In this document: positions 1-64,000 of the stretch, one piece after another
How the letters are laid out: each line of letters starts with the position of its first letter
How positions within the stretch are numbered: position 1 is the first letter of the stretch
Sequence record: MN850636.1
Direction: 5' to 3' (one strand)
DNA: 64,000 nucleotides
Source of the DNA: Escherichia phage dune
Translations under genes and position numbers: made by a program
Notes under the pieces: generated by a model
The model's database searches: none
Told to the model about the DNA's origin: nothing
Seen by the model: only the letters and a program-made list of their open reading frames with translations

Positions 1-300
1 TTGAGCAACCTCTTTACGGTAATTTCTATATGTTGAGTAAGACTCATAAATCTCGTGATTGACTTCTGCCAAAGCACCCTCAACAATACTGTGAATATCA
101 TTTACTGAAATGAGTAAATTATTCTGCTTAGTGGACTTTACCAGAATCCTCATAAATGCTGACTCAAGAGCTTGGGTAACATCTGGTGGGAGTTCTTTAT
201 ACCCAACCCTATTAGCTGACTTTGTGACTGCTGCTAAAACTTTTTTGATATCAGGTTCTTCGAGTGAGCCATTCTTTTTAATAATCTGTACTTTGTTCAT
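1..300 (-). CDS. Partial CDS (5' end in window, runs off left edge); N-terminus MNKVQIIKKNGSLEEPDIKKVLAAV looks like an ATP-cone; possibly an RNR-family large subunit such as anaerobic NrdD
   Basis: Hand translation of minus strand gives 100 codons without stop; ATG at 298-300 with GGGG RBS 5 nt upstream; ATP-cone-like motif; adjacent to nrd genes. Confidence 0.4.
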   Translation of the reverse strand, partial: MNKVQIIKKNGSLEEPDIKKVLAAVTKSANRVGYKELPPDVTQALESAFMRILVKSTKQNNLLISVNDIHSIVEGALAEVNHEIYESYSTYRNYRKEVAQ

Positions 301-318
301 TATTGCCCCTTTACATGC

Positions 319-340
319 TAAAAAGGTCTCCGAAGAGACC
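319..340 (-). terminator. Rho-independent terminator (GGTCTC-TTCG-GAGACC hairpin followed by U-run on minus strand)
   Basis: Perfect 6-bp stem with tetraloop and flanking A-run on plus strand (T-run on minus). Confidence 0.5.
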
Positions 341-348
341 CTTTCATT

Positions 349-555
349 TTAAATCTTTTTAGAAAACTTCGAAAAGAGTTCTCTTAGTTTTTCAGTTATA
401 CCTAACTGTATCTCTAATATTTCAAAGATAACCCATAGTAACATAGCTCCAAACAATGAACCTTGTTCAAAGTCAGTAAATAGGTTAACAATAAGCATAC
501 CAATCACAATAGCTGGTGCATCAACAACCAAACCTTCCCAAAGGCGTTTAAGCAT
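349..555 (-). CDS. Small hydrophobic protein (68 aa), predicted membrane protein
   Basis: ORF track; hydrophobic segments AIVIGMLIVNLF and LFGAMLLWVIF. Confidence 0.4.
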   Translation of the reverse strand: MLKRLWEGLVVDAPAIVIGMLIVNLFTDFEQGSLFGAMLLWVIFEILEIQLGITEKLRELFSKFSKKI

Positions 556-790
556 TGTTCACCTCTGCCATAAAATTCTGTAGCGTCCCAACAGGCTTTA
601 GGTTTTGTCCATCAGTTTTCATGATGAATGGCATCTGACGAACTGGCATCTGTGCAATATCCATCAGGTCTGATAGCTCATAGTCCTGCCCTAACATTCT
701 CACAACATGGTCAATACCACGAGCTTTTGCAAAATTCTTTGCAGTCTCACACTGAGGGCATCCAGTTTTGGAGTAAATTACATAAGTCAT
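548..790 (-). CDS. Glutaredoxin/thioredoxin-like redox protein (NrdC/NrdH-like)
   Basis: 80 aa with CPQC active-site motif near N-terminus; immediately downstream of nrdB. Confidence 0.65.
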   Translation of the reverse strand: MTYVIYSKTGCPQCETAKNFAKARGIDHVVRMLGQDYELSDLMDIAQMPVRQMPFIMKTDGQNLKPVGTLQNFMAEVNNA

Positions 791-1923
791 TAAGGAACCT
801 CTAAAAATCCACTATTCAAATCATCTACAACAGTATTCAACAGGTACGCACCGTTCTGTTGCTCCTGATTAGCATTCTGCTCTTTATCAATTTCCATCTT
901 CTTAATCATATACTTTAAAGGTGGTTCTTTAGGAGCTACAAAATCTCTTGGAATGCCAAACATATCATACAGTGGGGCAGCATTATAGTAAACCCACTCA
1001 TGAAGAAGCTTTGTATTTAGGCCAACTACAGCACGTCCTTCGGAGAAGATATAATACGACCATTTCTCTTCACTTTCAACTACTTCATCTAAGATTACTT
1101 TAATCTCTGGAAGAATTTGTTGAAAAGCTTTCTGCCACTCATCATCTCTTAAAGTTTCTTTTAAAACTTCAATATCAATTTTAGTGTGAAGGATTTCATC
1201 AAGCATAATCTTCTGGACAGCTTGAGCAATACCCTGAAATTTATCTTGAGCATCAAGTGCAAAAGTACATGCAAAGGATGCCATAAAAGATATACCTTCC
1301 AGTGCAGTCACTGCAAATAGACCTTTCAGAATCACTTTATGGAAGTGTAAAGGGTCTTTGTCCAGAAGTGAATCACGAACATAATTCAGACGATAGTTTA
1401 TACCTTCATCCAGTAATTCTTCAAGAACACGATTCACAGTTTTTAATCGGTCTTGCACAGCAACATTCTGGTTAATCTCATCTAAGATTGTTTCAGGATT
1501 TTTAATACATTGCCTTACAATCTCTGAGTAAGTAAGAGCATGTAGGTTTTCAATCTCAGACTGCTTCATAATTGCAGTTGCATAAATATCATCAGAGATG
1601 AATGGTGCAAAGGCAAATGCTAAACTCTTAGCAACTTGGGTATCTGCTTCCCATTGCCACTTAAGAATCTCAAGCATTACACCTGACATTGATGCTGGTA
1701 CACTCTCAAAATCAAGACGTGATTGTTCAAAAGGGAACTCATCTTCTGACCAGTCTTGTGCTTTTTGTTGTTTATATAGCTCAAAGATTTTTGGGTAGTG
1801 CTTATTAAGTGAGTCAAATGTTTTTCTCTCACCACCTAAAAAGATTGGGTGTTGGTTAATCATAGTGTGATTTCTCCTTTCTTTATCATCTCTAAGGCTT
1901 GTTTTCTGTCTAAAACTTCCCAA
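790..1923 (-). CDS. nrdB: Ribonucleotide reductase class I small (beta) subunit
   Basis: 377 aa; ferritin-like R2 signature region (EGISFMASFACTFAL ... DEILHTKI); adjacent to nrdA. Confidence 0.88.
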   Translation of the reverse strand: MGSFRQKTSLRDDKERRNHTMINQHPIFLGGERKTFDSLNKHYPKIFELYKQQKAQDWSEDEFPFEQSRLDFESVPASMSGVMLEILKWQWEADTQVAKSLAFAFAPFISDDIYATAIMKQSEIENLHALTYSEIVRQCIKNPETILDEINQNVAVQDRLKTVNRVLEELLDEGINYRLNYVRDSLLDKDPLHFHKVILKGLFAVTALEGISFMASFACTFALDAQDKFQGIAQAVQKIMLDEILHTKIDIEVLKETLRDDEWQKAFQQILPEIKVILDEVVESEEKWSYYIFSEGRAVVGLNTKLLHEWVYYNAAPLYDMFGIPRDFVAPKEPPLKYMIKKMEIDKEQNANQEQQNGAYLLNTVVDDLNSGFLEVP

Positions 1924-2201
1924 TTTTCTTTGTTAAACATGTCATAAGGTCTTGCATAGATTTTACCATCTGCTGTAGAGATGTAAGAGACACCAGCGAC
2001 CCATGAGTCATCATTTTGTTTTATCATCATATCTGTGCTACTCACATAGTACAGCGTTTTCCGAGGTTTATGGAGCAAATATATGGGCCACTCATGATTT
2101 GCTATTAAATCTTTCATAGTTTCTCCAAAGTTAATTTTAGAGGGTCTTTTACGACCCTCGTAGTTATTAAAACTAAACACCACAACCCTCGCAATAAGCA
2201 T
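1860..2201 (-). CDS. Hypothetical protein between nrdA and nrdB
   Basis: ORF track only; overlaps nrdB start so true start may be internal. Confidence 0.35.
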   Translation of the reverse strand: MLIARVVVFSFNNYEGRKRPSKINFGETMKDLIANHEWPIYLLHKPRKTLYYVSSTDMMIKQNDDSWVAGVSYISTADGKIYARPYDMFNKENWEVLDRKQALEMIKKGEITL

Positions 2202-4407
2202 CTTGCAGTGCAGATTTACCTACACCAATGCGACTGTTAAGGTAGTACATGGTTTTCATACCTACTGAGTTGGCATAAATCATGTACTTCAAAGCTTGAG
2301 CCAATGATACCTTCTTAGACTTTGCATAGTCAACATAGAAATCTGAAGAGATAGCTTGACCAGTGAACTTTTGAACAATTGCATAACAATCAATCAGGTC
2401 AAAGGTGTCAATATCCCAAGCAATTTCATAGACATACTTCAACTCTTCGTAATCTGGAACAATAAACAGTACGTTACCAGTTGCAGACTTTTTAGTTAAA
2501 ATAAAGTCACGAATTGGATACAAGCCGTTTGTCGTATTAGTTGCCAGTGAAGAACTCTCATTAGGCATGTAAGCTTCTAATACAGAGTTACGGATTCCAC
2601 CATTTTCTTTAATACGTTGTGCTAAGTCATCCCAATCATAACGAAGTTTTGCATCATGCTTCTCATCAATCTTCCTGTTAGCTGTCTTTGGAGGAACCCA
2701 ACCTTCAGGATATTTAGTGAACTGCATATACTCAGGCACACCACGTTCTTTAGCAAGTCTTAAAGAAGCTTCGTGTAAGTAGTAAGAGTGCATTTCAGCA
2801 AGCTCATGAAGCTTCGTCTTACCTGCTCTTGAAGAGTAGTTCACGTAGTTTTTCGCAAGGTAATGAGCCACATTTGTAAGGCCAATCCCAACAGAACGAC
2901 GCTTCTGAACATGGTTACGCATCGACGGATACGGATAATCCATAAGGTCAATAACGGAGTCAACCATTGCAAGAGCATAATAAGCAACGTCAGCGTATTC
3001 ATCTTCTGAAATTCTCCCTGCAACCAAACTAGCTAGGAAGCAAAGAGCTACCTCACCATCCTCTTTCACAGCGTCATCTCTGTAAAGGTCTGTCTCTTTC
3101 TCAAAGCCATACACTGGCAACACAATTTCCATACAAAGATTTGACATCTTCAAAGGTTCTTTAAATGGTGTATGTGTGTTTGCATTATTTGTGAAGAATG
3201 GATACACACGGCCTGTTGCATAACGCTGCTGGATAAACAGTTTAGCAATTTCACGAGCCTTCACACGTCTGTGCTTGACACCTGAATGCACTGCATGACC
3301 AACTGCCATAGCAAACTCATCAGCAGATGCTGTGTAGAACATGTCATAGAGTTTTGGTGCATCTTTGTAAGAGAATAACAACCAATCTGTATCATACTGA
3401 ACACACTGCCAGAAATAATCGTTTGTGCCGAATGAGTAGTCCATCTCGTTAATACGTTTAGAAGGAACCGTTGTAGGGTGCTTCAAACGCAGTAAATCTT
3501 CAATCTGCGGGTCTAGAGCAGTGTAGAAGTTATTAGCTGAACCACCACGACTCTTCTGTTTGTTTGCCTCTACAGATGAACGTACAAGCTTGTAATAAGG
3601 TAGCTTACCCATGTGCTCAATAGTATTTTGACGGATACCATCACCAATAGTGCGAGTCTCCATCAGCATACCAATACCAGCTTGCTTTGTGGTCATATCA
3701 TAAGCAACCTTTGCAGCAATACCGAGAGACTCAGCAGTATCATTTGCCTTAATCAAACAGCATGACGCATAACCTGATTTAGTTGCTCTTAAACCATTTA
3801 AATAAGGCGTAGGAGCGTTAATCTTCAGGTCGGATAGGTAAGTGTACAGTTTGATAACATCTTGCAGTCTACGGTGCTTTGGTTGCTTCTCAAAGGCTTT
3901 CATAGCCATACCCATAAACATAAATTGTGGTGACTCAAACAGTCTTCCCGTTTTAATATCACGGATGCCGTACTTGTCTCTGAACTGTTTCAAGACTGCA
4001 TAACCGTAAGAGATATCTTTTGAGTGCACGATGTAACCTTGCAGGTATTCAAGCTCTTCCTGTGAATAATCCATCTTCTCCCAAAGTCCTGCTCTCTCCA
4101 TATTTTTAACGAAGGTAATCAGCGTAGGAACCTTAGTAAAGCCTCCAAAGGCTTCTTTGTAGATAATCCCTAGAAGTAGCCGTCCAGCCATATCTGAGTA
4201 CTCTTGAGTTTGTTTATCAACACAAACATCAATCATGGCTTGGTGCATCTCTTTTGTGGTGCATCCTTCATAAACACGTTTCATAGCTTCCATAGTGACT
4301 TCTGACCAGATAATTCCACGTTTATCTGCCCATGATGCCCACTTATTCAGTCTTTCTGGGTCAAAGCTTACTACTGTACCATTTGATTTTTTAATTGTCT
4401 TAATCAT
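2173..4407 (-). CDS. nrdA: Ribonucleotide reductase class I large (alpha) subunit
   Basis: 744 aa; N-terminal ATP-cone (TVVSFDPERLNKW), active-site NxCxE motif (SNLCMEIVLP), C-terminal Cys pair (CEGCGV). Confidence 0.92.
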   Translation of the reverse strand: MIKTIKKSNGTVVSFDPERLNKWASWADKRGIIWSEVTMEAMKRVYEGCTTKEMHQAMIDVCVDKQTQEYSDMAGRLLLGIIYKEAFGGFTKVPTLITFVKNMERAGLWEKMDYSQEELEYLQGYIVHSKDISYGYAVLKQFRDKYGIRDIKTGRLFESPQFMFMGMAMKAFEKQPKHRRLQDVIKLYTYLSDLKINAPTPYLNGLRATKSGYASCCLIKANDTAESLGIAAKVAYDMTTKQAGIGMLMETRTIGDGIRQNTIEHMGKLPYYKLVRSSVEANKQKSRGGSANNFYTALDPQIEDLLRLKHPTTVPSKRINEMDYSFGTNDYFWQCVQYDTDWLLFSYKDAPKLYDMFYTASADEFAMAVGHAVHSGVKHRRVKAREIAKLFIQQRYATGRVYPFFTNNANTHTPFKEPLKMSNLCMEIVLPVYGFEKETDLYRDDAVKEDGEVALCFLASLVAGRISEDEYADVAYYALAMVDSVIDLMDYPYPSMRNHVQKRRSVGIGLTNVAHYLAKNYVNYSSRAGKTKLHELAEMHSYYLHEASLRLAKERGVPEYMQFTKYPEGWVPPKTANRKIDEKHDAKLRYDWDDLAQRIKENGGIRNSVLEAYMPNESSSLATNTTNGLYPIRDFILTKKSATGNVLFIVPDYEELKYVYEIAWDIDTFDLIDCYAIVQKFTGQAISSDFYVDYAKSKKVSLAQALKYMIYANSVGMKTMYYLNSRIGVGKSALQDAYCEGCGV

Positions 4408-4425
4408 TTTCGAATCCTACAGATG

Positions 4426-4447
4426 AAAAGAGCCTCCGAAGAGGCTC
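4426..4447 (-). terminator. Rho-independent terminator (GAGCCTC-TTCG-GAGGCTC + U-run on minus strand)
   Basis: 7-bp perfect stem, tetraloop, A-run on plus strand upstream. Confidence 0.55.
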
Positions 4448-4453
4448 CGTAGT

Positions 4454-4786
4454 TTAAATCTTGAAAATTTGCTCATTCTGCCACATATCGTAAAACTTAT
4501 CACTTACCTTTGTGACTGAAGATGTGTGCATACAATTGACGAACCATGATATATTATTGCTCATAATAATTTCAAGCTGTTTTGTGACATCAAAATTCAT
4601 GTCTTCAACAACATAATTACCTCGCATCTTGCAAACAATTCTTCCAAACAAGATTGCACTTCTGCCTCTTCGGTCATCACAGTACATAACTGTGTCCCCG
4701 TGCTTAACATCTTGTCCGATACTATCAACACCTAATTTAGCACCTGAGATAATGTCATCATAAGATAGCTTTTTTGCTTTAGACAC
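4454..4786 (-). CDS. Hypothetical protein (110 aa)
   Basis: ORF track; tight spacing in minus-strand operon. Confidence 0.5.
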   Translation of the reverse strand: MSKAKKLSYDDIISGAKLGVDSIGQDVKHGDTVMYCDDRRGRSAILFGRIVCKMRGNYVVEDMNFDVTKQLEIIMSNNISWFVNCMHTSSVTKVSDKFYDMWQNEQIFKI

Positions 4787-5111
4787 GGTATTTCTCCAAG
4801 TTTCTTTTTAGATACAACCAACCATAGTCAGTCCTTTCTACACCCATAAAGAGTGGAGCCATCACAACTTTACCGAAAGTATTCCTGTGTTGGCAGATTT
4901 CAAAGGAATACTCTTTCTCAATATCAATCCCGTATTTGTACAGGACTGCTTTTAAAACTTGTTCATTGTCCAGAAGTGTATCTGGAGTCTCACCATATTT
5001 TTCTAGTAACGGGTCATTCATAAACACCGTCATAGAAATATTGTAGTTTGAGAAGTGGCTCTTCTGAGCCACACCCTCTTTATTAATGTTCTGTGAATCC
5101 ATTATAACCAA
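4779..5111 (-). CDS. Hypothetical protein (110 aa)
   Basis: ORF track; overlaps neighbours by few nt. Confidence 0.5.
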   Translation of the reverse strand: MVIMDSQNINKEGVAQKSHFSNYNISMTVFMNDPLLEKYGETPDTLLDNEQVLKAVLYKYGIDIEKEYSFEICQHRNTFGKVVMAPLFMGVERTDYGWLYLKRNLEKYRV

Positions 5112-5838
5112 CCCCTTTTAACCAGCACTTCAGGTTATTAGCATCATAATTCAGTTTCGGGTATGAGGTTACATGGAACTGCTCACCATCATAATAGACA
5201 ATATCTGCAATCCATAGTCCATTCTCTTTACAGAAGTCTTTATCTGCTTTAGAGGTAATTGGATTAACTTCTACAAAACCATCTACACCCAAATCCTTTA
5301 AGCTACCTACAATACCTTTGCAGATAACGCATGTCTCAGATACTACCACAAAAAGTTCTTGGCTTTCAAGCTCTACAATGTATTCACCAAGCTGTACTTT
5401 AGGGAGATTTGATTGCTTCATAATCTTCCCATCGGCTGCACGAACAATCGCATACCACTCTTTACCATCAACTACTGACATTCTGATAATACACTCTTGA
5501 CCAGTACGCTTTTCAATGTCTGCAAGACGTTTTAAAGCTTCTTCATAGTTATCTGTGTACTTCAGGTCATTATTATGGCAAACAGCTTTCATAGCACCGT
5601 TATGGTCATGTTGTGACAGATAAATCAAGCCGTCAAGAACATATTGTAAATCTGCCTGAGCATCCAGTGTCTCAATGGGGTCTTTCTCTTCAATTGCTTT
5701 TACAAGCTCTTTTGCTTCTTCAAGCATACACAGAGATTGAGATTTTAAAGATTCCCAATACTCATCACTGTAAGGTTGCTTTTGAGTGTTTCCACAACGA
5801 AGGTTCCAGTTTTTTACTGATTCTCTTGAGTTAAACAT
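5083..5838 (-). CDS. Hypothetical protein (251 aa)
   Basis: ORF track. Confidence 0.5.
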   Translation of the reverse strand: MFNSRESVKNWNLRCGNTQKQPYSDEYWESLKSQSLCMLEEAKELVKAIEEKDPIETLDAQADLQYVLDGLIYLSQHDHNGAMKAVCHNNDLKYTDNYEEALKRLADIEKRTGQECIIRMSVVDGKEWYAIVRAADGKIMKQSNLPKVQLGEYIVELESQELFVVVSETCVICKGIVGSLKDLGVDGFVEVNPITSKADKDFCKENGLWIADIVYYDGEQFHVTSYPKLNYDANNLKCWLKGVGYNGFTEH

Positions 5839-6077
5839 TCGGACTCCTTAAAATATTTGTTAACCTTTAGCTCTCGTGTTTCAATATACTCTAGATGCTC
5901 ACGTAGCTCTTGACGTTTAAGCATTAGGTGCTGCATTTGAGATTCAACAGCTTCAACTTCTTTAATTATTGACTCTCTAGCATTTGCAAGAACGCGCTCA
6001 AGTTCTTCAATCTTGCTGTCAACTTTTGCTACATGACTCACAGCTTTACTTTTGTTAAACATTTTATTCTCTCTCAA
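5814..6077 (-). CDS. Hypothetical coiled-coil protein (87 aa)
   Basis: ORF track; charged heptad-like sequence. Confidence 0.45.
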   Translation of the reverse strand: MRENKMFNKSKAVSHVAKVDSKIEELERVLANARESIIKEVEAVESQMQHLMLKRQELREHLEYIETRELKVNKYFKESECLTQENQ

Positions 6078-6083
6078 TAGTTA

Positions 6084-6584
6084 TCAAGCACAATTTGCTT
6101 TCATGACCTTATGGATTCTTTTTTCAGCATCTTCATAAGTTTCTTTAGTAATAAACTTAATTGCTGCAATATTGGCATTGTAGAAGAGTCTGAGCTTCGA
6201 GTCAATCCTTTTTGTCATTACATCGAACTTATGTTGAAGGTTTGCTTCACCATAAACTAGACCACCTTTTGTGTAGTAGGTTTGGATAATGTAAAAATCA
6301 AAAGATTCCTTTCCAAAGCTCTCAATATCTTTTTTAATATACTCAGAAGAAGTCTCGTAAGTCATCCAATCACTTTCCTTAGTAACTACCTTCTTCCGAG
6401 TCTTCCCAGCAACTTTTCTTTTGGTCACACTGTTAAGCTGTTTCTTACCCAAATAGTACTGTCCAGTCTTTTTGCAGTACACTAGGTAGACAAAACCAAA
6501 GTGCTTTGCTGGGTCAACTTCACCACATAGTGAAACCCAATGTCCATATTCAGGACAATTGCCAAAACCTTTTATTTTTCTCAT
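6084..6584 (-). CDS. Putative GIY-YIG-like homing endonuclease (weak)
   Basis: Motif FVYLVYCKKTGQYYLGKK resembles GIY-(10)-YIG; basic tail; located in a cluster with an HNH endonuclease. Confidence 0.35.
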   Translation of the reverse strand: MRKIKGFGNCPEYGHWVSLCGEVDPAKHFGFVYLVYCKKTGQYYLGKKQLNSVTKRKVAGKTRKKVVTKESDWMTYETSSEYIKKDIESFGKESFDFYIIQTYYTKGGLVYGEANLQHKFDVMTKRIDSKLRLFYNANIAAIKFITKETYEDAEKRIHKVMKANCA

Positions 6585-7081
6585 TCATAAGCTTCTCCGT
6601 GATTTGTAAACTCTTTATGGAGTTCTTCTCTTTTCTTTTTGACAACTAATTCAGCCTCAGCGATAGAGTCAAATAAACCTAGATGATAGCAAACTTTATT
6701 ATGCTTGACTTGTGCAGCCCATCTACCTCTTTGCTTATGGTAATATACACCCTTCACACCAGATTTATTATCTCTTCTTTTGGCTGCATTACAGTTATTA
6801 TCTGACCTGCTACACTCTCTCAAATTGTCGAACCAGTTGTCGTGCCTGATACCATTCTTATGGTCAACAAATTTTGGTAGGTATCCTTTCATATACAAGA
6901 ATGCCAGTCTGTGTGCTGCATATCTTTTCCCGAAGAGTTTTATGTAGATATAACCACTATGATGTTTAAGACCCGCTACTGAGCCAGCTTTGGCCTTACC
7001 TTTTCTATTAACTAACCAAGTAAAGACCCCTGTTTCGGGGTCATAGTGCAGGTATTCTTTAAGAGTTTGTTGGGTTAACAT
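6581..7081 (-). CDS. HNH homing endonuclease with C-terminal AP2-like DNA-binding domain
   Basis: HYDPETGVFTW N-motif, AHRLAFLY...VDHKNG...DN..NLRE (HNH_3-like), SGVKGVYYHKQRGRWAAQV (AP2-like); ORF track start 7105, ATG at 7081 more likely. Confidence 0.8.
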   Translation of the reverse strand: MLTQQTLKEYLHYDPETGVFTWLVNRKGKAKAGSVAGLKHHSGYIYIKLFGKRYAAHRLAFLYMKGYLPKFVDHKNGIRHDNWFDNLRECSRSDNNCNAAKRRDNKSGVKGVYYHKQRGRWAAQVKHNKVCYHLGLFDSIAEAELVVKKKREELHKEFTNHGEAYE

Positions 7082-8105
7082 TTGGTGTCCATCCATACTT
7101 ATCAAAAGTGAAATCGTCTTTCTTATTTCTTTCCTGATAAGCTAAGAAAAAGTGTTGCTGCATTAACTCTAAAGGTGTTCTGGTAATTGTTTGACCATCC
7201 CACGAGACATAAGTGTATGACTCTTTCTTAGCATAAAGCTCATAAATTGCATCAAGACACTCTTTGTAAGTGGTTTTACCTTCAAGGGCTTTCATTATAG
7301 TAACCTTACCAACACCCTTTAAACCGAAATAATTATCCGCATTATCACCAGCCACGGCTTGATAGCAAAGAAATTTAAAACCTACCCCAACTGTCTTCTT
7401 AGCTTTGGGTGTCGATTTTATTGGGCAATCCCAAATTTCACCAACGTTGTTATCAGCAATGAAAATCAAAGGTGACTTTTCATAGGTCATATCAATGCAG
7501 TAAGTCCCTTCAGCTTGGCGAAGGTCTTTATCAATACTCATCAAGGCAGCCTTTTTACCCATCTTTTCAGCTTTAGCAATAACGATAGAGTCAGCTTCGA
7601 ATCCATCAAGAATTAGCTTGAACTCTGGCCTTGACAGAAGATACTCGCGACAAGCAACTAAGTGTGTTGGTGTGACAGCATCTTTACGGTTACCTTGATA
7701 TTGGTGCTCAAGACCTTTAATGTCTTTATGTTTATGCACACCTTTCTCTGTTAAATAACCTACCCAAGTTCTTTCTTTACCAACAACCTTAAGCCATTCC
7801 TGAAGCACCTGTTGAGTAGCCATGATAGCTTCTTTTTCACTCTTAGCTTCTTTCCAAGTCTGTCTTTCCCATTCATCTTCATCAAATGTCAGGCCAAGCT
7901 CTTCCACAAGGATTCTCTGGTCTGCTAACCATCTTGCAGCATCTTTCGCATTATCAAACGAATCAGATTCTTCTGCTGTGAGTTTATTGACATATTTATA
8001 TTTTGCTTTCTCAACTACACAAGCACCTTTATAGGCAATACTGTCAGAGTCAATAAAAACATGTGTAACTGAATCGGGAAGTTTTGTTAATGTGTACTTC
8101 TCCAT
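7059..8105 (-). CDS. 5'-3' exonuclease / flap endonuclease (T7 gp6-like, RNase H-like)
   Basis: FEN-family acidic motifs: ILDGFEADSIV, SIDKDLRQ, AGDNADNYFGLKGVGK matching the gp6 pattern from memory. Confidence 0.7.
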   Translation of the reverse strand: MEKYTLTKLPDSVTHVFIDSDSIAYKGACVVEKAKYKYVNKLTAEESDSFDNAKDAARWLADQRILVEELGLTFDEDEWERQTWKEAKSEKEAIMATQQVLQEWLKVVGKERTWVGYLTEKGVHKHKDIKGLEHQYQGNRKDAVTPTHLVACREYLLSRPEFKLILDGFEADSIVIAKAEKMGKKAALMSIDKDLRQAEGTYCIDMTYEKSPLIFIADNNVGEIWDCPIKSTPKAKKTVGVGFKFLCYQAVAGDNADNYFGLKGVGKVTIMKALEGKTTYKECLDAIYELYAKKESYTYVSWDGQTITRTPLELMQQHFFLAYQERNKKDDFTFDKYGWTPNVNPTNS

Positions 8106-8121
8106 TATGGCTCTCCATATG

Positions 8122-8148
8122 AAAAAGCCCCATACTAAGTACAGGGCT
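8122..8148 (-). terminator. Putative rho-independent terminator downstream of SSB gene
   Basis: AGCCC/GGGCT stem with U-run on minus strand. Confidence 0.4.
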
Positions 8149-8167
8149 TTAAAGTAACTTTTAGAGA

Positions 8168-9025
8168 TTAGTCTTCTGTGTCGAAGTCTTCATCTTCTTC
8201 GTCATCTGGGTCTGGCAAATCTTCATCATCACCATCATCAGAAGTATTCGAAGATTTATGGTCTGTTGCGTCTTCTTCAGTGATTTCACCGTTATCTTCA
8301 ACACCATCAAGACCAAGCATAGCCAGTTCATCTTCATCCAGTTCAGGTTCACCATTAGCACCGTTACCACCAGTGTAAGGTACAAGGGTATCAATGATAA
8401 ACTGTTCCTGAATAGGTTTTGTCAGAACATTGTTCTCAAAAGTGTAGAAGTGAGTAGAAAGAATCACACTACCAAAAGAACCGTTACCAACTGCGATATC
8501 TGGATGAATTACATCATAGTTCTTGTCATCTTCATGTTTATCAGATGCTTGAGCTTTGATTTTCTTCATCGGCTGCTTAACAGCTACACGCTTACCATTT
8601 ACTTCTTCAATCAGCATTACAGGGAATGACTGTTTAGCTGTCCATACAGCACCATCTTTATAAGCTGCTGCACGACTTACTTTCAAGATGTAGTAAGTGT
8701 CTGCTTCAAAAGGTGGTTTACAACCAAACTTCTCTTCGAAGTCATCTGCATCAACTGCTTCAGTAGTAACTTTGTCCCAGCCTTCTGGGTTTTTCTTAGA
8801 CTTAGTAAACTCTTTAAACAGCTTGTTACCATCTTCTGCCAGAATTGACACACTGTAGTTACAGTCTTTGCCTGGGAATTTCTTATCAATAGACTTACCT
8901 TTCCCCGGACGTGGTGAAGTATTCAGGTAATAAAACCAGACATCTTTCAGCAGGTAACGCAGAGTTTGACGTTCAGTACCGTTGTATTTCTCTACCGGAG
9001 CTTTCATTTTAACAACTTTAGACAT
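8168..9025 (-). CDS. Putative ssDNA-binding protein with highly acidic C-terminal tail
   Basis: 285 aa; C-terminal 40 aa almost entirely D/E ending DEDFDTED; position between exonuclease and primase-helicase as in T7-like replication modules. Confidence 0.45.
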   Translation of the reverse strand: MSKVVKMKAPVEKYNGTERQTLRYLLKDVWFYYLNTSPRPGKGKSIDKKFPGKDCNYSVSILAEDGNKLFKEFTKSKKNPEGWDKVTTEAVDADDFEEKFGCKPPFEADTYYILKVSRAAAYKDGAVWTAKQSFPVMLIEEVNGKRVAVKQPMKKIKAQASDKHEDDKNYDVIHPDIAVGNGSFGSVILSTHFYTFENNVLTKPIQEQFIIDTLVPYTGGNGANGEPELDEDELAMLGLDGVEDNGEITEEDATDHKSSNTSDDGDDEDLPDPDDEEDEDFDTED

Positions 9026-9098
9026 TATTTAAACCTCTATCTCAATTTATGAAGAGTACCAATTCTAATTTGTTGATACTCTATTGTCAAATACTAAT

Positions 9099-9247
9099 TA
9101 CTGGAAGTTGTGCTTATCTTTAGAAGCTGCTTTACGTGCAGTTTTTCCAGTTCTTACACGTTTCTCTTCATAGTATTTTGCTGGTTTTCCAGCAGTGGCT
9201 TTTAAGGAATCCCCAAAAACTTTTTCAAATGCTTTAGAGTGTTTCAT
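9099..9247 (-). CDS. Small basic protein (49 aa), not in ORF track
   Basis: Hand translation MKHSKAFEKVFGDSLKATAGKPAKYYEEKRVRTGKTARKAASKDKHNFQ; GGAG RBS 6 nt upstream; ATGA stop-start overlap with upstream ORF. Confidence 0.5.
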
Positions 9248-9537
9248 GATATTCTCCGATATACTTGATATTCAAACACATTTTCTTTAATTATAAACAG
9301 CCAGCTAATATTATGCTGAGGCAGCGCAATGATGACTGTAATCATGCTCTGGTGGAAATCTTGTTTTATCTCAACTTCCCCATCGCATTTCATGTGGAGC
9401 ATTCTATAGAACCTATCAATCTTTGTCAAACACTCTTCCTGAAATTTATTTAAACTTTTTTCTTCAAAGAAGGGTGTGAACCCCTCTCTTTTATAACTAT
9501 CACTCAGTTTCAAACGGGCAGTCATCTGCATCCTCAC
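9244..9537 (-). CDS. Hypothetical protein (97 aa)
   Basis: ORF track; stop overlaps start of the 49-aa ORF (translational coupling). Confidence 0.45.
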   Translation of the reverse strand: MRMQMTARLKLSDSYKREGFTPFFEEKSLNKFQEECLTKIDRFYRMLHMKCDGEVEIKQDFHQSMITVIIALPQHNISWLFIIKENVFEYQVYRRIS

Positions 9538-11491
9538 TTAATACAGGTGGAATCGTTGAGCTTTGACGTTGTTCTTCAGTATAGACTTCACCAGTCTCAC
9601 GGTCAAACACTTCATCCTCATAATGAGGCAAAGAGTCATCATAATGGTCTTCAGCTTCACCAATACCAAACTGTTGACGAATATTTTCTGCTGCGCCATC
9701 AATGTCAACACCACATCCAGAAGCTTTAATAAGACGTCCTGTATCTGGATTATACCAAGTATGGCCAGCAATACCTGTTGACTTACCATGACGACGACAC
9801 TTAGTTAACTTGATTTTTGTCAAGTTTTTCTTAACTGGGTCTGGGTCAACCTTGTTACGCATTAACAGAATGTTATTCATAGAAATCTGAAAATACGCAC
9901 CAGAACCTTTGATATCCTCTTCAGAGATATCTCCACCTTCAGAGTTAGCTTTCTGACCACCTGCACTCTTACGAACGTGACATACGTTTACCTGCGCATA
10001 CTGGTAGCGTTTGCAACGACGCAATAGCTCAGACAAAACTTCTTCTTCATCCGTATCAGAACGTGACAGGGCTAACGTGATAGGGTCAAGAATGATAATC
10101 TTACAGTCTAAACTGTTAACAAGATAGTCAACAAACTCTAGCAGGTTATCTTGGTCAATTGCCCCTTGATGGTCAACGATATGGATACGACGGCCTTTAG
10201 ATAGTTCTGCGTGTGCTCCTTTTAATTCATCCCAATCCCGTTCATCATAAGGAATCTCAGAAATCTGCTTGCTCAGGTGGATTGCACAGAGCATCTCCAT
10301 CAACTCTTCATAGGTATCTTCTACAGGAATTACACCGATATTATAATCAGTTTCTTTCCAAGCTGAGTAAATCATCTCACGAGTGTAAGCTGACTTACCT
10401 ACTGAAGATGGTGCTGCAATAGTTGTAATCTCACCTAGACCATAACCACCATAAGTCAGCCTGTTCAAATCTCCGAAAGATTCTGGGAAAGGAATCAATG
10501 GAATCTGACCACGATTCTTCATTGCCTCAAAACCATCTGCAAAGTTCTTGATACCAGCAGGACAGTAACGAGGTGCATTGTAGATACGCTGCTTAAATCC
10601 TTCCAGAACTGTATCTTTCTCTTTATAGAACTTTGTCCACCACTCGTTAAGGTCTTTTACGCCTTCTGGATACTGGAATAAGCGAACCTTCTCAATAGGT
10701 AGGATACCAGCAGCCTCTTTGGTAGCTTTAGCACCTGCTTCATCGTTATCAAAGCACAAGTAAATCTCATCAAATGATGTGATGTACTGATAGTTGTCTT
10801 TGATAGACTTAATGTTTGCACCTGATGGAACAGATACGTGACAGTAATTCTTACGACGAGACTTGTCCTTAATCGCAAGAGAAGTCATATAGATTGCTGT
10901 CGCACATTCCATCTCACCTTCCCAGATGAATAGACGGTTACCACCTTCTGGAGCAATCCATGAACCGAACATTGCCAGTTCACCTTTAATGTCTCCAACA
11001 CCACCAGAAAAGTCTTTTAGCTTACCACGTAGGTGCTCTTTTGGATGGTCTTCTGGGTAACGGTGACGAACACGGTAACCAACATGTTCTAGCTTACCAT
11101 CTTCATTACGTTTGTAAGTTGGATAGAAATGTGCGTCAATTTCACCATCACTGTCAATGTCAACCTTGATACCTAAGCGTTCAAGGACTTTTGCAGGAAT
11201 CTTCCTGTCTTTCAAGTCCATTGCTTCTAGGTTTTCTTTTACATCGTCTAAATCCATTCCACGGAAAGTACGGTTTTTATTGTCTGAACCAGTAGAATAA
11301 GTGCTCACGATTTGTCCTTTATCAAAATCCCACTCTGGGAAACCTTTGTTACAACTAAAGCAAGTCATCGAATAAGAATCATCGTCATGATGATAGATTG
11401 AACCAGCATCTGATGAACCACAACGTGGACATGCGCAATGACCAACAAACTGACCAGCCTCTTTCAATTTACGACCTTTAGACATTAGCAC
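9500..11491 (-). CDS. Bifunctional DNA primase-helicase (T7 gp4-like)
   Basis: N-terminal Zn-ribbon CACPRCG...CFSCN, central TOPRIM-like region, C-terminal DnaB-like Walker A AAPSSVGKSAYT. Confidence 0.88.
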   Translation of the reverse strand: MLMSKGRKLKEAGQFVGHCACPRCGSSDAGSIYHHDDDSYSMTCFSCNKGFPEWDFDKGQIVSTYSTGSDNKNRTFRGMDLDDVKENLEAMDLKDRKIPAKVLERLGIKVDIDSDGEIDAHFYPTYKRNEDGKLEHVGYRVRHRYPEDHPKEHLRGKLKDFSGGVGDIKGELAMFGSWIAPEGGNRLFIWEGEMECATAIYMTSLAIKDKSRRKNYCHVSVPSGANIKSIKDNYQYITSFDEIYLCFDNDEAGAKATKEAAGILPIEKVRLFQYPEGVKDLNEWWTKFYKEKDTVLEGFKQRIYNAPRYCPAGIKNFADGFEAMKNRGQIPLIPFPESFGDLNRLTYGGYGLGEITTIAAPSSVGKSAYTREMIYSAWKETDYNIGVIPVEDTYEELMEMLCAIHLSKQISEIPYDERDWDELKGAHAELSKGRRIHIVDHQGAIDQDNLLEFVDYLVNSLDCKIIILDPITLALSRSDTDEEEVLSELLRRCKRYQYAQVNVCHVRKSAGGQKANSEGGDISEEDIKGSGAYFQISMNNILLMRNKVDPDPVKKNLTKIKLTKCRRHGKSTGIAGHTWYNPDTGRLIKASGCGVDIDGAAENIRQQFGIGEAEDHYDDSLPHYEDEVFDRETGEVYTEEQRQSSTIPPVLSEDADDCPFETE

Positions 11492-11678
11492 CTCTTCGTT
11501 GTAGTTCTGCCTTCAATCCATTTTCAATCTTGTCCAGTTCATGAATTTCATCTGCAATCTCTTTCCTTCGTGATTCAACTCTCTTAAGACGTTCAATCAT
11601 TACCTCATTGGAAAGAGATGAGAGTTCCACTAAACGGTGGTCAATAACTTTAAAATTGTCTTTTACTCTCATCTTCAT
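11478..11678 (-). CDS. Hypothetical protein (66 aa)
   Basis: ORF track. Confidence 0.4.
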   Translation of the reverse strand: MKMRVKDNFKVIDHRLVELSSLSNEVMIERLKRVESRRKEIADEIHELDKIENGLKAELQRRGANV

Positions 11679-11686
11679 TCTCTCTT

Positions 11687-12430
11687 TTAAACTTTAATGA
11701 TGGCTCTTAGCTTGTTCTCAAGGTCTGTAAGAGTACCATTATTATGAATAATGTCACGCTCATATTTGGTGGATAGCCCATTTTCTGAAACGTGTGATGA
11801 AACTTTGTCCACATTGTCTCTTTTTACTTCAATAGTCTGGTGTGCAAATCTACTCAGCCATTCAGCTTCAGAGTCAAATCTTAAATCACTGATTAAAACA
11901 AAACCATATTGATTTCTAAGTGAGCACATTTCATGGAATCTAACCATTCTTTTTTCAAGGTCTTTAGACCAGAACTTGTCGCCCATTACTTTACGGACAA
12001 CTTCAGTACCCCAAATCTGTTGAATTTGTCTTGATGAGAGTTTATACTTTTTGCTAAACCCCAGACGTGTCAATAGAGTCGGTTTAGCAACCTTCTTAAG
12101 CTCCATGATTAATCGTCCGGTTAATTCTGACATAAGCTTGAAGTCCATATGGTAACGTTCATCTCTGAAGGTGAACTCCATAGCTTCCGTAACTTTAAAC
12201 ATCAGTTCATGATATGATAAGTCAAAAACCTGTGGAGTCTCTTTAGTTTCACCGTACAGGTCATTCCAAGTCAAGTCAAATATCTTTGATGCAGATAGTT
12301 TAAGGTTGTCTGCAAAGGCCATTACTTCAACATTGTAGCCATACTCATCCTCTAAGATGTTCTTCACAATAGAACATGAGGTGTCTTTTCCAGAACGTGC
12401 CTTTCCAGTAAATGCGATAATATTACTCAT
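11687..12430 (-). CDS. Deoxynucleoside monophosphate kinase (T4 gp1-like)
   Basis: P-loop FTGKARSGKDT near N-terminus matching the dNMP kinase GxxRSGKDT pattern; 247 aa. Confidence 0.7.
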   Translation of the reverse strand: MSNIIAFTGKARSGKDTSCSIVKNILEDEYGYNVEVMAFADNLKLSASKIFDLTWNDLYGETKETPQVFDLSYHELMFKVTEAMEFTFRDERYHMDFKLMSELTGRLIMELKKVAKPTLLTRLGFSKKYKLSSRQIQQIWGTEVVRKVMGDKFWSKDLEKRMVRFHEMCSLRNQYGFVLISDLRFDSEAEWLSRFAHQTIEVKRDNVDKVSSHVSENGLSTKYERDIIHNNGTLTDLENKLRAIIKV

Positions 12431-12491
12431 TTTATCTCCATTAATTACTAAAAAGCCCCCAACTAAGGAGGCTTGTAAGATTTATAAAGAC

Positions 12492-13292
12492 TTAGTGTAG
12501 TTGCTCAGCAGACTCTTTTTCAGCCATAGCTGAGAGTTGCTTCACAAAATCATCACCGAAGTTAATGCGTAGTTTCTCTTCAATGATGGAAGCACCAATG
12601 TTCACCAAAACATCATTGATTGCTTGCATACTGACGCCACCAGTCATCTCTTCAATAAACTCAATACTCACACCCATCATCTGTGAAAGTTGGATTAGTG
12701 CAACGATATTCATCATCGTAGAGATAGCTGGAATCATCAGTGCAACTTTCACCTGAAGTGGTTCTATATCAGCTACAGAGTCATTTTCAACAGCTTCTTC
12801 CAAAGAATCTTTGGTTTGCTGGATAATTTCTTGGATTCGTGGGTTTAATTCTTCTACGCCCCAATCAAGTTTTTCATATCGTGAAAGTTTCTCTTCCATG
12901 CGCTTCTCAAGAACAGCCATAACAGCACTCGTTGATGAGATAAGCGTATCAATAATGAAATCAGTGTCCTTAGTCAGCAACAGCTCCTTATCTTCGTCTG
13001 ACATCCTGATATAGTCATTTCTCTGCATCTCATAAAAAATGAACTCTGCAAGAGCATCAACACCAACCGCAATAGATGCCAGAGCAAGTGTTTTGTCGCA
13101 AAGCATCATGTTAACCTGTTCTGCAAAAGCATCGTTATCAGACTTGTCTTTAGGCAGATTGTAGCTTGCAGGCATAAACTGTTCTGTATAGTTGTTACCA
13201 CGAAGAATCATAGCCATGCTTTCTACGGCATTGATTAAAAATGCTTCGTCAATACCTTTTTCTTCAAGCATCTTTTCTACATCGATATTCAT
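12492..13292 (-). CDS. Hypothetical protein (266 aa)
   Basis: ORF track. Confidence 0.5.
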   Translation of the reverse strand: MNIDVEKMLEEKGIDEAFLINAVESMAMILRGNNYTEQFMPASYNLPKDKSDNDAFAEQVNMMLCDKTLALASIAVGVDALAEFIFYEMQRNDYIRMSDEDKELLLTKDTDFIIDTLISSTSAVMAVLEKRMEEKLSRYEKLDWGVEELNPRIQEIIQQTKDSLEEAVENDSVADIEPLQVKVALMIPAISTMMNIVALIQLSQMMGVSIEFIEEMTGGVSMQAINDVLVNIGASIIEEKLRINFGDDFVKQLSAMAEKESAEQLH

Positions 13293-13293
13293 A

Positions 13294-13716
13294 TTATTTC
13301 TCTCTCAGTTGGTTAAGTTTCTTTCTAGAACATTTTAAGTTTTCAGATGAAGAAAAGTCAAGTGTCTTTTCAGAACGTGGATAATAGTGCCTATCCCAAG
13401 AAGTTTCAACATCGTTAATCAGTGACGCTAGATTACACAGGTCTGTACCACTTTGCAACCTCTTTTTAAGAGAATCTAGTAAAGCAACTGTGTCTTTAGC
13501 TTTACGTCTCGCTGTAGCAACATCTTTCATATGCTCAAATACAGAGCATTTTAAGTCATCTTCATAGTTTTCAGACAACTCTATTTCATGTTGTATATCA
13601 ACCATTCTCCTGTGATGGTGAGCATATTCCCGTTGAGCAGCAATGTCAAGTTCTTCCAACTTCTGCAAAGCTCTAACAAAGTCAGCTATGTCTGGGTGAA
13701 CAAACATTTTCTGCAT
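13294..13716 (-). CDS. Hypothetical protein (140 aa)
   Basis: ORF track. Confidence 0.5.
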   Translation of the reverse strand: MQKMFVHPDIADFVRALQKLEELDIAAQREYAHHHRRMVDIQHEIELSENYEDDLKCSVFEHMKDVATARRKAKDTVALLDSLKKRLQSGTDLCNLASLINDVETSWDRHYYPRSEKTLDFSSSENLKCSRKKLNQLREK

Positions 13717-13883
13717 GTAAGCCTCTTTTAAGTAACTATTAAGTTTTAATCTTTTATCTTAACGTATTCTATACGTTATACTTTAAAGCTTTTTAAAAGC
13801 TATTAAATAATCTTTTAAGAGTTTTAAAGTATCTGTATAGTTAAACTGTTAAGTAACCTTTTAAGTAAAAACCCACTTCGCAA

Positions 13884-13912
13884 AGATTAACACCTTGTCA
13901 AGTGTATTGTCA
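13884..13912 (+). promoter_or_regulatory. Conserved motif ACACCTTGTCAAGTgtaTTGTCAAC upstream of DNA polymerase operon (second copy at 56143)
   Basis: Near-identical 24-nt motif at the heads of two plus-strand gene blocks in divergent intergenic regions; TATAAT at 13923. Confidence 0.4.
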
Positions 13913-13973
13913 ACTTGCTTTTTATAATTTTTTGCAGTAATGTATGAGGTTAATGATTTTAGAGGGAGTAAAA

Positions 13974-16673
13974 ATGGAAAACGTAGATTTTAAGAACTTA
14001 CATTTAGTTGGTGATACAGAAACTGATGGTTTACTCCTTGAGTTCACTAAAGTTCACGTAATGGCTTTTGCAGACTATAAATCTGACGATGAAGAGCCAC
14101 CTGTATGGGTCTTCACAGATGAGCCTATCCTCGGTCACAAGTACACTAAGTACATTAAGGGTGGTTTACGTGAAGGTGTTGAGTTTGCGTTAAAGGCAAA
14201 ACGACTTTGTATCCATAATGGTCTCGGTTATGACTGGTGGGTTTTCAATCACATTGCACCGGATTTATGGAACTTTGATAATCCAAAATGTAAGCCGTGG
14301 AGTAATTTCTTTCAGGACTCTCTTATCCAGTCTCGTGTTCAGTGGATGGATAGACCAACTCCAAAGGGTTATAAAGGTGCTCATGGTTTGGCTGCATGGG
14401 GTGCTCGTGTTGGTGTTCGTAAGCCAGAGATTGAGCATTGGGGTGTGTGGAATGCAGAAATCTTCACTCGTGTTGTAGAAGATATTCGTATTAACGCCAA
14501 AACTAAACGGGCACTTGATAATGAGTATCTCAAGCTTAAGAAGTGTGGCATAGACACTTATGAAACCTACATGCGAGCTAAAGAAACATCTTTCTGGATG
14601 AGTCAACAAGCTATCAATGGTTGGAAAGCTGATAAAGAGCTTATGGAGTTCCATGTAAAGGAACTTGACAAGTTGACTAATGAGCTTGCTTCAGAGGTTG
14701 AACCACACCTTCCTCCAACTATTAAGACCAAAGGTAAAGTCACTGGAGAAGAGTTTGCAAAAGCTTGGAATGAGTATGTTGAAACATTTGGTCATGCAGA
14801 TGGACTGAAGAGAATTACCAAGTACCCTAAAACAAAGTATCGTCAGCAGGTACGTAACGGTGAGATGCAGACATACGAAATCAAGCCATTTGGTAAGCCA
14901 ACTACAAAGATTTTTAACATTGAAAAGAGAAATTGCTATACACCAACCAACTCTGTAACTGGTGAGGAGTACAAGGAAGGCTTTGTAGCAATGAAGGATG
15001 CTCGTGCAATTTGCAATGAGTTGAACGCAAAGATTGGTAAGAAATGCAAAGACTGGAAGCCAGTAAAAACAGTCAAAACTGTGAAGTACTATAACAGCCA
15101 CGTTGTTAACCACTTTGAGCTTGAGTCGAGTCGCTACACAGGTTTGATTGATGCACCATATACACCAATTGAGTTTGAAGTTTCCCGTATGACTCAGGTA
15201 GCAGTTGTTAAAGACTACTTGAAATCAGTTGGTTGGATTCCAGATGACTGGAACTACAAGAAAGACTCAGATGGTCGCCCTGTCAAAGTTTGTCGTTTCA
15301 AAGACAATAAAAAGATGATTACAAAACATCCTAAGTGGCAGGAAATGGTTGAGCGATGTGGTTTGAGCTATGTTGAACATGAAGGTGTACAGTACATCGA
15401 GCATAACTGGTCTGTGAAGAAATACACAGATTTGCTTGAACCTTGCTTAATCCGTACTTCACCAAAACTTACTGAATCATCTTATGATACGATTGAAGGT
15501 GAGCTTGGACAGAAGATTGCTAAGTACTATACTTTGATGCACCGACGCAGAACTATTGAGAACTCAAAGGATGATGAAAAAGGTTGGTTGAACCAGATTC
15601 GTCCTGATGGTCGCCTTAGTGCTGGTGCAATGGTATTTGGCACTTCAACTGGACGTATGACACAATATGGTATTGTAAACGTACCGTCTGGTGCTGCTGT
15701 CTATGGGGAACCAATGAGGGCAGTGTGGATTTGTGAAGAAGGTACTAATGTTGTCTCTGTAGACATGAACTCAGCCCAGCTAGTTCTCCTTTGTAACTTT
15801 ATGGGTGACAAAGACTTCACCAAAGCGGTAACGCAAGGTAAAGAAGAGATTGAGTTTATTCGTCAAGAAGATGGACGCTATTACTGCAAACATTTTGATG
15901 AGTACCTAAACCCAGAGATTGATAAGTACCTTCGCTATGACTCTGAGAATGACCTGTACGTTGTCTATTCAGGGACTGATGCACATACACTGAATAGTAT
16001 TTACTTTAGCTTGAATGATGAGCAGGATATCTTGACTTGTCGAGCTACTCAGGATGAGAATCTTCTTCATGAGATTAGCAAAGGTCGTAAGAAAGCTAAA
16101 AATGGTATCTATGCACTACTGTTCGGTGCAGGTGATGAAAAGTTTGCTAAAACTATTAAGGCAGCCACTACTCAGGAAGGTGCATTAACTAAACAGACTT
16201 ACTTTGTGCGTTTGCCAAAGATTAAGAAGCTGCTAGATGACTTGGAAGCTGACTACAAAGCAACTAAAAAGGCACTTGAAGAGGTGTTTGGTAAGACTGC
16301 TGCAATCTCTAAAGGGGGTTTTGTAAAGGTTGCTGGAGCTTGGTTGTGGTGTAAATCTCCACATAAGTTGTTGAATTATTTGCTCATGGGTTCGGAAAGT
16401 CAGATTCAGAACGAGGCAATTAACCTTGCTTGCCGTCGTATGATTGACGAAGGTTTGATGAAGTTGAACGGTCGCAAACCAGCTATAGGTGCTCGTTTAT
16501 TGTGCTCCTATCACGACGAGACGAGTTGGGAATGCCCAGAAAGTATGACGGCAGAGGTGAAGGCTGTCACTGATTGGTATTACGGGCAAGCCTCTAAGAA
16601 CTTAGGACTAAAGAGTGAAACACTGGTAACTGGTACTGGTAAGGTTGGTAAATCGTGGTTGGAAGTGCATTAA
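13974..16673 (+). CDS. DNA polymerase, family A (T7-like) with 3'-5' exonuclease domain
   Basis: Exo I motif VGDTETDGL; motif A VSVDMNSAQL; motif B KNGIYALLFGAG; motif C YHDE; ATG at 13974 with AGGGAG RBS (track start 13944 is upstream in-frame). Confidence 0.92.
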   Translation: MENVDFKNLHLVGDTETDGLLLEFTKVHVMAFADYKSDDEEPPVWVFTDEPILGHKYTKYIKGGLREGVEFALKAKRLCIHNGLGYDWWVFNHIAPDLWNFDNPKCKPWSNFFQDSLIQSRVQWMDRPTPKGYKGAHGLAAWGARVGVRKPEIEHWGVWNAEIFTRVVEDIRINAKTKRALDNEYLKLKKCGIDTYETYMRAKETSFWMSQQAINGWKADKELMEFHVKELDKLTNELASEVEPHLPPTIKTKGKVTGEEFAKAWNEYVETFGHADGLKRITKYPKTKYRQQVRNGEMQTYEIKPFGKPTTKIFNIEKRNCYTPTNSVTGEEYKEGFVAMKDARAICNELNAKIGKKCKDWKPVKTVKTVKYYNSHVVNHFELESSRYTGLIDAPYTPIEFEVSRMTQVAVVKDYLKSVGWIPDDWNYKKDSDGRPVKVCRFKDNKKMITKHPKWQEMVERCGLSYVEHEGVQYIEHNWSVKKYTDLLEPCLIRTSPKLTESSYDTIEGELGQKIAKYYTLMHRRRTIENSKDDEKGWLNQIRPDGRLSAGAMVFGTSTGRMTQYGIVNVPSGAAVYGEPMRAVWICEEGTNVVSVDMNSAQLVLLCNFMGDKDFTKAVTQGKEEIEFIRQEDGRYYCKHFDEYLNPEIDKYLRYDSENDLYVVYSGTDAHTLNSIYFSLNDEQDILTCRATQDENLLHEISKGRKKAKNGIYALLFGAGDEKFAKTIKAATTQEGALTKQTYFVRLPKIKKLLDDLEADYKATKKALEEVFGKTAAISKGGFVKVAGAWLWCKSPHKLLNYLLMGSESQIQNEAINLACRRMIDEGLMKLNGRKPAIGARLLCSYHDETSWECPESMTAEVKAVTDWYYGQASKNLGLKSETLVTGTGKVGKSWLEVH

Positions 16674-16683
16674 TGGTGACAAA

Positions 16684-17211
16684 ATGATTACACAAGAACG
16701 TTTAAAGGAGCTACTACACTATGACCCCGAAACAGGGGTCTTTACTTGGCTTCGTAGAGAGGGTGACTCAAGGGCTGTTAAAGTCTTTAATAGTAAGTAC
16801 GCAGGACAGGTAGCGGGGAGCATCCAGATTGACTCAACTGGTCATAAGCAGATTACTATCTATTTTGACAAGAAAGCACATAAAGCACATAGACTCGCAT
16901 GGCTGTACGTGTATGGTAGGCTACCGAAAGGTGTTATTGACCATATTAATGGGGACTCCCTTGATAACAGGGTTGTAAACTTAAGAGAAGCAGATGACTG
17001 CCAAAGTGCTTGGAATAAAAGCAAACTATCCACCAATAAATCAGGCTATAAGGGTGTAAGCCTGAAGAAGAAGTCTGGTAGGTGGGTTGCGCAAATAAGC
17101 TATAAAGGTAAAAAGATGTCATTAGGCTACTATGACACCCCTGAAGAAGCCCACAAAGCTTACTGTGAAGCTGCTATTAAACTCCACGGAGAGTTTGCAA
17201 AACTAAGTTGA
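16684..17211 (+). CDS. HNH homing endonuclease with AP2-like domain (paralog of 6581-7081)
   Basis: LKELLHYDPETGVFTWL, AHRLAWLY...IDHINGD..DNR..NLRE, SGYKGVS...GRWVAQI; starts 8 nt after polymerase stop. Confidence 0.82.
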   Translation: MITQERLKELLHYDPETGVFTWLRREGDSRAVKVFNSKYAGQVAGSIQIDSTGHKQITIYFDKKAHKAHRLAWLYVYGRLPKGVIDHINGDSLDNRVVNLREADDCQSAWNKSKLSTNKSGYKGVSLKKKSGRWVAQISYKGKKMSLGYYDTPEEAHKAYCEAAIKLHGEFAKLS

Positions 17212-17262
17212 CAAGGTACTCAGGGAAGAGTACCTTATACTGTATCTTGTATAGGAGGGCTT

Positions 17263-17472
17263 ATGAGCCACCGTGGAAGAACCCATGCAGCAATGATGAA
17301 AGGTGCTTCAAAGGAAACTATCAAGAACCGCAAGCAGAAGTTGTTTGAGAGAATGAACAGGTTAATTGACAATTCATCTCTTTCAGGTTCTGAGAAGGTT
17401 TTCTTGAAAGGTAATCTGAAAAGCATTGCACAAGAACTTATTGACATTGAGTATTGGAGACATCAAAAATGA
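17263..17472 (+). CDS. Hypothetical protein (69 aa)
   Basis: ORF track. Confidence 0.4.
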   Translation: MSHRGRTHAAMMKGASKETIKNRKQKLFERMNRLIDNSSLSGSEKVFLKGNLKSIAQELIDIEYWRHQK

Positions 17473-17681
17473 CACTTGCAGACGTTATCCAACAACTTCA
17501 TGATAACTGCTATACTCCAGAGTTGATTCAGGAGATGCTTATTGTAGTGATGCCTAGTAAGTTCGTAAAAGGTTTTAATAATGACTCTTTAAGGTCTGCG
17601 CATATCCTTATTGTTGATGGTAAGATTGCAAGGGACCGTACTGGAGTCCTTAAGGGCGAACGTATTAATATTAACCTCTGA
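17469..17681 (+). CDS. Hypothetical protein (~70 aa)
   Basis: ORF track; ATGA overlap with previous stop. Confidence 0.4.
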   Translation: MTLADVIQQLHDNCYTPELIQEMLIVVMPSKFVKGFNNDSLRSAHILIVDGKIARDRTGVLKGERININL

Positions 17682-17868
17682 ATATTGGAGATACCGAAAA
17701 TGAAACGCAAAGTTAAGTTTTTTAATTTATATGGAAGAGTTGGTAAAGGTTTTGACTGGCAACTGTTACGCTCAAATGTTAAAAGCAATGAATTAGCACC
17801 ACTTATCATTCATTATCGACGTACATACAGAGAAGTAGAGCATCGTGAACAGTAAACAGGGGTGTATT

Positions 17869-18105
17869 ATGTGGAAATCAGTAATTGCGCTTGGTGTTAT
17901 TTTTCTATCTGGCTGCAAACCTTCTTATGAAGATAAAAATGCTTCTTACAGCCTCCCACCAGAGATGCAAGATTGCAGAGTATACAAGTTACATGGTGAT
18001 GCTATAAGCAGAGATATTGTTGTTGTCAGATGTCCAAACTCCCAAACAACAACATCTTATAGCTATGGCAAAAATGGTCAATCACACACTACGGTTATTG
18101 AGTGA
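17869..18105 (+). CDS. Putative small lipoprotein
   Basis: N-terminus MWKSVIALGVIFLSGC: signal peptide with lipobox L-S-G-C; RBS AGGGGTG upstream. Confidence 0.5.
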   Translation: MWKSVIALGVIFLSGCKPSYEDKNASYSLPPEMQDCRVYKLHGDAISRDIVVVRCPNSQTTTSYSYGKNGQSHTTVIE

Positions 18106-18115
18106 GGGTTTCACG

Positions 18116-18322
18116 ATGGAAGTCCTAGTAAACTATATCTATTGTTATGATGTTGTTCACTCTACTACAACGGTAGCTCAACGTAACCCAATCGTCCCAC
18201 GAGAAGGTGAGTTGGTTCGCATTGATGGTTGGACTTACACTGTGGAAAGCATCATTCATAAGTTTGATGTTGCTGGTGATGTTCAAGTTATTGACGTAGA
18301 AATTGGTGGTAAGAGAAAATGA
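18116..18322 (+). CDS. Hypothetical protein (68 aa)
   Basis: ORF track with internal ATG after GAGGG RBS. Confidence 0.45.
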   Translation: MEVLVNYIYCYDVVHSTTTVAQRNPIVPREGELVRIDGWTYTVESIIHKFDVAGDVQVIDVEIGGKRK

Positions 18323-18486
18323 AATCTAAGCAAACAATGGCAGATGCAATCTTCACAGTACACAGTTTCGAAAGGTTGCGCATCAAAGATGCAAAGGATA
18401 CCCCAAAATGCGTTGTACATTTTATTAAAAGGCGTAGTAACATGTCCTATATGAAATCTGACAAAGGTGAGAGTACAAATGGATAA
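18319..18486 (+). CDS. Small hypothetical protein (55 aa), not in ORF track
   Basis: Hand translation MKSKQTMADAIFTVHSFERLRIKDAKDTPKCVVHFIKRRSNMSYMKSDKGESTNG; ATGA coupling with upstream stop. Confidence 0.4.
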   Translation: MKSKQTMADAIFTVHSFERLRIKDAKDTPKCVVHFIKRRSNMSYMKSDKGESTNG

Positions 18487-18697
18487 AGATAACAAATATA
18501 ATAACGCCGTCCTTACAGAAGATGGTGAGCTTGAAACATTCATTCTTCGTGTTGATGGTAAACTATTCCGGTGTCGTTGTGGGTCAAACTGTTTTCATAA
18601 ACCAGATAAAAATGACTTAGAGCTTTACGCATGTAATGCTTGCAATACTTGGTATCACTCAGAGGTTAAAAATGACAATTCTATACAAACAAAATAA
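18479..18697 (+). CDS. Putative zinc-ribbon protein
   Basis: CRCGSNC ... CNACNTW two Cys pairs; RBS GGTGAGAG. Confidence 0.45.
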   Translation: MDKDNKYNNAVLTEDGELETFILRVDGKLFRCRCGSNCFHKPDKNDLELYACNACNTWYHSEVKNDNSIQTK

Positions 18698-19772
18698 AGA
18701 TGGCTCTTTTAACGTCTGGTCATGCGTTGCTGTAGGTAACAAAGTTATTACAACCTACGGTAAAGAAAATGGCAAGATGATGTTTGAAGAGTATACAGCA
18801 GAACCTAAAAACATCGGTAAAAAGAATGAGCGTAACGCTGAACAGCAAGCTCTCTTTGAAGTTGCTGCTAAGTACAAAAAGCAAGTTGACCGCAAAGGTT
18901 ATGCTTACACAAAAGAGTCTGCACAGAATACTGAAAAGGCAGGTGTACAGCTTGCTCATGATGCTGCAAAGGTTAGCCACGCAAAGTATTTGAAGTTCCC
19001 TGCTGATGCTCAACCAAAACTTGATGGTGTACGTTGCAGAATTTCAAGAGATGCTGATTCAGTTAGTTTCACGGCTTATTCTCGTGAGAATACTGTTTAC
19101 AACGTTCCAGCAGAACTAATCCCAGATTTGCTTTTGCTGCTTAAATTACACCCGCAAGTTGAAGACTTTGATGGCGAGATTTATGCTCATGGTTGGGACT
19201 TAGAAGATATTGTATCTATGATTAAGAATGCTGACAATCCAGACCGTCACCTTCTTAAATTCTACTGGTATGATATCTGTGACAATTCAAAATCTTGGCC
19301 TGAGCGTCGTGAAGTTATTGATAACTCACCTATTGTTGAGCTTGGGGATGCCTGTAGAGTTGTTCCTGTACAGACTATCCGTGTAAATTCTTGGGAAGAG
19401 TTTGATGAAGCTCATGATAAGTGGGTTGAAGCTAAGTTTGAAGGTGCAATGTACCGTTCAATCTCTGAAGACTCATTCTATGAGTGTTGTCACCGTTCAT
19501 ACTTCTTGATTAAGCACAAGAAGATGCACACTGAAGAGTTTAAAGTGACTGGTGTAAAGACTGATAAACGTGGTCATGGTAAGTTCGTTGTAGAGACTCT
19601 TCCTAACGTCTTTGTAGATGTCTCATGGAAGACTACTCATGAGAAGAAACAGTATCTTGCTGAGCATCCTGATGAGTTTATCGGGAAACCTTTAACGGTA
19701 CAGTTCCAGAAGATGACTCGTAAGGGGTCTTTGCAGTTCCCTGTTGGGCTAGTTATACGAGATTATGAATAA
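18672..19772 (+). CDS. ATP-dependent DNA ligase
   Basis: Adenylation motif I KLDGVRC; size typical of small phage ligases; ATG 18672 with GAGGT RBS. Confidence 0.82.
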   Translation: MTILYKQNKDGSFNVWSCVAVGNKVITTYGKENGKMMFEEYTAEPKNIGKKNERNAEQQALFEVAAKYKKQVDRKGYAYTKESAQNTEKAGVQLAHDAAKVSHAKYLKFPADAQPKLDGVRCRISRDADSVSFTAYSRENTVYNVPAELIPDLLLLLKLHPQVEDFDGEIYAHGWDLEDIVSMIKNADNPDRHLLKFYWYDICDNSKSWPERREVIDNSPIVELGDACRVVPVQTIRVNSWEEFDEAHDKWVEAKFEGAMYRSISEDSFYECCHRSYFLIKHKKMHTEEFKVTGVKTDKRGHGKFVVETLPNVFVDVSWKTTHEKKQYLAEHPDEFIGKPLTVQFQKMTRKGSLQFPVGLVIRDYE

Positions 19773-19778
19773 AAGTTG

Positions 19779-19806
19779 TTGACATAGAAAATTTGGTGAG
19801 TATACT
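19779..19806 (+). promoter_or_regulatory. Sigma70-like promoter (TTGACA-16 nt-TATACT)
   Basis: Consensus -35 at 19779-19784 and -10 at 19801-19806, immediately after ligase stop. Confidence 0.5.
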
Positions 19807-19836
19807 GAGCAGCATAAACCAACGGGTACTCACCAG

Positions 19837-19875
19837 CATCACTTAAGAGTCTTTTAAAAGGGTTTTTAAGTGATG
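19837..19875. repeat. 10-bp inverted repeat CATCACTTAA(N19)TTAAGTGATG (copy 1)
   Basis: Palindrome seen directly; near-identical copy at 21366-21404. Confidence 0.6.
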
Positions 19876-19882
19876 TGTAGCT

Positions 19883-19956
19883 CGGTCAGGTATGGTGCGG
19901 TGGTGTAAGGTGGTGTCAGGTGTAGTATGGTGCTGTGATGTGAGGTATGGGTAGTT
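19883..19956 (+). repeat. GT-rich tract of short GGT-containing repeats (region A, tract 1)
   Basis: ggtatggtgcggtggtgtaaggtggtgtcaggtgtagtatggtg... Confidence 0.6.
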
Positions 19957-19982
19957 AGTCTCAGCTACATTAAAATGAGACT
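19957..19982 (+). repeat. Hairpin family member: AGTCTCA-gctacattaaaa-TGAGACT
   Basis: 7-bp stem; loop shared with 21339-21366 copy whose stem differs by compensatory changes. Confidence 0.65.
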
Positions 19983-20019
19983 CACCTTTTTAAAAGGCCT
20001 TTTAAGAGGGTCTTTTAAT

Positions 20020-20079
20020 GAGGTGGGGTGGTGTAAGGTGGTGTAAGGTCTGGTTCGGTGTGTCGCGGTAAGGGTGGAT
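20020..20079 (+). repeat. GT-rich tract (region A, tract 2)
   Basis: ggggtggtgtaaggtggtgtaaggtctggttcggtgtgtcgcggtaagggtgg. Confidence 0.6.
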
Positions 20080-20105
20080 GGTAGTAGCCACGTTAAAAAT
20101 CTACC
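20080..20105 (+). repeat. Hairpin family member: GGTAG-tagccacgttaaaaat-CTACC
   Basis: 5-bp stem with related loop. Confidence 0.5.
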
Positions 20106-20163
20106 AAGTTTCTAAAGAGTCTTCTGTTGAGGGTTCTTTACAAACAACTTAACAATCAACTAA

Positions 20164-20769
<606 letters not shown>

Positions 20770-20771
20770 TT

Positions 20772-21212
20772 ATGAATACAAAAGCATTAGCAGCAAAGTT
20801 CAGTTACGGTGACACTGTATCACATTCTGAGATGGACACCTTCTTAGGTATTGTGAAGCCAACTTATCAAGGTGACATTGTTAAGTACGAAGATGAAATG
20901 AAGGCTTACGCACTGACACGGTTAAATCGACTTGAGAAGTTTATTGAGAAGCTTCTTAAAGAAGAGAAGATTTATCTGGTTGCTTCAATGGGTGTTGGTT
21001 ATCGTGTGGTTGAACCTAAGCATCAAGCAACTATTGCAAAACGCAAAATGTCTGGTAAAATTGGTCGTGCTTTAAAGCAAGCCACTCAAGCGATTGAGAA
21101 TGTGAACACTATGGCGCTTAGCCATCAAGAACGTTCACGACTGATTGAACAGCAAAACCACTTAGCTGCTATGAAAGCTAACATTAATAAGCAACGTAGA
21201 AAACCTTTCTAA
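20772..21212 (+). CDS. Hypothetical protein (146 aa), second gene of repeat-flanked cassette
   Basis: ORF track. Confidence 0.55.
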   Translation: MNTKALAAKFSYGDTVSHSEMDTFLGIVKPTYQGDIVKYEDEMKAYALTRLNRLEKFIEKLLKEEKIYLVASMGVGYRVVEPKHQATIAKRKMSGKIGRALKQATQAIENVNTMALSHQERSRLIEQQNHLAAMKANINKQRRKPF

Positions 21213-21223
21213 GTTGACTAGGT

Positions 21224-21246
21224 AGCCTCTTCGGAGGCTCCTTTTT
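21224..21246 (+). terminator. Rho-independent terminator (AGCCTC-TTCG-GAGGCT + TTTTT)
   Basis: Perfect stem, tetraloop, T-run; same hairpin core as 4430-4447. Confidence 0.6.
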
Positions 21247-21259
21247 AAAAGGTCTTTAA

Positions 21260-21336
21260 ACAGGGTCTTTTAATGAGGTACGGCGCGGTTAGGTAAGGTC
21301 TGGTAGGGTAGGGTGAGGTTTGGTAAAGTGCGGGTA
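21260..21336 (+). repeat. GT-rich tract (region B, tract 1)
   Basis: ggttaggtaaggtctggtagggtagggtgaggtttggtaaagtgcgggtag. Confidence 0.6.
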
Positions 21337-21338
21337 GT

Positions 21339-21366
21339 TAATCGGAGCTACATTAAAATCCGATTA
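21339..21366 (+). repeat. Hairpin family member: TAATCGGA-gctacattaaaa-TCCGATTA
   Basis: 8-bp stem; loop identical to 19957-19982. Confidence 0.65.
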
Positions 21367-21404
21367 CATCACTTAAGAGTCTTCTAAGAGGGTTTTTAAG
21401 TGAT
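21366..21404. repeat. 10-bp inverted repeat CATCACTTAA(N19)TTAAGTGATG (copy 2)
   Basis: Palindrome seen directly. Confidence 0.6.
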
Positions 21405-21406
21405 GT

Positions 21407-21470
21407 TCGGTAGGGTCTGGTAGGGTAAGGTCTGGTCTGGTAGGGTCTGGTAGGGTGAGGTATGGGTAGT
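21407..21470 (+). repeat. GT-rich tract with tandem GGTCTGGTAGGGT units (region B, tract 2)
   Basis: tagggtctggtagggtaaggtctggtctggtagggtctggtagggtgaggtatgg. Confidence 0.65.
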
Positions 21471-21471
21471 T

Positions 21472-21497
21472 AGTCTCAGCCACATTAAAATGAGACT
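21472..21497 (+). repeat. Hairpin family member: AGTCTCA-gccacattaaaa-TGAGACT
   Basis: 7-bp stem, same stem as 19957 copy. Confidence 0.65.
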
Positions 21498-21539
21498 TAC
21501 CTTTTTAAAAGGTCTTTAAACAGGGTGTTTTAATAAGGT

Positions 21540-21599
21540 GCTGTATGGTGGGGTAAGGTAGGGTTAGGCGAGGTCAGGTGAGTTTTGGTATGGAAGGAT
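21540..21599 (+). repeat. GT-rich tract (region B, tract 3)
   Basis: gctgtatggtggggtaaggtagggttaggcgaggtcaggtgagttttggtatgg. Confidence 0.55.
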
Positions 21600-21625
21600 G
21601 GCAGTAACCTTATAAAAAATCTGCC
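21600..21625 (+). repeat. Hairpin family member: GGCAG-taaccttataaaaaat-CTGCC
   Basis: 5-bp stem with A-rich loop. Confidence 0.45.
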
Positions 21626-21644
21626 AAATAAGCTATAAAGTCTG

Positions 21645-21673
21645 TTGACAAGTCAGGTGTTATAGCTTATTTT
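21645..21673 (+). promoter_or_regulatory. Possible sigma70-like promoter (TTGACA-17 nt-TATTTT)
   Basis: Consensus -35; weak -10 at correct spacing; precedes ORF 21718. Confidence 0.35.
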
Positions 21674-21717
21674 TATACTCAACGTAATACAAAATTTAAT
21701 ATAACTTTGAGGTCATT

Positions 21718-22101
21718 ATGAAAAAGATTTTATTAGCTGCTGCAATGGTTATGACAATGAATTTACCAGTCAATGCAACAGAACTTCCAAATGTGGACTT
21801 GTCAGGTGTTCCAGAAGATACTTGCCAGATTGTAAAAGGTGTTGCTCTGGCTAATGGTGAGCTACTTAAACCAATCTCTGAAGAGTCTTTGACAGAGATG
21901 ACTGATAAGGTAACTGACTACCAATATCGTGTTCTTGCAGAGTATTTCCTGCAATCTGCAAATATTAAAGAGAAGCACCATGACGATATTGATGTACAGG
22001 CTATGCTTAACCATCGTATCCAGTTTAAAGAAGATTTGATGCAAAAAGCTATGTACGGTGTTGAGTATTTCTTAGAAAACAGAAGCTGCACAGGTATTTG
22101 A
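21718..22101 (+). CDS. Predicted secreted/periplasmic protein (127 aa)
   Basis: N-terminal signal-peptide-like MKKILLAAAMVMTMNLPVNA. Confidence 0.5.
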   Translation: MKKILLAAAMVMTMNLPVNATELPNVDLSGVPEDTCQIVKGVALANGELLKPISEESLTEMTDKVTDYQYRVLAEYFLQSANIKEKHHDDIDVQAMLNHRIQFKEDLMQKAMYGVEYFLENRSCTGI

Positions 22102-22102
22102 T

Positions 22103-22315
22103 ATGGCTCTTAAAAAGTTACATCCCAGAAGCGGTTATGGTAAGATAATTGACGATACAGACGGCTTTACAGTCTTTACAGTTATCTGTCAAGATGATTC
22201 ACAGATTGAAAAGGCTCTTGATGATTATCTTAACGATGAACGTGAAAAGGTCAGAGCTACAAACATAGACTCATTAATTGATACTTCACGTAAACGGAAG
22301 AAGAAAGATGAATGA
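22103..22315 (+). CDS. Hypothetical protein (70 aa)
   Basis: ORF track. Confidence 0.45.
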   Translation: MALKKLHPRSGYGKIIDDTDGFTVFTVICQDDSQIEKALDDYLNDEREKVRATNIDSLIDTSRKRKKKDE

Positions 22316-22607
22316 GGTTTTTGACCCTTATGCCCCACAAGATGATTGGGAGGCTGATAGAGAGGCTGAAATGGAGAGTTATATTTGTCCAATGGATGTA
22401 GACGAAATGAGAGACTTCGTTGCACATCGTTTTAAGAGAGAGATTAAATCCAGAGGTCTTTCTCAAGAGCAAGTTGCTAAAATTTGTGGTATCTCTCAGG
22501 CTCGTGTATCCAACATAATCCACCTCACTGGGAATGTTTCCCTTGAGTATATGTTGGAAGTATGTGAAAAATTTGGTGTTAATTTTAATTTAAGGTTGGC
22601 AGATTAA
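22308..22607 (+). CDS. Putative helix-turn-helix DNA-binding protein
   Basis: RGLSQEQVAKICGISQARVSNIIH resembles XRE-type HTH; ATG 22308. Confidence 0.5.
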   Translation: MNEVFDPYAPQDDWEADREAEMESYICPMDVDEMRDFVAHRFKREIKSRGLSQEQVAKICGISQARVSNIIHLTGNVSLEYMLEVCEKFGVNFNLRLAD

Positions 22608-22608
22608 T

Positions 22609-22968
22609 ATGAAACGTGAAAACATTATCCACTCTGAAAACTTCGCATTAGGTTTTTATGGTGTACCTACTCACCTTGAAAAGTATTATGGTGTAAAAAT
22701 TCTTTCCAATCTCATTATGGCTTACAAAGATGGTAAGATTAAGCATACTGAGAAGAAACGTGTCATGGGCTATATGGCTGTAGGTTCAGCAATCTCGAAC
22801 ATTAAGCTGGAAACAACTAGCAGTCAGATTGTGAAAGACCACTTCATCAAAGAGCTTTACCAGAATCTTGATGGTGTAAATGTTCAGGCTGTTTGGCTGG
22901 ATGTTGACGGTCATAACTACACGAGTTTTGTTTTCAAAAACGATGACATTAAGTGTCTGTTCCCATAA
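22609..22968 (+). CDS. Hypothetical protein (119 aa)
   Basis: ORF track. Confidence 0.5.
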   Translation: MKRENIIHSENFALGFYGVPTHLEKYYGVKILSNLIMAYKDGKIKHTEKKRVMGYMAVGSAISNIKLETTSSQIVKDHFIKELYQNLDGVNVQAVWLDVDGHNYTSFVFKNDDIKCLFP

Positions 22969-22981
22969 TAGGTGATTAACT

Positions 22982-23497
22982 ATGATTGATGTCTACTTAC
23001 AAGATGCTCATGCAGATTTCCTTAAAGAGATGCTTAAAAAGTTTATGGCTTCACAGTATGAGAATGAAGCATCTTTTAAAATAGTTACATGTGGCGACGA
23101 AGCTGGTTTTGTTGAGATTGAACATGAAGGTACTGGAAAGACTGTTTGTAAGCTACCTGATAGTATGTTCTCTAGTGCATTCTTAACAAAGACTAGTATA
23201 AATGTTAAGCTTGTACCGCAGATTGAAACATACTCTGGTACAGATTATCCTAAAGGTTTTAAGTCATTGATGAAGTACTTCTTAGATGACTTTGTAGGTA
23301 ATCTTCTGAGGGAGGTAAAAGAAAGTCGTACAGTGTTAACTGTAGAGAACATGGGAGGAACTATCAAGGTCACTTCTGACTGTTTTGTTATGAGCCTCTT
23401 CGACTTCGTTCCTAAGAACTTTGATGGTATTCTGGATGAAGAAGATGACTGTGTAGACTTTATATTGGTTCTTGAGCCAGTTTTTGAGGTTAAATAA
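22982..23497 (+). CDS. Hypothetical protein (171 aa)
   Basis: ORF track. Confidence 0.5.
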   Translation: MIDVYLQDAHADFLKEMLKKFMASQYENEASFKIVTCGDEAGFVEIEHEGTGKTVCKLPDSMFSSAFLTKTSINVKLVPQIETYSGTDYPKGFKSLMKYFLDDFVGNLLREVKESRTVLTVENMGGTIKVTSDCFVMSLFDFVPKNFDGILDEEDDCVDFILVLEPVFEVK

Positions 23498-23758
23498 ATG
23501 AAAATTGAACACTGCTATGAGTCTGATGGAACACCTATCCGATGTCCACATTGTGGGTGTACAGACTTACAAGGTGAAGTAAGTGAAATAGTCAACGGTC
23601 ATATTGCTGAAGAAAGTACCCGATGCACAGGGTGTAATGAAATTATCGCTTTCTGGGCTTATGGTTCATACCAACCCTCTCCACATTTTATCTACCATCG
23701 TAGTAAAGTTGTGAAGAGTGTCATCAACTGGTTCATTAAGAGAGGGTTTACAAAATGA
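23498..23758 (+). CDS. Putative zinc-ribbon protein (86 aa)
   Basis: CPHCGC ... CTGCNE. Confidence 0.45.
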   Translation: MKIEHCYESDGTPIRCPHCGCTDLQGEVSEIVNGHIAEESTRCTGCNEIIAFWAYGSYQPSPHFIYHRSKVVKSVINWFIKRGFTK

Positions 23759-24300
23759 TTAAGCTAATATTTGCAAGTGGTGAAAACGGTGAATTTGGTA
23801 CTCCAACTGGTATGCCGTGGCCTCGACATAAACAGGACATGCAAGAGTTTAAGAGACTCACTAAAAATAACTTAGTAGTCATGGGTAATGAGACTTTTAA
23901 GACTCTGGGTAGTAAACCTTTACCAGAACGTGCAAACCTCATCTTAACAAATTCTGTACCATACTTAGGCATAGACTTTGGCAAAGATGATGTAATGTAT
24001 GCTAAAGCCAGTAAAGAGTCATTTGGAGCATTTTTGAAGTATCTTGATAGCTCTATTGATGAAGATGTCTTTGTAATTGGTGGTGCAGGTATCCTTGTCA
24101 ATGCTTTACCGTATGCTAGTGTGGTGTTCCATACTGTTTTCCATAAAGTTACTGAAGAGGCCACTGTGCATTTACCTTTTGAAAACTTCTTTGAGAAGCT
24201 GTATGATAACCGTGTGTTTACAAAGGTACAGTCAAAACCATCAGAGGATGGTAAAGCAACTTTTGAAATTTATGTTCCACAAGTAAAAGGACACTTTTGA
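23755..24300 (+). CDS. frd: Dihydrofolate reductase
   Basis: IFASGENGEFGTPTGMPWP ... VVMGNETFKTL matches the DHFR N-terminal signature; directly upstream of the thymidylate synthase homolog. Confidence 0.78.
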   Translation: MIKLIFASGENGEFGTPTGMPWPRHKQDMQEFKRLTKNNLVVMGNETFKTLGSKPLPERANLILTNSVPYLGIDFGKDDVMYAKASKESFGAFLKYLDSSIDEDVFVIGGAGILVNALPYASVVFHTVFHKVTEEATVHLPFENFFEKLYDNRVFTKVQSKPSEDGKATFEIYVPQVKGHF

Positions 24301-24301
24301 T

Positions 24302-25201
24302 ATGTCACAAGCAGATACAAGTTACAAAAATATCCTGAACCATGTTTTATCAGTCGGTGAACTGCGTACTACACGAACTGGAGATGTTATCTCTGCATTT
24401 GCTCCACCTAAGTTTCGTTTTGATATGCGAACTGGTTTCCCGCTCTTAACATCTAAACAGGTGTTTACACGGCAAGTTATTGGGGAAGCTTTATGGTTCC
24501 TGAATGGCGAGAATAAACTTGGTGAACTCCGTTACCGTACTTGGGGTGAAAATGATGGAGAACGCTGGACTATCTGGTCAGATGATTTTAAACGCTGGTT
24601 AAGTTCTAACTATTCTTCTGAACAAGACTGGTTAGAAGATGCAGGCGGGAGAATCTACGGGGTTCAGTGGAGAAACTTTGAAGGTCATAACGGTTGTGTT
24701 GTAGACCAGCTAGAGACCTTAGTAACGAAGATGAAGGGTGATATCACAGACCGTTACATGCTTGTGAATGCTTGGAATGCAGCAGATATTGCAGCAAACT
24801 CAATGGCTCTAGCACCTTGCCATGTTCTGTTTCAGATTTATATTACTAACGAGGGTGAAGTTGACTTACAGTGGTATCAGCGTTCAGTAGACACCTTTTT
24901 AGGACTTCCGTTTAATATTGCATCTTATGGTTTTATTCTGGAAGTTCTTTGTAAGATGACTGGATACACTCCACGGTACTTGATAGGTGTCTTTGGAGAT
25001 ACTCAGATTTATCAGAATCATATGAAGCAGGTTTATGAACTGATGAACAATGAAGAGTTCCATGCACCAACTTTTGAGATTGGTCTACAACTTAATACTT
25101 TAAGTGACCTGAAACATCTTACTGCAAGTGACTTTATCGGTGGAATTAGTAACTACCAACATGCAGGAAAGATTGAAGCACCTTTGTCAGTAGGTAAGTA
25201 G
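24302..25201 (+). CDS. Thymidylate synthase family protein (ThyA/Td; hydroxymethylase alternative not excluded)
   Basis: Catalytic-Cys region LAPCHVLFQIY and YQRSVDTFLGLPFNIASYGF match the ThyA signature from memory. Confidence 0.8.
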   Translation: MSQADTSYKNILNHVLSVGELRTTRTGDVISAFAPPKFRFDMRTGFPLLTSKQVFTRQVIGEALWFLNGENKLGELRYRTWGENDGERWTIWSDDFKRWLSSNYSSEQDWLEDAGGRIYGVQWRNFEGHNGCVVDQLETLVTKMKGDITDRYMLVNAWNAADIAANSMALAPCHVLFQIYITNEGEVDLQWYQRSVDTFLGLPFNIASYGFILEVLCKMTGYTPRYLIGVFGDTQIYQNHMKQVYELMNNEEFHAPTFEIGLQLNTLSDLKHLTASDFIGGISNYQHAGKIEAPLSVGK

Positions 25202-25204
25202 AAA

Positions 25205-25245
25205 CAAAAAAGGCTCCCGTAAAAAGGAGCCTTAAAATTTTATTT
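25205..25245. terminator. Bidirectional rho-independent terminator (GGCTCC-loop-GGAGCC flanked by A-run and T-run)
   Basis: Between convergent genes thyA-like (+) and 25240-25611 (-). Confidence 0.55.
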
Positions 25246-25611
25246 TTCAGTATTCTTTGTGTTCTTTTCAGTAATAGCTTGGAGGGCTGATACTGATTGA
25301 GCCAGATTGTTAACACTATCAGAGAATTTATCAAGAGTCTTAGTAAGCTTTGCATTCTCTCCCTTAACATTCTCTAACTGGACTTTCTGGTTCTCCATCC
25401 CTAGCTGAAGCAGCCTCATATCAGACTGTAAATCACGAATAGCTGAATAATTACTTTTGGAATAATTATCTAGCTGCTGTAACTTTGTTGTAATAGACAC
25501 TTCTTGCTTACCATCCGAGACTTGCATGGTGGTATACATCCCAATAACACTAAAAATACCAACTACAATTGCACCAATATTGTTTTTAAAAGCTTCCTCT
25601 AGCCACTTCAT
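25240..25611 (-). CDS. Membrane-anchored coiled-coil protein (123 aa); possible tail-associated or lysis-associated protein
   Basis: N-terminal TM helix IGAIVVGIFSVIGMY followed by heptad-rich region. Confidence 0.45.
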   Translation of the reverse strand: MKWLEEAFKNNIGAIVVGIFSVIGMYTTMQVSDGKQEVSITTKLQQLDNYSKSNYSAIRDLQSDMRLLQLGMENQKVQLENVKGENAKLTKTLDKFSDSVNNLAQSVSALQAITEKNTKNTEK

Positions 25612-25805
25612 TTATTCTCCCCCTTAAAAGCTTTTTCTAAGTTATCTACGAACTCATCATCAATAGGTGTGTCTGTTTTACTCGCAAGATATCTTGCAAG
25701 CTTAAAGAACACTTTCTCAATCATGTATTCACTTAGAAGGGATAAAATGAGTTTCCAGAAGAAGCTACCTAGATTTTTTAGAAGAATTGCTAGGATTGTA
25801 GGCAT
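25608..25805 (-). CDS. Small hypothetical protein (65 aa)
   Basis: ORF track; hydrophobic N-terminus. Confidence 0.4.
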   Translation of the reverse strand: MPTILAILLKNLGSFFWKLILSLLSEYMIEKVFFKLARYLASKTDTPIDDEFVDNLEKAFKGENK

Positions 25806-25884
25806 TTAATCACCTCATCAGCCAAGATGGTGAGAATACCCATAAAGAATATTAACACCATCTTAACAATCAGTCAACAAGGGA

Positions 25885-28236
25885 TTAAGCAGTTCTTACC
25901 CAAGCCATTAACTTGTAGAACTGGTTAGTAACACTAAATGCTGAACCAGAACCTGTACCACCAGTGTTACCACTAACTGTATGGCTGTGAGCACCAATAC
26001 CAACACTGTGAGCATGGTTACCAGCAGAAGCAGCAGTACCACTTACAGAGTGGGTGTGGTCACCACCCCCATCAGTGTAACCCGGACCTGTACCGATTCT
26101 ACCACCACCACCACCAGAATAGTGTGTAGAGTTCTGACCAATCCACGAGATAGCGTGGTTGTGGTGACCAGCAGATGAAGTAGAGCCACTTACAGAGTGA
26201 GTGTGAGCACCAGTCGTGTTAGTGTTTTTTGTTCCGTAGTCAAAAGATGAAGTGGTAGCAGAAAAACTGTGAGTGTGTGAAGGCAAGTTCCCAACAGCTA
26301 ACGTCACAGAGTCTGAACCACCAGTTGTAGCAACATCTGAACCATTTGCTGCTGCAATTCTGATAGTTCTACCAACACCATTGTTAAGGTACGTCCAAGT
26401 TAGACCAGGCAGTGCTGTATTAGGGTTAACATTACTGTTAAACCACGTTACAATACCTACTGGGTAGATTTTATTAAGGTCTGTAGAGTCACTTACTGCC
26501 TGTGCAATCTTCTGGTCAGTTTCTGCTTTAGTGTATGCACCAAGCTCTGAAGGGGTTGGCTTCTGTGCTTCTGTGTAAATCTTAGACCACTTAGCTTCAA
26601 AGCCTTTACTATCTACAGATGTTCTGTACCACATCCCACCGTTCTTATACTGGAACTTTAATTGCGCACAGGCAGTAGAAGAGTTAACCCCCTGATACAT
26701 TTGAAACACAAGTGCTGTGTAATCAGCATTTGTTGAGGTTACATTATATAAGCCTGTTTTAGCGTTCCATGCCACACCATCTGCATTCTGCTCTGTAGCT
26801 TGTCCTGTAGAACCTGCAACCATGAATCTCTGATTAGCTGCTGACTGAGTGAAGTATCTAGCATCTAAGTTAGACCAATCAGAAGGTTTTACCTGTCCAG
26901 TAATCTGTAGAGATTTAGACAGAAGAACTTCGTCAGCTAAATCGAGTCTTGCACCAGTCAAGTAGTTATGGAATGATGCCGTACCAGAACCATTAGTACC
27001 ACAACCGATAAACCACTTATTTGTGTTATCAGTATTCTTACCAACAATGTAAGAAGAATTATTCTGAGCCTTGCTGTAGATTCTTAATGCTTCACCATCA
27101 GATTGAATATTCTGCTGTAAAGTGAATGTGTTAGCTTCATTCTTCTTAGCAAGATTTGCGTATGAACCGATAAGAACATAACGAGAGTCAATGTTAGTCC
27201 AATCAGAAGGTTGAACTTGACCAGTTACAGTTAGTGTTTTATTGATATTAACACTTGTTCCTACAGTAATCTTGCCACTAGTTTTGTAGTTTTCTAGAGC
27301 TACGTTATCACCTTCGTTACTATTACCAATGTACCATCTTTTGACACCTGCGCTATCAATCGCTTTAATGTACAATGGTTGTGCAGCATTGGCATTCTGT
27401 AGCCTAATTGCTTCACCATCTTTTTTGAAAACACTCAGTTTGTTGAATGTGTTAGAGCCACTAAAAGTATTATCCGCAGCTAGCTGCGCAAACCTCTGAT
27501 TAGCAACTGTCTGAGTGAAGTATCTAGCATCTAAGTTAGACCAATCAGATGGTTGAACTTGACCAGTGATTTGAAAAGTTCTGTTGACTGACACCAAATT
27601 TTCAAGAATACCAATTGAAACACCAGTCTTTACATTCGACAATACAAGAGCATTTGAGTCTCTGTTATCATTGCCAAAATACCATCTACTAGTTCCATCT
27701 GCATCTCGACCACGAATACCTAGTGGCATACCCTGTGTGTTATTCTTAACAATAAGTGCTTCATTATCAGATAGGATGGTTTGAGTACCTCTAAAGGTGT
27801 TATTTACAGCCAGTCTTGCATATCTTGCATCATTCTCTTCATTAGTTCTCATCCCAAGTTCATTAGGACTTGGCTTATTCAGGGTATGATAAACGGTTGC
27901 AGACCTTGAAGCATCTGCAATAGTTAGTCTAAGGCCGTTTGCGTTGATTTTAAAAGTCTTTAAAACATCCCCCATAGTAATCTCAGAAGAACCTGTAGGG
28001 TCAAATACTGCCTTACCACCATAAAGTAGCTTGACAATTCCTAAGTCACCCGTCATAGTGCTACCAGCAATCTGAACAAATCTTTCTAGTTTAAAAGATG
28101 CTAAGAAGTCTTGATAGGTCATTCGACGGTCTTCATCACCCAGCATTTCAGGTCTCTTTTTAACCCTGACATGAAGAAGGTCGTCTGAACGAATTGTATC
28201 AATTGAGTTTAATTCACTCAACTTGTAATCTGCCAT
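25885..28236 (-). CDS. Long tail fiber protein with three internal ~110-aa repeats and His-rich HxH C-terminal tip
   Basis: 783 aa; repeated QITGQVQPSDWSNLDARYFTQ module x3; C-terminus HTHSVSG...HNHAIS...HSHTVSG; ends ...AWVRTA like neighbouring fiber. Confidence 0.75.
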   Translation of the reverse strand: MADYKLSELNSIDTIRSDDLLHVRVKKRPEMLGDEDRRMTYQDFLASFKLERFVQIAGSTMTGDLGIVKLLYGGKAVFDPTGSSEITMGDVLKTFKINANGLRLTIADASRSATVYHTLNKPSPNELGMRTNEENDARYARLAVNNTFRGTQTILSDNEALIVKNNTQGMPLGIRGRDADGTSRWYFGNDNRDSNALVLSNVKTGVSIGILENLVSVNRTFQITGQVQPSDWSNLDARYFTQTVANQRFAQLAADNTFSGSNTFNKLSVFKKDGEAIRLQNANAAQPLYIKAIDSAGVKRWYIGNSNEGDNVALENYKTSGKITVGTSVNINKTLTVTGQVQPSDWTNIDSRYVLIGSYANLAKKNEANTFTLQQNIQSDGEALRIYSKAQNNSSYIVGKNTDNTNKWFIGCGTNGSGTASFHNYLTGARLDLADEVLLSKSLQITGQVKPSDWSNLDARYFTQSAANQRFMVAGSTGQATEQNADGVAWNAKTGLYNVTSTNADYTALVFQMYQGVNSSTACAQLKFQYKNGGMWYRTSVDSKGFEAKWSKIYTEAQKPTPSELGAYTKAETDQKIAQAVSDSTDLNKIYPVGIVTWFNSNVNPNTALPGLTWTYLNNGVGRTIRIAAANGSDVATTGGSDSVTLAVGNLPSHTHSFSATTSSFDYGTKNTNTTGAHTHSVSGSTSSAGHHNHAISWIGQNSTHYSGGGGGRIGTGPGYTDGGGDHTHSVSGTAASAGNHAHSVGIGAHSHTVSGNTGGTGSGSAFSVTNQFYKLMAWVRTA

Positions 28237-28282
28237 TATAAATTTTCCTCTTAAAAGGGGCTATACAGCCCCTGTAAAGAAA

Positions 28283-29431
28283 TTAAGCTGTTCTCTGCCA
28301 TACATACAATACGAAGGATGGCTGTTCAACACTAAATGCTTGACCAGAACCAGTTGTGCCAGTTGTGCCAGAGTGCGAATGCTCACCTGCTCCGGTTACT
28401 GTCACTGTTGCTGAGTGGTTGTGGGAACCAATTGCAACAGAATGGCTGTGAGCACCAATCCCAACTGTGTGATTATGCGCACCAATTGCTACAGAGTGAG
28501 TGTGGTTATTAGCTGTTGTCAGTGTAGCTCTTGGGTCATAGCTTGCCCCCTCAACCGATAAACCTCTCCAACCACCATCAGCATAACCACGATTAATGAA
28601 TGTTGTTTGTGTTAAACCAGCGGCACTGGTTGTTCTGTTACCATAGTCGTAAGTAGATACAGTTTTGGTTCCATAGTCAAATGTTGTAGTCCCTTTAGTA
28701 CCATAGTCAAAAGCACTGATAGATGCCGTTGCACCATGAGTGTGACCACCACCAGTGACATACACTGAGTGAGTATGTGCAGGAATGTTGTTAACTGTCA
28801 GTGCAGTAGTCTGCGAACCAAACGTTGAACCAACTGGCCTAGAAGCACTATCATAACCTACAAGTGCTCTTCCTTTTGAAACTAACTCCCAAGTACCTCC
28901 ACAAATTAAATATGTAGAAGGGTTTGCAGGATTCATAGAGAGATGGATAGTACCTACTGGATAAGAAGCCTGAACAGCCTTGTACAAGTTATTTACTGCT
29001 CTTGCTGTAGCATACTTATCTGCATCCTCATTATAAAGGTTAGATGTCACCCAGTTCTGAACATTACTTAACCCAACCTGTGCCTTAGTGGTGTTGTGTG
29101 GGTTGCTCTTATCATCAATATGTTGTTGAATAAGATTATTAACCTCTTCTGAAGACATAATCTGTAGATTTGCTCTTGCCTCAGCTACATTAACAATGTC
29201 TGATAAGTTATTTTCAGCAACTAACTGTAGAGCATTAATAACGTTATCTAAACCAATTTGTGTCTTAGTAACACCATGAGGATTATTTCTTAGGCTTGAG
29301 TGTGGGGCAAGTAATTGCTCAAGAGTACATCTCTTATCCTCGATACCCTGTTTAAGATGGAAGATATCACTAAGGTCAATTGGTAAGGCTGCTTGAGGCA
29401 AGGCACTAATTTGAATTTCACCTACTGCCAT
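28283..29431 (-). CDS. Tail fiber protein with phage-fiber repeats and His-rich HxH C-terminal region
   Basis: 382 aa; NPHGVTKTQIGLDNV / NPHNTTKAQVGLSNV repeats; HTHSVAIGAHNHTVGIGAHSHSVAIGSHNHS; ends ...VWQRTA. Confidence 0.75.
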   Translation of the reverse strand: MAVGEIQISALPQAALPIDLSDIFHLKQGIEDKRCTLEQLLAPHSSLRNNPHGVTKTQIGLDNVINALQLVAENNLSDIVNVAEARANLQIMSSEEVNNLIQQHIDDKSNPHNTTKAQVGLSNVQNWVTSNLYNEDADKYATARAVNNLYKAVQASYPVGTIHLSMNPANPSTYLICGGTWELVSKGRALVGYDSASRPVGSTFGSQTTALTVNNIPAHTHSVYVTGGGHTHGATASISAFDYGTKGTTTFDYGTKTVSTYDYGNRTTSAAGLTQTTFINRGYADGGWRGLSVEGASYDPRATLTTANNHTHSVAIGAHNHTVGIGAHSHSVAIGSHNHSATVTVTGAGEHSHSGTTGTTGSGQAFSVEQPSFVLYVWQRTA

Positions 29432-29433
29432 TA

Positions 29434-37452
<8,019 letters not shown>

Positions 37453-37453
<1 letters not shown>

Positions 37454-37692
37454 TACATTTTTCCTGCTCTTCTAAGTTCGTTGTAAGCAATTTCCTCTTT
37501 ATACGACCTCTGAATTTCAAGAAATTGTCTCAATGATAATAAATCAGAGAATGTCATAGCAAAGAGTTGGTCAAGTGTTTCTTTACACCCTTCCATACCA
37601 TAAATAGCAAGCACAAATTTCATCTCGTCTGCTTCTTCATAGGTTGCCTCTACAGCAGCATCAGTTAGTGGTGTCTGTAGAGTGTTACCCAT
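37453..37692 (-). CDS. Tail assembly chaperone frameshift extension (T-like part of G/GT)
   Basis: In -1 frame relative to upstream chaperone ORF; reachable by slip at TTTTTTC. Confidence 0.55.
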
Positions 37693-37694
37693 GT

Positions 37695-38093
37695 TTACTG
37701 AGAAGTTAGGCTTTTGAAAATGCTTGCTTCGAAAAAACTTCCGAAGTTTGCCTCCAGCGCAAATGCTAAGTAATCAATAAATTCACCGTAGTTTGCTTGG
37801 AAGTACGTATCAATATTAAGTGGGAAGTCATCAACAGTTGCCCCTTGAAATAACAGGGTTGCCATCTCTTCAAGGTTAATTTCTTCAATTCTGTCAAAAC
37901 AAGCTTCAACAAGTTCTTTAAATGGAACCATTGGAGCTTCTTTCTTACCCTTGTCAGTCAGACTTGATAGCATCTGTGCAAAGGTTGGAACAACAATTTT
38001 ACCCAACTTCATAGACATCTTAATACCATCTCTTGCCCCAAGCAGAACGATATTTACTTTCTTACCATTAATTACTCTAGATTCTGTTTTCAT
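37695..38093 (-). CDS. Tail assembly chaperone (G-like)
   Basis: 132 aa between tube and tape measure; slippery heptamer near 3' end. Confidence 0.6.
   Translation of the reverse strand: MKTESRVINGKKVNIVLLGARDGIKMSMKLGKIVVPTFAQMLSSLTDKGKKEAPMVPFKELVEACFDRIEEINLEEMATLLFQGATVDDFPLNIDTYFQANYGEFIDYLAFALEANFGSFFEASIFKSLTSQ
37736..37742 (-). other. Programmed -1 ribosomal frameshift slippery site T_TTT_TTC
   Basis: Minus-strand AGT TTT TTC in frame of chaperone ORF; -1 shift reads ...RSKHFQKPNFSVNMGNTLQ... into downstream ORF. Confidence 0.6.
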
Positions 38094-38122
38094 TGTGATT
38101 CCTTAATACTTTTAAAAGAAAC

Positions 38123-38153
38123 AAAAAAGGGGAAGACCTTTTAAAGTCTCCCC
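38123..38153 (-). terminator. Rho-independent terminator after tail tube gene
   Basis: GGGGA...TCCCC stem followed by U6 on minus strand. Confidence 0.5.
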
Positions 38154-38166
38154 CTTATAGGATTTA

Positions 38167-38613
38167 TTAAACACTTGACGCTGGAATTGTAGAAGTGTAA
38201 TCTAACTTCTCACAACCAAAAATCCAAGTTTTAGAGTTCTGGTCACGACCAAGTTCAATCTGTGGTAACTCCTGCAACCAAGCGTTAATACCAGTTGCCA
38301 GAACAGAGCCTGATGGGTCGTAGATTACGAAGTTAGAAGAGATATCTTCTTCAAGTTCCATATTGTCTTGTTTAGCTTGAATTGCAGAAAGCATCTGGTT
38401 AGAGAGAGAAGTCTGCATTAACTCAATCTCAATAGTACCTGTCTTGTCTGCATTTCGTGTCAGAGCAACCTGACCACCTGCACCAACAACTGGTGTCACA
38501 AGTGGTGATGTTCTCTGTAGACGCAAGAATGAGTCTGGAGCAAAGCCTTCAATAGCAATGCCGTTCCAGCTACATACAACGTCTTTAGGGGAATATTGCT
38601 GATACATAGCCAT
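38167..38613 (-). CDS. Putative tail tube protein
   Basis: 148 aa directly downstream of sheath candidate and upstream of chaperone pair. Confidence 0.55.
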   Translation of the reverse strand: MAMYQQYSPKDVVCSWNGIAIEGFAPDSFLRLQRTSPLVTPVVGAGGQVALTRNADKTGTIEIELMQTSLSNQMLSAIQAKQDNMELEEDISSNFVIYDPSGSVLATGINAWLQELPQIELGRDQNSKTWIFGCEKLDYTSTIPASSV

Positions 38614-38628
38614 TCCAATTTACCTCTA

Positions 38629-39981
38629 TTATTCGTAAGCCACTGTACCTTTCAAGTCAACATCCAAGATAGCCCCTGCTAAGATACCTGCGAAGGTAAC
38701 GTCTTTCAGGATACGAGCTTTCTTGTCTGCTAAAGCAACTTGAGAGGCTTTAGGAACATTAACTGTGTAAGATGACAGGAAGTTTCTGTTGACTGCTCTT
38801 TGCAGAGAGGTTTCAATGACTTGACGAATACGGGTAATACCAGTATCATCATAAGTAATCTTACCACCCTTCTGGTTAATTAGCAAGTCTCTCAGAGAAG
38901 TTTTCAGGTCTGATTCCAACCAGTCAACACCACGGACGATATCAATCCATTCCCCACCAGAAGTAATCCCTCTACGAACCACTGGAACACCACCATCAAG
39001 GTCAATAAAGTTACAGTGACGTACATCTAAAGCAGACTTCTGAATACTTGTCAGAGGTCTCTGATTAGATGGTTGTAGAGAAGCTGCTACGCCAGTTAGC
39101 TGAGCATTACCCCAAGCAATTGAGCCTGCATCATATGGAGCACCATAAGCAATGTATGCCATCTCTGGATAATCCTCTGCTGCTGCGTGATGCCACAAGC
39201 AAACTGTACGAGTGTACATATTCTTAGCAAGCTGTGCTGGAACATCATTTGCACTGGCTAATTCTGTACCTTGCAGGGCTGTTACATCGGAGTTAGCTGT
39301 AAAGAAGATTTTCTTACGAGCCTGAATCTCAGAAGCCATTGCTAAGACAAACTGTTGAGTTCTGTCTTCTGCTGCAATGAAATACCAGTCAGTAGAGTAA
39401 GCTTCGATAGCTGCCAGAGCAGTTGCTGCTGTATCGGCAGTTGTACTTGCAATATATACAGTCTGTGCTGTGGTTGTTACTTTCACAAAGTCATTATCAC
39501 CAGCTTTGGTAATAATCATTGTGGCAGAGCCATTGCTACCAGTTACATTCACAGAAACCTTATCTTTGATTGTTGGGTCAGCTTCAATCTGTGTTTTAAA
39601 CTGTTGCAACACGTTTTCAGCAGTGTCTGAATCTTGTGCTGTGTACTGGTATGGTTGAGAAATTCCACCACCAACAGCTACAGTAATTGAGTAGTCTGTA
39701 CTTTCGGTAACGGCATCAGGAATTGATACAGTGTACTGCATAGCGCGTCTACCGATATAAAGCTGAGTTACTTTAGGAGTCTGACTCCAAAGTTGTTTAG
39801 CAGCCTTATATGCAGCAGTATTCTCATCGAAATCTTCAGCAACTTCAGTTAAGGAAGTGTAACCACGTACTCTTTCTTCAAAGTTATCTGTTGAAGCTAA
39901 GAATAGTGGCAAACCAAAACCTTCTCTTGTAGTTCCTGCGGTGTTCAATGTAATATCTACATTAACAATTGGATTCCACAT
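38629..39981 (-). CDS. Putative tail sheath protein
   Basis: 450 aa; position before tube gene; contractile-tail gene order. Confidence 0.55.
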   Translation of the reverse strand: MWNPIVNVDITLNTAGTTREGFGLPLFLASTDNFEERVRGYTSLTEVAEDFDENTAAYKAAKQLWSQTPKVTQLYIGRRAMQYTVSIPDAVTESTDYSITVAVGGGISQPYQYTAQDSDTAENVLQQFKTQIEADPTIKDKVSVNVTGSNGSATMIITKAGDNDFVKVTTTAQTVYIASTTADTAATALAAIEAYSTDWYFIAAEDRTQQFVLAMASEIQARKKIFFTANSDVTALQGTELASANDVPAQLAKNMYTRTVCLWHHAAAEDYPEMAYIAYGAPYDAGSIAWGNAQLTGVAASLQPSNQRPLTSIQKSALDVRHCNFIDLDGGVPVVRRGITSGGEWIDIVRGVDWLESDLKTSLRDLLINQKGGKITYDDTGITRIRQVIETSLQRAVNRNFLSSYTVNVPKASQVALADKKARILKDVTFAGILAGAILDVDLKGTVAYE

Positions 39982-40581
39982 TTATTTTACCCCTTTGGAG
40001 TCTACATCTAGATGGATAGTATATTCTGGTGGCTCTTGTCCTTCTTCATAAACCAACTCACCATCAACAATGACACGCTCAATAATACTTCCACGTTCAT
40101 CCTTCAGGACTGAGTTTTTTACAAGAGTTACAACAAGAGGTGCAGAATTTTCGAAATCTGTATTGAGATAAGTATAATCATTTGGGATTGCTCCAGTATC
40201 TAGTACTGTAGCTCCTGTCTCTTCAAGGATTAAATCTCTGACTGAACTCATCTCTAATCGTTGTTTAAGCTCAAGCATAATACTGTGAGCACCTTTACCA
40301 TTCACCGTAATTAATACTGGAATCTGAAAAGCAATTCTGTAGCAAACTACATCATCCTCAACAAACTTATCAAGAACCCAACCATAAGGTGTTGCAGCAT
40401 CTTGACAATATACAGTGATAAATGGCTGGTCAGGTTTTAAACCTTTGTCATTTGAGTTATCAGAAGGGTAAGCTCTAATTACGTTTGGTCTATTATTTTT
40501 ATCACGAGATAATCTGTGACCAATAACATCCACTAAGGTTCTAACTAGACCTTTTTCAAGTTCTGCTGTTTCTAACTGCAT
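39982..40581 (-). CDS. Putative head-tail connector/tail completion protein
   Basis: Synteny between capsid and sheath genes. Confidence 0.4.
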   Translation of the reverse strand: MQLETAELEKGLVRTLVDVIGHRLSRDKNNRPNVIRAYPSDNSNDKGLKPDQPFITVYCQDAATPYGWVLDKFVEDDVVCYRIAFQIPVLITVNGKGAHSIMLELKQRLEMSSVRDLILEETGATVLDTGAIPNDYTYLNTDFENSAPLVVTLVKNSVLKDERGSIIERVIVDGELVYEEGQEPPEYTIHLDVDSKGVK

Positions 40582-40957
40582 TCATTTTATCCCTTCTAAT
40601 AATGATATATTCATAATGGGACGTATGGGCTAATTGCTGTGACCAATCCATAGTCATAAATACTTCATACTCATGACCATCAATCATAACAATATCAGAC
40701 TCATTCCACTCTACATCATCTGAAGTTCTAAGTTTATATGTGGTATACAGGATTCTTGTATCGGTAAGTCTGATACCTTCCGGTAAAGCAATCTGTGTAC
40801 CATTCTTTACAGAACCTTTGATATATGGCTGGATATTACCTTTACAGTTAACCTCTACAATATCTTGTGAAGCTACCCAATCACCATCATCATTGTAATA
40901 ACCGTCTTCAGAGACTTTACGCTTTACTACAAAGCTGTGTCTGTTTAAGAGTCTCAT
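40556..40957 (-). CDS. Putative head-tail joining protein
   Basis: Synteny. Confidence 0.4.
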   Translation of the reverse strand: MRLLNRHSFVVKRKVSEDGYYNDDGDWVASQDIVEVNCKGNIQPYIKGSVKNGTQIALPEGIRLTDTRILYTTYKLRTSDDVEWNESDIVMIDGHEYEVFMTMDWSQQLAHTSHYEYIIIRRDKMNAVRNSRT

Positions 40958-41436
40958 TTCTTAATACCCTTCTTAGTAGAAATTTTATAAGCAAGGTTAT
41001 CTCTTAAGTCACCTGTCTCAACAAGAGGTGCGTTAAAGCCTTTTTTCTTGACTGTGGAAGGTGCGTTAGGAGGGAGGATAGCAGAATTACCAAAGCCCCT
41101 TTTAATTGCCTTTTGAGCATTCTTTGCAAATGCTTCTAAGGTATCTGAAGGGTCTGTGTTGAGACTGCTAAGTTGCTTATATAGATTCTTCTTAGTCTGC
41201 TCTAACAAGGTCTGTTTGGTTAGCATCATAGTGATTTCAAACAACCTACGATATACTTTACCAGAAGCTGAAGGAACACCAATAACTTCTTGTAAATACA
41301 TTAAAGCAGGATAAGAAAAACCAGAGCTATGTTGACCTTGTTCTTGAAAATACCCAACTTGAGCATTAGCCGTTTGCAAGTTCTTCATAGCCCCGACTAA
41401 TTTTGCTCTAGCGGGGTGAATAACCCTTTTAACCAT
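40954..41436 (-). CDS. Putative head-tail joining protein
   Basis: Synteny. Confidence 0.4.
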   Translation of the reverse strand: MVKRVIHPARAKLVGAMKNLQTANAQVGYFQEQGQHSSGFSYPALMYLQEVIGVPSASGKVYRRLFEITMMLTKQTLLEQTKKNLYKQLSSLNTDPSDTLEAFAKNAQKAIKRGFGNSAILPPNAPSTVKKKGFNAPLVETGDLRDNLAYKISTKKGIKK

Positions 41437-41885
41437 TATTCATCTCGCTCGATAATAAATACGCCATTAACACGGTTGCAGTAATCTCTGCCTTCGTATC
41501 TGGCAGCATCACCATATTCTGTGTATTTCTTGACAGAGCAAGGATTCTGACGACGCATGTCAATATCACACTGATTAATACCACCTGCATAGGGTAGTCC
41601 TGAAACAGAGCTTTTAACAAGGTCATCATAAACAGCTTTCAGAGATTTGAATCTGGAAGAGTTACGTAAATAAACACCACCAACCTTCTCATCTCCCATC
41701 TTGGCTACTTGAAAGAGTAAATATTTAAGAGCTTTGATGGCTGCTTTCTTTTCATCCTTTCCAGATTCTAGATAGAACCACTCTAGCACAGACTGCTCAA
41801 TAAGAATTTCATCATTATTAGTGTCTGTGCAGAGGATTCTTACTCTATCAAGAGGGTTATTGGCTGGGTCGCCTGTATAACACAT
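41436..41885 (-). CDS. Putative head completion protein
   Basis: Synteny. Confidence 0.4.
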   Translation of the reverse strand: MCYTGDPANNPLDRVRILCTDTNNDEILIEQSVLEWFYLESGKDEKKAAIKALKYLLFQVAKMGDEKVGGVYLRNSSRFKSLKAVYDDLVKSSVSGLPYAGGINQCDIDMRRQNPCSVKKYTEYGDAARYEGRDYCNRVNGVFIIERDE

Positions 41886-41906
41886 TCATAACCCTCCTTA
41901 AGAATA

Positions 41907-43013
41907 TTATTCGCCTTTAGCGTCAGCGCGAACATCTACCAGCAACTGAGGACGAGTACAGTATGGCAGCATGTAAGAGTGAGCTTCGAAGTCAATACCT
42001 TCGTCACGGTCTTTTTCGTATTCGAATACGTACAGTTCCTGACCAAGTGTATTTGCGTAACCCATCTTAGGACATGGACCATATGCAACTTCGAAGATGT
42101 TGTTAGCTTCACCAAGCATAGATACGTTAGGGAAAGCATGACCCACACCAACAGTGTCTGCTACGCTGTCAATGCTCACCAGAGTGTGAACCTTACCACG
42201 CTTGTCTTTGAACTTACCGTTGTACTGGACAAACTTAACACCACCGTAGTAGAAAGTGTTCATATGAGCCTGAACGCCGTCAGCACCACCAGTTCTCAGA
42301 GAACCAGTAATCTGTTGCCAAGCCAGTGGAGTCTGCTGTGCAAGATAAGCGTCACGAATCTTAGGATGCTTAACCAGTTTGCTGAAGAATACACGGTCAA
42401 CAACTACGTGAATTTCTTCACCGTTGATTACAGTGCCAGTCTTAGCTTCGTCTTCCATGTGCATACGCAGTTCTTCAATAGAAGCGTCGATGTCAGCATT
42501 AGGATTGTCAAGGTCGAAGTGAATAGTCTTCTTCTCAACGTCGAACTGCTTGTACAGGTCAGCATACAGAGTACCACGAGCATCGACAACTTTACCCTTC
42601 AGAGCTTGCATAAACAGGAACTCACGAGTAATATCGAACTTGGTACGAATCTTCATCAGCTTCTTAGCACGTACTACAGCTTCAGTAGTCAGTTCGTTTG
42701 CAGTGCCTGGCTGACGTACACCCTGAATCTCATCAGGAGTAATGCTTTCAACTTCTTTGAAGTACATCATTGGGAAGCTGATTTGACGAACACGCTCAGG
42801 TGCGCTAGTCTCTGCTTTACGGCTATCACGGTCTACCGCATCAAGCAAGCTAACATCCCAATCAGTCAAGTCCATAAGGAAAGTAGTTTGGGTGATTGGT
42901 GCTGAACGGAACAGACCTAAGTTGGAAATATACCCATAAGTATTTGGGATAGACTGGACTTCACCAGTCAGGTCAGCAAGGAAAAATCTGCTTTTTTCAG
43001 AATTAGTCAACAT
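41907..43013 (-). CDS. Major capsid protein (lambda gpE-like family)
   Basis: 368 aa; C-terminal region resembles Phage_cap_E family; order decoration-capsid after protease/scaffold. Confidence 0.7.
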   Translation of the reverse strand: MLTNSEKSRFFLADLTGEVQSIPNTYGYISNLGLFRSAPITQTTFLMDLTDWDVSLLDAVDRDSRKAETSAPERVRQISFPMMYFKEVESITPDEIQGVRQPGTANELTTEAVVRAKKLMKIRTKFDITREFLFMQALKGKVVDARGTLYADLYKQFDVEKKTIHFDLDNPNADIDASIEELRMHMEDEAKTGTVINGEEIHVVVDRVFFSKLVKHPKIRDAYLAQQTPLAWQQITGSLRTGGADGVQAHMNTFYYGGVKFVQYNGKFKDKRGKVHTLVSIDSVADTVGVGHAFPNVSMLGEANNIFEVAYGPCPKMGYANTLGQELYVFEYEKDRDEGIDFEAHSYMLPYCTRPQLLVDVRADAKGE

Positions 43014-43046
43014 TGTAAAATTCTCCAGAATGTCTTATTATTGTTA

Positions 43047-43424
43047 TTACAGGCCAGTTGGTACGAAATCAATACCTTTAGCAGCCAGAGCTGCCTTAAC
43101 ACTATCAGCATTAACACTTGCTTCAAGAGTAAGCATGTCTTTCAGTTCTGCATCGCGGTAGATACCTACCACTTTCAACTGACCATGATAAGACAGTTGT
43201 GAGTCTGCGTAGAAGTTAACGATACATACAGAGTCAGCCTGAGCTTCTTCCCCTGCTGCAACTTTAGTACCGTCTGCTTTCAGAACTTCACCTACACGGT
43301 ATTCTGTTGAAGCAACTGGAGTGTACTCTTTACGAGAGTGACCTGTTGGGGTAATCTGTTCCCAAAGAATGATATCATTCAGAGGTTCTCTTTTACCTAA
43401 CTTAGTAAAACCTTGATATGCCAT
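43047..43424 (-). CDS. Putative head decoration protein
   Basis: 125 aa immediately upstream of capsid gene (lambda D-E arrangement). Confidence 0.45.
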   Translation of the reverse strand: MAYQGFTKLGKREPLNDIILWEQITPTGHSRKEYTPVASTEYRVGEVLKADGTKVAAGEEAQADSVCIVNFYADSQLSYHGQLKVVGIYRDAELKDMLTLEASVNADSVKAALAAKGIDFVPTGL

Positions 43425-43435
43425 TATTGTGTTCC

Positions 43436-44782
43436 TTATTTGATAAGAGATTTTAGAGCATTCTGGAGAGCCAGTTTGCGTTGTTCAGCGGTGTCTTCGG
43501 AAGCATTCTTAGCTGGTTCTTTTTCTTCTTCAACCAAATCAGCTTCGCCGTCATTACCCACTTCTTCCATAGCATTGGAATGTTCAAGAACAGCACCAGC
43601 GGTTTCTTTCAGCTTGGTGATTTCTGATTCTTTTTCTTCCATTGCAGAAGCATGGGACGCGATAGTTTCATTAAGTTTCTGGTTAGCACCTTCCATAGCA
43701 TTCATAAACAGAACACTCAGAGGGTTATCAAGACCAGCACCTAAAATAGTCGTTGCAGCTTCTTTTGCATCAAATCCAAAAGCTTCAGCAGAAGCAGAAA
43801 TCTTATTAGTCAAATCTGACAAAGCAGCTTCCTGTTCTTTAGCTTTCATTTGAGCAACCTGAAGACGCAAAGCTTCTAGTTCTTGCTTTTCTTGTTCAGT
43901 CATTTCTTCACCTGAATTGTTAACGTTTAAACTTACAGGAGCCTCTTCAGAACCTTGTAAGTAATTTAAGAAATCATCTTGAGACATGATTGAGTTAATT
44001 AAACCAAGTTCAAGAGCTTCCTGAGCAGAATAAACATTCGCCTCAGTATTCTTTACAGCTTCTTCAGAGAGATTACGAGATTCGGCTACAAAACCTGTAA
44101 AGGTTGCGTAGGTATCATTAATTCTCTTTTGAAGTCTTTCTTTGCTTTCTTCTGAAAGTGCTTGGAATGGTGAACCCATACCTTTAAACTCACCAGCTTT
44201 GATGACGTTAATTGTTACGCCATTCTTTTCAAATGCTTTAGTTAATTCCTGATGAACCATAATTACACCAATAGAACCAACATCTGCATCTGGTGATGCA
44301 ATAATTTCTTCAGCAGAAGATGCAAGAGCGTATGCAGCGGAACAAGCGAACTCATCTACATAAGCAATAATTTTCTTTTGGCCTCTTGAAGCCATAATGT
44401 GACGTGCTAATTCAAAGCAACCTGAAGCTTCACCACCACCAGAATCAATGTGCAGAACAATAGTCTTGATTGACTCATCTGCCAAAGCTTCGTCAAAGCC
44501 TCTACGCAAACCTTCATAAGAGCTTAATCCACCTGTACACATTGCATCAATGAATGTCATACGATGGGTTAAACCACCCATAATAGGGATAATAGCAATA
44601 TCATCTTTCACTTTTAAAAGACTTCTTGCTTCACCTTTGGGTTTATCAAAGTTTACTGCTGCTTGGACATCACCCAGCAATCTGTTATTCACATAAGTTG
44701 CTGCTGAGTGAGCTAATGATTCAGTGGCTAGTAAAGGTTGGTTGAATAATCTATCAGCAAGTCTGAAGATATTCGAACTCAT
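43436..44782 (-). CDS. Prohead protease (S49/ClpP-like) fused to scaffold-like C-terminal coiled coil
   Basis: SppA-like region IVLHIDSGGGEASGC...SAAYALASSA; Glu/Lys/Ala-rich helical C-terminus. Confidence 0.7.
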   Translation of the reverse strand: MSSNIFRLADRLFNQPLLATESLAHSAATYVNNRLLGDVQAAVNFDKPKGEARSLLKVKDDIAIIPIMGGLTHRMTFIDAMCTGGLSSYEGLRRGFDEALADESIKTIVLHIDSGGGEASGCFELARHIMASRGQKKIIAYVDEFACSAAYALASSAEEIIASPDADVGSIGVIMVHQELTKAFEKNGVTINVIKAGEFKGMGSPFQALSEESKERLQKRINDTYATFTGFVAESRNLSEEAVKNTEANVYSAQEALELGLINSIMSQDDFLNYLQGSEEAPVSLNVNNSGEEMTEQEKQELEALRLQVAQMKAKEQEAALSDLTNKISASAEAFGFDAKEAATTILGAGLDNPLSVLFMNAMEGANQKLNETIASHASAMEEKESEITKLKETAGAVLEHSNAMEEVGNDGEADLVEEEKEPAKNASEDTAEQRKLALQNALKSLIK

Positions 44783-44793
44783 TTTTACTCACC

Positions 44794-45126
44794 CTATTTG
44801 TTTAAATCTACAGAGACTGAAGAGATAACATAGATACCTTCTTCAGCAAAGAATTGAGGTTTGCTAAGAGCACCAGTTGCCACGCATTTATCGTTAGCAT
44901 CCCACAAGCTATAGTGTGAGACCGTTGCAGAAGCTGGAACAGTAATGTTAACTGTGTCTTCTGAGGCAATTAAGCCATTATCCGGTTCAGAAAAATAAAT
45001 AGCCACTGGCTGAGTAACCTTATTTGCTGTAGGGTCTGCCGTTGGGTCTACATTGTGTAAAATAATAGTCGTTGGGGTTAGCGTGGCGAGGATTTTATTC
45101 TTACCATCAATAGTTAATGTTCCCAT
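44794..45126 (-). CDS. Hypothetical protein (110 aa)
   Basis: ORF track. Confidence 0.4.
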   Translation of the reverse strand: MGTLTIDGKNKILATLTPTTIILHNVDPTADPTANKVTQPVAIYFSEPDNGLIASEDTVNITVPASATVSHYSLWDANDKCVATGALSKPQFFAEEGIYVISSVSVDLNK

Positions 45127-45626
45127 TAATTAAACCTTACTTTTTGTTTAAGGACTGTTGAATGGTTACCAGATTCATCTACCACATTTACAATCATATC
45201 ATAAACTTTACCTTTGACAAGTACTTTGTAATCATTTTGTGAAAAAATGTACTCAAGTCTGTTTGTTTCTTTATTAACTGTCATTGGAGATTGAAATGCA
45301 GTGTTAAGGGTAATGAAAGCGGCTTCAATGCTATTAACATTGATACGTTTATTCTCGCAGTTATATAACTTTACACCCAAAAGGCATGAACTGTCAAATG
45401 GAATTTTAACAATTTCACTACAATTTCCTGAAATAAACGGTTTTCCACTCATTGGAGCATCAAGTAACCTGCAAATAGTGAAAACGTCAGAGGTTCCACC
45501 ATCACTTACATAACCTGAAAGGCTGACCCTTGAGCCAGCCTCTACAGATAATTTGTCAGTGATAATAAGAACACCTCTATACGAATGCACTCGTGTAGCA
45601 TTTGAAATAGAGATAACTTCAGCCAT
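45126..45626 (-). CDS. Hypothetical protein (166 aa)
   Basis: ORF track. Confidence 0.45.
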   Translation of the reverse strand: MAEVISISNATRVHSYRGVLIITDKLSVEAGSRVSLSGYVSDGGTSDVFTICRLLDAPMSGKPFISGNCSEIVKIPFDSSCLLGVKLYNCENKRINVNSIEAAFITLNTAFQSPMTVNKETNRLEYIFSQNDYKVLVKGKVYDMIVNVVDESGNHSTVLKQKVRFN

Positions 45627-47101
45627 TATTTATTTGCCTTATTTGCTGTGCTTGGGTCTTTTGCTGAAGGTGTCTTTGCAGTGCCTTCTCCAGCAGTCTT
45701 ATAACCATCTCCTGAACGGCTTTGGCTATTTGGAGAAAGCTTTTCAGATACTGGCTGAGACTCATCAGCAGGAGGAAGACCAATATGCTCTCTAAGCTTG
45801 TTAGATAGCTCTTTGTCAACTTCCAAAGCACCTACTGCAACAGTCTTCTGAATATAAGAACCAATTGCTTCAAGGTCTGGAGTTTCGATATCATCATATG
45901 TGATTTGTACATGTTCTTCATCATCCCACATATTAAGAGCATAAGTCTGTGCAACTAAATCACGGTTAATTACGTTCTTAATTTGCTTCAGCAGAATATC
46001 TACTGACATTGCTAGTAAGCTTGTCTTAGAATCTGCAAGAGAGAATGAACCATATTTTGACTGACCCATTGCAAGAACATCTGACATAAATGCCATCATA
46101 ATCTGCTTGGAATATCTGTCAATAATAGAACCTGTATCGTATGCTTTAGCACCCTGTCTAGAAACTAATGAGAACTCAAAAATATCCTCTTTAGTATCTG
46201 GGTCGATATATCTAGGCCAGATTAAACCTGCTCTATCATTAGCAATCATATCGTTCACAACAGTTTTGCAGTATTGTACGAATGCTTTCTTTTCAGGTTC
46301 TGCATTTTCATCCAGATAGTCTGGTGGTAAACCAATCTTCGGCATACCTACCAAGTCCCTTGAAACACCAACAGCTTCGTACTCTTCAATCTGAACTTTA
46401 TACTTCCACGGTACATAAGCATTAAGTAATGGTGAACGACCTTCTGGGTTTCCATATTCATCGTCATACTTAAACAGCATGAATTTAGCTCGTGGAAGTT
46501 TTCTTGTCAGTGGTCTTTCTCCGAGATTAATTGCTCCAGCAATATGTGAAACATTTCTCAGATTCTGTCTAACACCAGTAACTTTTCTAAAGTCTTCGTC
46601 AAAGTACCACTTATCAAGCGTTGACTGATTTCTGATTGGTAATTTAGCCCATCCAATTAGACCATCATCAAATTTTGACTGGTACTTTCCTTTCTTACCC
46701 TGACGTTTCTTATAAACTTTCTCGTTAACACAGAACCCATAAGTGCAGAATGACATTACAGAGTTAATAAAATCTGCCCAATCATGCTCCATGTCATCCA
46801 TTAAAGAATTAAAGAAGTCTGCTCTTTCAAGCATTTTAGGGTCTTGCTCTTTTCCCTTTGGAGGTACGAATCTCCAGTTGACTTTTCTGACAAACATCTT
46901 AATAATATTTACAGATGCTGCTACAGCAGGGTCACGCATCATTAATTGGAAAGTTTTAATACTTTCAGGGAACCTTAGTGCCTGACGAGGTTCTTCATAG
47001 ATTCTACCATTCTTAACCTTCAGACCCAAAGAACCTACTTCACCCATTCTGAATGGTGGTAAGCTTTCTTGTGTTTCTGTAATATCTGCCATTCTTCTCA
47101 C
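45626..47101 (-). CDS. Portal protein
   Basis: 491 aa directly downstream of terminase large subunit. Confidence 0.7.
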   Translation of the reverse strand: MRRMADITETQESLPPFRMGEVGSLGLKVKNGRIYEEPRQALRFPESIKTFQLMMRDPAVAASVNIIKMFVRKVNWRFVPPKGKEQDPKMLERADFFNSLMDDMEHDWADFINSVMSFCTYGFCVNEKVYKKRQGKKGKYQSKFDDGLIGWAKLPIRNQSTLDKWYFDEDFRKVTGVRQNLRNVSHIAGAINLGERPLTRKLPRAKFMLFKYDDEYGNPEGRSPLLNAYVPWKYKVQIEEYEAVGVSRDLVGMPKIGLPPDYLDENAEPEKKAFVQYCKTVVNDMIANDRAGLIWPRYIDPDTKEDIFEFSLVSRQGAKAYDTGSIIDRYSKQIMMAFMSDVLAMGQSKYGSFSLADSKTSLLAMSVDILLKQIKNVINRDLVAQTYALNMWDDEEHVQITYDDIETPDLEAIGSYIQKTVAVGALEVDKELSNKLREHIGLPPADESQPVSEKLSPNSQSRSGDGYKTAGEGTAKTPSAKDPSTANKANK

Positions 47102-47108
47102 CTAGCTA

Positions 47109-48710
47109 TCAACGTCTAAGCCCCTCATATGGGTTTCCTCTCACTAAGTCTGTGTGAGCACCCATTGATGGTGGCTTGAATAATTTAACTTCGTTAAGAC
47201 TGTTGAAAGCATCACTGGTAGCATCAACTTGGTCATCTTTAGTTTTGCCATCACCACAAAAGCCTTCAAGCTCTTGGAAATAAGCTTCGTTCCAACTACC
47301 TCTCAAAACTTTTACAAGTCCAGCTTCAGAAGCAGCAGAAAACCCCGCAAATCGGGTAACTTTATCTTTATTTGTTGGTTTAGCTCTTGCACGATAGCCT
47401 TTCTCGGCAAGTTTCCTGATGAGGGATGTTGCGTAGGATTTACCAGCAGCGCCTGGGTCTTGAGGGATAAAAATACCAGTTCGCTTACCGTCACTTTCAG
47501 CAGTCAAATTAATTTGTGTTTCGACTCCAGAGGGTCTATCTCTAAATCTTACTACATCAATGATATAATAGCAACCGTCTTTTTTAGATTTACCCATCTT
47601 AACACCTGCTGTCCAGTCTGGATTAGGGTTAATTTCAGATGGTAAAGTTGCTGCTAAGTCCCATGCTCTAACATCAAATACATCCTCTGGGAGTGAATCA
47701 ACAATTTCACACCATTGTCTTTGCCAATAGTTTGAACCTTCTGCACGAGCCTTCCAGTTACCGAAACGAAGTCTTGCAACGTTTACAGGGGTGTTGTTTT
47801 CCAACTTACCACGGTACTTAGGTTCTAAGAAGTCAAGAATTGGGTTATCATCAATCGTACCAGAGATGAAGGTGTATGTTTGAGGAATCTCAAGAGGGAA
47901 CATTTCAAGAATCTTGTCTCTCTCCCAATCAGAAACCATCACACCATCATTCATTACATACCAACGAATACGACCACACTTTTCAGGGTCTGGATAGCCT
48001 TCTTCGTCTAAGAATGGTTCTACCCAATCATAAATAAAGTGGTCTCTGTCTGGGTTCATGGAAATCTTCATGTATGAATCACCTTCAGCGCCAGAACGTA
48101 GACGGGTTTGTAGGTATGAAATCTGTGAAGCAGAGAAGTGTGTACCTTCGTCAAAGTAAATAGCTGAGTATTCAATACCCTGATGACCTTCAGCGTGCTT
48201 TTCAAGTTCTAGATAGGTAAACTTGATAGTCGCCCCAGAAGGGAATGTGATAGTCATTTTCTGCTCATGAGGAATCCCACCAAACTTACCAAATAGTTTC
48301 TTTGCAGCAGGCCATAAACCACCTTGTAACTGTGTTGTATTTCGACGGAAATATACAGCATTATAGTTAGGGTCTTCAATAAATCTTAAAGAGTCCATTA
48401 ACAATGCAGCAGTTTTACCAGCACCAGCAGCACCACCATAAAGAACCAAGTCAGCATTAGTGTTTAAAAAGACCTCTTGAGAACCCGGTTGAGGGGCTAC
48501 ATAGTTCTTATCAGTCATCAATTTAAAGATAAGGCGAACTTGGTCTGGTGTGTATCTTAATAAAGTCAGAATTTGAGTTGGAAGGAATTTAGAGGGGTCT
48601 TTACCGAATGATTTGATAATTTCTTTTACTTCATCAGAAAGCCCCAACTCTCCAGCTAGGACTTTCCTAACATCTTCCACTCGCTTCTGCTTAACAGCAT
48701 TTAAGTCCAT
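47109..48710 (-). CDS. Terminase large subunit
   Basis: Walker A VLYGGAAGAGKT; C-terminal nuclease-like region; ATG 48710 with GGAGGTG RBS (track start 48725 is TTG). Confidence 0.88.
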   Translation of the reverse strand: MDLNAVKQKRVEDVRKVLAGELGLSDEVKEIIKSFGKDPSKFLPTQILTLLRYTPDQVRLIFKLMTDKNYVAPQPGSQEVFLNTNADLVLYGGAAGAGKTAALLMDSLRFIEDPNYNAVYFRRNTTQLQGGLWPAAKKLFGKFGGIPHEQKMTITFPSGATIKFTYLELEKHAEGHQGIEYSAIYFDEGTHFSASQISYLQTRLRSGAEGDSYMKISMNPDRDHFIYDWVEPFLDEEGYPDPEKCGRIRWYVMNDGVMVSDWERDKILEMFPLEIPQTYTFISGTIDDNPILDFLEPKYRGKLENNTPVNVARLRFGNWKARAEGSNYWQRQWCEIVDSLPEDVFDVRAWDLAATLPSEINPNPDWTAGVKMGKSKKDGCYYIIDVVRFRDRPSGVETQINLTAESDGKRTGIFIPQDPGAAGKSYATSLIRKLAEKGYRARAKPTNKDKVTRFAGFSAASEAGLVKVLRGSWNEAYFQELEGFCGDGKTKDDQVDATSDAFNSLNEVKLFKPPSMGAHTDLVRGNPYEGLRR

Positions 48711-48731
48711 TAAGCACCTCCGCAAATAGAA

Positions 48732-48932
48732 TTATTCAGAGTCTGTAGCAGTCTCTTCTTTCTTAACTTCGAACTTTGCATCAACAGCATCAAGAAGTGC
48801 ATCCATAGAGGCTTCTTTGATATCAATACCTGTTGCTACAGATAATCTATCTGCAATTGCCATGATAGTGTTCTGCATAAATTCTAGCTTTTTGTTAGCT
48901 TCATAAAGTTCTTTATAAACGGCCTCACTCAT
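48732..48932 (-). CDS. Small hypothetical protein (66 aa) upstream of terminase
   Basis: ORF track. Confidence 0.4.
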   Translation of the reverse strand: MSEAVYKELYEANKKLEFMQNTIMAIADRLSVATGIDIKEASMDALLDAVDAKFEVKKEETATDSE

Positions 48933-49062
48933 TATGTTTTCTCCAAATAATTAACCATGTTTCTCCTTAAAAAAGACGGCACAGAGACCGTCAAGGAGAA
49001 ACCACAATGTACGTCAGAGACATACTGTATAAGCCTTCTTATAAAGTATAACTCTGTAAAAA

Positions 49063-49125
49063 AGCCCTGTCTAAAAATACTCTTCGGTAGCGAAAGGAAG
49101 AATACTTATAGCAGGGCATTATTAT
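49063..49125 (-). terminator. Candidate terminator of tRNA operon
   Basis: GCCCTG/CAGGGC outer stem enclosing TCTTC/GAAGA inner stem, followed by U6 on minus strand. Confidence 0.4.
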
Positions 49126-49154
49126 TATTTTAATTGAGAGAGAGTAAAATAACT

Positions 49155-49230
49155 TGGAGAATCCGAAGGGACTCGAACCCTTATAAACCTGTTTTGCAGA
49201 CAGGCACATATCCATTTCTGTCACGGATTC
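49155..49230 (-). tRNA. tRNA-Cys (anticodon GCA)
   Basis: Hand-folded cloverleaf: 7-bp acceptor, T-arm aaggg-TTCGAGT-ccctt, anticodon loop cuGCAaa, CCA encoded. Confidence 0.75.
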
Positions 49231-49234
49231 AAAT

Positions 49235-49327
49235 TGGAGGAAGATACCAGACTTGAACTGGTACACCGATTTCTCAGCTACTGGCAGTTTAGCAAACTGC
49301 TCCCTTACCTTTTAGGGTTAATCTTCC
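49235..49327 (-). tRNA. tRNA-Ser (anticodon GCT), long variable arm
   Basis: 93 nt, 7-bp acceptor, anticodon loop uuGCUaa. Confidence 0.7.
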
Positions 49328-49328
49328 A

Positions 49329-50063
49329 TTATTTCTGTAATGCGCTCTTCATTTCTGGTGTTGCAATAGTGTCAATCACACCAGTTTTACAAGCATCGTC
49401 AAACCAGTCTGGTAAGATACCTGCTAAGAACCCATTGATATTCGTTTTAAGGTACTCTGCAATAAGGGCAGCTTCTTCTTCAATCATCTGCACAACTTCA
49501 TCTGCATAAGCTGTAATCTTTGAAATACCTTCATTAATCTTACTGACAGCTTGGTTAGCTAAATCAGAAACAGTATCAAGACCCTTATCAATAGCATCTT
49601 GTAAGTCACTTAACACACCATTAACACTATCTAGTGTACTGTTCATCATGTCAATAGCTTTTTGACCATACTCTGTAGCAACACCCATGATACCACTGAA
49701 TGGTGTACAACCAACTTGTTCTCCTGCTGCACCCATAACATTGGAATACCCCTTTGCTACCTGCATACGTGATGAAAACTCATCAATAGATTTTTGACCG
49801 TAGTCTGTCAGAGTTTTAGTAGTTGCTGTAGTGCTTGTAAGGCTTGTTGTAAAGCTGTTTAGAAGGACTGTTGTAAGTCCAGCAGCAACAAGTTTCTCCT
49901 TCATTGTAGGGTCTGTTACAGAACTAATAGAGCTTACAAGTGATGTAGAAGCAGCTACGGTTCCACCGAGAACTGCTGCACCAGTAATAAGCGGGTTAGA
50001 GAACCCTTTACCAGTTTTTAAGAGATTAAAAATCTCCTTACCTTGTTCTGTCATCTCTTTCAT
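49329..50063 (-). CDS. Hypothetical protein (~244 aa) embedded in tRNA array
   Basis: ORF track; ATG 50063 after AAAGGTG RBS avoids overlap with tRNA-Phe. Confidence 0.5.
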   Translation of the reverse strand: MKEMTEQGKEIFNLLKTGKGFSNPLITGAAVLGGTVAASTSLVSSISSVTDPTMKEKLVAAGLTTVLLNSFTTSLTSTTATTKTLTDYGQKSIDEFSSRMQVAKGYSNVMGAAGEQVGCTPFSGIMGVATEYGQKAIDMMNSTLDSVNGVLSDLQDAIDKGLDTVSDLANQAVSKINEGISKITAYADEVVQMIEEEAALIAEYLKTNINGFLAGILPDWFDDACKTGVIDTIATPEMKSALQK

Positions 50064-50079
50064 TAAGCACCTTTGAAAT

Positions 50080-50156
50080 TGGTAGCCCAGTGGGATTTGA
50101 ACCCTCTTCTCATGTTTTTCAGACACGCGCTTTAACCATATAAGCTACTTGGACTA
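50080..50156 (-). tRNA. tRNA-Phe (anticodon GAA)
   Basis: Anticodon loop cuGAAaa; acceptor with one G-U. Confidence 0.6.
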
Positions 50157-50161
50157 TAAAT

Positions 50162-50237
50162 TGGGGTGACCTACGGGAGTCGAACCCGTATAGACCATGT
50201 TCACAGCATGGGTCATTACCATTTATGATAAGGCCAC
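50162..50237 (-). tRNA. tRNA-His (anticodon GTG)
   Basis: Anticodon loop cuGUGaa; perfect anticodon stem. Confidence 0.7.
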
Positions 50238-50267
50238 ATTTAAGGACTCTCGTAAGAACCCTTAGAA

Positions 50268-50344
50268 GTGGCAGCGGCATAAGGATTTGAACCTTAATCG
50301 GACAGCTTCAGAGACTGTTGCATTGCCAGTTATGCTATACCGCT
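50268..50344 (-). tRNA. tRNA-Gln (anticodon CTG)
   Basis: Anticodon loop cuCUGaa. Confidence 0.65.
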
Positions 50345-50349
50345 AAATT

Positions 50350-50429
50350 TGGTACTCCATATCGGATTCGAACCGATACATAACACAGATTTTAAGTCTG
50401 GCCTCTCTGCCAATTGGAGTAATGGAGCA
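50350..50429 (-). tRNA. tRNA with Leu anticodon TAA, short (~7 nt) variable loop
   Basis: Acceptor and T-arm good; anticodon loop cuUAAaa with 4-bp stem; 80 nt. Confidence 0.5.
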
Positions 50430-50430
50430 T

Positions 50431-50506
50431 TGGCGGGGGATGTTGGAATTGAACCAACTTCTTCGATTTCAAAGACCGAGGTTTTAACCTTGTAAACTAA
50501 TCCCCT
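50431..50506 (-). tRNA. tRNA-Gln (anticodon TTG)
   Basis: Anticodon loop cuUUGaa; D-stem guuu/aaac. Confidence 0.7.
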
Positions 50507-50514
50507 TTAAATCT

Positions 50515-51072
50515 TTACTTTCTCAGTGGATGAATAAAGAATGCCAACATAACTCTTTCCCTTGAGAATGCTCTTTCTTCTGGGACAACACTTTTAAGTT
50601 TCCATCCAACATAAATTCTCCAGTAAAACTGTTTACCAAAGACTTTAATTGACGGAATAAAAGCGAATAATCCCCAAGCATTGTTGTTCCACATTAGGAG
50701 ATAACCTGTCTGATTATCTTCAGGGTCAGAACTTACGTTGATATTACCTTTCCACTTAGTAACATCTTTTACATCTCTTCCTAATACATGGTAAGAGAAG
50801 TTATAAGCTTTGTTTCTCCAGAGCCATCCGACTCTCTGCATGTAGACACCCAGCTTACCAATCTTTCTAATCTTAGCCCATCTTTTAACGTGGCCTTCAT
50901 CACCATCAATTGGGTTGTCATAGGTCTCCATCCATCTGAATCCAAAAGGTAGATGTCCTTTCTTCTCACTGTAGAATGGAACTACGAAAGGTGCTAAGAT
51001 GACTGCTAGGGTTGCTGCAAATGGTTCTAGTAAAGCTAAGAAAATCCATGAAGCGTACTTCAAATATCTCAT
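50515..51072 (-). CDS. Hypothetical membrane protein (185 aa) embedded in tRNA array
   Basis: ORF track; N-terminal hydrophobic helix; flanked by tRNAs. Confidence 0.5.
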   Translation of the reverse strand: MRYLKYASWIFLALLEPFAATLAVILAPFVVPFYSEKKGHLPFGFRWMETYDNPIDGDEGHVKRWAKIRKIGKLGVYMQRVGWLWRNKAYNFSYHVLGRDVKDVTKWKGNINVSSDPEDNQTGYLLMWNNNAWGLFAFIPSIKVFGKQFYWRIYVGWKLKSVVPEERAFSRERVMLAFFIHPLRK

Positions 51073-51081
51073 TAAATAGCC

Positions 51082-51159
51082 TCTTTAAATTGGTGTTCCA
51101 AGACGGATTCGAACCGTCACTAATACAAGGTTTGAGCTTGCATCCTCTGCCAATTGGGA
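51082..51159 (-). tRNA. tRNA with Leu anticodon CAA, short variable loop
   Basis: Perfect acceptor, T-arm gacgg-TTCGAAT-ccgtc, anticodon loop cuCAAac, A73; 78 nt. Confidence 0.55.
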
Positions 51160-51161
51160 TA

Positions 51162-51235
51162 CTGGAACATGGTACTCACTAAAGGACTTGAACCTTTTTC
51201 TTCATCTTGTAAGGGTGGTGTTTTACCATATAAAC
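51162..51235 (-). tRNA. tRNA, probably Val (anticodon TAC); weak anticodon stem
   Basis: Acceptor, D- and T-arms fold; loop cuUACaa. Confidence 0.45.
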
Positions 51236-51244
51236 TAAGCGAGT

Positions 51245-51300
51245 GTGAAAGAGGTCTGAAGTTGTGCCGCTAACTCAACTCCGTGGAATTTGTTACGGTC
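51245..51300 (-). repeat. Member of GGTCTTC-motif structured repeat family (CTGAAG...CTTCAG stem)
   Basis: Shares ACGGTCTTCAG 3' motif with 53148-53812 copies. Confidence 0.4.
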
Positions 51301-51339
51301 TTCAGTTGACACCAGCGGTCTTTCACTTGACCTCTGAAT

Positions 51340-51415
51340 TGGTGCTCCCACAAGGATTCGAACCCTGATAAGTTGCTTACAAGGCAACCGTAATAGCCAA
51401 TTATACGATAGGAGC
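51340..51415 (-). tRNA. tRNA-Thr (anticodon TGT)
   Basis: Anticodon loop cuUGUaa, perfect anticodon stem. Confidence 0.7.
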
Positions 51416-51422
51416 ATTAATT

Positions 51423-51497
51423 TGGAGCATCCAGAGGGAATCGAACCCTCAACCTCAGTTTGGAAGACTGTAATTTTCCCGTTTAAACTATGGATGC
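51423..51497 (-). tRNA. tRNA-Gly (anticodon TCC)
   Basis: Anticodon loop cuUCCaa; perfect acceptor and T-arm. Confidence 0.7.
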
Positions 51498-51503
51498 ACT
51501 AAT

Positions 51504-51578
51504 TGGTGGAGTCACTGAGAATTGAACTCAGTTCCCAAGTTTGCAAAACTCGAATTTTAACCATATAAACTATGACCC
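51504..51578 (-). tRNA. tRNA-Ala (anticodon TGC)
   Basis: Anticodon loop uuUGCaa; G3:U70 pair in acceptor stem (alanine identity element). Confidence 0.8.
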
Positions 51579-51584
51579 CATTTT

Positions 51585-51660
51585 TGGTACAGGTGGAGGG
51601 AATTGAACCCATCGTCTTACTGATTAAGAGTCAGCCGCATAACCATTTTGCTACACCTGC
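51585..51660 (-). tRNA. tRNA-Lys (anticodon CTT)
   Basis: Anticodon loop cuCUUaa; paralog of 52809-52884. Confidence 0.6.
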
Positions 51661-51667
51661 ATTAATT

Positions 51668-51745
51668 TGGTAGGAGACAAGGGATTCGAACCCTCAAACA
51701 CCAACTTCTAAGGATGGTAGGTTTACCAATTACCGTCAATCTCCC
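51668..51745 (-). tRNA. tRNA with Leu anticodon TAG, short variable loop
   Basis: Anticodon loop cuUAGaa; acceptor 7 bp incl. 2 G-U; A73. Confidence 0.5.
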
Positions 51746-52001
51746 ATTAAATCTTTTTAGAGAACTTCTAAGAACCTGAGCAACAAGGTTCCACAACAAG
51801 CGACTAATAACCTTAGAAGCCCTCTAAAAAGACCTAAATAGGTCTTTGCATAGTCTTGTTTAATCCGGTGACTAGAACCTTTGGAGAGCTTGATATTATC
51901 TCTTCTCCGTGACACCTACTAGGTGCTTTGACAGTGTACGACAATACACGAGGGATAAACCGACAATGCGAACAAGCATGGACGGAGTAAATCTTATTAG
52001 G

Positions 52002-52089
52002 CGGTAAGTAAAGGAGTCGAACCCTCACCGTATCTCTACAGTGGCAACAGTTTTCAAGACTGTTTGGCTGCCATTAGCCGCTACCTACC
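52002..52089 (-). tRNA. tRNA-Ser (anticodon TGA), long variable arm
   Basis: 88 nt; perfect anticodon stem acagu/acugu, loop cuUGAaa. Confidence 0.7.
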
Positions 52090-52102
52090 CCTAATAAGAC
52101 TT

Positions 52103-52185
52103 TGGCATGGGACGGAGGAGTTGAACCCCTTTGAAACGGTTTTGGAGGCCGTTGCTCATGCCTTAGAGTCTTAACATCGTCCCAT
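52103..52185 (-). tRNA. tRNA-like, possibly Trp (anticodon CCA), enlarged D region
   Basis: Perfect 7-bp acceptor, T-arm, loop cuCCAaa; atypical 83 nt. Confidence 0.45.
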
Positions 52186-52327
52186 ATTATAATTCGAAGC
52201 TTACCCTGTTATCTCAACACTGTCAAGCTTCTTCTCAGATTATTTACATGTTCTGGAAAACATGAGATACAGACCACCTCCCTACAGGAAGACCCGCTAA
52301 GGCCGTCTAAGTAATCTGCTAACTATT

Positions 52328-52403
52328 TGGTACACCCTACAGGATTCGAACCTGTAACTAACGATTTAGAAGACCGTTGCTCTATCCAATTGAACTAAGG
52401 GTG
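52328..52403 (-). tRNA. tRNA-Arg (anticodon TCT)
   Basis: Anticodon loop cuUCUaa; perfect T-arm. Confidence 0.7.
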
Positions 52404-52650
52404 CATTATCTTTAAAGACTCTCTTAGAAAGCCCTTAAAGATGCCCACCTTATTAATCATACCGTGGGCGAGTACGCCAAATTCTTTGATGAGGGATTGG
52501 AAGACCTCACTGGTGTTTAGCCTATCAAGCTACTGCCAGAAAAACATTGTCGTTTGCATTTATTTTAAATTTGCAAAATAGACGCTACGCAACGAAAACT
52601 AAGGTTACTATAAAGTAGTCACATCTCAATGTCAACAACTTTATTGAAAT

Positions 52651-52726
52651 TGGTACTGGTAGGTGGAATCGAACCACCGATGTTCCCTTATCAGGGGAGT
52701 GTTATAACCTTCTTAACTATACCAGC
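52651..52726 (-). tRNA. tRNA-Ile (anticodon GAT)
   Basis: Anticodon loop cuGAUaa. Confidence 0.65.
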
Positions 52727-52727
52727 T

Positions 52728-52804
52728 TGGAGGTTCAGATGGGAATCGAACCCACATTCATAGGGCTTATGAGACCCTTGCATTACCTTATCTGCGACTG
52801 AACC
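52728..52804 (-). tRNA. tRNA-Met (anticodon CAT)
   Basis: Anticodon loop cuCAUaa; perfect acceptor. Confidence 0.65.
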
Positions 52805-52808
52805 ATAT

Positions 52809-52884
52809 TGGTAGAAGTGGAGGGATTCGAACCCATCGCCTGTCAGATTAAAAGTCTGCCGCATCACCATTCTGCTACACTTCC
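52809..52884 (-). tRNA. tRNA-Lys (anticodon TTT)
   Basis: Anticodon loop cuUUUaa. Confidence 0.6.
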
Positions 52885-52892
52885 ATTAAATT

Positions 52893-53020
52893 ATCTTTGT
52901 AGATAAGCTACCCAGACTTGCTTAAGGTCTGTAGCGATGTGCCTTTTTTGGGTTTAAATCTAGAATTTACCCATTCACCCTTTGTGGTCGCATACTCACA
53001 AGTAAGCTTAATAACTTATC
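52893..53020. repeat. Structured tRNA-free element bounded by perfect 13-bp inverted repeat CTTTGTAGATAAG / CTTATCTACAAAG
   Basis: Inverted repeat at 52895-52907 and 53006-53018 enclosing CAGAC/GTCTG hairpin. Confidence 0.5.
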
Positions 53021-53085
53021 TACAAAGGTAATTACCAGACCGTTGTTTATCATCTTAAGTGCTACCATTACACCAACTCGACATC

Positions 53086-53160
53086 TGCCGAGTGAAGGAA
53101 TCGAACCTTCGCCTTTTCTTTACCAGAGAAATAGATTGTTTAAGTTTTGCTGTAAACGGC
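53086..53160 (-). pseudogene. Degenerate tRNA-like gene (Thr-like, anticodon GGT) with weak acceptor stem
   Basis: Perfect T-arm (gaagg-TTCGATT-ccttc) and anticodon arm (uuucu-cuGGUaa-agaaa) but only 5/7 acceptor pairs and poor D-arm. Confidence 0.4.
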
Positions 53161-53169
53161 CTTCTGTAA

Positions 53170-53250
53170 ATTTGTTGAGCCAGACCAAGTTTTAAATTTT
53201 CAAAATTAAATTGGCTTGAAAATATCATACGTTCTTGCTGAATTTGGTCT
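53170..53250 (-). ncRNA. Structured repeat element copy 1 (AGACCAA...TTGGTCT stem; conserved TTGCTGAAtttGGTCTTCTG)
   Basis: 7-bp terminal stem; shared 30-nt motif with copies at 53584 and 53738. Confidence 0.45.
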
Positions 53251-53321
53251 TCTGCTCCTTTAAAGAATACTCGTAAGAACTCTTTAAGGGAGGGGCTAAA
53301 TAGCCCTCTCAAAATTGGCGG

Positions 53322-53398
53322 CTACGATGAGACTTGAACTCACATCATCTCCCGTGACAGGGGAGTATTTTCTCCAGTTAAACTACATAGCCTTTATT
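53322..53398 (-). tRNA. tRNA-Asp (anticodon GTC)
   Basis: Perfect anticodon stem cuccc/gggag, loop cuGUCac. Confidence 0.7.
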
Positions 53399-53403
53399 GG
53401 TGT

Positions 53404-53491
53404 GCCGTGTAGGAGTCGAACCTACCGAGTCTCAATGACAAGGGATTTACAGTCCCCACCGCTACCATCTACGGGATAACGACACATTTAA
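53404..53491 (-). tRNA. tRNA-Tyr (anticodon GTA), long variable arm
   Basis: 88 nt; loop cuGUAaa; perfect T-arm. Confidence 0.65.
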
Positions 53492-53499
53492 TTTGGCGG

Positions 53500-53576
53500 T
53501 TAGTCAGGGATTCGAACCCTGTGCCATTCGCTTAACAGGCGACCGCACATACCTTATGTGCTTCCTAACCTTAATA
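53500..53576 (-). tRNA. tRNA-Asn (anticodon GTT)
   Basis: Anticodon loop cuGUUaa; perfect T-arm caggg/ccctg. Confidence 0.65.
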
Positions 53577-53583
53577 CATTGCC

Positions 53584-53646
53584 AGACCGTGTTTTTTCTT
53601 TTATCCGCAAAAAAGTATTTTGTTGCTGAATACGGTCTTCTGCAAA
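53584..53646 (-). ncRNA. Structured repeat element copy 2 (AGACCGT...ACGGTCT stem)
   Basis: Stem carries compensatory AA/TT -> GT/AC change relative to copies 1 and 3. Confidence 0.45.
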
Positions 53647-53648
53647 AT

Positions 53649-53725
53649 TGGAGGCGGGTGCAGGAGTCGAACCTGCCGATACCATGCTAATGAGACATGT
53701 GAGACGCCCTTTCTCTATACCCGCA
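53649..53725 (-). tRNA. tRNA with anticodon CAT (second Met-type; initiator or Ile2 possible)
   Basis: Loop cuCAUua; U1:C72 mismatch at top of acceptor stem. Confidence 0.55.
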
Positions 53726-53737
53726 ATTCTTAATGAC

Positions 53738-53812
53738 CAGACCAAATCTCTTCTTTGTCCGATTTACCTTCAGATGAATAAGATTAAGTTTGCTGTAATT
53801 GGTCTTCTGTCA
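53738..53812 (-). ncRNA. Structured repeat element copy 3 (AGACCAA...TTGGTCT stem)
   Basis: 7-bp terminal stem, conserved TTGCTGTAATTGGTCTTCTG. Confidence 0.45.
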
Positions 53813-53819
53813 AAACTGG

Positions 53820-53897
53820 CGTTCCAGAAGGGATTTGAACCCTCAGATATCCACTTTGAAAGAGTGGTGACTATACCATTTTGTCTACTGGAACATT
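53820..53897 (-). tRNA. tRNA-Glu (anticodon TTC)
   Basis: Perfect acceptor and anticodon stem ccacu/agugg, loop cuUUCaa. Confidence 0.7.
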
Positions 53898-53904
53898 AAT
53901 TTGG

Positions 53905-53981
53905 TCTCTGTTGGAGGACTTGAACCTCCGGCCTTACCGCCCCAAACGGAACGCTCTACCAAGCTGAGCTAAACAGAGATA
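53905..53981 (-). tRNA. tRNA-Pro (anticodon TGG)
   Basis: Perfect acceptor, canonical D-arm GCUCAGCUUGGUAGAGC, loop uuUGGgg. Confidence 0.75.
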
Positions 53982-54142
53982 AACTTTTCAAACTCTATGT
54001 AACCACTTTAACATTATTTTTTAGTGGTTGTCAAGAACTTTTTTAAAATATTTTTCAGTATCTTAGAAAAGCTCTCATTTCGTTTCTATGTAGAACATAT
54101 TAAAGGGTATTAAACACATTGTCAATACCCTTTTAAAACTTT

Positions 54143-55558
54143 TTACCAGATGTAACGGTCAATCATTACTGCTTTGAGCATTACACTGATTGGGTCAAAC
54201 TTCTCACCACCAAGCAGAGCTTTTAAAGTAGCTGGAGAGAAACCTGATACCATTGCTACACCGTTATCCTTAACAGATACTTCGCAAGTACCATTACGGT
54301 TTGCTAAGTACCAGAATACCAGTTGTGGCATCTTATATCCAGCTTTTTTGTACTTACTACGAATTTCTTCAAAGTTTGTACGACCGTTAGCTCCATCAAC
54401 CTGATTGAACTCCATATCGGAGAAGATGATAAGCTTACTTGGCATATCTTTCTGAGTCAAGTTGTTTCTTTTACCTGTTTCAAGAATGCGGTCAAAAGCT
54501 GCTTGTAAGTTAGTTGAGCCATATTCAACGTGTCGCATCACCTGACGATGACGGTTTCGTAAATCACCGCTCAGTTCGATGAAGTGAGGGTTTGTTGAAT
54601 AAACCATTAACTCATTCTTAAAGCAACCTGTATTGCGTTCTGCTACATACAAGGCAAGTGATACACCAATATCCAGAGCAGTAATGGAGCCAAAATTCAC
54701 CCAAGACATTGAACTTGATACATCAGACATACACAAGATGTTTTCACCTTCTGCCATCCAGTTTGGTAGTGCTTTCCACTGCTCATTAGCAACATCTGCA
54801 TTACCATACTTGACAGATTTAATCACATCGTATGGGTAAACAGCACCAGCGTTAATCTTAGTCTCACCTTTTGATAAGGACTCGATGTAAGCTTTGTAAC
54901 GCTCTCCATCTTTACGGTTAAACAGTTTTTGGTAACGTGCAGCAGCAAGTGAAGGAATCTTACTGTAGTCAATCTTACCAAACTCATTAGCAGAGATTTT
55001 TTGCTCAACTGTATCAGATAGTGCAGACAACAGTGTGCGGTACTCTTTCTCACTCAAGTTGGCAAACTTGCAGAAACGTTTTACAAACTGCTTATGACGT
55101 GGTTTGACTCGTGGTAACCACTTAGCCGCCAAACCTGCTGTTGCAGGGTCTAGTAATGCTGCTTCTAAATGTTTGAAGGCATCTGTCTCGAAACGAGTAC
55201 CTACGAAGATTTTGAAGTCATCAAAACGACCAAGTTCTGCAATCTTATCCATAATGCGAAGAACCTGCATAGACTCTAAAACTTTGTCTTCAATCGCTTG
55301 AAGCAAAACAGTTCTGAAGGCTTTACGCTCACCCATACCTTCTCGTACATCTCGCATATGCAGTAAAATACGAACTGCAACATCAACATCCTCACGCAAA
55401 GCTTTGTAGAACAGGTCTGGTAAGATTTCTACATTGCTACGGCTTGAACCAGCAGCTTTGTAAAAGTCCACAAGAGCAGACATTGATGAAGTATGGTTTA
55501 CAGCACCATTTTCAGTTCGACCTGCATGAAGGTGCGCATGTTTAAATAATTCGCTCAT
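54143..55558 (-). CDS. vWA-domain protein with MIDAS motif (alpha-helical N-domain + C-terminal vWA); TROVE/Ro60-like architecture possible
   Basis: 471 aa; DxSxS MIDAS in CMSDVSSSMSW, downstream LIIFSDMEF beta-strand/Asp; heads the tRNA operon on the same strand. Confidence 0.65.
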   Translation of the reverse strand: MSELFKHAHLHAGRTENGAVNHTSSMSALVDFYKAAGSSRSNVEILPDLFYKALREDVDVAVRILLHMRDVREGMGERKAFRTVLLQAIEDKVLESMQVLRIMDKIAELGRFDDFKIFVGTRFETDAFKHLEAALLDPATAGLAAKWLPRVKPRHKQFVKRFCKFANLSEKEYRTLLSALSDTVEQKISANEFGKIDYSKIPSLAAARYQKLFNRKDGERYKAYIESLSKGETKINAGAVYPYDVIKSVKYGNADVANEQWKALPNWMAEGENILCMSDVSSSMSWVNFGSITALDIGVSLALYVAERNTGCFKNELMVYSTNPHFIELSGDLRNRHRQVMRHVEYGSTNLQAAFDRILETGKRNNLTQKDMPSKLIIFSDMEFNQVDGANGRTNFEEIRSKYKKAGYKMPQLVFWYLANRNGTCEVSVKDNGVAMVSGFSPATLKALLGGEKFDPISVMLKAVMIDRYIW

Positions 55559-55639
55559 ATTTTACTCTCTTCTCTCATTTGTTGTTTGATGTGACAGACT
55601 TTAGAGCAACTTTGTAGAGTCTGTCAACACCTTTTAAAA

Positions 55640-56011
55640 TTATTTTTTGAGAGTCGCTACAGCAGAGAACGTTGGTTTGTTATCTGTCTGTGGCTGACCA
55701 CCATTATCAGGGGTTTTCTTAGTGTCTGCTGCAAGTGCTTTCATCTCACCTGCTGAGTGAGTAAAGATGGTTTTACCGACCTCAATCATACTCTTGATGG
55801 TTACGTCGTCTGTGTTTAACCCGAACTCTGCAAGCTTAGCAGCGTCCCTTGTAACAATCGCCTCAAACAGTTTTGCAGCAAACTCAGCAGAATTATCAAT
55901 GGTCAGTTGAGCTTTTACAAGTGAGCTTTTGTTACGAGAGCCTTTTGGTCTTCCAGATGGGTTTCCAGATTGGCCTTTTTTAAACTGGCCTTTGTTTGTT
56001 CTGTTTTTCAT
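55640..56011 (-). CDS. Hypothetical protein with N-terminal KGQSGNPSGRPKGSRN motif
   Basis: 123 aa; conserved GNPxGRPKG-type basic N-terminus. Confidence 0.5.
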   Translation of the reverse strand: MKNRTNKGQFKKGQSGNPSGRPKGSRNKSSLVKAQLTIDNSAEFAAKLFEAIVTRDAAKLAEFGLNTDDVTIKSMIEVGKTIFTHSAGEMKALAADTKKTPDNGGQPQTDNKPTFSAVATLKK

Positions 56012-56142
56012 TGGTATGCCTCTTATAAGACCTCTTAAAAGGCTTTTAAGATAAAAGATAGATATCCAGAAAGATATCTGTTTAAATAGCCTTTTTAGAG
56101 GAACCTTTTAAGTTATCTTCTAAGTATTTATAAGCCTACACC

Positions 56143-56170
56143 TTGTCAAGTACTTTGTCAACAACTTTTT
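56143..56170 (+). promoter_or_regulatory. Conserved motif ACACCTTGTCAAGTactTTGTCAAC (second copy of 13884 motif)
   Basis: Located in divergent intergenic region upstream of plus-strand block starting 56261. Confidence 0.4.
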
Positions 56171-56260
56171 TAACTTGCAATAGTTCTTGACTTGTTGTAT
56201 GGATTACTGTACCATCTTACTTAAAGCTGTAGGTCTGCCTTGTTCTACAAAGGAGACTTA

Positions 56261-56422
56261 ATGAGAAAATCAAATAAACCGAAGAAAGGTAAGAATACCA
56301 ATCACTGTAAGGAATCAAAAAGGGTAGAATTAATCTACTATTCGTCCTCTGAAATTGGTCTGTACCTGTTCTTTCAAAATTACAGAAGACAAGAGGATTA
56401 TCTATGTGTAGTTCCCAATTAG
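56261..56422 (+). CDS. Small hypothetical protein (53 aa)
   Basis: ATG 56261 preceded by AAGGAG RBS. Confidence 0.35.
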   Translation: MRKSNKPKKGKNTNHCKESKRVELIYYSSSEIGLYLFFQNYRRQEDYLCVVPN

Positions 56423-56637
56423 AAATCGCAGATATTATAGATTTATATCAAACTGCAAAGAGTCATGGCTATATAACCTCAATTGGAAAGAATAGTCACT
56501 ATGATGCTTTGACTGGAATGTATTTCAGGGCAATGGCTCAATCTAGTGAACAACACTTAATGGTTTCTTCCAGTGAGTTTACTTCGTTTCTCTATTGCAG
56601 CAAAATTATAAATCGCAGGAGAACTGAAAAATGTTAA
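56404..56637 (+). CDS. Hypothetical protein (77 aa)
   Basis: ORF track. Confidence 0.4.
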   Translation: MCSSQLEIADIIDLYQTAKSHGYITSIGKNSHYDALTGMYFRAMAQSSEQHLMVSSSEFTSFLYCSKIINRRRTEKC

Positions 56638-57221
56638 CAGTAAGTTTTAATTACAATAGTGATGGCTCTGTATCAATTAATTCGCCATATGCAAATGACC
56701 TACTTAAAGAGCTAGTCAATCAGTGTGATAGAGGTCTTCACTATGTTCAAAATTCTTTTAAACAGAAAACTATTGCTAATAACTTGATGCGTGTAACAGT
56801 GACGGCATCGAATCCAAATTATGACTTTGATAGTGAAAGTCCGTACTCATTAGTTGCGCTTGGAGAGAGCAGCCAATTCAAACTTGTTTGCCACGACTCA
56901 GAAACATTCCTTAAGGTATTTTCAAACCTTATCCATAATAATAAGTACAGCTACGTTGATGGTAGTGTAAACTTCTATCCAGCAAATTATACATGTTTGT
57001 TGGTTGATAATATGAGAAAAAGTAAGCAAGAGCCTACGGAAATTTCATTTGATGTGAACTCTAGTCCAGACGCAGAAACAAGTAAGAACTTTGATATGAG
57101 TTACGCATTGTCACTTAGTAAGAAATCCGAGTTCATTGATTATGTCAATGGATTTGGTTTTAAGTTTGATGAGAGTATGAATCTTAAAAAACTTAAGAAC
57201 CTACTTAAGACCAAAGCTTAA
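56631..57221 (+). CDS. Hypothetical protein (196 aa)
   Basis: ORF track. Confidence 0.5.
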   Translation: MLTVSFNYNSDGSVSINSPYANDLLKELVNQCDRGLHYVQNSFKQKTIANNLMRVTVTASNPNYDFDSESPYSLVALGESSQFKLVCHDSETFLKVFSNLIHNNKYSYVDGSVNFYPANYTCLLVDNMRKSKQEPTEISFDVNSSPDAETSKNFDMSYALSLSKKSEFIDYVNGFGFKFDESMNLKKLKNLLKTKA

Positions 57222-57231
57222 GTGTGAATAG

Positions 57232-57250
57232 GGGCTGATGCCCCTTTAAC
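57232..57250 (+). terminator. Putative rho-independent terminator (GGGGC-TGAT-GCCCC + TTT)
   Basis: GC-rich 5-bp stem; short T-run. Confidence 0.4.
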
Positions 57251-57268
57251 TATTTATAAGGATATTTA

Positions 57269-57640
57269 ATGAAAGCTAAGAGTGCAAAAGACTTTTATTG
57301 CTTCCTACAATCCTATATCAATTCCGTGCAAAATGGTGAAAGGTACAACCTTAATGATGTTATCCCAACACCTTTGACATGGAGACTCAGTAAATGGCCT
57401 GAAGAAGATATTACACCAACAAGCGAACAACGCACCTACAAACCTGAAATCAATATTCCAAACTCTGAGAATCTACTATATCCAATGTTCCATATTGTTG
57501 GTCTTGGAAGATTCCTTATGGATATCCAGTATGTAATTGGTAAAGGTTATAAGGTTAAAGGTATTGTTGTTGGTGATGTATCTCCACACCACAAAGGTTA
57601 TTTTAGACTAAACGCACATTTAGAGGCTAAAAAGAAATGA
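57269..57640 (+). CDS. Hypothetical protein (123 aa), paralog of N-terminal domain of downstream Ig-like protein
   Basis: Alignable by eye with residues 1-125 of 57637-58770 product (KxKxxxDFxxFxxxxIxxVxxGxRY... MDxQYxI). Confidence 0.5.
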   Translation: MKAKSAKDFYCFLQSYINSVQNGERYNLNDVIPTPLTWRLSKWPEEDITPTSEQRTYKPEINIPNSENLLYPMFHIVGLGRFLMDIQYVIGKGYKVKGIVVGDVSPHHKGYFRLNAHLEAKKK

Positions 57641-58770
57641 TTAAAGCAAAGACTTACCCAGACTTCAAAGAGTTTGTGAAGGGCTTCATTGCAAACGTAA
57701 AGGCTGGTAAGAGATATGATTTTAGAACATATCAAGAGGCTATTTTACCGCTTACCTACAGTTCGTATTGGCCTGAAGCTGATATTGCAGAAGTCGATGA
57801 GTTTGACTACAAACCAGACTACAAAGTTCCATTTAGTGATGAGTTGCTTTACAGCATTGGTGCTCAAATGAGAACTTCTGACTTCTTCATGGACTTACAA
57901 TATGCAATTATCAATGGTAAAGACGTTGACACAATTTATTGTGAATGGCTGGCAAGAGTTAAACCATTCTCAATGTTGAATGCTAAGTTGAAGGATGCTA
58001 TCAAGCCACCAGCAATCACTCAGCAACCAACCAATCAAACAGTAAATGAAGGTGGTACGCTTACCCTAAGTGTTATTGCAACGAATGCCACTGGATATCA
58101 ATGGAAAAAGGATGGAGAGGATATTCCTAGTGCCACCTCTGCAACTTATACAAAACAGTCCGTAGTACCTTCTGATGCTGGCTCATACACTTGTGTTGTA
58201 TCTGGAGAGGCTGGAACAAGTGTTACCTCAGATGCGGCAACAGTTGCTGTTAATGCACTGCCTGTGATTACACAGCAGCCTTCTGGTCAGACTGTCAATG
58301 AGGGTGGAAGCATTAACTTGGAAGTGACTGCAACAGGTGCGACAGGTTACCAGTGGAAGAAAGATGGCTCTGACATTCCTTCAGCTACAAATGCTACCTA
58401 TAGCAAGTCTGGTGCTCTGCCAGCAGATGCAGGCTCATATACTTGCGTTGTAACAGGTGCGGGTGGTGCAGTGACATCTAATGCTGCTGTAGTAACTGTG
58501 AACGCACTTCCAGTAATTACTCAACAGCCAACCAATCAAGAAATCAATGAAGGTGAGACCTTAACGCTGAATGTTGTGGCAACAGGTGCGACAGGTTACC
58601 AGTGGAAGAAAGGTGAGGAAGACATCCTCGATGCAACTACTGCAACTTACACCAAAGAAGGTGCGACCGCTGCTGATGCAGGAAGCTACACCTGTGTAGT
58701 TACTGGTGCAGGTGGCTCTGTAACATCTAATGCAGCAACAGTTACAGTTAACCCAGCAGGGGAGGCGTAA
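57637..58770 (+). CDS. Protein with three tandem immunoglobulin-like domains
   Basis: Three ~82-aa repeats ITQQPxNQxVNEGxxLxLxVxATGATGYQWKKDGxDIPxATxATYxKxxxxxADAGSYTCVVTGAGGxVTSNAAxVTVN. Confidence 0.7.
   Translation: MIKAKTYPDFKEFVKGFIANVKAGKRYDFRTYQEAILPLTYSSYWPEADIAEVDEFDYKPDYKVPFSDELLYSIGAQMRTSDFFMDLQYAIINGKDVDTIYCEWLARVKPFSMLNAKLKDAIKPPAITQQPTNQTVNEGGTLTLSVIATNATGYQWKKDGEDIPSATSATYTKQSVVPSDAGSYTCVVSGEAGTSVTSDAATVAVNALPVITQQPSGQTVNEGGSINLEVTATGATGYQWKKDGSDIPSATNATYSKSGALPADAGSYTCVVTGAGGAVTSNAAVVTVNALPVITQQPTNQEINEGETLTLNVVATGATGYQWKKGEEDILDATTATYTKEGATAADAGSYTCVVTGAGGSVTSNAATVTVNPAGEA
58003..58745 (+). repeat. Three tandem ~246-bp repeats encoding Ig-like domains
   Basis: Direct DNA repeats beginning cagca(a/g)cc...gtcaatga(a/g)ggtg. 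Confidence 0.7.
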
Positions 58771-59234
58771 TGCAACTCTCAAGAAAAGGTTTAGATGCTA
58801 TTAAGTTCTTCGAAGGTCTGGAGTTAGAGGCTTACGAAGATTCTGCCGGAATCCCAACAATCGGGTATGGGACAATCCGTATTGACGGAAAACCTGTTAA
58901 GATGGGTATGAAGATTACCGCTGAACAAGCTGAACAGTATCTTCTCGCAGATGTTGAAAAGTTTGTTGCAGCAGTGAACAAAGCCGTCAATGTTCCAACT
59001 TCTCAGAATGAGTTTGACGCACTTGTAAGTGAAACATACAACATTGGTATCACAGCTATGCAGGATTCCACATTTATCAAGCGCCACAATGCTGGTAATA
59101 AGGTGGGTTGTGCAGAAGCTATGCAGTGGTGGAACAAGGTTACAGTCAAAGGTAAGAAGGTCACTTCAAACGGACTGAAAAACAGACGTAGAATGGAAGC
59201 TGACATTTATCTTGACAGTGTATACCCAAAGTAA
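58770..59234 (+). CDS. Endolysin, T4-lysozyme-like (GH24) muramidase
   Basis: Catalytic-region motif FEGLELEAYEDSAGIPTIGYG; 154 aa. Confidence 0.85.
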   Translation: MQLSRKGLDAIKFFEGLELEAYEDSAGIPTIGYGTIRIDGKPVKMGMKITAEQAEQYLLADVEKFVAAVNKAVNVPTSQNEFDALVSETYNIGITAMQDSTFIKRHNAGNKVGCAEAMQWWNKVTVKGKKVTSNGLKNRRRMEADIYLDSVYPK

Positions 59235-59245
59235 TATCTTCATAG

Positions 59246-59268
59246 GCTCCTTCGGGAGCCTTTTTTAT
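59246..59268 (+). terminator. Rho-independent terminator (GGCTCC-TTCG-GGAGCC + T6)
   Basis: Perfect stem, tetraloop, T-run directly after endolysin stop. Confidence 0.6.
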
Positions 59269-59285
59269 TTTCTAAGGAGAAAACT

Positions 59286-59684
59286 ATGAAACTTTGGGCT
59301 AGTGACTTTGGGACTTTTAAGTACACTCGTAATGGCTCGCTTGTACGCATTGTCGGGAACAATGTGGTTTCAAGAGGTGACAAGGTATATACACGGTTTA
59401 CTGTAGAGCTTGTTGAACTGTCACCTATTGAGTCTGTGAACAATGGCCTGTTCAAGTTTGAGACTTACAATGTCAACGAACATGGACAATTCAACCCTCT
59501 CGGTGAAAGTGGACTTGATATTATTTCAGAGCACCCATTGACAAAAGAGCAACTTGCAAGTTATTATAAAACTGTTCTGGAAAGGCAGTTAGCAACACAT
59601 GAACAAGAAGCTAACTATCATTTACAACATTGCGAAGCTTTAAGAGCAAAAATCGAACAAGCAGAGAGAGGTTTCTATGAATAA
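59286..59684 (+). CDS. Hypothetical protein (132 aa)
   Basis: ORF track; AGGAGA RBS. Confidence 0.5.
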   Translation: MKLWASDFGTFKYTRNGSLVRIVGNNVVSRGDKVYTRFTVELVELSPIESVNNGLFKFETYNVNEHGQFNPLGESGLDIISEHPLTKEQLASYYKTVLERQLATHEQEANYHLQHCEALRAKIEQAERGFYE

Positions 59685-60066
59685 AGAGATTCAAGTAAAA
59701 GTTGACACTTTTGGCCATGATGGCCGTGAAGACGCTGGTCTTGCTGATGCAGTAATTTTTGAGTGTAATGGTAATATCAGCCTTCGTTTTACAGGCTCAG
59801 GTAGCACACTACGTAGGATGCGAGATGATGCAGATGGCTGCCCTGTATTTGGTTGGTATGACATGGAGTTCCCACTTTATGCAATCCATTATCCAGATGG
59901 TGGGGAAGATTGGACAACTCAATCAATCCGTGATGAGCTTAACGGTATTCCAGTTGAGCAAGAAGAGCAAGAGCCTGTTGAACTCACCTTCACTTTTATC
60001 AAAGAAGAGAAAGTTGGTGATTTGTCTGTAACTGAAGCAATTCAAGTCTCACAGGTTATTCGTTAA
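59677..60066 (+). CDS. Hypothetical protein (129 aa)
   Basis: ORF track. Confidence 0.5.
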   Translation: MNKEIQVKVDTFGHDGREDAGLADAVIFECNGNISLRFTGSGSTLRRMRDDADGCPVFGWYDMEFPLYAIHYPDGGEDWTTQSIRDELNGIPVEQEEQEPVELTFTFIKEEKVGDLSVTEAIQVSQVIR

Positions 60067-60359
60067 TGAGTAAAGTACAGGTTGTTTTCCCTATTTGTGA
60101 CTTCTCACTAGAGCGTGAACTTGACCTGTACGAAGAAATTACTGACGAAATCATCTGGTCTGTTGTAGAAGAGGCTATCAAGAAGCTGTATGGTGGCCTC
60201 TTAAACCCATCAAGTAAAAAGCTCAACACTAAACAAGTAGCTGATACGTACACTGCATACGATGCCTACAACAAGCCTTTTGAAAATACCTGCTTTGACC
60301 TTATGGTAGGTAATAATAAAGTCAACTATTTCTTCGTCAGAGAGTTTAACGATGAGTAA
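60066..60359 (+). CDS. Hypothetical protein (97 aa)
   Basis: ORF track. Confidence 0.45.
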   Translation: MSKVQVVFPICDFSLERELDLYEEITDEIIWSVVEEAIKKLYGGLLNPSSKKLNTKQVADTYTAYDAYNKPFENTCFDLMVGNNKVNYFFVREFNDE

Positions 60360-60696
60360 GCTCCATGTCACAGTGTACAAAAACTTCTCAGATATCAAAG
60401 AGTCTTTAACAAATAAGCTTGACTTACAACGTAAAAGACTCTTTTTAATGTACGATATAGACAACTACAACCATCCTAAAGAGTTCAACTACAAAGATGG
60501 TACAAAGGTTGTTGAGTTTGAAGATTCTGTGACGGTGTATGTCAAATATGACTTACCAGCAAAGTACATAGGGATGTTAGAGTATTACATATTCAAACAT
60601 ACAGGTATGCGTGGTGAAGCTGTCAAGATATCTTCTATAGAAGTTTTTGAGAAACCTAACACACAACTTAAAAAGTATTTAATGAGGAAACTGTAA
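60352..60696 (+). CDS. Hypothetical protein (114 aa)
   Basis: ORF track. Confidence 0.45.
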   Translation: MSKLHVTVYKNFSDIKESLTNKLDLQRKRLFLMYDIDNYNHPKEFNYKDGTKVVEFEDSVTVYVKYDLPAKYIGMLEYYIFKHTGMRGEAVKISSIEVFEKPNTQLKKYLMRKL

Positions 60697-61277
60697 TGTC
60701 CGAAGAGCAACAGGATATCATTCCACAAGTAACATTAGTCCAACATTTTGGAAACATTGAAGGGTGTGTTGCACTTTTTCAACCGAGTATCAATTCCCCT
60801 GCAAAAGTTTGCAAGTTGACTATGAATGTTAATAACATTAGTGTCTGCCTTGTTGATGAAGTCCAGTACTTCAAGTTTAATGACAGAGAGGTTGATGCTG
60901 CACTATTGAAGTACCGAGCAAGCCTAGAAAAAGACATCGACCACAAAGAACTTGTAACACTGTTTGGTGACCTTCACAAGCTTCTTGAAAAGGTTATTAA
61001 GCGCACATATTACATGAACAATGGTTCAATCATCACCACTTTGATTTCACCATGTATTTCAGAGCCAATTTTAACTGATGATGGTGGATACTACGTGGTA
61101 GCATCAGCAGATTCTGATTGGTGGATGAAGAACACAGCACTTAAAACAGTGATTGATGCTATCCGTGAACACATCCCTTCATTCAGCCCGTGGAAAGGTA
61201 AAAGTGATGATTTCATTGCACTATTGAGTGAAGAGAGTAACAAGCGCAGTGCATTACTGCCTAAAAAATACTCTTGA
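60696..61277 (+). CDS. Hypothetical protein (193 aa)
   Basis: ORF track. Confidence 0.5.
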   Translation: MSEEQQDIIPQVTLVQHFGNIEGCVALFQPSINSPAKVCKLTMNVNNISVCLVDEVQYFKFNDREVDAALLKYRASLEKDIDHKELVTLFGDLHKLLEKVIKRTYYMNNGSIITTLISPCISEPILTDDGGYYVVASADSDWWMKNTALKTVIDAIREHIPSFSPWKGKSDDFIALLSEESNKRSALLPKKYS

Positions 61278-61360
61278 CCGAGTATACAAAACTGATTATG
61301 ATGGGAGCTATCGAGAGGTAGTTCCCTTTTTAGTTTCTAGAGAAGAGACATGGTAAAAGA

Positions 61361-61579
61361 ATGAAAAAGTTAACTACAGTTGAAGATTACTACAAACTTT
61401 CCCTGTTAGAACAGTATCGCAGAAGCCAGAATATCAGAAAATGCTATGGTAAGTACGCTGAAGGCGATTTTTACCATTGCTATGATGCAGATTTAAAAGG
61501 CGTAACACCTAGAGGGAAAGTTCTGCAAAGATTTGTTGACCTTGAATGGAACAAACGATTGAGAGGGGTTGGGAAATGA
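61361..61579 (+). CDS. Hypothetical protein (72 aa)
   Basis: ORF track. Confidence 0.4.
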   Translation: MKKLTTVEDYYKLSLLEQYRRSQNIRKCYGKYAEGDFYHCYDADLKGVTPRGKVLQRFVDLEWNKRLRGVGK

Positions 61580-62079
61580 TTTACGAAGAAAGATACAAAA
61601 TAGATTACCAGAAGACTGGTCATCATGTCTCCCTAAGAGTAACAAAACCAAATGGAGATACCGGTATCATAGCACATTTTGGTGGTGATTACTGGTACGG
61701 TACAGGTTGCTTTGAAGGCTACAGTCAAGAATACTTGAAAGCTTTCTACAGAGACTTTACAAACGACTACAACAGAGTTGTTGACGAAAAGAATAAGTGT
61801 ATTAAGCATGAACACCATGCCAGAGGTTGCCTAAGTATTGTTATGGTACTGGCGTTCTTCTTAGCCATGTTACTGGCAGTATCAGCAATTAGCTGCATAG
61901 CTCAAGATTTGACAATTACACAGATTACTACAAAGATACATGATATCTGGTACTTGTATGCTGTTCCTTTAGCTGGTATCATCATCTCACTAATGAGGTT
62001 CAGAGTTCATAAGAAACGACTTAAGGGTTCTGAGGTTAAACTTGAAGAGGTAAGTAAAGAATGCAACCTACAATTATAG
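61546..62079 (+). CDS. Hypothetical membrane protein with two predicted TM helices
   Basis: Hydrophobic segments LSIVMVLAFFLAMLLAVSAISCIA and YLYAVPLAGIIISLM. Confidence 0.45.
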   Translation: MEQTIERGWEMIYEERYKIDYQKTGHHVSLRVTKPNGDTGIIAHFGGDYWYGTGCFEGYSQEYLKAFYRDFTNDYNRVVDEKNKCIKHEHHARGCLSIVMVLAFFLAMLLAVSAISCIAQDLTITQITTKIHDIWYLYAVPLAGIIISLMRFRVHKKRLKGSEVKLEEVSKECNLQL

Positions 62080-62155
62080 CTGTATGTGTTCGTTTTGCAA
62101 TCGCTGAAATGATTAACAAGGTAATCTTAAAAGATGCCTATGGAGAGACTAAGTA

Positions 62156-62380
62156 ATGATTAAGACACCTGTACCAATTTTTGGATTTCCTTCTATAGAA
62201 GAGTTCAAAGTTTATCTTGACAAAAACTTCTATAATGAGCAACCTGTAACGCTTCTGAAGAGTGACTTATCAGAACTTCTTGATATGGTTATCAAGGCAA
62301 CTTCTGAGAAGGAACCTGAGCAGAAAGCTGAGAAGAAGACTAGCAAGAAATCCGATAAGAAGACTGAAAAGTCTGAGTAG
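62156..62380 (+). CDS. Hypothetical protein with Lys/Glu-rich C-terminus (74 aa)
   Basis: ORF track. Confidence 0.4.
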   Translation: MIKTPVPIFGFPSIEEFKVYLDKNFYNEQPVTLLKSDLSELLDMVIKATSEKEPEQKAEKKTSKKSDKKTEKSE

Positions 62381-62434
62381 TAACTTGAGGGGGTTACTCG
62401 ATAGCCCCTTTGTAGAAACTTAGAAGGTAGCGAA

Positions 62435-62863
62435 ATGAAAGAGCATGTAGGTAAAGAGCTTGACATTGTAGATGCAAAGACACAGAGGTATATAGCTACT
62501 GTTAAGTTTCTTGGAATTAGTGATATGAGTGATGGTTATCCTCTCAACTGCATAGTACTAGACAAATTTAAGGTTTGTGGTATTAATTTTAATGAGGATA
62601 ACTTTATAAGCTTTGATAAGGACGGTTTCTGGCGTGGTAAGAGCCACCCTCAGGCAAATGAGTTTGATATGCGTCTAGTAATACCACAAAAAGGTAACCC
62701 ACAAAACGTAAAAGATATCCTTGTAGAAGCCTATGAAGAAGGTATAATTGATATTGTGCATGATGTTGAAAAAGCTTTAAAGCTTGTTATGCCACATTTA
62801 GAATCTGGAAAGCTGACTTTAGAGATGCTTAATAGGGTTATTCGGAGAGCTTATGAAGGTTAA
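62435..62863 (+). CDS. Hypothetical protein (142 aa)
   Basis: ORF track. Confidence 0.5.
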   Translation: MKEHVGKELDIVDAKTQRYIATVKFLGISDMSDGYPLNCIVLDKFKVCGINFNEDNFISFDKDGFWRGKSHPQANEFDMRLVIPQKGNPQNVKDILVEAYEEGIIDIVHDVEKALKLVMPHLESGKLTLEMLNRVIRRAYEG

Positions 62864-63317
62864 AGAGATAGTACAAAGAGCAATGCTTGACAACTCGACT
62901 AAAGATGAGATGTACACAGAAATCTGTGATAAGTTGAACTGTTCAAGACATGCTGCTAAGATTCTTGTACATTGTTTTATTTGGGAATGTTCAGAAGCTT
63001 ATATGAAACACGTAGCTTTTGAGAGTTCTCATTTACTCGGTGATGCAAAAATAGGTGTAGCACTAAAAGAGCCTGAGATGAAAACAGTACCTAAAGTTGG
63101 TAATGTGTATAAACTAAAAAATTTTATTACAGGCGAGATTGTTGCAGAAGGTGAAGTGCAACAGGTTTATCATGATGGTAAATATCTGTTTAAGATATTC
63201 GAGTATGATAGTCGTTACAGACACTTATGTGGGATTACATTTTTAGTTTCAGAAGATGACCTCATCAAGAACAATAGTAATAAATTCGCAGTACCAGAAT
63301 ATCAAGTTTTACGATAA
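62853..63317 (+). CDS. Hypothetical protein (154 aa)
   Basis: ORF track. Confidence 0.5.
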   Translation: MKVKEIVQRAMLDNSTKDEMYTEICDKLNCSRHAAKILVHCFIWECSEAYMKHVAFESSHLLGDAKIGVALKEPEMKTVPKVGNVYKLKNFITGEIVAEGEVQQVYHDGKYLFKIFEYDSRYRHLCGITFLVSEDDLIKNNSNKFAVPEYQVLR

Positions 63318-63330
63318 TGGTGTGATAGAT

Positions 63331-63879
63331 ATGGAAAAAGATAACTTAAAAGATGTTGAAGGTAACTATCTAGTACTTGACTGGAGTGATGTTCGAGAAG
63401 CACTCTCCGAAGAAAATCTTGACTGGTTCGAACAAATTATCTTTGCAGTACGGCATAACAGAGAAGTTGAAAATGGTAAAGAGCCACTTGAAGGAATCTT
63501 TGTAGAAAGGTCTTATCCGTTCTATGAAGACACTTTACAGAAAGTTAAAATGTACTTTAAACAGAAGAACCGTAAAGTGGTCACTATGGTATCTCTTGGT
63601 GGACAGAGTATGTCTGTGATGGAAGATATCAACCCTAAGAGACCGAGCAAAGGTGTCTGTATAAAAATCACAGGGCATGAAGAGTATATCTCAGTGGACG
63701 ATTTTAGTGCATTCTGTAATGGCTCTTGTGTCTTTAATGGTTTTCACTATGATATCCGAGTGTACCCAATCAAGGGAGATGATATCATGATGCAGATATT
63801 CGATAACAACAATGGATTTACTCATTTTTATCAGACAACCAAGTCATCATTAAAAACAGTTCTGGAAACACTGATTTAA
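63331..63879 (+). CDS. Hypothetical protein (~182 aa)
   Basis: ORF track; internal ATG after previous stop. Confidence 0.45.
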   Translation: MEKDNLKDVEGNYLVLDWSDVREALSEENLDWFEQIIFAVRHNREVENGKEPLEGIFVERSYPFYEDTLQKVKMYFKQKNRKVVTMVSLGGQSMSVMEDINPKRPSKGVCIKITGHEEYISVDDFSAFCNGSCVFNGFHYDIRVYPIKGDDIMMQIFDNNNGFTHFYQTTKSSLKTVLETLI

Positions 63880-63889
63880 AATATCTTAA

Positions 63890-63917
63890 GAGCCTCCTTA
63901 ATTGGGGGCTTTTTAAT
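63890..63917 (+). terminator. Putative rho-independent terminator
   Basis: AGCCTCC...GGGGGCT imperfect stem followed by TTTTTAATTTTT. Confidence 0.4.
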
Positions 63918-64000
63918 TTTTATAAAATTTTATCGGTTGTCCCAACCTCTGGGTCACCATCATATGTGAATAAAATATCTACCCTTCTTAACAACCTTCT

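Follow-up and report, generated by a model that had tools for sequence, protein, structure and literature searches.

Type-I leucine tRNA genes with short variable loops in the tRNA cluster of a Felix-O1-like coliphage

Short-armed leucine tRNAs and their charging

The identity set read by E. coli LeuRS comprises A73, U8-A14, A15-U48, G18G19, A20a and a T loop with G18:U55, G19:C56 and U54:A58; this enzyme needs neither the long variable arm nor the anticodon, and SerRS requires the long arm (PMC9976931). In arm-deleted laboratory constructs (2002, summarized in PMC9976931), LeuRS recognition rests on A73 and the D/T-loop tertiary pairs. Among bacteria, Streptomyces is the one documented exception to long-armed tRNA-Leu and has been described as rare. 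The type-I tRNA-Leu(CAA) of Streptomyces coelicolor was leucylated by its own LeuRS in experiments, whereas E. coli LeuRS did not charge it and was described as charging type II only (Fan et al. 2019, PMC6614811); the same source sets five nucleotides as the shortest variable loop that still works (PMC6614811). A short-loop tRNA-Leu(UAG) has also been mentioned in passing for a mycobacterial tRNA cluster (PMC6582537). Animal mitochondrial tRNA-Leu likewise combine Leu anticodons and a short variable loop with the identity elements A73 and A14 (PMC9976931). A full-text literature search retrieved no paper on coliphage type-I tRNA-Leu or their charging, and no aminoacylation data for tRNA-Leu of Felixounavirus or T5.

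Here, we analyzed three leucine tRNA genes in a window of 64,000 nucleotides from Escherichia phage dune (MN850636.1), a Felixounavirus (Felix-O1-like phage of E. coli/Salmonella) whose genome has 39% G+C. We consider it likely that they are functional phage-encoded type-I tRNA-Leu, charged by the host LeuRS and serving AT-rich Leu codons. They provide a natural test of in vivo charging of type-I tRNA-Leu by enterobacterial LeuRS, on which the published in vitro Streptomyces result casts doubt.

The three genes and their leucine identity

The genes lie in a cluster of 25 tRNA genes (Table 1), where adjacent tRNAs are separated by 1-7 nt, a spacing consistent with co-transcription. The first-pass annotation had described three tRNAs with Leu anticodons and A73 but without the long variable arm, and this description was confirmed by sequence (A73 in all three), ARAGORN and Rfam. 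The variable loops are GUUAUGU (7 nt), AUUAGU (6 nt) and UGUUU (5 nt) in the UAA, CAA and UAG genes, respectively. None of them is a canonical class II arm (more than 10 nt and forming a stem-loop), and all agree with the type-I definition (Leu anticodon and a loop no shorter than 5 nt whose last base is pyrimidine 48, here U48). With regard to position, the earlier coordinates were correct for UAG, overran the end of UAA by 1 nt, placed CAA at 51082-51159 (a 9-nt shift) and left the minus strand unstated.

Table 1. Features of the tRNA cluster and its surroundings (window coordinates)
Feature	Position	Strand	Length	Remarks	Source
tRNA-Leu(UAA)	50350..50428	-	79 nt	length includes encoded CCA	ARAGORN + Rfam
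tRNA-Leu(CAA)	51091..51168	-	78 nt	length includes encoded CCA	ARAGORN + Rfam
tRNA-Leu(UAG)	51668..51745	-	78 nt	length includes encoded CCA	ARAGORN + Rfam
tRNA cluster	49155..53978	-		25 tRNA genes, including the three Leu genes	ARAGORN
tRNA-Ser(GCU)	49235..49327	-	93 nt	long variable arm kept; internal control	ARAGORN
tRNA-Ser(UGA)	52000..52089	-	90 nt	long arm kept	ARAGORN
tRNA-Tyr(GUA)	53398..53485	-	88 nt	long arm kept	ARAGORN
Promoter-like sites	54125-54097 and 54034-54005			fit an operon, but counts not above chance	
Terminator-like site	48992-48975			fits an operon, but counts not above chance	

Membership in the tRNA family (Rfam RF00005) demanded a full-length cloverleaf alignment and a score no lower than the gathering threshold of 29 bits. 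All three genes belong to it, with cloverleaf alignments over model positions 1-71, scores of 47.5 (UAA), 44.0 (CAA) and 40.0 (UAG) bits and local E-values of 6.8e-10, 6e-09 and 8.3e-08, and ARAGORN was concordant on both fold and anticodon register. The register is canonical because U33 and a purine at position 37 are present in each anticodon loop (CUUAAAA in UAA, CUCAAAC in CAA and CUUAGAA in UAG). A hidden long arm or a different register, which the first-pass annotation had proposed to look for by covariance-model folding, could be ruled out, since ARAGORN and the Rfam model both give a class-I fold. Single-sequence thermodynamic z-scores were weak (-1.7, -2.2 and -0.8 for UAA, CAA and UAG), the minimum-free-energy fold was a cloverleaf for CAA only, and in all three the cloverleaf was less stable than the minimum-free-energy structure by 3.4-4.3 kcal/mol. 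This was not counted against the genes, since the same holds for 7 of the 25 tRNAs in the cluster, non-Leu ones among them.

The tRNAs were then aligned with host E. coli leuZ (UAA), leuX (CAA) and leuW (UAG). In this structural comparison with known Leu tRNAs, also suggested previously, the D arm was conserved and the sole large gap (8-10 nt) fell at the variable arm; the phage tRNAs are canonical cloverleaves with Leu anticodons and differ from their host counterparts essentially by deletion of the variable stem-loop. The host molecules are 85-87 nt long with variable stem-loops of 13-15 nt, against the 5-7 nt loops of the phage. Both share the same three anticodons, A73, U8, A14A15, U48, G18G19 in an AAU(U/C)GGNAG D loop, and a D stem of 3 bp next to which A22 faces a purine or C at position 13 without pairing. 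G1·U72 is common to the host and phage UAA species, whereas position 37 is A in the phage UAG tRNA but G in leuW. Short tRNA-Leu of similar sequence were absent from 5,426 complete E. coli genomes, which ruled out a host origin of the three genes.

The identity set of E. coli LeuRS (PMC9976931) is present by sequence in all three tRNAs, with position numbering ambiguous for UAG owing to an extra D-loop nucleotide. The D loops read AAUUGGCAG-A in UAA and CAA and (U)AAUUGGUAA-A in UAG, and the T loop is UUCGAAU throughout. A15-U48 forms the Levitt pair, and G18G19 sit in a 9-nt AAUUGGNAN D loop (10 nt in UAG). The whole D arm is CUC-C/AAUUGGCAG/A-GAG in UAA (a 3-bp stem plus C13·A22) and UCC-C/AAUUGGCAG/A-GGA in CAA; that of UAG is irregular, because one additional nucleotide either enlarges the loop to 10 nt or shifts the stem to GGU/ACC. 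We defined the Leu-type D-arm signature as a 3-bp stem, N13·A22 and a 9-nt AAYYGGNAN loop, and found it in just 4 of 1671 non-Leu tRNAs from the same loci. The UAA and CAA genes have this signature together with a Leu anticodon and A73; UAG has the anticodon, A73 and G13·A22, but a D loop of 10 nt. The signature was used in place of a whole-body comparison (anticodon masked, variable region removed), a crude method in which UAG was clearly nearest to long-arm Leu but no single isotype emerged for UAA and CAA, for which Glu, Lys and Asn were among the top matches owing to chance similarity of the acceptor stem. Of the two explanations considered at first, an atypical class-I-like tRNA-Leu or an identity differing from the anticodon, the former is supported by the Leu-specific D arm, A73 and U48, all independent of the anticodon.

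Leu codon usage in the window includes 25% UUA, 29% CUU, 12% CUA and 15% CUG; compared with E. coli, the phage genome over-uses UUA, CUU and CUA. Because LeuRS reads neither arm nor anticodon, we infer that the host enzyme leucylates the three phage tRNAs, which would allow them to serve UUA/UUG and CUN codons in translation. The strongest reservation comes from the reported failure of E. coli LeuRS on the Streptomyces type-I tRNA-Leu. That tRNA and the solitary actinobacterial tRNA-Leu(UAA/CAA) resemble the phage UAA and CAA genes in their short variable loop, CCCAAUUGGCAGAGG-like D arm, C13·A22 and A73. On the other hand, the actinobacterial type-I genes are chromosomal and solitary, and their partner LeuRS has a leucine-specific domain adapted to type I. 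They have a 5-nt NCAGU-type variable loop (6-7 nt in phage UAA/CAA), and the Streptomyces genes retrieved have a D loop one nucleotide longer. Animal mitochondrial tRNA-Leu differ further in their degenerate structure and dedicated mitochondrial LeuRS, whereas the phage elbow is canonical (G18G19, UUCGAAU). The phage tRNAs also resemble naturally occurring counterparts of the arm-deleted constructs of 2002, although the latter were laboratory RNAs assayed in vitro.

Occurrence in other genomes and possible reasons for the short arm

The three genes already carry the tRNA-Leu label in hundreds of phage records. Only short-arm tRNA-Leu were found at the examined loci of T5-like, rV5-like and Erwinia phages, as at those of Felix-O1-like coliphages, and short arms occurred in about 20% of viral tRNA-Leu in a pattern-defined sample. 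Viral metagenomes and bacterial tRNA arrays often contain them too, and many Actinomycetota have them as standard, solitary chromosomal genes. Short-arm tRNA-Leu are thus common in phages and Actinobacteria, and the three genes are ordinary for phages; the initial view that they were atypical for bacteria and phages was overstated. During annotation, genes of this kind could be mistaken for pseudogenes or marked as isotype mismatches. They also make compact Leu-tRNA scaffolds available for engineering.

A search pattern yielded 138 distinct viral short-arm tRNA-Leu sequences. Features not forced by the pattern were nearly constant, including A73 (137/138), U48 (133/138), U8 (129/138) and N13·A22 (125/138). 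The variable loop ranged from 5 to 9 nt, was never shorter than 5, and had 5 nt in 116 sequences; the lengths seen in CAA (6 nt, 10 sequences) and UAA (7 nt, 6 sequences) are uncommon in this class, a point against the preferred explanation. Over 20 stem positions, 95.3% of pairs were canonical, against 56.7% ± 0.7 with partners shuffled, and most positions showed 4-6 pair types. Long arms were kept by 68 of 69 Ser and 30 of 34 Tyr tRNAs in viral loci with short Leu tRNAs. Ser tRNAs, and probably Tyr tRNAs, depend on the arm for their identity, which might explain why only Leu tRNAs could lose it. Such a distribution raises the question of why cellular tRNA-Leu retain the arm.

Arm loss may be neutral streamlining or might be adaptive, the latter if lack of the exposed class II variable arm protects tRNA-Leu from a nuclease or toxin that recognizes or cuts this arm. 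Such an attacker could belong to the defences of the host or be a shut-off factor encoded by the phage, and arm-less copies would sustain leucine decoding while host tRNA-Leu is inactivated, because enterobacterial LeuRS has no need of the arm. This explanation is compatible with normal Leu decoding and differs from the preferred one only in the reason for shortness. We regard it as unlikely for the present genes, and give no better chance to its wider form, a widespread selected counter-measure in phages and mobile tRNA arrays rather than streamlining. Short-arm Leu were enriched in multi-tRNA clusters (20/63 inside versus 5/64 outside; odds ratio 5.5, p = 7e-4), which could, however, stem from shared ancestry of mobile tRNA sets. 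T4 infection reportedly cuts E. coli tRNA-Leu1 inside the extra arm, an observation attributed to Yudelevich in 1971, but T4 itself has a long-arm tRNA-Leu. The human antiviral nuclease SLFN11 prefers type II tRNA-Leu, and arm deletion lowers cleavage (PMC11615386); moreover, an anti-defence role has been proposed or shown for tRNA arrays or phage tRNAs of other isotypes (PMC12803027; PMC11555353). However, this analysis turned up no bacterial nuclease that specifically targets the tRNA-Leu arm, and the same short-arm architecture occurs in ordinary chromosomal genes of Actinobacteria.

Possible non-decoding, decay or recoding, and lineages of the short class

If enterobacterial LeuRS charged the three tRNAs poorly, as its failure on the Streptomyces tRNA might suggest, they could sequester tRNA-binding host factors (as decoys or sponges), act as regulators, or provide processing signals in the polycistronic tRNA transcript. 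The minimum-free-energy folds of UAA and UAG, which are not cloverleaves, are in line with such non-decoding roles. We nevertheless consider these improbable. A73, U48, A14A15 and G18G19 are kept across the 138 diverse sequences, which speaks against a generic decoy because these elements matter for LeuRS. Furthermore, the anticodons are confined to Leu codons matching the phage codon bias, and the encoded CCA and intact anticodon loops point to decoding.

It is still harder to believe that at least one gene, most plausibly UAG, is a decaying pseudogene still called by gene finders. Among the three, this gene scores lowest against Rfam. Its D stem is mismatched at 11:24 or else shifted, U30·U40 is a mismatch as well, and its homologue in the T5-like phage phiR2-01 is annotated as tRNA-Pseudo-TAG. 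However, 70 records match the window allele at 99% identity or more, every invariant tRNA position and the CCA are intact, and the FelixO1 allele shows compensatory stem changes, its anticodon stem being fully compensated. In addition, U30·U40 is not sporadic but conserved in T5-like and Seunavirus homologues. These T5-type tRNA-Leu(UAG) (Tequintavirus, BF23, Seunavirus) are about 84% identical to the window gene, with an identical T arm, a 5-nt RUUUU variable loop and G13·A22 in common, whereas the window and FelixO1 alleles have an extra D-loop U and the 11:24 mismatch, and the acceptor stems differ.

That the tRNAs carry a non-leucine amino acid and recode Leu codons is hardly credible: in general, many other isotypes likewise combine A73 with a class-I shape, and the crude whole-body comparison did not single out Leu for UAA and CAA, but the 3:70 pairs (U:A in UAA and CAA, G:C in UAG) are not G3·U70 and the AlaRS determinant is therefore absent, the long arm and G73 of tRNA-Ser are missing, the remaining A73 isotypes are, under established identity rules, read via anticodons that none of the three possesses, and the Leu-specific D-arm signature is present.

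Regarding the origin of the short class, same-class nearest neighbours were found for 72 of 99 short and 106 of 128 long sequences, which are too short for a reliable tree. A single origin, as stated, was unsupported, since at least two lineages exist. The UAA and CAA genes appear to belong to one marked by C13·A22, common to actinobacterial chromosomal type-I tRNA-Leu, and UAG apparently represents a second, T5-type lineage. For the CAA gene, 159 phage records match at 99% identity or more. The UAA gene is 100% identical in 215, including phiSUSP1, although the surrounding region of that phage is just 91.5% identical; such identity amid diverged flanks would reflect purifying selection.

Fold and probable leucine identity of the three short tRNAs

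On the minus strand of the window, ARAGORN called 25 tRNAs (49155-53978), three of them with leucine anticodons. All three had been recognized in the first-pass annotation, but the CAA gene had been placed at 51082-51159, which is off by 9 nt. On the other hand, the suggestion that these tRNAs lack the long variable arm was borne out: the covariance model and ARAGORN agreed that there is no extra arm, and the covariance-model fold, run as a refuting check, gave the same anticodon register as ARAGORN.

Leucine tRNA genes and protein-coding genes of the tRNA cluster
Feature	Coordinates	Strand	Length	Remarks
tRNA-Leu(UAA)	50350-50428	minus	79 nt	ARAGORN
tRNA-Leu(CAA)	51091-51168	minus	78 nt	ARAGORN
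tRNA-Leu(UAG)	51668-51745	minus	78 nt	ARAGORN
Protein gene	50515-51072	minus	185 aa	inside tRNA cluster; phrog_2143, unknown function
Protein gene	49329-50126	minus	265 aa	inside tRNA cluster; phrog_2114, weaker match to GTP-binding-domain family

All three genes passed the Rfam tRNA threshold of 29 bits (UAA 47.5, CAA 44.0 and UAG 40.0 bits; local E-values 6.8e-10 to 8.3e-08). In each, the acceptor stem is 7 bp long, the T stem is 5 bp long and carries the loop UUCGAAU, and the anticodon loop comprises 7 nt, among them U33 and A37; A73, as noted at first, and an encoded CCA were present in each on the basis of both the sequence and the ARAGORN cloverleaves. Long arms were kept by the Ser (93 and 90 nt) and Tyr (88 nt) tRNAs of the same cluster. 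The UAG tRNA has G13·A22 and one additional U in its D loop, so that its D arm can be drawn with a 10-nt loop or, as ARAGORN and Infernal prefer, with a shifted GGU/ACC stem and a three-nucleotide connector. Thermodynamic folding contributed little evidence: the cloverleaf was the minimum-free-energy fold for CAA only and otherwise lay 3.4-4.3 kcal/mol above the minimum; several non-Leu tRNAs of the cluster likewise did not have the cloverleaf as their minimum.

Structural alignment with E. coli K-12 leuZ, leuX and leuW showed a shared D arm and a sole large difference, a gap of 8-10 nt in the phage tRNAs exactly at the 13-15 nt variable stem-loop of the host. Identity elements of E. coli LeuRS are A73, A14 (which pairs with U8), the pair A15-U48, the D-loop nucleotides G18G19 and A20a, as well as the D/T-loop pairs G18:U55, G19:C56 and U54:A58; the anticodon and long arm are dispensable, arm-less constructs being still active, and serine identity depends on the long arm (PMC9976931). 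Every listed LeuRS element was found in all three phage tRNAs. Moreover, UAA and CAA share with E. coli tRNA-Leu a 3-bp D stem with a non-pair between position 13 and A22. As an anticodon-independent isotype test, we scored a D-arm signature (9-nt AAYYGGNAN loop plus N13·A22) in every ARAGORN-called tRNA of all fetched loci; it occurred in 296 of 475 Leu tRNAs versus 4 of 1671 non-Leu tRNAs, and was complete in UAA and CAA. An identity other than the anticodon implies, as had initially been considered, is unlikely: with 3:70 pairs of U:A, U:A and G:C, the three tRNAs do not have the alanine determinant, there is no long arm for serine, and by established identity rules the remaining A73 isotypes are recognized via anticodons that the three tRNAs lack. 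The body of these tRNAs is of the Leu type.

Short-arm tRNA-Leu in phages and bacteria

The window UAG tRNA was ~84% identical to tRNA-Leu of T5-like phages. In fetched loci, we found two 77-nt Leu tRNAs in T5_ev219, two (77 and 78 nt) in Seunavirus SPLA5a (Vequintavirinae) and three (77-78 nt) in Erwinia Kolesnikvirus Fifi318, whereas T4 has a classical tRNA-Leu of 87 nt. The second T5_ev219 gene (UAA, 77 nt; 13664-13740 in the locus L002), called by ARAGORN, is missing from the feature table of that record. In Yersinia phage phiR2-01 (NC_019919.2), a T5-type short tRNA-Leu(UAG) is annotated 'tRNA-Pseudo-TAG', which may exemplify pipelines penalizing arm-less Leu tRNAs.

A short-arm pattern (TTGG, 12-14 nt, YTHAR, 14-19 nt, GGTTCRANTCC) matched at least 120 loci in IMG/VR. 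A scan open to either arm length gave a bimodal spacing, 14-19 nt (mode 15) versus 20-28 nt (mode 23). Short arms made up 25 of 127 matches and were more frequent inside multi-tRNA clusters (20/63) than outside (5/64; Fisher odds ratio 5.5, p = 7e-4). These fractions hold only for pattern-fitting tRNA-Leu, and the long class is inflated by host tRNAs flanking the proviruses in IMG/VR. Among 138 distinct short viral tRNA-Leu, the variable loop was 5 nt in 116, 6 nt in 10, 7 nt in 6 and never shorter than 5. Several positions that the pattern does not impose were near-fixed (A73 in 137, U48 in 133, U8 in 129 and N13·A22 in 125). Over 20 stem pairs, 95.3% of cells were canonical, compared with 56.7% ± 0.7 for shuffled partners, and most stem positions showed four to six pair types. 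The loci holding these sequences retained the long arm in 68 of 69 Ser tRNAs and 30 of 34 Tyr tRNAs. Among CUN-reading tRNA-Leu of viral loci, A37 occurred in 46 of 68 with a short arm, including the window UAG, and G37 in 52 of 76 with a long arm. TrmD methylates G37 to m1G37 in bacterial CUN-reading tRNA-Leu; thus, many short ones lack its target.

In bacteria (one genome per species, tRNAs called by ARAGORN), the loci listed held at least 161 short tRNA-Leu of two kinds. At least 77 were solitary chromosomal genes lacking any other tRNA within 2 kb; among the matches listed, these were mostly from Actinomycetota by record title, mostly UAA in Mycobacterium, Nocardia, Gordonia, Rhodococcus, Arthrobacter and Rothia, and CAA in Bifidobacterium and Streptomyces. 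The second kind, members of large arrays with 9-26 neighbours, came from Cyanobacteria, Planctomycetota, Acidobacteriota and Myxococcota among the matches listed. No enterobacterial genome was among the matches listed in this one-genome-per-species scan, and BLAST of each window tRNA-Leu against 5,426 complete E. coli genomes gave no match. One paper mentions in passing that a mycobacterial tRNA cluster includes a tRNA-Leu with a short loop (PMC6582537).

The short class is split in two by position 13. C13·A22 with NNAGU or NUGUU loops occurred in 59 of 138 short and 3 of 164 long-arm viral tRNAs, and, among the bacterial matches listed, in 74 of 77 solitary and 43 of 75 array tRNAs. Judged by these nucleotides, the window UAA and CAA tRNAs and the experimentally studied S. 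coelicolor tRNA-Leu(CAA) belong to this lineage, and the window UAG to the T5 type (G13·A22 or A13·A22 with RUUUU loops). The nearest neighbour was of the same class for 72 of 99 short and 106 of 128 long sequences; the classes are coherent for the most part, though not entirely, and such sequences are too short for counting arm losses.

Charging and possible reasons for the short arm

Since LeuRS recognizes the acceptor end and elbow, and neither arm nor anticodon, the host enzyme would be expected to charge the three phage tRNAs, which would then supplement UUR and CUN decoding late in infection. Loss of the arm would be confined to Leu tRNAs because Ser, and probably Tyr, identity depends on it. 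In 45 window ORFs of at least 150 aa, leucine codons were UUA 25%, CUU 29%, CUG 15%, UUG 13%, CUA 12% and CUC 5.5%; in E. coli, CUG accounts for roughly 50%, UUA for about 13% and CUA for about 4%. A leucine-accepting tRNA of T5 is reported to have been detected biochemically around 1970-1980. Our literature search turned up no data on the charging of T5 or Felix-O1 tRNA-Leu. The main evidence against host charging is that E. coli LeuRS did not charge S. coelicolor type-I (short-loop) tRNA-Leu(CAA), type-I charging needing a special leucine-specific domain (Fan et al., 2019; PMC6614811). In the Streptomyces genes retrieved, the D loop (AAUUGGCAGCA) has one nucleotide more than in E. coli and the phage, which may explain this failure.

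Under a neutral or streamlining explanation, bacterial LeuRS can do without the arm, so that rapidly evolving mobile tRNA sets would tolerate its deletion. That arm-less tRNA-Leu evades something targeting the arm appears improbable. The enrichment of short arms in multi-tRNA clusters and the anti-defence roles proposed for tRNA arrays (PMC12803027) and phage tRNAs (PMC11555353) would fit such evasion, as would the human antiviral nuclease SLFN11, which prefers type II (long-armed) tRNA-Leu and cuts arm-deleted tRNA-Leu less well (PMC11615386); however, no bacterial counterpart was found, and the same architecture occurs in housekeeping genes of Actinobacteria.

Type-I tRNA-Leu is already known from mitochondria and one Streptomyces study, and the window genes are already catalogued, being annotated as tRNA-Leu, without class, in Felixounavirus records. 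Our literature search found no description of coliphage Leu tRNAs as type I or of the spread of the class, and a 2023 review considered tRNA-Leu long-armed everywhere but in animal mitochondria (PMC9976931). The window genes make directly testable whether an enterobacterial LeuRS charges a natural type-I tRNA-Leu, and why cells keep the arm.

Conservation and variation of the tRNA cluster

The tRNA region was 96-98% identical to Felixounavirus (Ounavirinae) genomes, with 365 matching phage records and Escherichia phage fjerdesal closest (98.3%). UAA was 100% identical in 215 records of Escherichia, Salmonella, Shigella and Citrobacter phages, including phiSUSP1, although the surrounding 1.4 kb was only 91.5% identical there. 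Identity was at least 99% for CAA across 159 records and for the window UAG allele across 70, whereas the FelixO1 and VpaE1 UAG alleles were 88-90% identical to it, with fully compensated anticodon-stem changes (UCUCG/CGAGA versus CCAUC/GUUGG). A U30·U40 anticodon-stem mismatch is common to the window UAG and its T5-like (L002, 9005-9081) and Seunavirus (L003, 6010-6086) homologues; because it is conserved there yet found in just 3 of the 138 short viral tRNA-Leu, it may have been retained as a feature and not be a sign of damage.

The slot adjoining tRNA-Lys(CUU) holds three tRNA-Leu(UAG) forms among closely related Felixounaviruses: the window allele with its T5-like body, the FelixO1/VpaE1 allele, and an unrelated C13·A22-type gene in fjerdesal (locus L001, 4254-4330), despite 98% overall identity with the window phage. 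This looks like cassette replacement. In addition, fjerdesal carries a tRNA-Arg(ACG) (L001, 3594-3668) between the 185-aa ORF and tRNA-Leu(CAA) that is absent from the window (51073-51090); thus, nearly identical phages differ in their tRNA content. The Felixounavirus tRNA-Leu(UAA) and (UAG) also had 100% identical copies in GU169904 (Staphylococcus phage SA1), which suggests a mislabelled record or mixed assembly.

Two minus-strand spacers gave sub-threshold matches, 53093-53143 to tRNA model positions 7-64 (26.8 bits, with a T-arm-like GGTTCGATTCC) and 52109-52183 to tRNA-Sec (23 bits), and may be tRNA gene remnants. The product of the 185-aa gene is annotated 'holin' in some relatives, and at the DNA level the gene is 65-72% similar to hypothetical genes in T4-like phages of Escherichia, Klebsiella and Enterobacter. 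The longest ORF of the 265-aa gene overlaps tRNA-Phe.

What the first reader, a model, noticed from the sequence alone, without database searches (positions are those of the whole stretch)
51245..53812. Family of structured repeats interleaved with tRNAs, with compensatory base changes in the stem
Copies at 53170-53250, 53584-53646 and 53738-53812, with a partial copy at 53148-53166, share the 3' motif TTGCTG(T)AA-NNN-GG(T/C)CTTCTG and a 5' CCAGACC arm that pairs with it. Copies 1 and 3 pair AGACCAA with TTGGTCT while copy 2 pairs AGACCGT with ACGGTCT, a double compensatory change that argues for selection on a base-paired stem. Each copy sits immediately upstream, in transcript sense, of a tRNA or tRNA-like gene, and a related GGTCTTCAG element occurs at 51245-51300. 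They could be small stable RNAs, RNase processing signals or tRNA-derived elements.
Basis: seen in the sequence. Interest (0 to 1): 0.7.

Follow-up and report, generated by a model that had tools for sequence, protein, structure and literature searches.

The report
Phage Y-RNA-like partners of Ro60-like protein
The repeats are four small structured RNAs in a Felix O1-like phage that share one conserved "handle" and lie just downstream of a Ro60-like RNA-binding protein gene, so they are most likely that protein's still-unidentified Y-RNA-type partners, and one of them carries a circularly permuted tRNA look-alike.

Summary
On the minus (transcribed) strand the Felixounavirus tRNA cluster holds four full copies, not three plus a fragment. 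The element is: 4-bp lower stem / AGA-vs-G internal loop / 7-8-bp helix AGRCCNN:NNGGUCU / single-stranded UWCAGCAA / variable insert. The stems covary. The "partial" copy (c4) is a complete element, and its insert is a circularly permuted tRNA-like cloverleaf.

The 471-aa ORF 331 nt upstream on the same strand (Pfam DUF2828+DUF7788) models as a Ro60/TROVE ring plus vWA domain. Its top 13 PDB matches are all Ro60 proteins.

The same RNA handle recurs next to DUF2828 genes in dozens of unrelated phage contigs. There were 102 sense-strand hits, 5 antisense and 4 in shuffled sequence. 53 of 84 hits lie within 700 nt of the gene, often where no tRNA gene is nearby.

The architecture parallels bacterial YrlA/YrlB Y RNAs, but the handle sequence is different and reaches no Rfam gathering threshold. 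A 2024 preprint noted the protein's Ro60 fold and its anti-defence role and only guessed that "some tRNAs" might be Y RNAs.

Verdict: new variant of a known kind. The short members also resemble Dictyostelium Class I RNAs; I could not resolve that lead. The 51245-51339 element is not a member.

The parts
53734..53812 (-). Copy c3 (79 nt): UGAC[AGA]AGACCAA-UUACAGCAA-44-nt hairpin insert-UUGGUCU[G]GUCA. It lies between tRNA-Glu and tRNA-Met.
   Evidence: Rfam Dicty_Class_I_RNA 19.7 bits, below threshold
53579..53645 (-). Copy c2 (67 nt): UUGC[AGA]AGACCGU-AUUCAGCAA-32-nt insert-ACGGUCU[G]GCAA. It lies between tRNA-Met and tRNA-Asn.
   Evidence: own covariance model R1 29.4 bits, E 1e-4; Rfam Dicty_Class_I_RNA 26.7 bits, below threshold
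53177..53257 (-). Copy c1 (81 nt): GAGC[AGA]AGACCAA-AUUCAGCAA-46-nt hairpin insert-UUGGUCU[G]GCUC.
   Evidence: Orthologues range from 72 to 77 nt (1-2-nt indels), so the overlapping 85-aa ORF cannot be coding.
53032..53169 (-). Copy c4 (138 nt): the same handle, UUAC[AGA]AGGCCGUU-UACAGCAA ... AACGGUCU[G]GUAA, enclosing a circularly permuted tRNA-like body.
53115..53131 (-). c4 anticodon-arm-like hairpin, the 'V' stem-loop of YrlA: UUUCU-CUGGUAA-AGAAA. The loop is not conserved among orthologues; some have a 6-nt loop and some have C at position 33.
53094..53110 (-). c4 T arm, GAAGG-UUCGAUU-CCUUC. Nearly invariant in the genus.
53076..53093 (-). c4 acceptor-like hairpin: 3' acceptor strand ACUCGGC, linker AGAU, 5' acceptor strand GUCGAGU. 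It occurs in three covarying versions in the genus, one of which has G-CCA in the linker.
53058..53074 (-). c4 D arm, GGUGU-AAUGGUA-GCACU.
54143..55558 (-). 471-aa Ro60-like protein (Pfam DUF2828 + DUF7788; PHROG 850 'RNA-binding protein'), the proposed protein partner. It is the orthologue of Bas63 gp130.
54097..54125 (-). Promoter-like site TTGACA-17-TAATAT between the Ro60-like gene and the first tRNA. This is an inference only.
54005..54034 (-). Second promoter-like site, TTGACA-18-TAAAGT with an extended TG. This is an inference only.

Best explanation
The four elements are small non-coding RNAs of the Y-RNA type. They are the RNA partners of the phage's own Ro60-like protein, which is encoded 331-974 nt upstream on the same strand.

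Shown:
- Each RNA has the same handle: a closing helix with an invariant G-C pair and a mostly A-U first pair; a fixed 10-nt distance from the first helix position to a single-stranded C(A/C)GCAA; and a 3' ...YCU-G.
- Each RNA also has a variable module.
- The handle co-occurs with DUF2828 genes across many phages, in the same orientation and usually within 700 nt.
- In c4 the variable module is a permuted tRNA mimic with the order V hairpin, T arm, acceptor-like hairpin, D arm. That is the domain order of bacterial YrlA. c1-c3 carry simple hairpins, like YrlB.

Inferred:
- The RNAs are released from the tRNA-cluster transcript by host tRNA-processing enzymes: RNase P at the flanking tRNAs, RNase E in the AU-rich spacers, and 3' trimming back to the closing stem.
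- The ring-shaped protein docks on the handle.
- The variable modules bring in or block other factors: a host exoribonuclease as in the Ro60/Y RNA/PNPase machine, tRNA-binding proteins, or tRNA-targeting defence nucleases.
- The complex serves counter-defence. The Bas63 orthologue gp130 was reported to counter the ppl system.
For: - Four exact copies on one strand, against 0.7 expected. Helix covariation holds within the genome and the genus, including G-U intermediates. Partner pairing: 97/99 in Felixounavirus loci against 6/32 in single-match contigs.
- Yersinia phage P778 (protein 53% identical) has 3 elements in which two helix pairs are swapped compensatorily: A-U to G-C and C-G to U-A. 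A 143-kb phage has 5 elements directly after its DUF2828 gene.
- In about 0.99 Mb of DUF2828 loci (83 loci; 79 after removing near-identical Felixounavirus copies) there are 102 sense-strand hits, 5 antisense and 4 in shuffled sequence.
- The sequence core alone is found 200 times in sense and 56 in antisense. 145 of the 200 have a 6-bp partner, against 52 expected.
- The first helix pair was not required by the scanner, yet it is paired in 91% of elements (AU 40, GC 6, UA 2).
- 53 of 84 hits lie within 700 nt of the gene. Seven of the 15 loci checked have no tRNA gene at all.
- The same just-upstream placement is seen in bacterial and MAG contigs from many phyla.
- The protein model has pLDDT 89. 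Its 13 best PDB matches are Ro60/TROVE proteins over the full length, E 2e-8 to 3e-5. The MIDAS residues D279, S281, S283, T349 and D381 are invariant.
- c4 folds as T arm, acceptor hairpin and D arm. Un-permuting it gives ARAGORN tRNA calls.
- Relatives of the tRNA-like members hit Rfam YrlA below threshold, at 21-39 bits.
- Literature: the YrlA architecture and its location beside Ro60 on the same strand (PMC4201824); Bas63 gp130 is Ro60-like and counters ppl, with its Y RNAs not identified (PMC11482910).
Against: - There are no binding, expression or RNA-end data. Everything here is comparative.
- The handle lacks the GNCGAAN0-1G / CGAA motif of known bacterial and phage Y RNAs.
- No Rfam YrlA match was found in the window, even at E <= 10.
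- The protein matches Pfam DUF2828/DUF7788, not TROVE, and has no sequence-level PDB match.
- Only 41 of 79 viral loci gave a hit with the strict scanner. In the most distant bacterial set the strand bias is weaker, 29 against 13.
- The outer (lower) stem is not supported outside the Felix O1 relatives.
- Pairing statistics for helix positions 2-7 in alignment A2 are circular, because the scanner required those pairs.
Confidence: 0.7

Rival explanations
1. The handles are cis-acting binding or regulatory sites on the Ro60-like gene's own transcript, such as autoregulatory UTR elements or stabilisers. On this view they are not free-standing RNAs.
For: In many distant loci the handle lies within 50-400 nt of the gene's start or end, on the same strand.
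Against: In this phage the copies lie 331-974 nt downstream. They are separated from the ORF by promoter-like sites and by tRNAs that must be excised. There are up to five copies per locus, each with a distinct conserved insert, and some inserts are full tRNA-like bodies with an encoded CCA.
Confidence: 0.1
2. They are punctuation or processing signals for maturation of the polycistronic tRNA transcript, for example RNase III, RNase E or RNase P guide hairpins.
For: In this phage they sit between tRNAs, 6-13 nt from the tRNA ends, with AU-rich flanks.
Against: The same handle occurs beside DUF2828 genes in loci without any tRNA gene (L102, L144, L096, L110, L124, L135, L117). Most tRNA junctions in this cluster have no such element. 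A 7-8-bp helix is short for RNase III. The conserved single-stranded CAGCAA and the invariant G-C pair point to sequence-specific recognition.
Confidence: 0.05
3. c4 and its relatives are true circularly permuted tRNA genes. Their transcripts would be cut and re-joined at the handle to give a decoding tRNA, as in Cyanidioschyzon merolae.
For: The 3' half precedes the 5' half, and un-permuted sequences are called as tRNA-Thr(GGU), Tyr(GUA), Asn(GUU) and Arg(ACG). Several relatives encode N-CCA right after the 3' acceptor strand.
Against: Three of the four copies here, and most members elsewhere, carry no tRNA parts. The anticodon loop is not conserved among orthologues; some have a 6-nt loop and some have C33. 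There is no bulge-helix-bulge motif. The junction position varies between members: 26/27, the anticodon loop, or the acceptor stem replaced by the handle. One relative is an ordinary-order tRNA with the handle as an insertion.
Confidence: 0.05
4. They are DNA-level elements: miniature inverted-repeat transposable elements, recombination sites for shuffling tRNA cassettes (attC-like), or promoter cassettes.
For: They have terminal inverted repeats with a variable centre, and the tRNA cluster is modular among relatives.
Against: All copies are on one strand and at syntenic positions across the genus. Hits are strongly biased to the sense strand, 102 against 5. The arms covary through G-U intermediates, which matters only in RNA. 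No copies occur elsewhere in the 64-kb window.
Confidence: 0.03

Closest known systems
Bacterial and phage Y RNAs YrlA / YrlB (Rfam RF02553; Chen et al. 2014, PMC4201824)
   Same: They are encoded beside a Ro60-type protein gene on the same strand. There are several paralogous RNAs sharing one protein-binding module. One paralogue carries a tRNA mimic in the order V hairpin, T arm, acceptor-like hairpin, D arm, with T and D arms nearly invariant and the acceptor-like stem covarying. [quoted passage not shown]
   Different: The handle sequence is different: an AGR... helix plus UWCAGCAA plus CUG, instead of GNCGAAN0-1G. There is no RF02553 match in the window, and relatives score only 21-39 bits against a threshold of 69. 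The partner protein is the divergent DUF2828/DUF7788 family, not Pfam TROVE. The V element of c4 is a full anticodon-arm look-alike.
Thermus phage phiLo Ro60 with Yrl1 and Yrl2 (PMC12135203; PDB 9KOP, 9L5Y)
   Same: It is a phage-encoded Ro60 homologue with phage-encoded Y-like RNAs next to the gene. That protein is among the best structural matches of the protein here.
   Different: The phiLo RNAs were recognised by the CGAA motif in an internal bulge. They lie upstream of the gene and have no tRNA cluster context.
Dictyostelid Class I RNAs (Rfam RF01414; Kjellin et al. 2021, PMC7919456)
   Same: [quoted passage not shown] The conserved single-stranded motif CCUUACAGCAA lies directly 3' of the 5' stem strand; the phage has (N)UWCAGCAA. 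The 3' end is ...CUG. The rest is variable and AU-rich, and the size is about 60 nt. RF01414 is the recurrent best Rfam match of the short phage members, 5 hits at 19.7-30.7 bits.
   Different: All scores are below the gathering score of 41.5. The spacing is one nucleotide shorter. The phage RNAs are cut out of operon transcripts rather than transcribed from DUSE promoters. Class I RNAs were reported as unique to Dictyostelia, and their known direct binder is an RRM protein (Rnp1A). Whether Dictyostelia have a DUF2828 protein could not be tested here.
Circularly permuted tRNA genes (Cyanidioschyzon merolae type) and two-piece tmRNA from permuted ssrA genes
   Same: The T arm and 3' acceptor strand are encoded upstream of the 5' acceptor strand and D arm, joined by a short linker.
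   Different: There is no bulge-helix-bulge junction, no conserved decoding loop and no tag reading frame. Most family members lack tRNA parts.
T4 stable RNAs C and D (rnaC, rnaD) in the T4 tRNA cluster (from my own knowledge)
   Same: They are small stable non-tRNA RNAs embedded in a phage tRNA operon, and their function is long unknown.
   Different: I know of no sequence similarity or associated Ro60-like gene. This was not tested here.

Membership tests
Y RNA (YrlA/YrlB type) | Encoded close to a Ro60 orthologue, on the same strand | tested here: met
   The copies start 331-974 nt downstream of the Ro60-like ORF on the minus strand. The protein is Ro60-like by fold. The linkage holds across phage loci.
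Y RNA (YrlA/YrlB type) | 5' Ro60-binding motif GNCGAAN0-1G (CGAA) | tested here: not met
   The 5' ends read (G/A)CAGAAGRCC. The wider consensus is WAAGRNNNN..UWCAGCAA, with no CGAA.
Y RNA (YrlA/YrlB type) | tRNA-like domain: T arm, acceptor-like stem-loop, D arm (YrlA only) | tested here: met
   Met for c4. It is absent from c1-c3, as it is from YrlB.
Y RNA (YrlA/YrlB type) | Reaches the Rfam RF02553 gathering score (69 bits) | tested here: not met
   No RF02553 match in the window at E <= 10. Relatives in L122, L139 and L141 score 21-39 bits.
Y RNA (YrlA/YrlB type) | Physically bound by the Ro60 protein | not testable with these tools
   Needs immunoprecipitation or gel-shift assays.
Ro60 / TROVE protein (the partner) | HEAT-repeat ring plus vWA domain with a MIDAS site | tested here: met
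   The AlphaFold2 model has pLDDT 89. Foldseek gives full-length matches to Ro60 structures, TM 0.44-0.65 for twelve of the thirteen (0.36 for 9nen). D-x-S-x-S...T...D is invariant.
Ro60 / TROVE protein (the partner) | Sequence membership (Pfam TROVE PF05731, or a PDB Ro60 match by sequence) | tested here: not met
   Pfam gives only DUF2828 and DUF7788. phmmer against PDB finds nothing relevant.
Dictyostelid Class I RNA (RF01414) | Short covarying stem joining the 5' and 3' ends, with an invariant first G | tested here: met
   The G-C pair is invariant and the other helix pairs vary with compensation. The G was imposed by the scanner but is also present in every copy found without it.
Dictyostelid Class I RNA (RF01414) | 11-nt motif CCUUACAGCAA adjacent to the 5' stem strand | tested here: inconclusive
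   8-9 of the 11 positions are shared (UWCAGCAA), in the same place but with spacing one nucleotide shorter (alignments).
Dictyostelid Class I RNA (RF01414) | Reaches the Rfam gathering score (41.5 bits) | tested here: not met
   Scores are 26.7 and 19.7 bits in the window, and 30.7, 24.4 and 24.3 bits in L102, L136 and L122.
Circularly permuted tRNA gene | 3' half upstream of the 5' half, and a cloverleaf once un-permuted | tested here: met
   Met for c4: ARAGORN calls tRNA-Thr(GGU) on rotated sequences.
Circularly permuted tRNA gene | Bulge-helix-bulge junction and a conserved functional anticodon loop | tested here: not met
   The junction is a 3-nt/1-nt internal loop plus a 7-8-bp helix. 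The loop varies among orthologues, with 6-nt and C33 forms.

The most novel reading that the evidence does not exclude
The handle (a G-started helix joining the RNA ends, UUACAGCAA, and a 3' CUG) is the recognition element of the whole DUF2828 branch of Ro60-like proteins. That branch occurs in phages, bacteria, giant viruses and some eukaryotes. On this reading the so-far orphan Class I RNAs of dictyostelid amoebae are the eukaryotic counterpart of these phage RNAs, that is, Y-like RNAs of a Ro60-like protein. In phages the handle would also be grafted onto tRNA bodies in several topologies: permuted at 26/27, permuted in the anticodon loop, replacing the acceptor stem, or inserted into a normal tRNA. 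That would make tRNA decoys or adaptors, some with a genuine CCA end after RNase P cleavage.
Probability: 0.2. Interest if true: 0.9.

Novelty: new variant of a known kind. Interest (0 to 1): 0.78.

Why it matters
Ro60/Y RNA particles are known in animals, some bacteria and a few phages. Here they would extend to a large, divergent protein family (DUF2828) that is common in phages and annotated as unknown.

The orthologue of the protein in phage Bas63 was reported to counter a bacterial defence system, but its RNA partners were only guessed at. These four RNAs give concrete, testable candidates and a simple sequence-plus-structure signature for finding such RNAs in other phages.

The permuted and grafted tRNA look-alikes suggest that phages use tRNA mimicry together with a Ro60-like ring. 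That is relevant to the many host defences that cut tRNAs.

The resemblance to Dictyostelium Class I RNAs, if it reflects homology, would point to a protein partner for an RNA class whose mechanism has been open since 2004.

A practical point: several GenBank records annotate small hypothetical ORFs over these RNAs, and those annotations are probably spurious.

Tried and rejected
- Self-cleaving ribozyme or riboswitch. I considered hammerhead, HDV-like/theta, twister, pistol and hatchet. Rfam gave no such match even at E <= 10, and the conserved cores are absent by eye.
- Covariance model of the handle (R1, from the chimeric alignment A2). It recovered only the short-insert copy c2 (29.4 bits), because long inserts are penalised. 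I did not use it for discovery and wrote a scanner with antisense and shuffle controls instead.
- Outer (lower) stem as a general feature. It is convincing in Felix O1 relatives but not above control across all loci: 26% against 20% have at least 4 bp.
- Membership of the 51245-51339 element. Rejected: it has no CAGCAA and no 3' partner.
- Coding potential of the overlapping ORFs 53055-53312(-) and 53554-53745(-). Rejected, because orthologues differ by 1-2-nt indels.
- Sequence search of the protein against PDB. Nothing was found, and a fold search was needed.
- afdb50 fold search, to ask whether Dictyostelium has a DUF2828 protein. The library was unavailable. Avesson 2011, on the proteins that bind Class I RNAs, is not in the paper library.
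- Promoter and terminator scan. Overall counts are no higher than in shuffles. Only the three perfect TTGACA sites on the minus strand are noted, as an inference.


Full report
**What the window is.** The region belongs to a Felix O1-like phage (Felixounavirus). 342 phage records match at 80-99% identity. ARAGORN finds 25 tRNA genes, all on the minus strand, between 49155 and 53978. Rfam at gathering thresholds reports only tRNAs. I therefore read everything in transcript (minus-strand) sense.

**Checking the observation.**
- The pattern CAGAAGRCCNNNTWCAGCAA occurs exactly four times, all on the minus strand. About 0.7 matches are expected by chance even with three mismatches allowed.
- Each match is followed 40-110 nt later by NNNGGUCUGG.
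- The helix is AGACCAA/UUGGUCU in c1 and c3, AGACCGU/ACGGUCU in c2, and AGGCCGUU/AACGGUCU in c4.
- A second, outer 4-bp stem lies beyond an asymmetric internal loop (5'-AGA / 3'-G). It also differs between copies while staying paired: GAGC/GCUC, UUGC/GCAA, UGAC/GUCA, UUAC/GUAA.
- Refined coordinates: c3 53812-53734, c2 53645-53579, c1 53257-53177, c4 53169-53032.
- The element at 51245-51339 shares only GAAGACCGU with the family. It has neither CAGCAA nor the 3' arm. It is a separate rod-like hairpin, 94-100% conserved in the genus.

**Variation within the genus.** An exact-pattern scan of IMG/VR found multi-copy loci only in 51-94-kb Felixounavirus contigs. These hold 60 distinct element sequences.
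- The helix shows AA:UU and GU:AC forms, and the intermediates GA:UU and AGGCC (G-U).
- The inserts differ by 1-2-nt indels (c1 orthologues span 72-77 nt). That excludes the overlapping mechanical ORFs as genes.
- As a control, contigs that carry the 20-nt 5' motif only once (mostly unrelated contigs) have a 6-bp partner downstream in 6 of 32 cases. Felixounavirus loci have one in 97 of 99.

**c4 is a permuted tRNA mimic.**
- Its minimum-free-energy fold gives, inside the family helix: an anticodon-arm-like hairpin (UUUCU-CUGGUAA-AGAAA), a T arm (GAAGG-UUCGAUU-CCUUC), a hairpin made of a 3' acceptor strand, a 4-nt linker and a 5' acceptor strand (ACUCGGC-AGAU-GUCGAGU), and a D arm.
- The Rfam tRNA model matches the anticodon-arm/T-arm part at 26.8 bits, just under threshold.
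- RNAalifold on 13 orthologues recovers all these helices. The acceptor-like hairpin exists in three versions that all pair: ACUCGGC/GUCGAGU, ACACGU/GCGUGU, and ACCCUUC-GCCAAACA-GAAGGGU. Three of its pairs change on both sides.
- Rotating the sequence into normal tRNA order makes ARAGORN call a full-length tRNA, most often Thr(GGU).
- The anticodon loop is not conserved among orthologues; 6-nt loops and C33 occur. The T and D arms are nearly invariant. That argues against a decoding tRNA.

**The neighbouring protein.**
- The ORF at 55558-54143 (minus strand, 471 aa) ends 331 nt upstream of c3.
- It matches Pfam DUF2828 and DUF7788, and PHROG 850 'RNA-binding protein'. It has no sequence match in PDB.
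- An AlphaFold2 model built from a 36-sequence alignment has mean pLDDT 89.3.
- The 13 best Foldseek matches in PDB are all Ro60/TROVE proteins aligned over the full length: Xenopus and human Ro60, Deinococcus Rsr, and Thermus phage phiLo Ro60. E-values run from 2e-8 to 3e-5. vWA domains follow lower down the list.
- The MIDAS signature D279-x-S281-x-S283 ... T349 ... D381 is invariant in the family alignment.
- A preprint on phage Bas63 (JohannRWettstein, a Felixounavirus; the same locus) reports that gp130, the orthologue, resembles Ro60 structurally and counters the ppl defence system. [quoted passage not shown]

**Comparison with Y RNAs.** Chen et al. 2014 describe bacterial and phage YrlA as a 5' Ro60-binding motif, a V stem-loop, a T stem-loop, an acceptor-like stem-loop and a D stem-loop. 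YrlA is encoded within 4 kb of Ro60 on the same strand. A smaller paralogue, YrlB, shares only the Ro60-binding motif. M. smegmatis YrlA is cut by RNase P and receives CCA (PMC4201824). This is the arrangement seen here: four RNAs share one module, and one of them (c4) has the V-T-acceptor-D order. The motif itself is different; there is no GNCGAAN0-1G.

**Does the link to the protein hold elsewhere?** The protein family is large: 2586 proteins at E <= 1e-5 among the candidates scored.
- Yersinia phage P778 (53% protein identity) has three elements in its tRNA cluster downstream of the gene, of the form GC[ACA]GGACUGU-UUACAGCAA...ACAGUCC[A]GC. The first and fifth helix pairs are swapped compensatorily relative to Felix O1 relatives.
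- A 143-kb phage (51% identity) has five elements directly after the gene. Three of them enclose permuted tRNA-like bodies.
- From these I derived a sequence-plus-structure signature: [A/G/U]G, then 8 nt, then C[A/C]GCAA, with positions 2-7 paired to a segment 22-300 nt downstream.
- In about 0.99 Mb of IMG/VR and related loci, all oriented on the DUF2828 gene, the signature gives 102 hits on the sense strand, 5 on the antisense strand and 4 in shuffled sequence.
- Without any pairing requirement the sequence core occurs 200 times in sense and 56 in antisense. 145 of the 200 have a 6-bp partner, against 52 expected from shuffled downstream sequence. On the antisense strand 9 of 56 do, against 14 expected.
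- 53 of 84 non-redundant hits lie within 700 nt of the gene.
- Seven of the fifteen loci checked have no tRNA gene at all. The association is therefore with the protein gene, not with tRNAs.
- Bacterial and MAG contigs with more distant homologues (33-42% identity) show the handle again, typically 100-400 nt upstream of the gene, in many phyla. The overall strand bias there is weaker, 29 against 13.
- In a 54-sequence alignment of handles the helix pairs show many pair types. Those pairs were required by the scanner. The first pair was not required, yet it is paired in 91% of sequences (AU 40, GC 6, UA 2, GU 1). The G after the 3' strand is at least 90% conserved, also without being required.
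- The outer stem is not supported outside the Felix O1 relatives.

**Variable modules.**
- Of 98 distinct elements, 17 contain a T-arm-like hairpin. Ten distinct elements (11 listed rows, incl. one probable false positive inside the L071 gene) also have an acceptor hairpin followed by a D arm. These have quite different acceptor sequences. Several have N-CCA immediately after the 3' acceptor strand: G-CCA in L121, A-CCA and C-CCA in L122, and G-CCA in one Felixounavirus type.
- Un-permuting gives ARAGORN calls of Tyr(GUA), Asn(GUU) and Arg(ACG).
- Other topologies exist. In L139 8520-8615 the handle helix takes the place of the acceptor stem; Rfam calls the inside a tRNA at 55 bits.
- L065 10566-10683 is an ordinary-order tRNA-Asp-like gene with the handle hairpin inserted between the D and anticodon arms.
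- L065 9832-9981 is permuted within the anticodon loop.
- A handle that is portable between scaffolds fits a protein-docking module better than a processing site.

**Rfam below threshold.**
- The tRNA-like members hit RF02553 (YrlA) at 38.9 and 28.7 bits in L122, 31.4 and 24.5 bits in L139, and 21.3 bits in L141. The gathering score is 69. c4 itself does not hit.
- The short members repeatedly hit RF01414, Dictyostelium Class I RNA: c2 at 26.7 bits, c3 at 19.7, L102 at 30.7, L136 at 24.4 and L122 at 24.3. The gathering score is 41.5.
- The RF01414 consensus is GaUcuC-CUUACAGCAA-variable-GagAuC-UG. That is a G-started 6-bp stem joining the ends, the same UUACAGCAA next to the 5' strand, and the same 3' CUG. 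The spacing is one nucleotide longer.
- Kjellin et al. describe Class I RNAs in these terms and report them as unique to Dictyostelia. Their function is largely unknown and an RRM protein is the known binder (PMC7919456).
- DUF2828 also occurs in mimivirus-like proteins.
- I could not test whether dictyostelids encode DUF2828 proteins. This remains a lead, not a finding.

**Mechanism, with what is shown and what is inferred.**
- Shown: conserved handle; covarying helices; strand-specific and distance-specific linkage to a Ro60-fold protein gene across diverse phages; a YrlA-like tRNA mimic in one paralogue.
- Inferred: transcription from the TTGACA promoter-like sites at 54125 and 54034.
- Inferred: release by host tRNA-processing enzymes.
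- Inferred: docking of the Ro60-like ring on the handle.
- Inferred: a role for the variable modules in recruiting or decoying tRNA-binding or RNA-degrading factors.
- Inferred: a counter-defence role for the complex, extrapolated from the Bas63 gp130 phenotype.

**Rivals.** I considered cis-regulatory sites of the gene's own mRNA, tRNA punctuation signals, true permuted tRNA genes, and DNA-level mobile or recombination elements. Each fails on at least one tested feature (see the rival entries).

**Verdict.** The finding is real. It is most likely the missing Y-RNA-type partner set of a divergent phage Ro60-like protein. The handle motif is not in Rfam and is not described in the literature I could search. 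I class it as a new variant of a known kind, with an unresolved and potentially far-reaching resemblance to dictyostelid Class I RNAs.

Noticed in passing
window 51245-51339 (-): A rod-like hairpin between tRNA-Thr and tRNA-Val (dG -30.7, z -3.0). It is 94-100% identical across Felixounaviruses, more conserved than the inserts of c1-c3. It is not a family member and may be a separate non-coding RNA.
   Followed up: partly
window 52885-53034 (-): A 150-nt region directly 3' of c4 folds into a long hairpin with a roughly 22-bp stem (dG -44.3, z -5.8). It could be an RNase III substrate or another structured RNA.
   Followed up: partly
window 50238-50268, 52405-52450, 53256-53292 (-): A second repeat family of hairpins with a CUUACGAG/UUCUAAGAG-type loop. 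The 52405-52450 copy has 16 perfect pairs (z -4.5). A similar hairpin precedes a handle element in Yersinia phage P778 (L064 10718-10785).
   Followed up: partly
window 52100-52190 (-): An unannotated tRNA-like sequence with a 9-nt anticodon loop (CCUCCAAAA). ARAGORN does not call it, and Rfam gives only 23 bits for tRNA-Sec. Some GenBank relatives label it tRNA-OTHER.
   Followed up: no
L063 (Bas63, MZ501086) 4079-4189 and 4201-4353, + strand of the locus: GenBank annotates small hypothetical proteins (bas63_0138 and 0137) on the strand opposite the tRNAs. They lie over the region that corresponds to the long hairpin, c4 and c1, and are probably spurious calls.
   Followed up: partly
L141 1386-1798 and L086 1317-1767: Phage contigs with DUF2828 genes also carry permuted (two-piece type) tmRNA genes a few kb upstream. 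In L141 the match to alpha_tmRNA scores 100.7 bits.
   Followed up: no
L065 13393-14652: An IS605 OrfB / Cas12f-like TnpB gene sits inside the tRNA region of the 143-kb phage.
   Followed up: no
L136 4253-4443: A sub-threshold group I intron match (40.9 bits against a threshold of 50) just upstream of two tRNA genes and the DUF2828 gene.
   Followed up: no
window 21297-21450 (+): GGTCTGG is over-represented in the window: 19 occurrences against 4.3 expected. Five copies lie within about 150 nt here, presumably a repetitive coding segment unrelated to the RNA family.
   Followed up: no
window 52607-52635 (-): The best sigma-70-like site of the cluster (TTGACA-17-TATAGT, 11/12), just upstream of tRNA-Ile. 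This suggests an internal promoter within the tRNA cluster.
   Followed up: no

What the first reader, a model, noticed from the sequence alone, without database searches (positions are those of the whole stretch)
52885..53085. tRNA-free structured segment bounded by a perfect 13-bp inverted repeat
CTTTGTAGATAAG (52895-52907) and its exact reverse complement (53006-53018) are 98 nt apart, enclosing a CAGAC/GTCTG hairpin and a T-run. No tRNA or convincing ORF is present. A ~125-nt structured RNA is possible; T4 has small stable RNAs of unknown function in its tRNA region.
Basis: partly seen in the sequence, partly recalled or inferred. Interest (0 to 1): 0.45.

Follow-up and report, generated by a model that had tools for sequence, protein, structure and literature searches.

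The report
Phage Y-like RNA beside tRNA-Lys
The inverted repeat is the base stem of a conserved, roughly 145-nt folded RNA made from the tRNA strand of a Felix O1-like phage, and it is the last unit of a row of small RNAs that sit just downstream of a phage Ro60-like protein gene and appear to be that protein's undescribed "Y RNA" partners.

Summary
The inverted repeat is real, but the second arm lies at 53015-53027, not 53006-53018. It extends to a 23-bp stem (53033-53011 with 52911-52889) on the minus strand, the tRNA strand. A 13-bp repeat alone is not rare. Across three Ounavirinae lineages the stem is 97% paired, with 7 pairs changed on both sides. G-U pairs fit only the minus strand, and the overlapping ORFs are not conserved.

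The stem encloses about 100 nt and ends 4 nt before tRNA-Lys(UUU). The right end of the flagged interval belongs to a neighbouring permuted tRNA mimic with YrlA architecture. Both lie in an array with three shorter modules. All start 0.3-1.2 kb downstream of a DUF2828/DUF7788 gene whose predicted fold matches Ro60.

The four upstream modules share a bulged helix followed by UWCAGCAA. That signature occurs within 1 kb of DUF2828 genes in 55 of 81 distant phage loci: 87 hits against about 4 expected.

Best reading: a Y-RNA-like array cut out of the tRNA precursor. Binding to the protein is inferred. The flagged module carries only a reduced form of the motif and is lineage-restricted. It is a new variant of a known kind.

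The parts
52889..53033 (-). Module e, the flagged element. It is an RNA domain of about 145 nt closed by the 23-bp stem P1 (53033-53011 pairs with 52911-52889). It ends 4 nt before tRNA-Lys(UUU).
   Evidence: Stem 97.4% paired over 21 sequences, 7 of 23 pairs changed on both sides, slid controls 26-47%. RNAalifold predicts the same stem independently. The covariance model scores 149 bits on the - strand and 41 bits on the + strand.
52913..52931 (-). Hairpin P-last: CAGAC-CUUAAGCAA-GUCUG followed by G52912. It is a reduced copy of the array's 'helix + UUNAGCAA + G' motif.
   Evidence: 100% paired, 2 of 5 pairs changed on both sides. The loop is conserved as YUWAGCAA while the stem changes to AGUC/GACU, GUUC/GAAC and GAGAC/GUCUC in L008, L009, L091 and L093. 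It is the only such mini hairpin in the window.
53003..53007 (-). GCUUA, the candidate pseudoknot partner of the P-last loop bases UAAGC (52924-52920).
   Evidence: The complement sits at the same relative place in lineages A and C (UAAGC/GCUUA). It switches to UUAGC/GCUAA in lineage B and in L092. Inferred; not tested statistically.
52984..52999 (-). Inner hairpin GUG-A-GU-AUGCG-AC-CAC carrying the conserved GAGUAKGC motif.
   Evidence: The motif recurs as GAGUAUGCG, GAGUGCCG, GAGUAGGC or GGGUAGGC in all seven sequence types. Its pairing is not resolved.
52949..52973 (-). Inner hairpin UGGGU-AAAUU-CUA-GAUUU-AA-ACCCA with the palindromic AUUCUAGAUU core.
   Evidence: MFE folds. The core is invariant in lineages A and B. 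93% paired, with no double changes.
53032..53169 (-). Module d, a permuted tRNA mimic with YrlA architecture. Outer helix UUAC/GUAA, bulges AGA and G, inner helix AGGCCGUU/AACGGUCU, UACAGCAA. Then V hairpin 53131-53115, T arm 53110-53094, acceptor-like hairpin 53093-53076, U8-G9, and D arm 53073-53059. Its 3' third lies inside the flagged interval.
   Evidence: 96.5% paired, 8 pairs changed on both sides. The acceptor-like stem has five different sequences that all pair. MFE folds give the cloverleaf in every relative. The Rfam tRNA model partly matches 53093-53143.
53177..53257 (-). Module c: GAGC-AGA-AGACCAA-AUUCAGCAA ... UUGGUCU-G-GCUC.
   Evidence: Descriptor scans. The outer helix covaries, GGGC/GUCC in L008.
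53255..53310 (-). Two hairpins directly after tRNA-Asp. The first is GAGAGGGC-UAUUUA-GCCCCUC. The second is a 17-bp stem with a UACG loop (53292-53255).
   Evidence: Inverted repeat I4. Conserved in all relatives, including L008 with changed bases. Role unknown.
53579..53645 (-). Module b, filling the spacer between tRNA-Met and tRNA-Asn: UUGC-AGA-AGACCGU-AUUCAGCAA ... ACGGUCU-G-GCAA.
53734..53812 (-). Module a, filling the spacer between tRNA-Glu and tRNA-Met: UGAC-AGA-AGACCAA-UUACAGCAA ... UUGGUCU-G-GUCA.
52809..52884 (-). tRNA-Lys(UUU). Cleavage by RNase P at its 5' end would create the 3' end of module e.
   Evidence: ARAGORN. The module e homologue lies directly 5' of tRNA-Lys(UUU) in every relative examined, even where the other tRNA neighbours differ.
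54005..54125 (-). Two sigma-70-like promoters (54125-54097 and 54034-54005) upstream of tRNA-Pro. No terminator-like site follows on this strand before the next promoter at 52635-52607.
   Evidence: Consensus scan only. Transcription has not been shown.
54143..55558 (-). Gene for a 471-aa DUF2828 + DUF7788 protein with a Ro60-like fold. It is the homologue of Bas63 gp130.
   Evidence: Pfam E-values 4e-29 and 1e-42. AlphaFold2 model with pLDDT 88. The top 11 PDB matches are all Ro60 or Rsr, E about 1e-7, TM 0.5-0.6. The same similarity is reported for gp130 in bioRxiv 10.1101/2024.10.10.617714.

Best explanation
The window comes from a Felix O1-like phage (Felixounavirus). The flagged inverted repeat is the 23-bp closing stem of a conserved non-coding RNA domain of about 145 nt on the minus strand, 53033-52889.

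This domain is the last of five structured modules interleaved with the first tRNAs of the phage tRNA cluster. The cluster begins about 165 nt downstream of a gene for a Ro60-like protein (DUF2828/DUF7788).

Proposed mechanism:
- The modules are transcribed with the tRNAs from the promoters at about 54.0-54.1 kb.
- They are released when the tRNAs are processed. RNase P cutting at the 5' end of tRNA-Lys(UUU) would make the 3' end of this module.
- They then act as Y-RNA-like partners of the Ro60-like protein.
- The protein would recognise a helix followed by single-stranded UWCAGCAA, with a bulged G after the returning strand.

Modules a-d carry this signature at their base. Module d adds a YrlA-type tRNA mimic. 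The flagged module carries only a reduced version, in its last hairpin (CAGAC-CUUAAGCAA-GUCUG-G), plus lineage-specific domains and a probable loop-to-junction pseudoknot.

What is shown:
- The RNA structure is conserved through compensatory changes.
- Its strand is the minus strand.
- It is non-coding.
- It is always linked to tRNA-Lys(UUU).
- The protein has a Ro60-like predicted fold.
- The CAGCAA modules co-occur with DUF2828 genes across distant phages.

What is inferred: transcription, processing, binding to the protein, and any downstream effect.

My confidence by claim:
- About 0.9 that this is a functional structured RNA.
- About 0.75 that modules a-d are partners of the Ro60-like protein.
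- About 0.5 that the flagged module itself binds that protein.
For: Identity of the window: 99.9% identical to Escherichia phage fjerdesal. All 25 tRNAs are on the minus strand.

Stem P1:
- 97.4% paired in 21 distinct sequences from three lineages.
- 7 of 23 pairs changed on both sides.
- Slid controls give 26-47% pairing.
- RNAalifold finds the same stem and hairpin without guidance.
- G-U pairs (51 cells in the stem) become A-C mismatches on the other strand. The covariance model scores 149 bits on the minus strand against 41 on the plus strand.

More distant relatives (protein 53-63% identical) keep a closed domain of the same build directly 5' of tRNA-Lys(UUU), with almost no sequence identity.

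ORFs over the region shift or vanish among close relatives.

Protein: Pfam DUF2828 + DUF7788. The top 11 PDB fold matches are Ro60 or Rsr, including the Thermus phage Ro60.

Motif statistics:
- Strict descriptor: 32 hits on the gene strand and 0 on the opposite strand in 82 loci. The 5 hits outside Ounavirinae all lie within about 300 nt of the gene.
- Tuned descriptor: 87 hits within 1 kb of the gene in 55 of 81 distant loci. The far same strand has 35 hits in 752 kb and the opposite strand 23 in 910 kb. About 4 hits would be expected near the genes at the opposite-strand rate.

Five of six named phages from different families show 2-4 tandem full modules in the non-coding gap next to the gene. 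In the sixth, Vibrio ValKK3, only an ACAGCAA site was seen just upstream of the gene, with no returning strand found. In Klebsiella FBKp34 and mycobacteriophage Krypton555 one module matches Rfam YrlA at 38-40 bits, E 1e-5 to 1e-7.

Module d: 96.5% paired, 8 double changes, and five different acceptor-like stems.
Against: - No expression or binding data exist for any of these RNAs.
- The flagged module lacks the full signature. It has AGCAA rather than CAGCAA, a 5-bp helix, and no 5' bulge. The G after the hairpin is missing in L092 and L093.
- The covariance model finds the module in none of 75 distant DUF2828 loci. It is therefore not a general partner of the protein.
- Rfam's YrlA model does not hit the window at E<=10. 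YrlA's GNCGAA motif is absent.
- Pfam TROVE is not matched; the Ro60 link rests on predicted fold.
- Bas63 gp130 alone, expressed from a plasmid or from T7, counters the Ppl defence. That activity does not need the phage RNAs (bioRxiv 10.1101/2024.10.10.617714).
- The covariation in P1 comes from only three lineages, so the number of independent events is small.
Confidence: 0.6

Rival explanations
1. The element acts in cis as a structured spacer of the polycistronic tRNA precursor. It would guide or order cleavage by RNase P, RNase E or RNase III, or shield tRNA-Lys(UUU) and its neighbours from exonucleases. It would have no life of its own after processing and no link to the Ro60-like protein.
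For: It abuts tRNA-Lys(UUU) with a 4-nt spacer in the window and a similarly short one in every relative. Modules a and b fill whole inter-tRNA spacers. No terminator or promoter separates it from the tRNAs. The module is restricted to the lineage that has this tRNA arrangement.
Against: About 145 nt with several conserved inner hairpins, conserved loop sequences and a probable pseudoknot is far more than a spacer needs. The sister modules follow the DUF2828 gene in phages where no tRNA is adjacent, such as Staphylococcus 6ec, Listeria LMTA-34 and Krypton555. Most other tRNA pairs in the same cluster are 2-10 nt apart with no such structure.
Confidence: 0.2
2. It is a separate lineage-specific phage RNA whose target is not the Ro60-like protein. 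Examples would be a decoy or regulator tied to tRNA-Lys(UUU) biology, or a ribozyme-like fold. On this reading its resemblance to the CAGCAA modules is coincidental.
For: Strict linkage to tRNA-Lys(UUU). Own conserved motifs: GAGUAKGC, the CUAG palindrome, and the YUWAGCAA loop engaged in a candidate pseudoknot rather than left free. Absent from distant DUF2828 phages.
Against: No Rfam family, ribozymes included, matches at E<=10. In L009 the homologous domain is closed by a near-canonical array helix, UUGCA-AA-GAAUCU-UU-CAGCAU ... AGAUUC-CC-UGCAA. This ties it to the array by descent.
Confidence: 0.12
3. It is decayed DNA: remnants of duplicated tRNA genes or of a mobile insertion. The inverted repeat would be a leftover or a DNA-level palindrome for protein binding or recombination, with no RNA function.
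For: Phage tRNA clusters do hold pseudo-tRNAs. One record annotates a 131-nt 'tRNA-Thr(GGT)' over module d and others annotate small hypothetical ORFs here. A 13-bp perfect repeat is not rare by chance.
Against: Compensatory changes keep 23 + 5 pairs across lineages. The many G-U pairs are meaningful only in RNA of the minus strand. The region is 95-99% conserved in about 190 genomes and is kept, with a different sequence but the same fold, in relatives whose Ro60-like protein is only 53-63% identical.
Confidence: 0.03
4. The interval encodes a small protein. Candidates are the 37-aa ORF at 52918-53031 (+), the 33-aa ORF at 52967-53068 (-) and the 85-aa ORF at 53055-53312 (-). Some GenBank records annotate hypothetical proteins here.
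For: The ORFs exist. Hypothetical proteins are annotated in wV8, UAB_Phi87 and others.
Against: The ORFs change frame or length, or disappear, among close relatives. The 85-aa ORF becomes 57 aa, then 35 aa, then none. L008 has no ORF of 30 aa or more. One- and two-base indels are tolerated. The substitutions preserve base pairs, not codons.
Confidence: 0.02

Closest known systems
YrlA, the bacterial Y RNA-like tRNA mimic (Rfam RF02553; Chen et al. 2014, PMC4201824)
   Same: It is encoded close to, and on the same strand as, a Ro60-type protein. A stem formed by the 5' and 3' parts closes a domain ordered V, T arm, acceptor-like hairpin, D arm. Module d (53169-53032) has exactly this order, with a UUCGAUU T loop, a GG-containing D loop and U8. 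Homologous modules in Klebsiella FBKp34 and Krypton555 hit the YrlA model at E about 1e-5 to 1e-7.
   Different: The flagged module e has no tRNA-like domain. The window gives no YrlA hit at E<=10. The 5' motif is UWCAGCAA after a bulged helix, not GNCGAAN0-1G. The partner protein is DUF2828/DUF7788, not a Pfam TROVE protein. The RNAs come as an array of 4-5 interleaved with real tRNAs.
Phage Ro60 with Y RNA-like RNAs: Thermus phage phiLo Ro60 with Yrl1 and Yrl2 (PMC12135203); mycobacteriophage, CcrColossus and Bacillus phage G YrlA (PMC4201824)
   Same: A phage-encoded Ro60-fold protein with two or more small structured RNAs next to its gene. The RNAs have a stem-bulge-stem build with a short conserved single-stranded motif. 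The phiLo Ro60 structures (9kop, 9l5y) are among the top fold matches of the window's protein.
   Different: Those RNAs carry a CGAA motif and their proteins are recognisable TROVE proteins. Here the sequence family, the motif and the tRNA-interleaved layout all differ. No binding has been tested.
Bas63 gp130, a Felixounavirus Ro60-like counter of the Ppl defence (bioRxiv 10.1101/2024.10.10.617714)
   Same: It is the homologous gene in a phage of the same genus as the window. The authors noted the Ro60 similarity and the tRNA genes directly downstream. They guessed that some annotated tRNAs might be Y RNAs.
   Different: They named no RNA. The candidates found here are not the annotated tRNAs but the unannotated spacers between them. 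gp130 works against Ppl without them when moved into T7.
T4 small stable RNAs rnaC (species 1) and rnaD (species 2)
   Same: Small stable RNAs of unknown function encoded on the tRNA strand inside a phage tRNA cluster, directly next to a tRNA.
   Different: They lack the AGCAA/CAGCAA motif. rnaC has its own T arm and acceptor end. This was a motif check only; no alignment was made. No homologue of the Ro60-like protein was looked for in T4. The resemblance is positional only.

Membership tests
YrlA / bacterial Y RNA (RF02553) | Encoded within about 4 kb of a Ro60 orthologue, on the same strand | tested here: met
   Module e lies 1.1 kb and module d 1.0 kb downstream of the gene at 54143-55558, all on the minus strand. 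The Ro60 status of the gene rests on fold, as set out in the next row.
YrlA / bacterial Y RNA (RF02553) | The partner protein is a Ro60 (TROVE + vWA) protein | tested here: inconclusive
   Pfam gives DUF2828 + DUF7788, not TROVE. A sequence search of the PDB finds nothing. The predicted fold matches Ro60/Rsr over its full length, top 11 hits, E about 1e-7.
YrlA / bacterial Y RNA (RF02553) | tRNA-like domain ordered V, T, acceptor-like hairpin, D, closed by a terminal stem | tested here: not met
   Not met for the flagged module e, which has no T or D arm. Met for the neighbouring module d, whose 3' third lies inside the flagged interval.
YrlA / bacterial Y RNA (RF02553) | GNCGAAN0-1G motif near the 5' end | tested here: not met
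   The sequence shows UWCAGCAA instead. In the Klebsiella homologue the model's motif aligns elsewhere, to AUCUAAUG.
YrlA / bacterial Y RNA (RF02553) | Score at or above Rfam's gathering threshold of 69 bits | tested here: not met
   No hit at E<=10 on 52880-53320. The only YrlA hit in the cluster, 19.6 bits, lies over real tRNAs. Relatives in other phages reach 38-40 bits.
YrlA / bacterial Y RNA (RF02553) | Bound by Ro60 in vivo; modified by tRNA enzymes (TruB, DusA) | not testable with these tools
   Needs immunoprecipitation and modification mapping.
CAGCAA-type modules next to DUF2828 genes (family proposed here) | Helix of 6 bp or more whose 5' strand is followed within 1-5 nt by CAGCAA and whose 3' strand is followed by a bulged G; on the gene strand near the gene | tested here: inconclusive
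   Modules a-d meet it. The flagged module has only a reduced form: a 5-bp helix, a CUUAAGCAA loop, then G. Its L009 homologue is closed by a near-canonical copy.
tRNA | Cloverleaf with anticodon arm, recognised by ARAGORN or by Rfam RF00005 at 29 bits or more | tested here: not met
   ARAGORN finds none in 52885-53315. RF00005 gives 26.8 bits, partial (model positions 7-64), on 53093-53143 only.
Intrinsic terminator | G+C-rich hairpin followed by a U-run on the transcribed strand | tested here: not met
   The T-run is on the + strand. The scan reports no terminator-like site on the minus strand between 54005 and 52635.
T4 rnaC / rnaD small stable RNAs | Similarity to the T4 RNAs in sequence or motifs | tested here: not met
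   Motif check and MFE fold only; no alignment was made. The T4 RNAs have no AGCAA motif.

The most novel reading that the evidence does not exclude
DUF2828-type phage Ro60-like proteins have their own, so far undescribed class of Y RNAs, marked by a bulged helix plus UWCAGCAA. These RNAs occur in tandem arrays from enterobacterial, Campylobacter, Listeria, Staphylococcus and mycobacterial phages.

In Felix O1-like phages the array has been built into the tRNA operon. Its last member, the flagged pseudoknotted 145-nt RNA fused to tRNA-Lys(UUU), would be a specialised effector. It would couple the Ro60-like particle to tRNA-Lys metabolism or to a host defence that targets tRNA-Lys. The link to tRNA-Lys-directed defences is my own conjecture, not a tool result.
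Probability: 0.15. Interest if true: 0.85.

Novelty: new variant of a known kind. Interest (0 to 1): 0.66.

Why it matters
Ro60 and its Y RNAs are a conserved RNA-surveillance particle. Bacterial Y RNAs tether Ro60 to exoribonucleases and mimic tRNA.

A large, sequence-divergent branch of Ro60-like proteins (DUF2828) is common in phages; 709 phage records match here. One member, Bas63 gp130, was recently shown to defeat the Ppl defence, but no RNA partner was known.

This analysis gives concrete candidates with coordinates, a shared recognition motif and predicted structures. The question "what does the phage Ro60-like protein bind?" can now be tested directly by immunoprecipitation, gel shift and deletion.

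It also shows that the "empty" spacers in Felix O1-type tRNA clusters are conserved RNA genes. These spacers are often annotated as hypothetical ORFs or odd tRNAs. Felix O1-type phages are widely used for Salmonella and E. coli typing and therapy.

Tried and rejected
- Rfam on the cluster and on the gap at E<=10 gave only tRNAs, a sub-threshold partial tRNA hit and chance-level hits. No known family covers the flagged module.
- A sequence search of the PDB with the protein found nothing. The fold search was needed.
- My first loose motif descriptors were too noisy, about 10 hits per 13 kb on either strand. One run timed out. A relaxed version gave only about 2-fold enrichment. Anchoring on CAGCAA plus the trailing G solved this.
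- The covariance model of module e found no homologue in 75 distant DUF2828 loci. It gave only marginal scores (about 18 bits) for the true but diverged homologues in L009 and L091. I could not derive one consensus for the interior of module e across all seven sequence types. The GAGUAKGC region has two competing pairings.
- MAFFT misaligned the acceptor-like hairpin of module d and the P-last loop between lineages. Those were therefore compared by eye and by script rather than with the pair counter.
- T4 rnaC and rnaD were fetched and rejected as relatives on a motif check.
- Rejected readings: terminator (the T-run is on the wrong strand), coding ORFs, and a plain DNA palindrome (G-U pairs).
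- Literature searches for DUF2828, Felixounavirus small RNAs and Ro-like mycobacteriophage proteins found no description of these RNAs. Two Wolin-lab reviews were not held, so prior description cannot be fully excluded.
Full report
**Where the window comes from.** The stretch 52600-53600 is 99.9% identical to Escherichia phage fjerdesal. It matches more than 200 Felix O1-like phages (Ounavirinae, Felixounavirus) at 95-99%. ARAGORN finds 25 tRNA genes, all on the minus strand, between 49155 and 53978. The flagged interval lies in the largest tRNA-free gap, 431 nt between tRNA-Asp (53316-53392) and tRNA-Lys(UUU) (52809-52884).

**The observation.**
- The first arm, CTTTGTAGATAAG, is at 52895-52907 as stated.
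The arms are 107 nt apart.
- The repeat extends to 22-nt arms with two mismatches.
- The CAGAC/GTCTG hairpin is there.
- The T-run is on the + strand only.
- A perfect 13-bp inverted repeat within 150 nt turns up in a quarter of dinucleotide shuffles of the window.
- Folding energy is only 2.7-3.3 sd better than shuffles.

The sequence alone therefore proves little.

**Comparative evidence for an RNA stem.** I collected the homologous gap from GenBank Ounavirinae (Felixounavirus, Suspvirus, Mooglevirus). I added metagenomic relatives whose neighbouring protein is 53-89% identical.
- In 21 distinct sequences from three lineages, a 23-bp stem (53033-53011 with 52911-52889) is 97.4% paired.
- Seven of its pairs changed on both sides, for example U-A to C-G and C-G to G-C.
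- The last inner hairpin is 100% paired, with two double changes.
- Sliding the partner by 1-3 columns drops pairing to 26-47%.
- RNAalifold recovers the same two helices unaided.
- The stem holds many G-U pairs, which would be A-C mismatches on the other strand. A covariance model built from the alignment scores 149 bits on the minus strand against 41 on the plus strand.

The ORFs that overlap the interval change frame or length, or vanish, among close relatives.

So this is a conserved structured RNA of the tRNA strand, about 145 nt long. I call it module e.

**Anatomy of module e.** All sequence types fold the same way: a long closing stem, a multi-branched interior, and a final hairpin placed 1-2 nt before the returning strand of the stem.
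- The final hairpin is 52931-52913 in the window. Its stem varies (CAGAC/GUCUG, CAGUC/GACUG, GUUC/GAAC, GAGAC/GUCUC). Its loop is conserved as YUWAGCAA.
- Loop bases UAAGC can pair with GCUUA just after the 5' strand of the stem (53007-53003). In lineage B and in Yersinia phage P778 (L092) the two sites read UUAGC and GCUAA, a matched change. This suggests a pseudoknot. I regard it as likely but unproven.
- A GAGUAKGC motif and a palindromic AUUCUAGAUU hairpin are also conserved.
- In every relative the module ends 0-5 nt before tRNA-Lys(UUU), even where the upstream tRNA differs.
- The model finds marginal homologues at that exact place in L009 and L091. It finds none in 75 distant loci. Module e is therefore confined to the Ounavirinae-like lineage.

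**The right end of the flagged interval is a different thing.** Read on the minus strand, 53169-53032 is, in order:
- an outer helix, UUAC/GUAA;
- bulges, AGA on the 5' side and G on the 3' side;
- an inner helix, AGGCCGUU/AACGGUCU;
- the sequence UACAGCAA;
- a 5-bp hairpin with a 7-nt loop;
- a T arm, GAAGG-UUCGAUU-CCUUC;
- a 7-bp acceptor-like stem closed by a loop;
- U-G;
- a D arm, GUGU-AAUGGUA-GCAC.

This is a tRNA opened at the anticodon and closed at the acceptor end, the architecture described for YrlA (PMC4201824). MFE folds give this cloverleaf in every relative. The helices are 96.5% paired with 8 double changes. The acceptor-like stem occurs in five different sequences that all pair. 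One GenBank record mis-annotates it as a 131-nt tRNA-Thr.

**A repeated motif.** The base of this tRNA mimic recurs three more times upstream:
- 53812-53734, between tRNA-Glu and tRNA-Met;
- 53645-53579, between tRNA-Met and tRNA-Asn;
- 53257-53177.

Each copy reads NNNC-AGA-AGRCC...-UWCAGCAA ... GGUCU-G-GNNN. The outer 4 bp differ between copies but always pair: UGAC/GUCA, UUGC/GCAA, GAGC/GCUC, UUAC/GUAA. Relatives at 53-57% protein identity keep the build with other helix sequences, such as AGUAUC/GAUACU, AGACUC/GAGUCU and AGUGUC/GACACU. The final hairpin of module e looks like the same motif with the insert removed: AGAC-CUUAAGCAA-GUCU-G.

**The neighbouring gene.** The cluster starts about 165 nt downstream of a 471-aa protein gene (54143-55558, minus strand).
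- It matches Pfam DUF2828 and DUF7788.
- An AlphaFold2 model (pLDDT 88) has Ro60 structures as its top 11 PDB matches: frog, human, Deinococcus Rsr and Thermus phage phiLo. These are full-length matches at E about 1e-7.
- The homologous protein of Bas63, gp130, was independently noted to resemble Ro60 and shown to counter the Ppl defence. Those authors only guessed that some annotated tRNAs might be Y RNAs.
- Homologues occur in 709 phage records from many families.

**Does the motif follow the gene?** Yes.
- Strict descriptor over 82 loci carrying a homologue, with 5-6 kb flanks: 32 hits on the gene strand and none on the other. The five hits outside the Ounavirinae all lay within about 300 nt of the gene.
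- Five of six named phages from different families showed 2-4 tandem full modules in the non-coding gap touching the gene: Klebsiella FBKp34, Campylobacter F352, mycobacteriophage Krypton555, Staphylococcus 6ec and Listeria LMTA-34. The sixth, Vibrio ValKK3, showed only an ACAGCAA site just upstream of the gene, with no returning strand found. Several of these have no tRNA adjacent.
- Tuned descriptor (7-bp helix, 1-5 nt, CAGCAA, returning strand followed by G): 87 hits within 1 kb of the gene in 55 of 81 distant loci. The rest of the same strand has 35 hits in 752 kb and the opposite strand 23 in 910 kb. About 4 hits would be expected near the genes at the opposite-strand rate.
- In FBKp34 and Krypton555 one module encloses a tRNA-like core that Rfam's YrlA model scores at 38-40 bits. 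This is below the 69-bit cut-off but at E 1e-5 to 1e-7.
- The window itself has four canonical copies and one mini hairpin, all on the minus strand.

**Interpretation.** The most economical reading is that DUF2828 proteins are a divergent Ro60 branch with their own Y-RNA-like partners. The partners would be recognised through a bulged helix followed by UWCAGCAA. In Felix O1-like phages these RNAs have been woven into the tRNA operon.

Two promoter-like sites precede tRNA-Pro. No terminator-like site follows before the next promoter at 52635. The modules would therefore be co-transcribed with the tRNAs and freed by tRNA processing.

For the flagged module this is an inference. It shares descent and a reduced motif with the array, but it has extra conserved domains and a fixed link to tRNA-Lys(UUU). 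It may do something more specific, or it may serve the precursor in cis.

Against a simple story, gp130 alone protects T7 from Ppl. At least that activity does not need the phage RNAs.

**Comparison with known systems.**
- Module d works like YrlA and is probably a distant relative. It fails YrlA's sequence motif and Rfam threshold.
- Module e fits no known family.
- T4's rnaC and rnaD share only the location.
- I found no paper in the searchable library that describes RNAs next to DUF2828 genes. Two reviews could not be read.

**Verdict.** The finding is real and more interesting than first scored. It is a new variant of the Ro60/Y RNA theme with a clear experimental path. The function of the flagged module itself remains inferred.

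Noticed in passing
window 53734-53812, 53579-53645, 53177-53257 (minus strand): Three short structured modules share a bulged helix and UWCAGCAA. Two of them fill whole inter-tRNA spacers. None is annotated in GenBank relatives.
   Followed up: yes
window 53255-53310 (minus strand): Two conserved hairpins lie directly after tRNA-Asp, one a 17-bp stem with a UACG tetraloop. They overlap by 3 nt, so they may be alternatives. Conserved in L008 with changed bases. Role unknown.
   Followed up: partly
window 52105-52185 (minus strand): A tRNA-like remnant, GGGACG...GGGGUUCAACUCC...CGUCCCA, with acceptor and T arm. ARAGORN does not call it; Rfam tRNA-Sec scores 23 bits. It sits in the 238-nt gap between tRNA-Arg and tRNA-Ser. 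A similar element exists in L009.
   Followed up: no
window 51747-51839 (+), and the 254-nt gap 51746-51999: A weak hit of the module e model (21 bits, E 0.09) on the + strand in another large tRNA-free gap. Probably just a long hairpin, but that gap was not examined.
   Followed up: no
window 52525-52709 (minus strand): Rfam permuted-tmRNA hit at 29 bits (cut-off 47, E 0.004). It overlaps tRNA-Ile and a strong promoter-like site (52635-52607, 11 of 12 matches). Likely driven by the tRNA part.
   Followed up: no
window 21297-21450 (+) and 21626/21660: Five GGTCTGG copies within about 150 nt on the + strand, four of them within 37 nt. The window's only other perfect 13-bp inverted repeat is also here. 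Probably a repeat inside a coding gene.
   Followed up: no
window 55598-56100 and loci L008, L009, L090-L095: A small DUF5681 gene sits directly upstream of the Ro60-like gene in all Ounavirinae-like relatives. This gives a conserved order: DUF5681, DUF2828, RNA/tRNA array. A promoter-like site (55627-55598) lies between the two genes.
   Followed up: no
L109 928-1479 (Listeria phage LMTA-34, NC_042048): A ROOL RNA match (88.5 bits, cut-off 99.1, E 1e-16) lies about 1 kb upstream of the phage's Ro60-like gene. An RtcB 'tRNA splicing ligase' gene lies about 1.3 kb downstream. Together they form an RNA-repair-flavoured neighbourhood.
   Followed up: no
L003 801-931 (REP6), L002 (wV8), L001 (fjerdesal): Public records annotate a 131-nt 'tRNA-Thr(GGT)' over the tRNA mimic. 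They also annotate hypothetical ORFs that overlap real tRNAs and the RNA modules. These are likely mis-annotations.
   Followed up: partly
L009 8950-9087 and 9487-9587; L093 7697-7828; L091 8048-8150; L092 7781-7883: More distant relatives carry one or two further tRNA-mimic modules, some with only T arm plus acceptor-like hairpin. One lies after tRNA-Lys(UUU). The number and make-up of modules therefore varies between lineages.
   Followed up: partly
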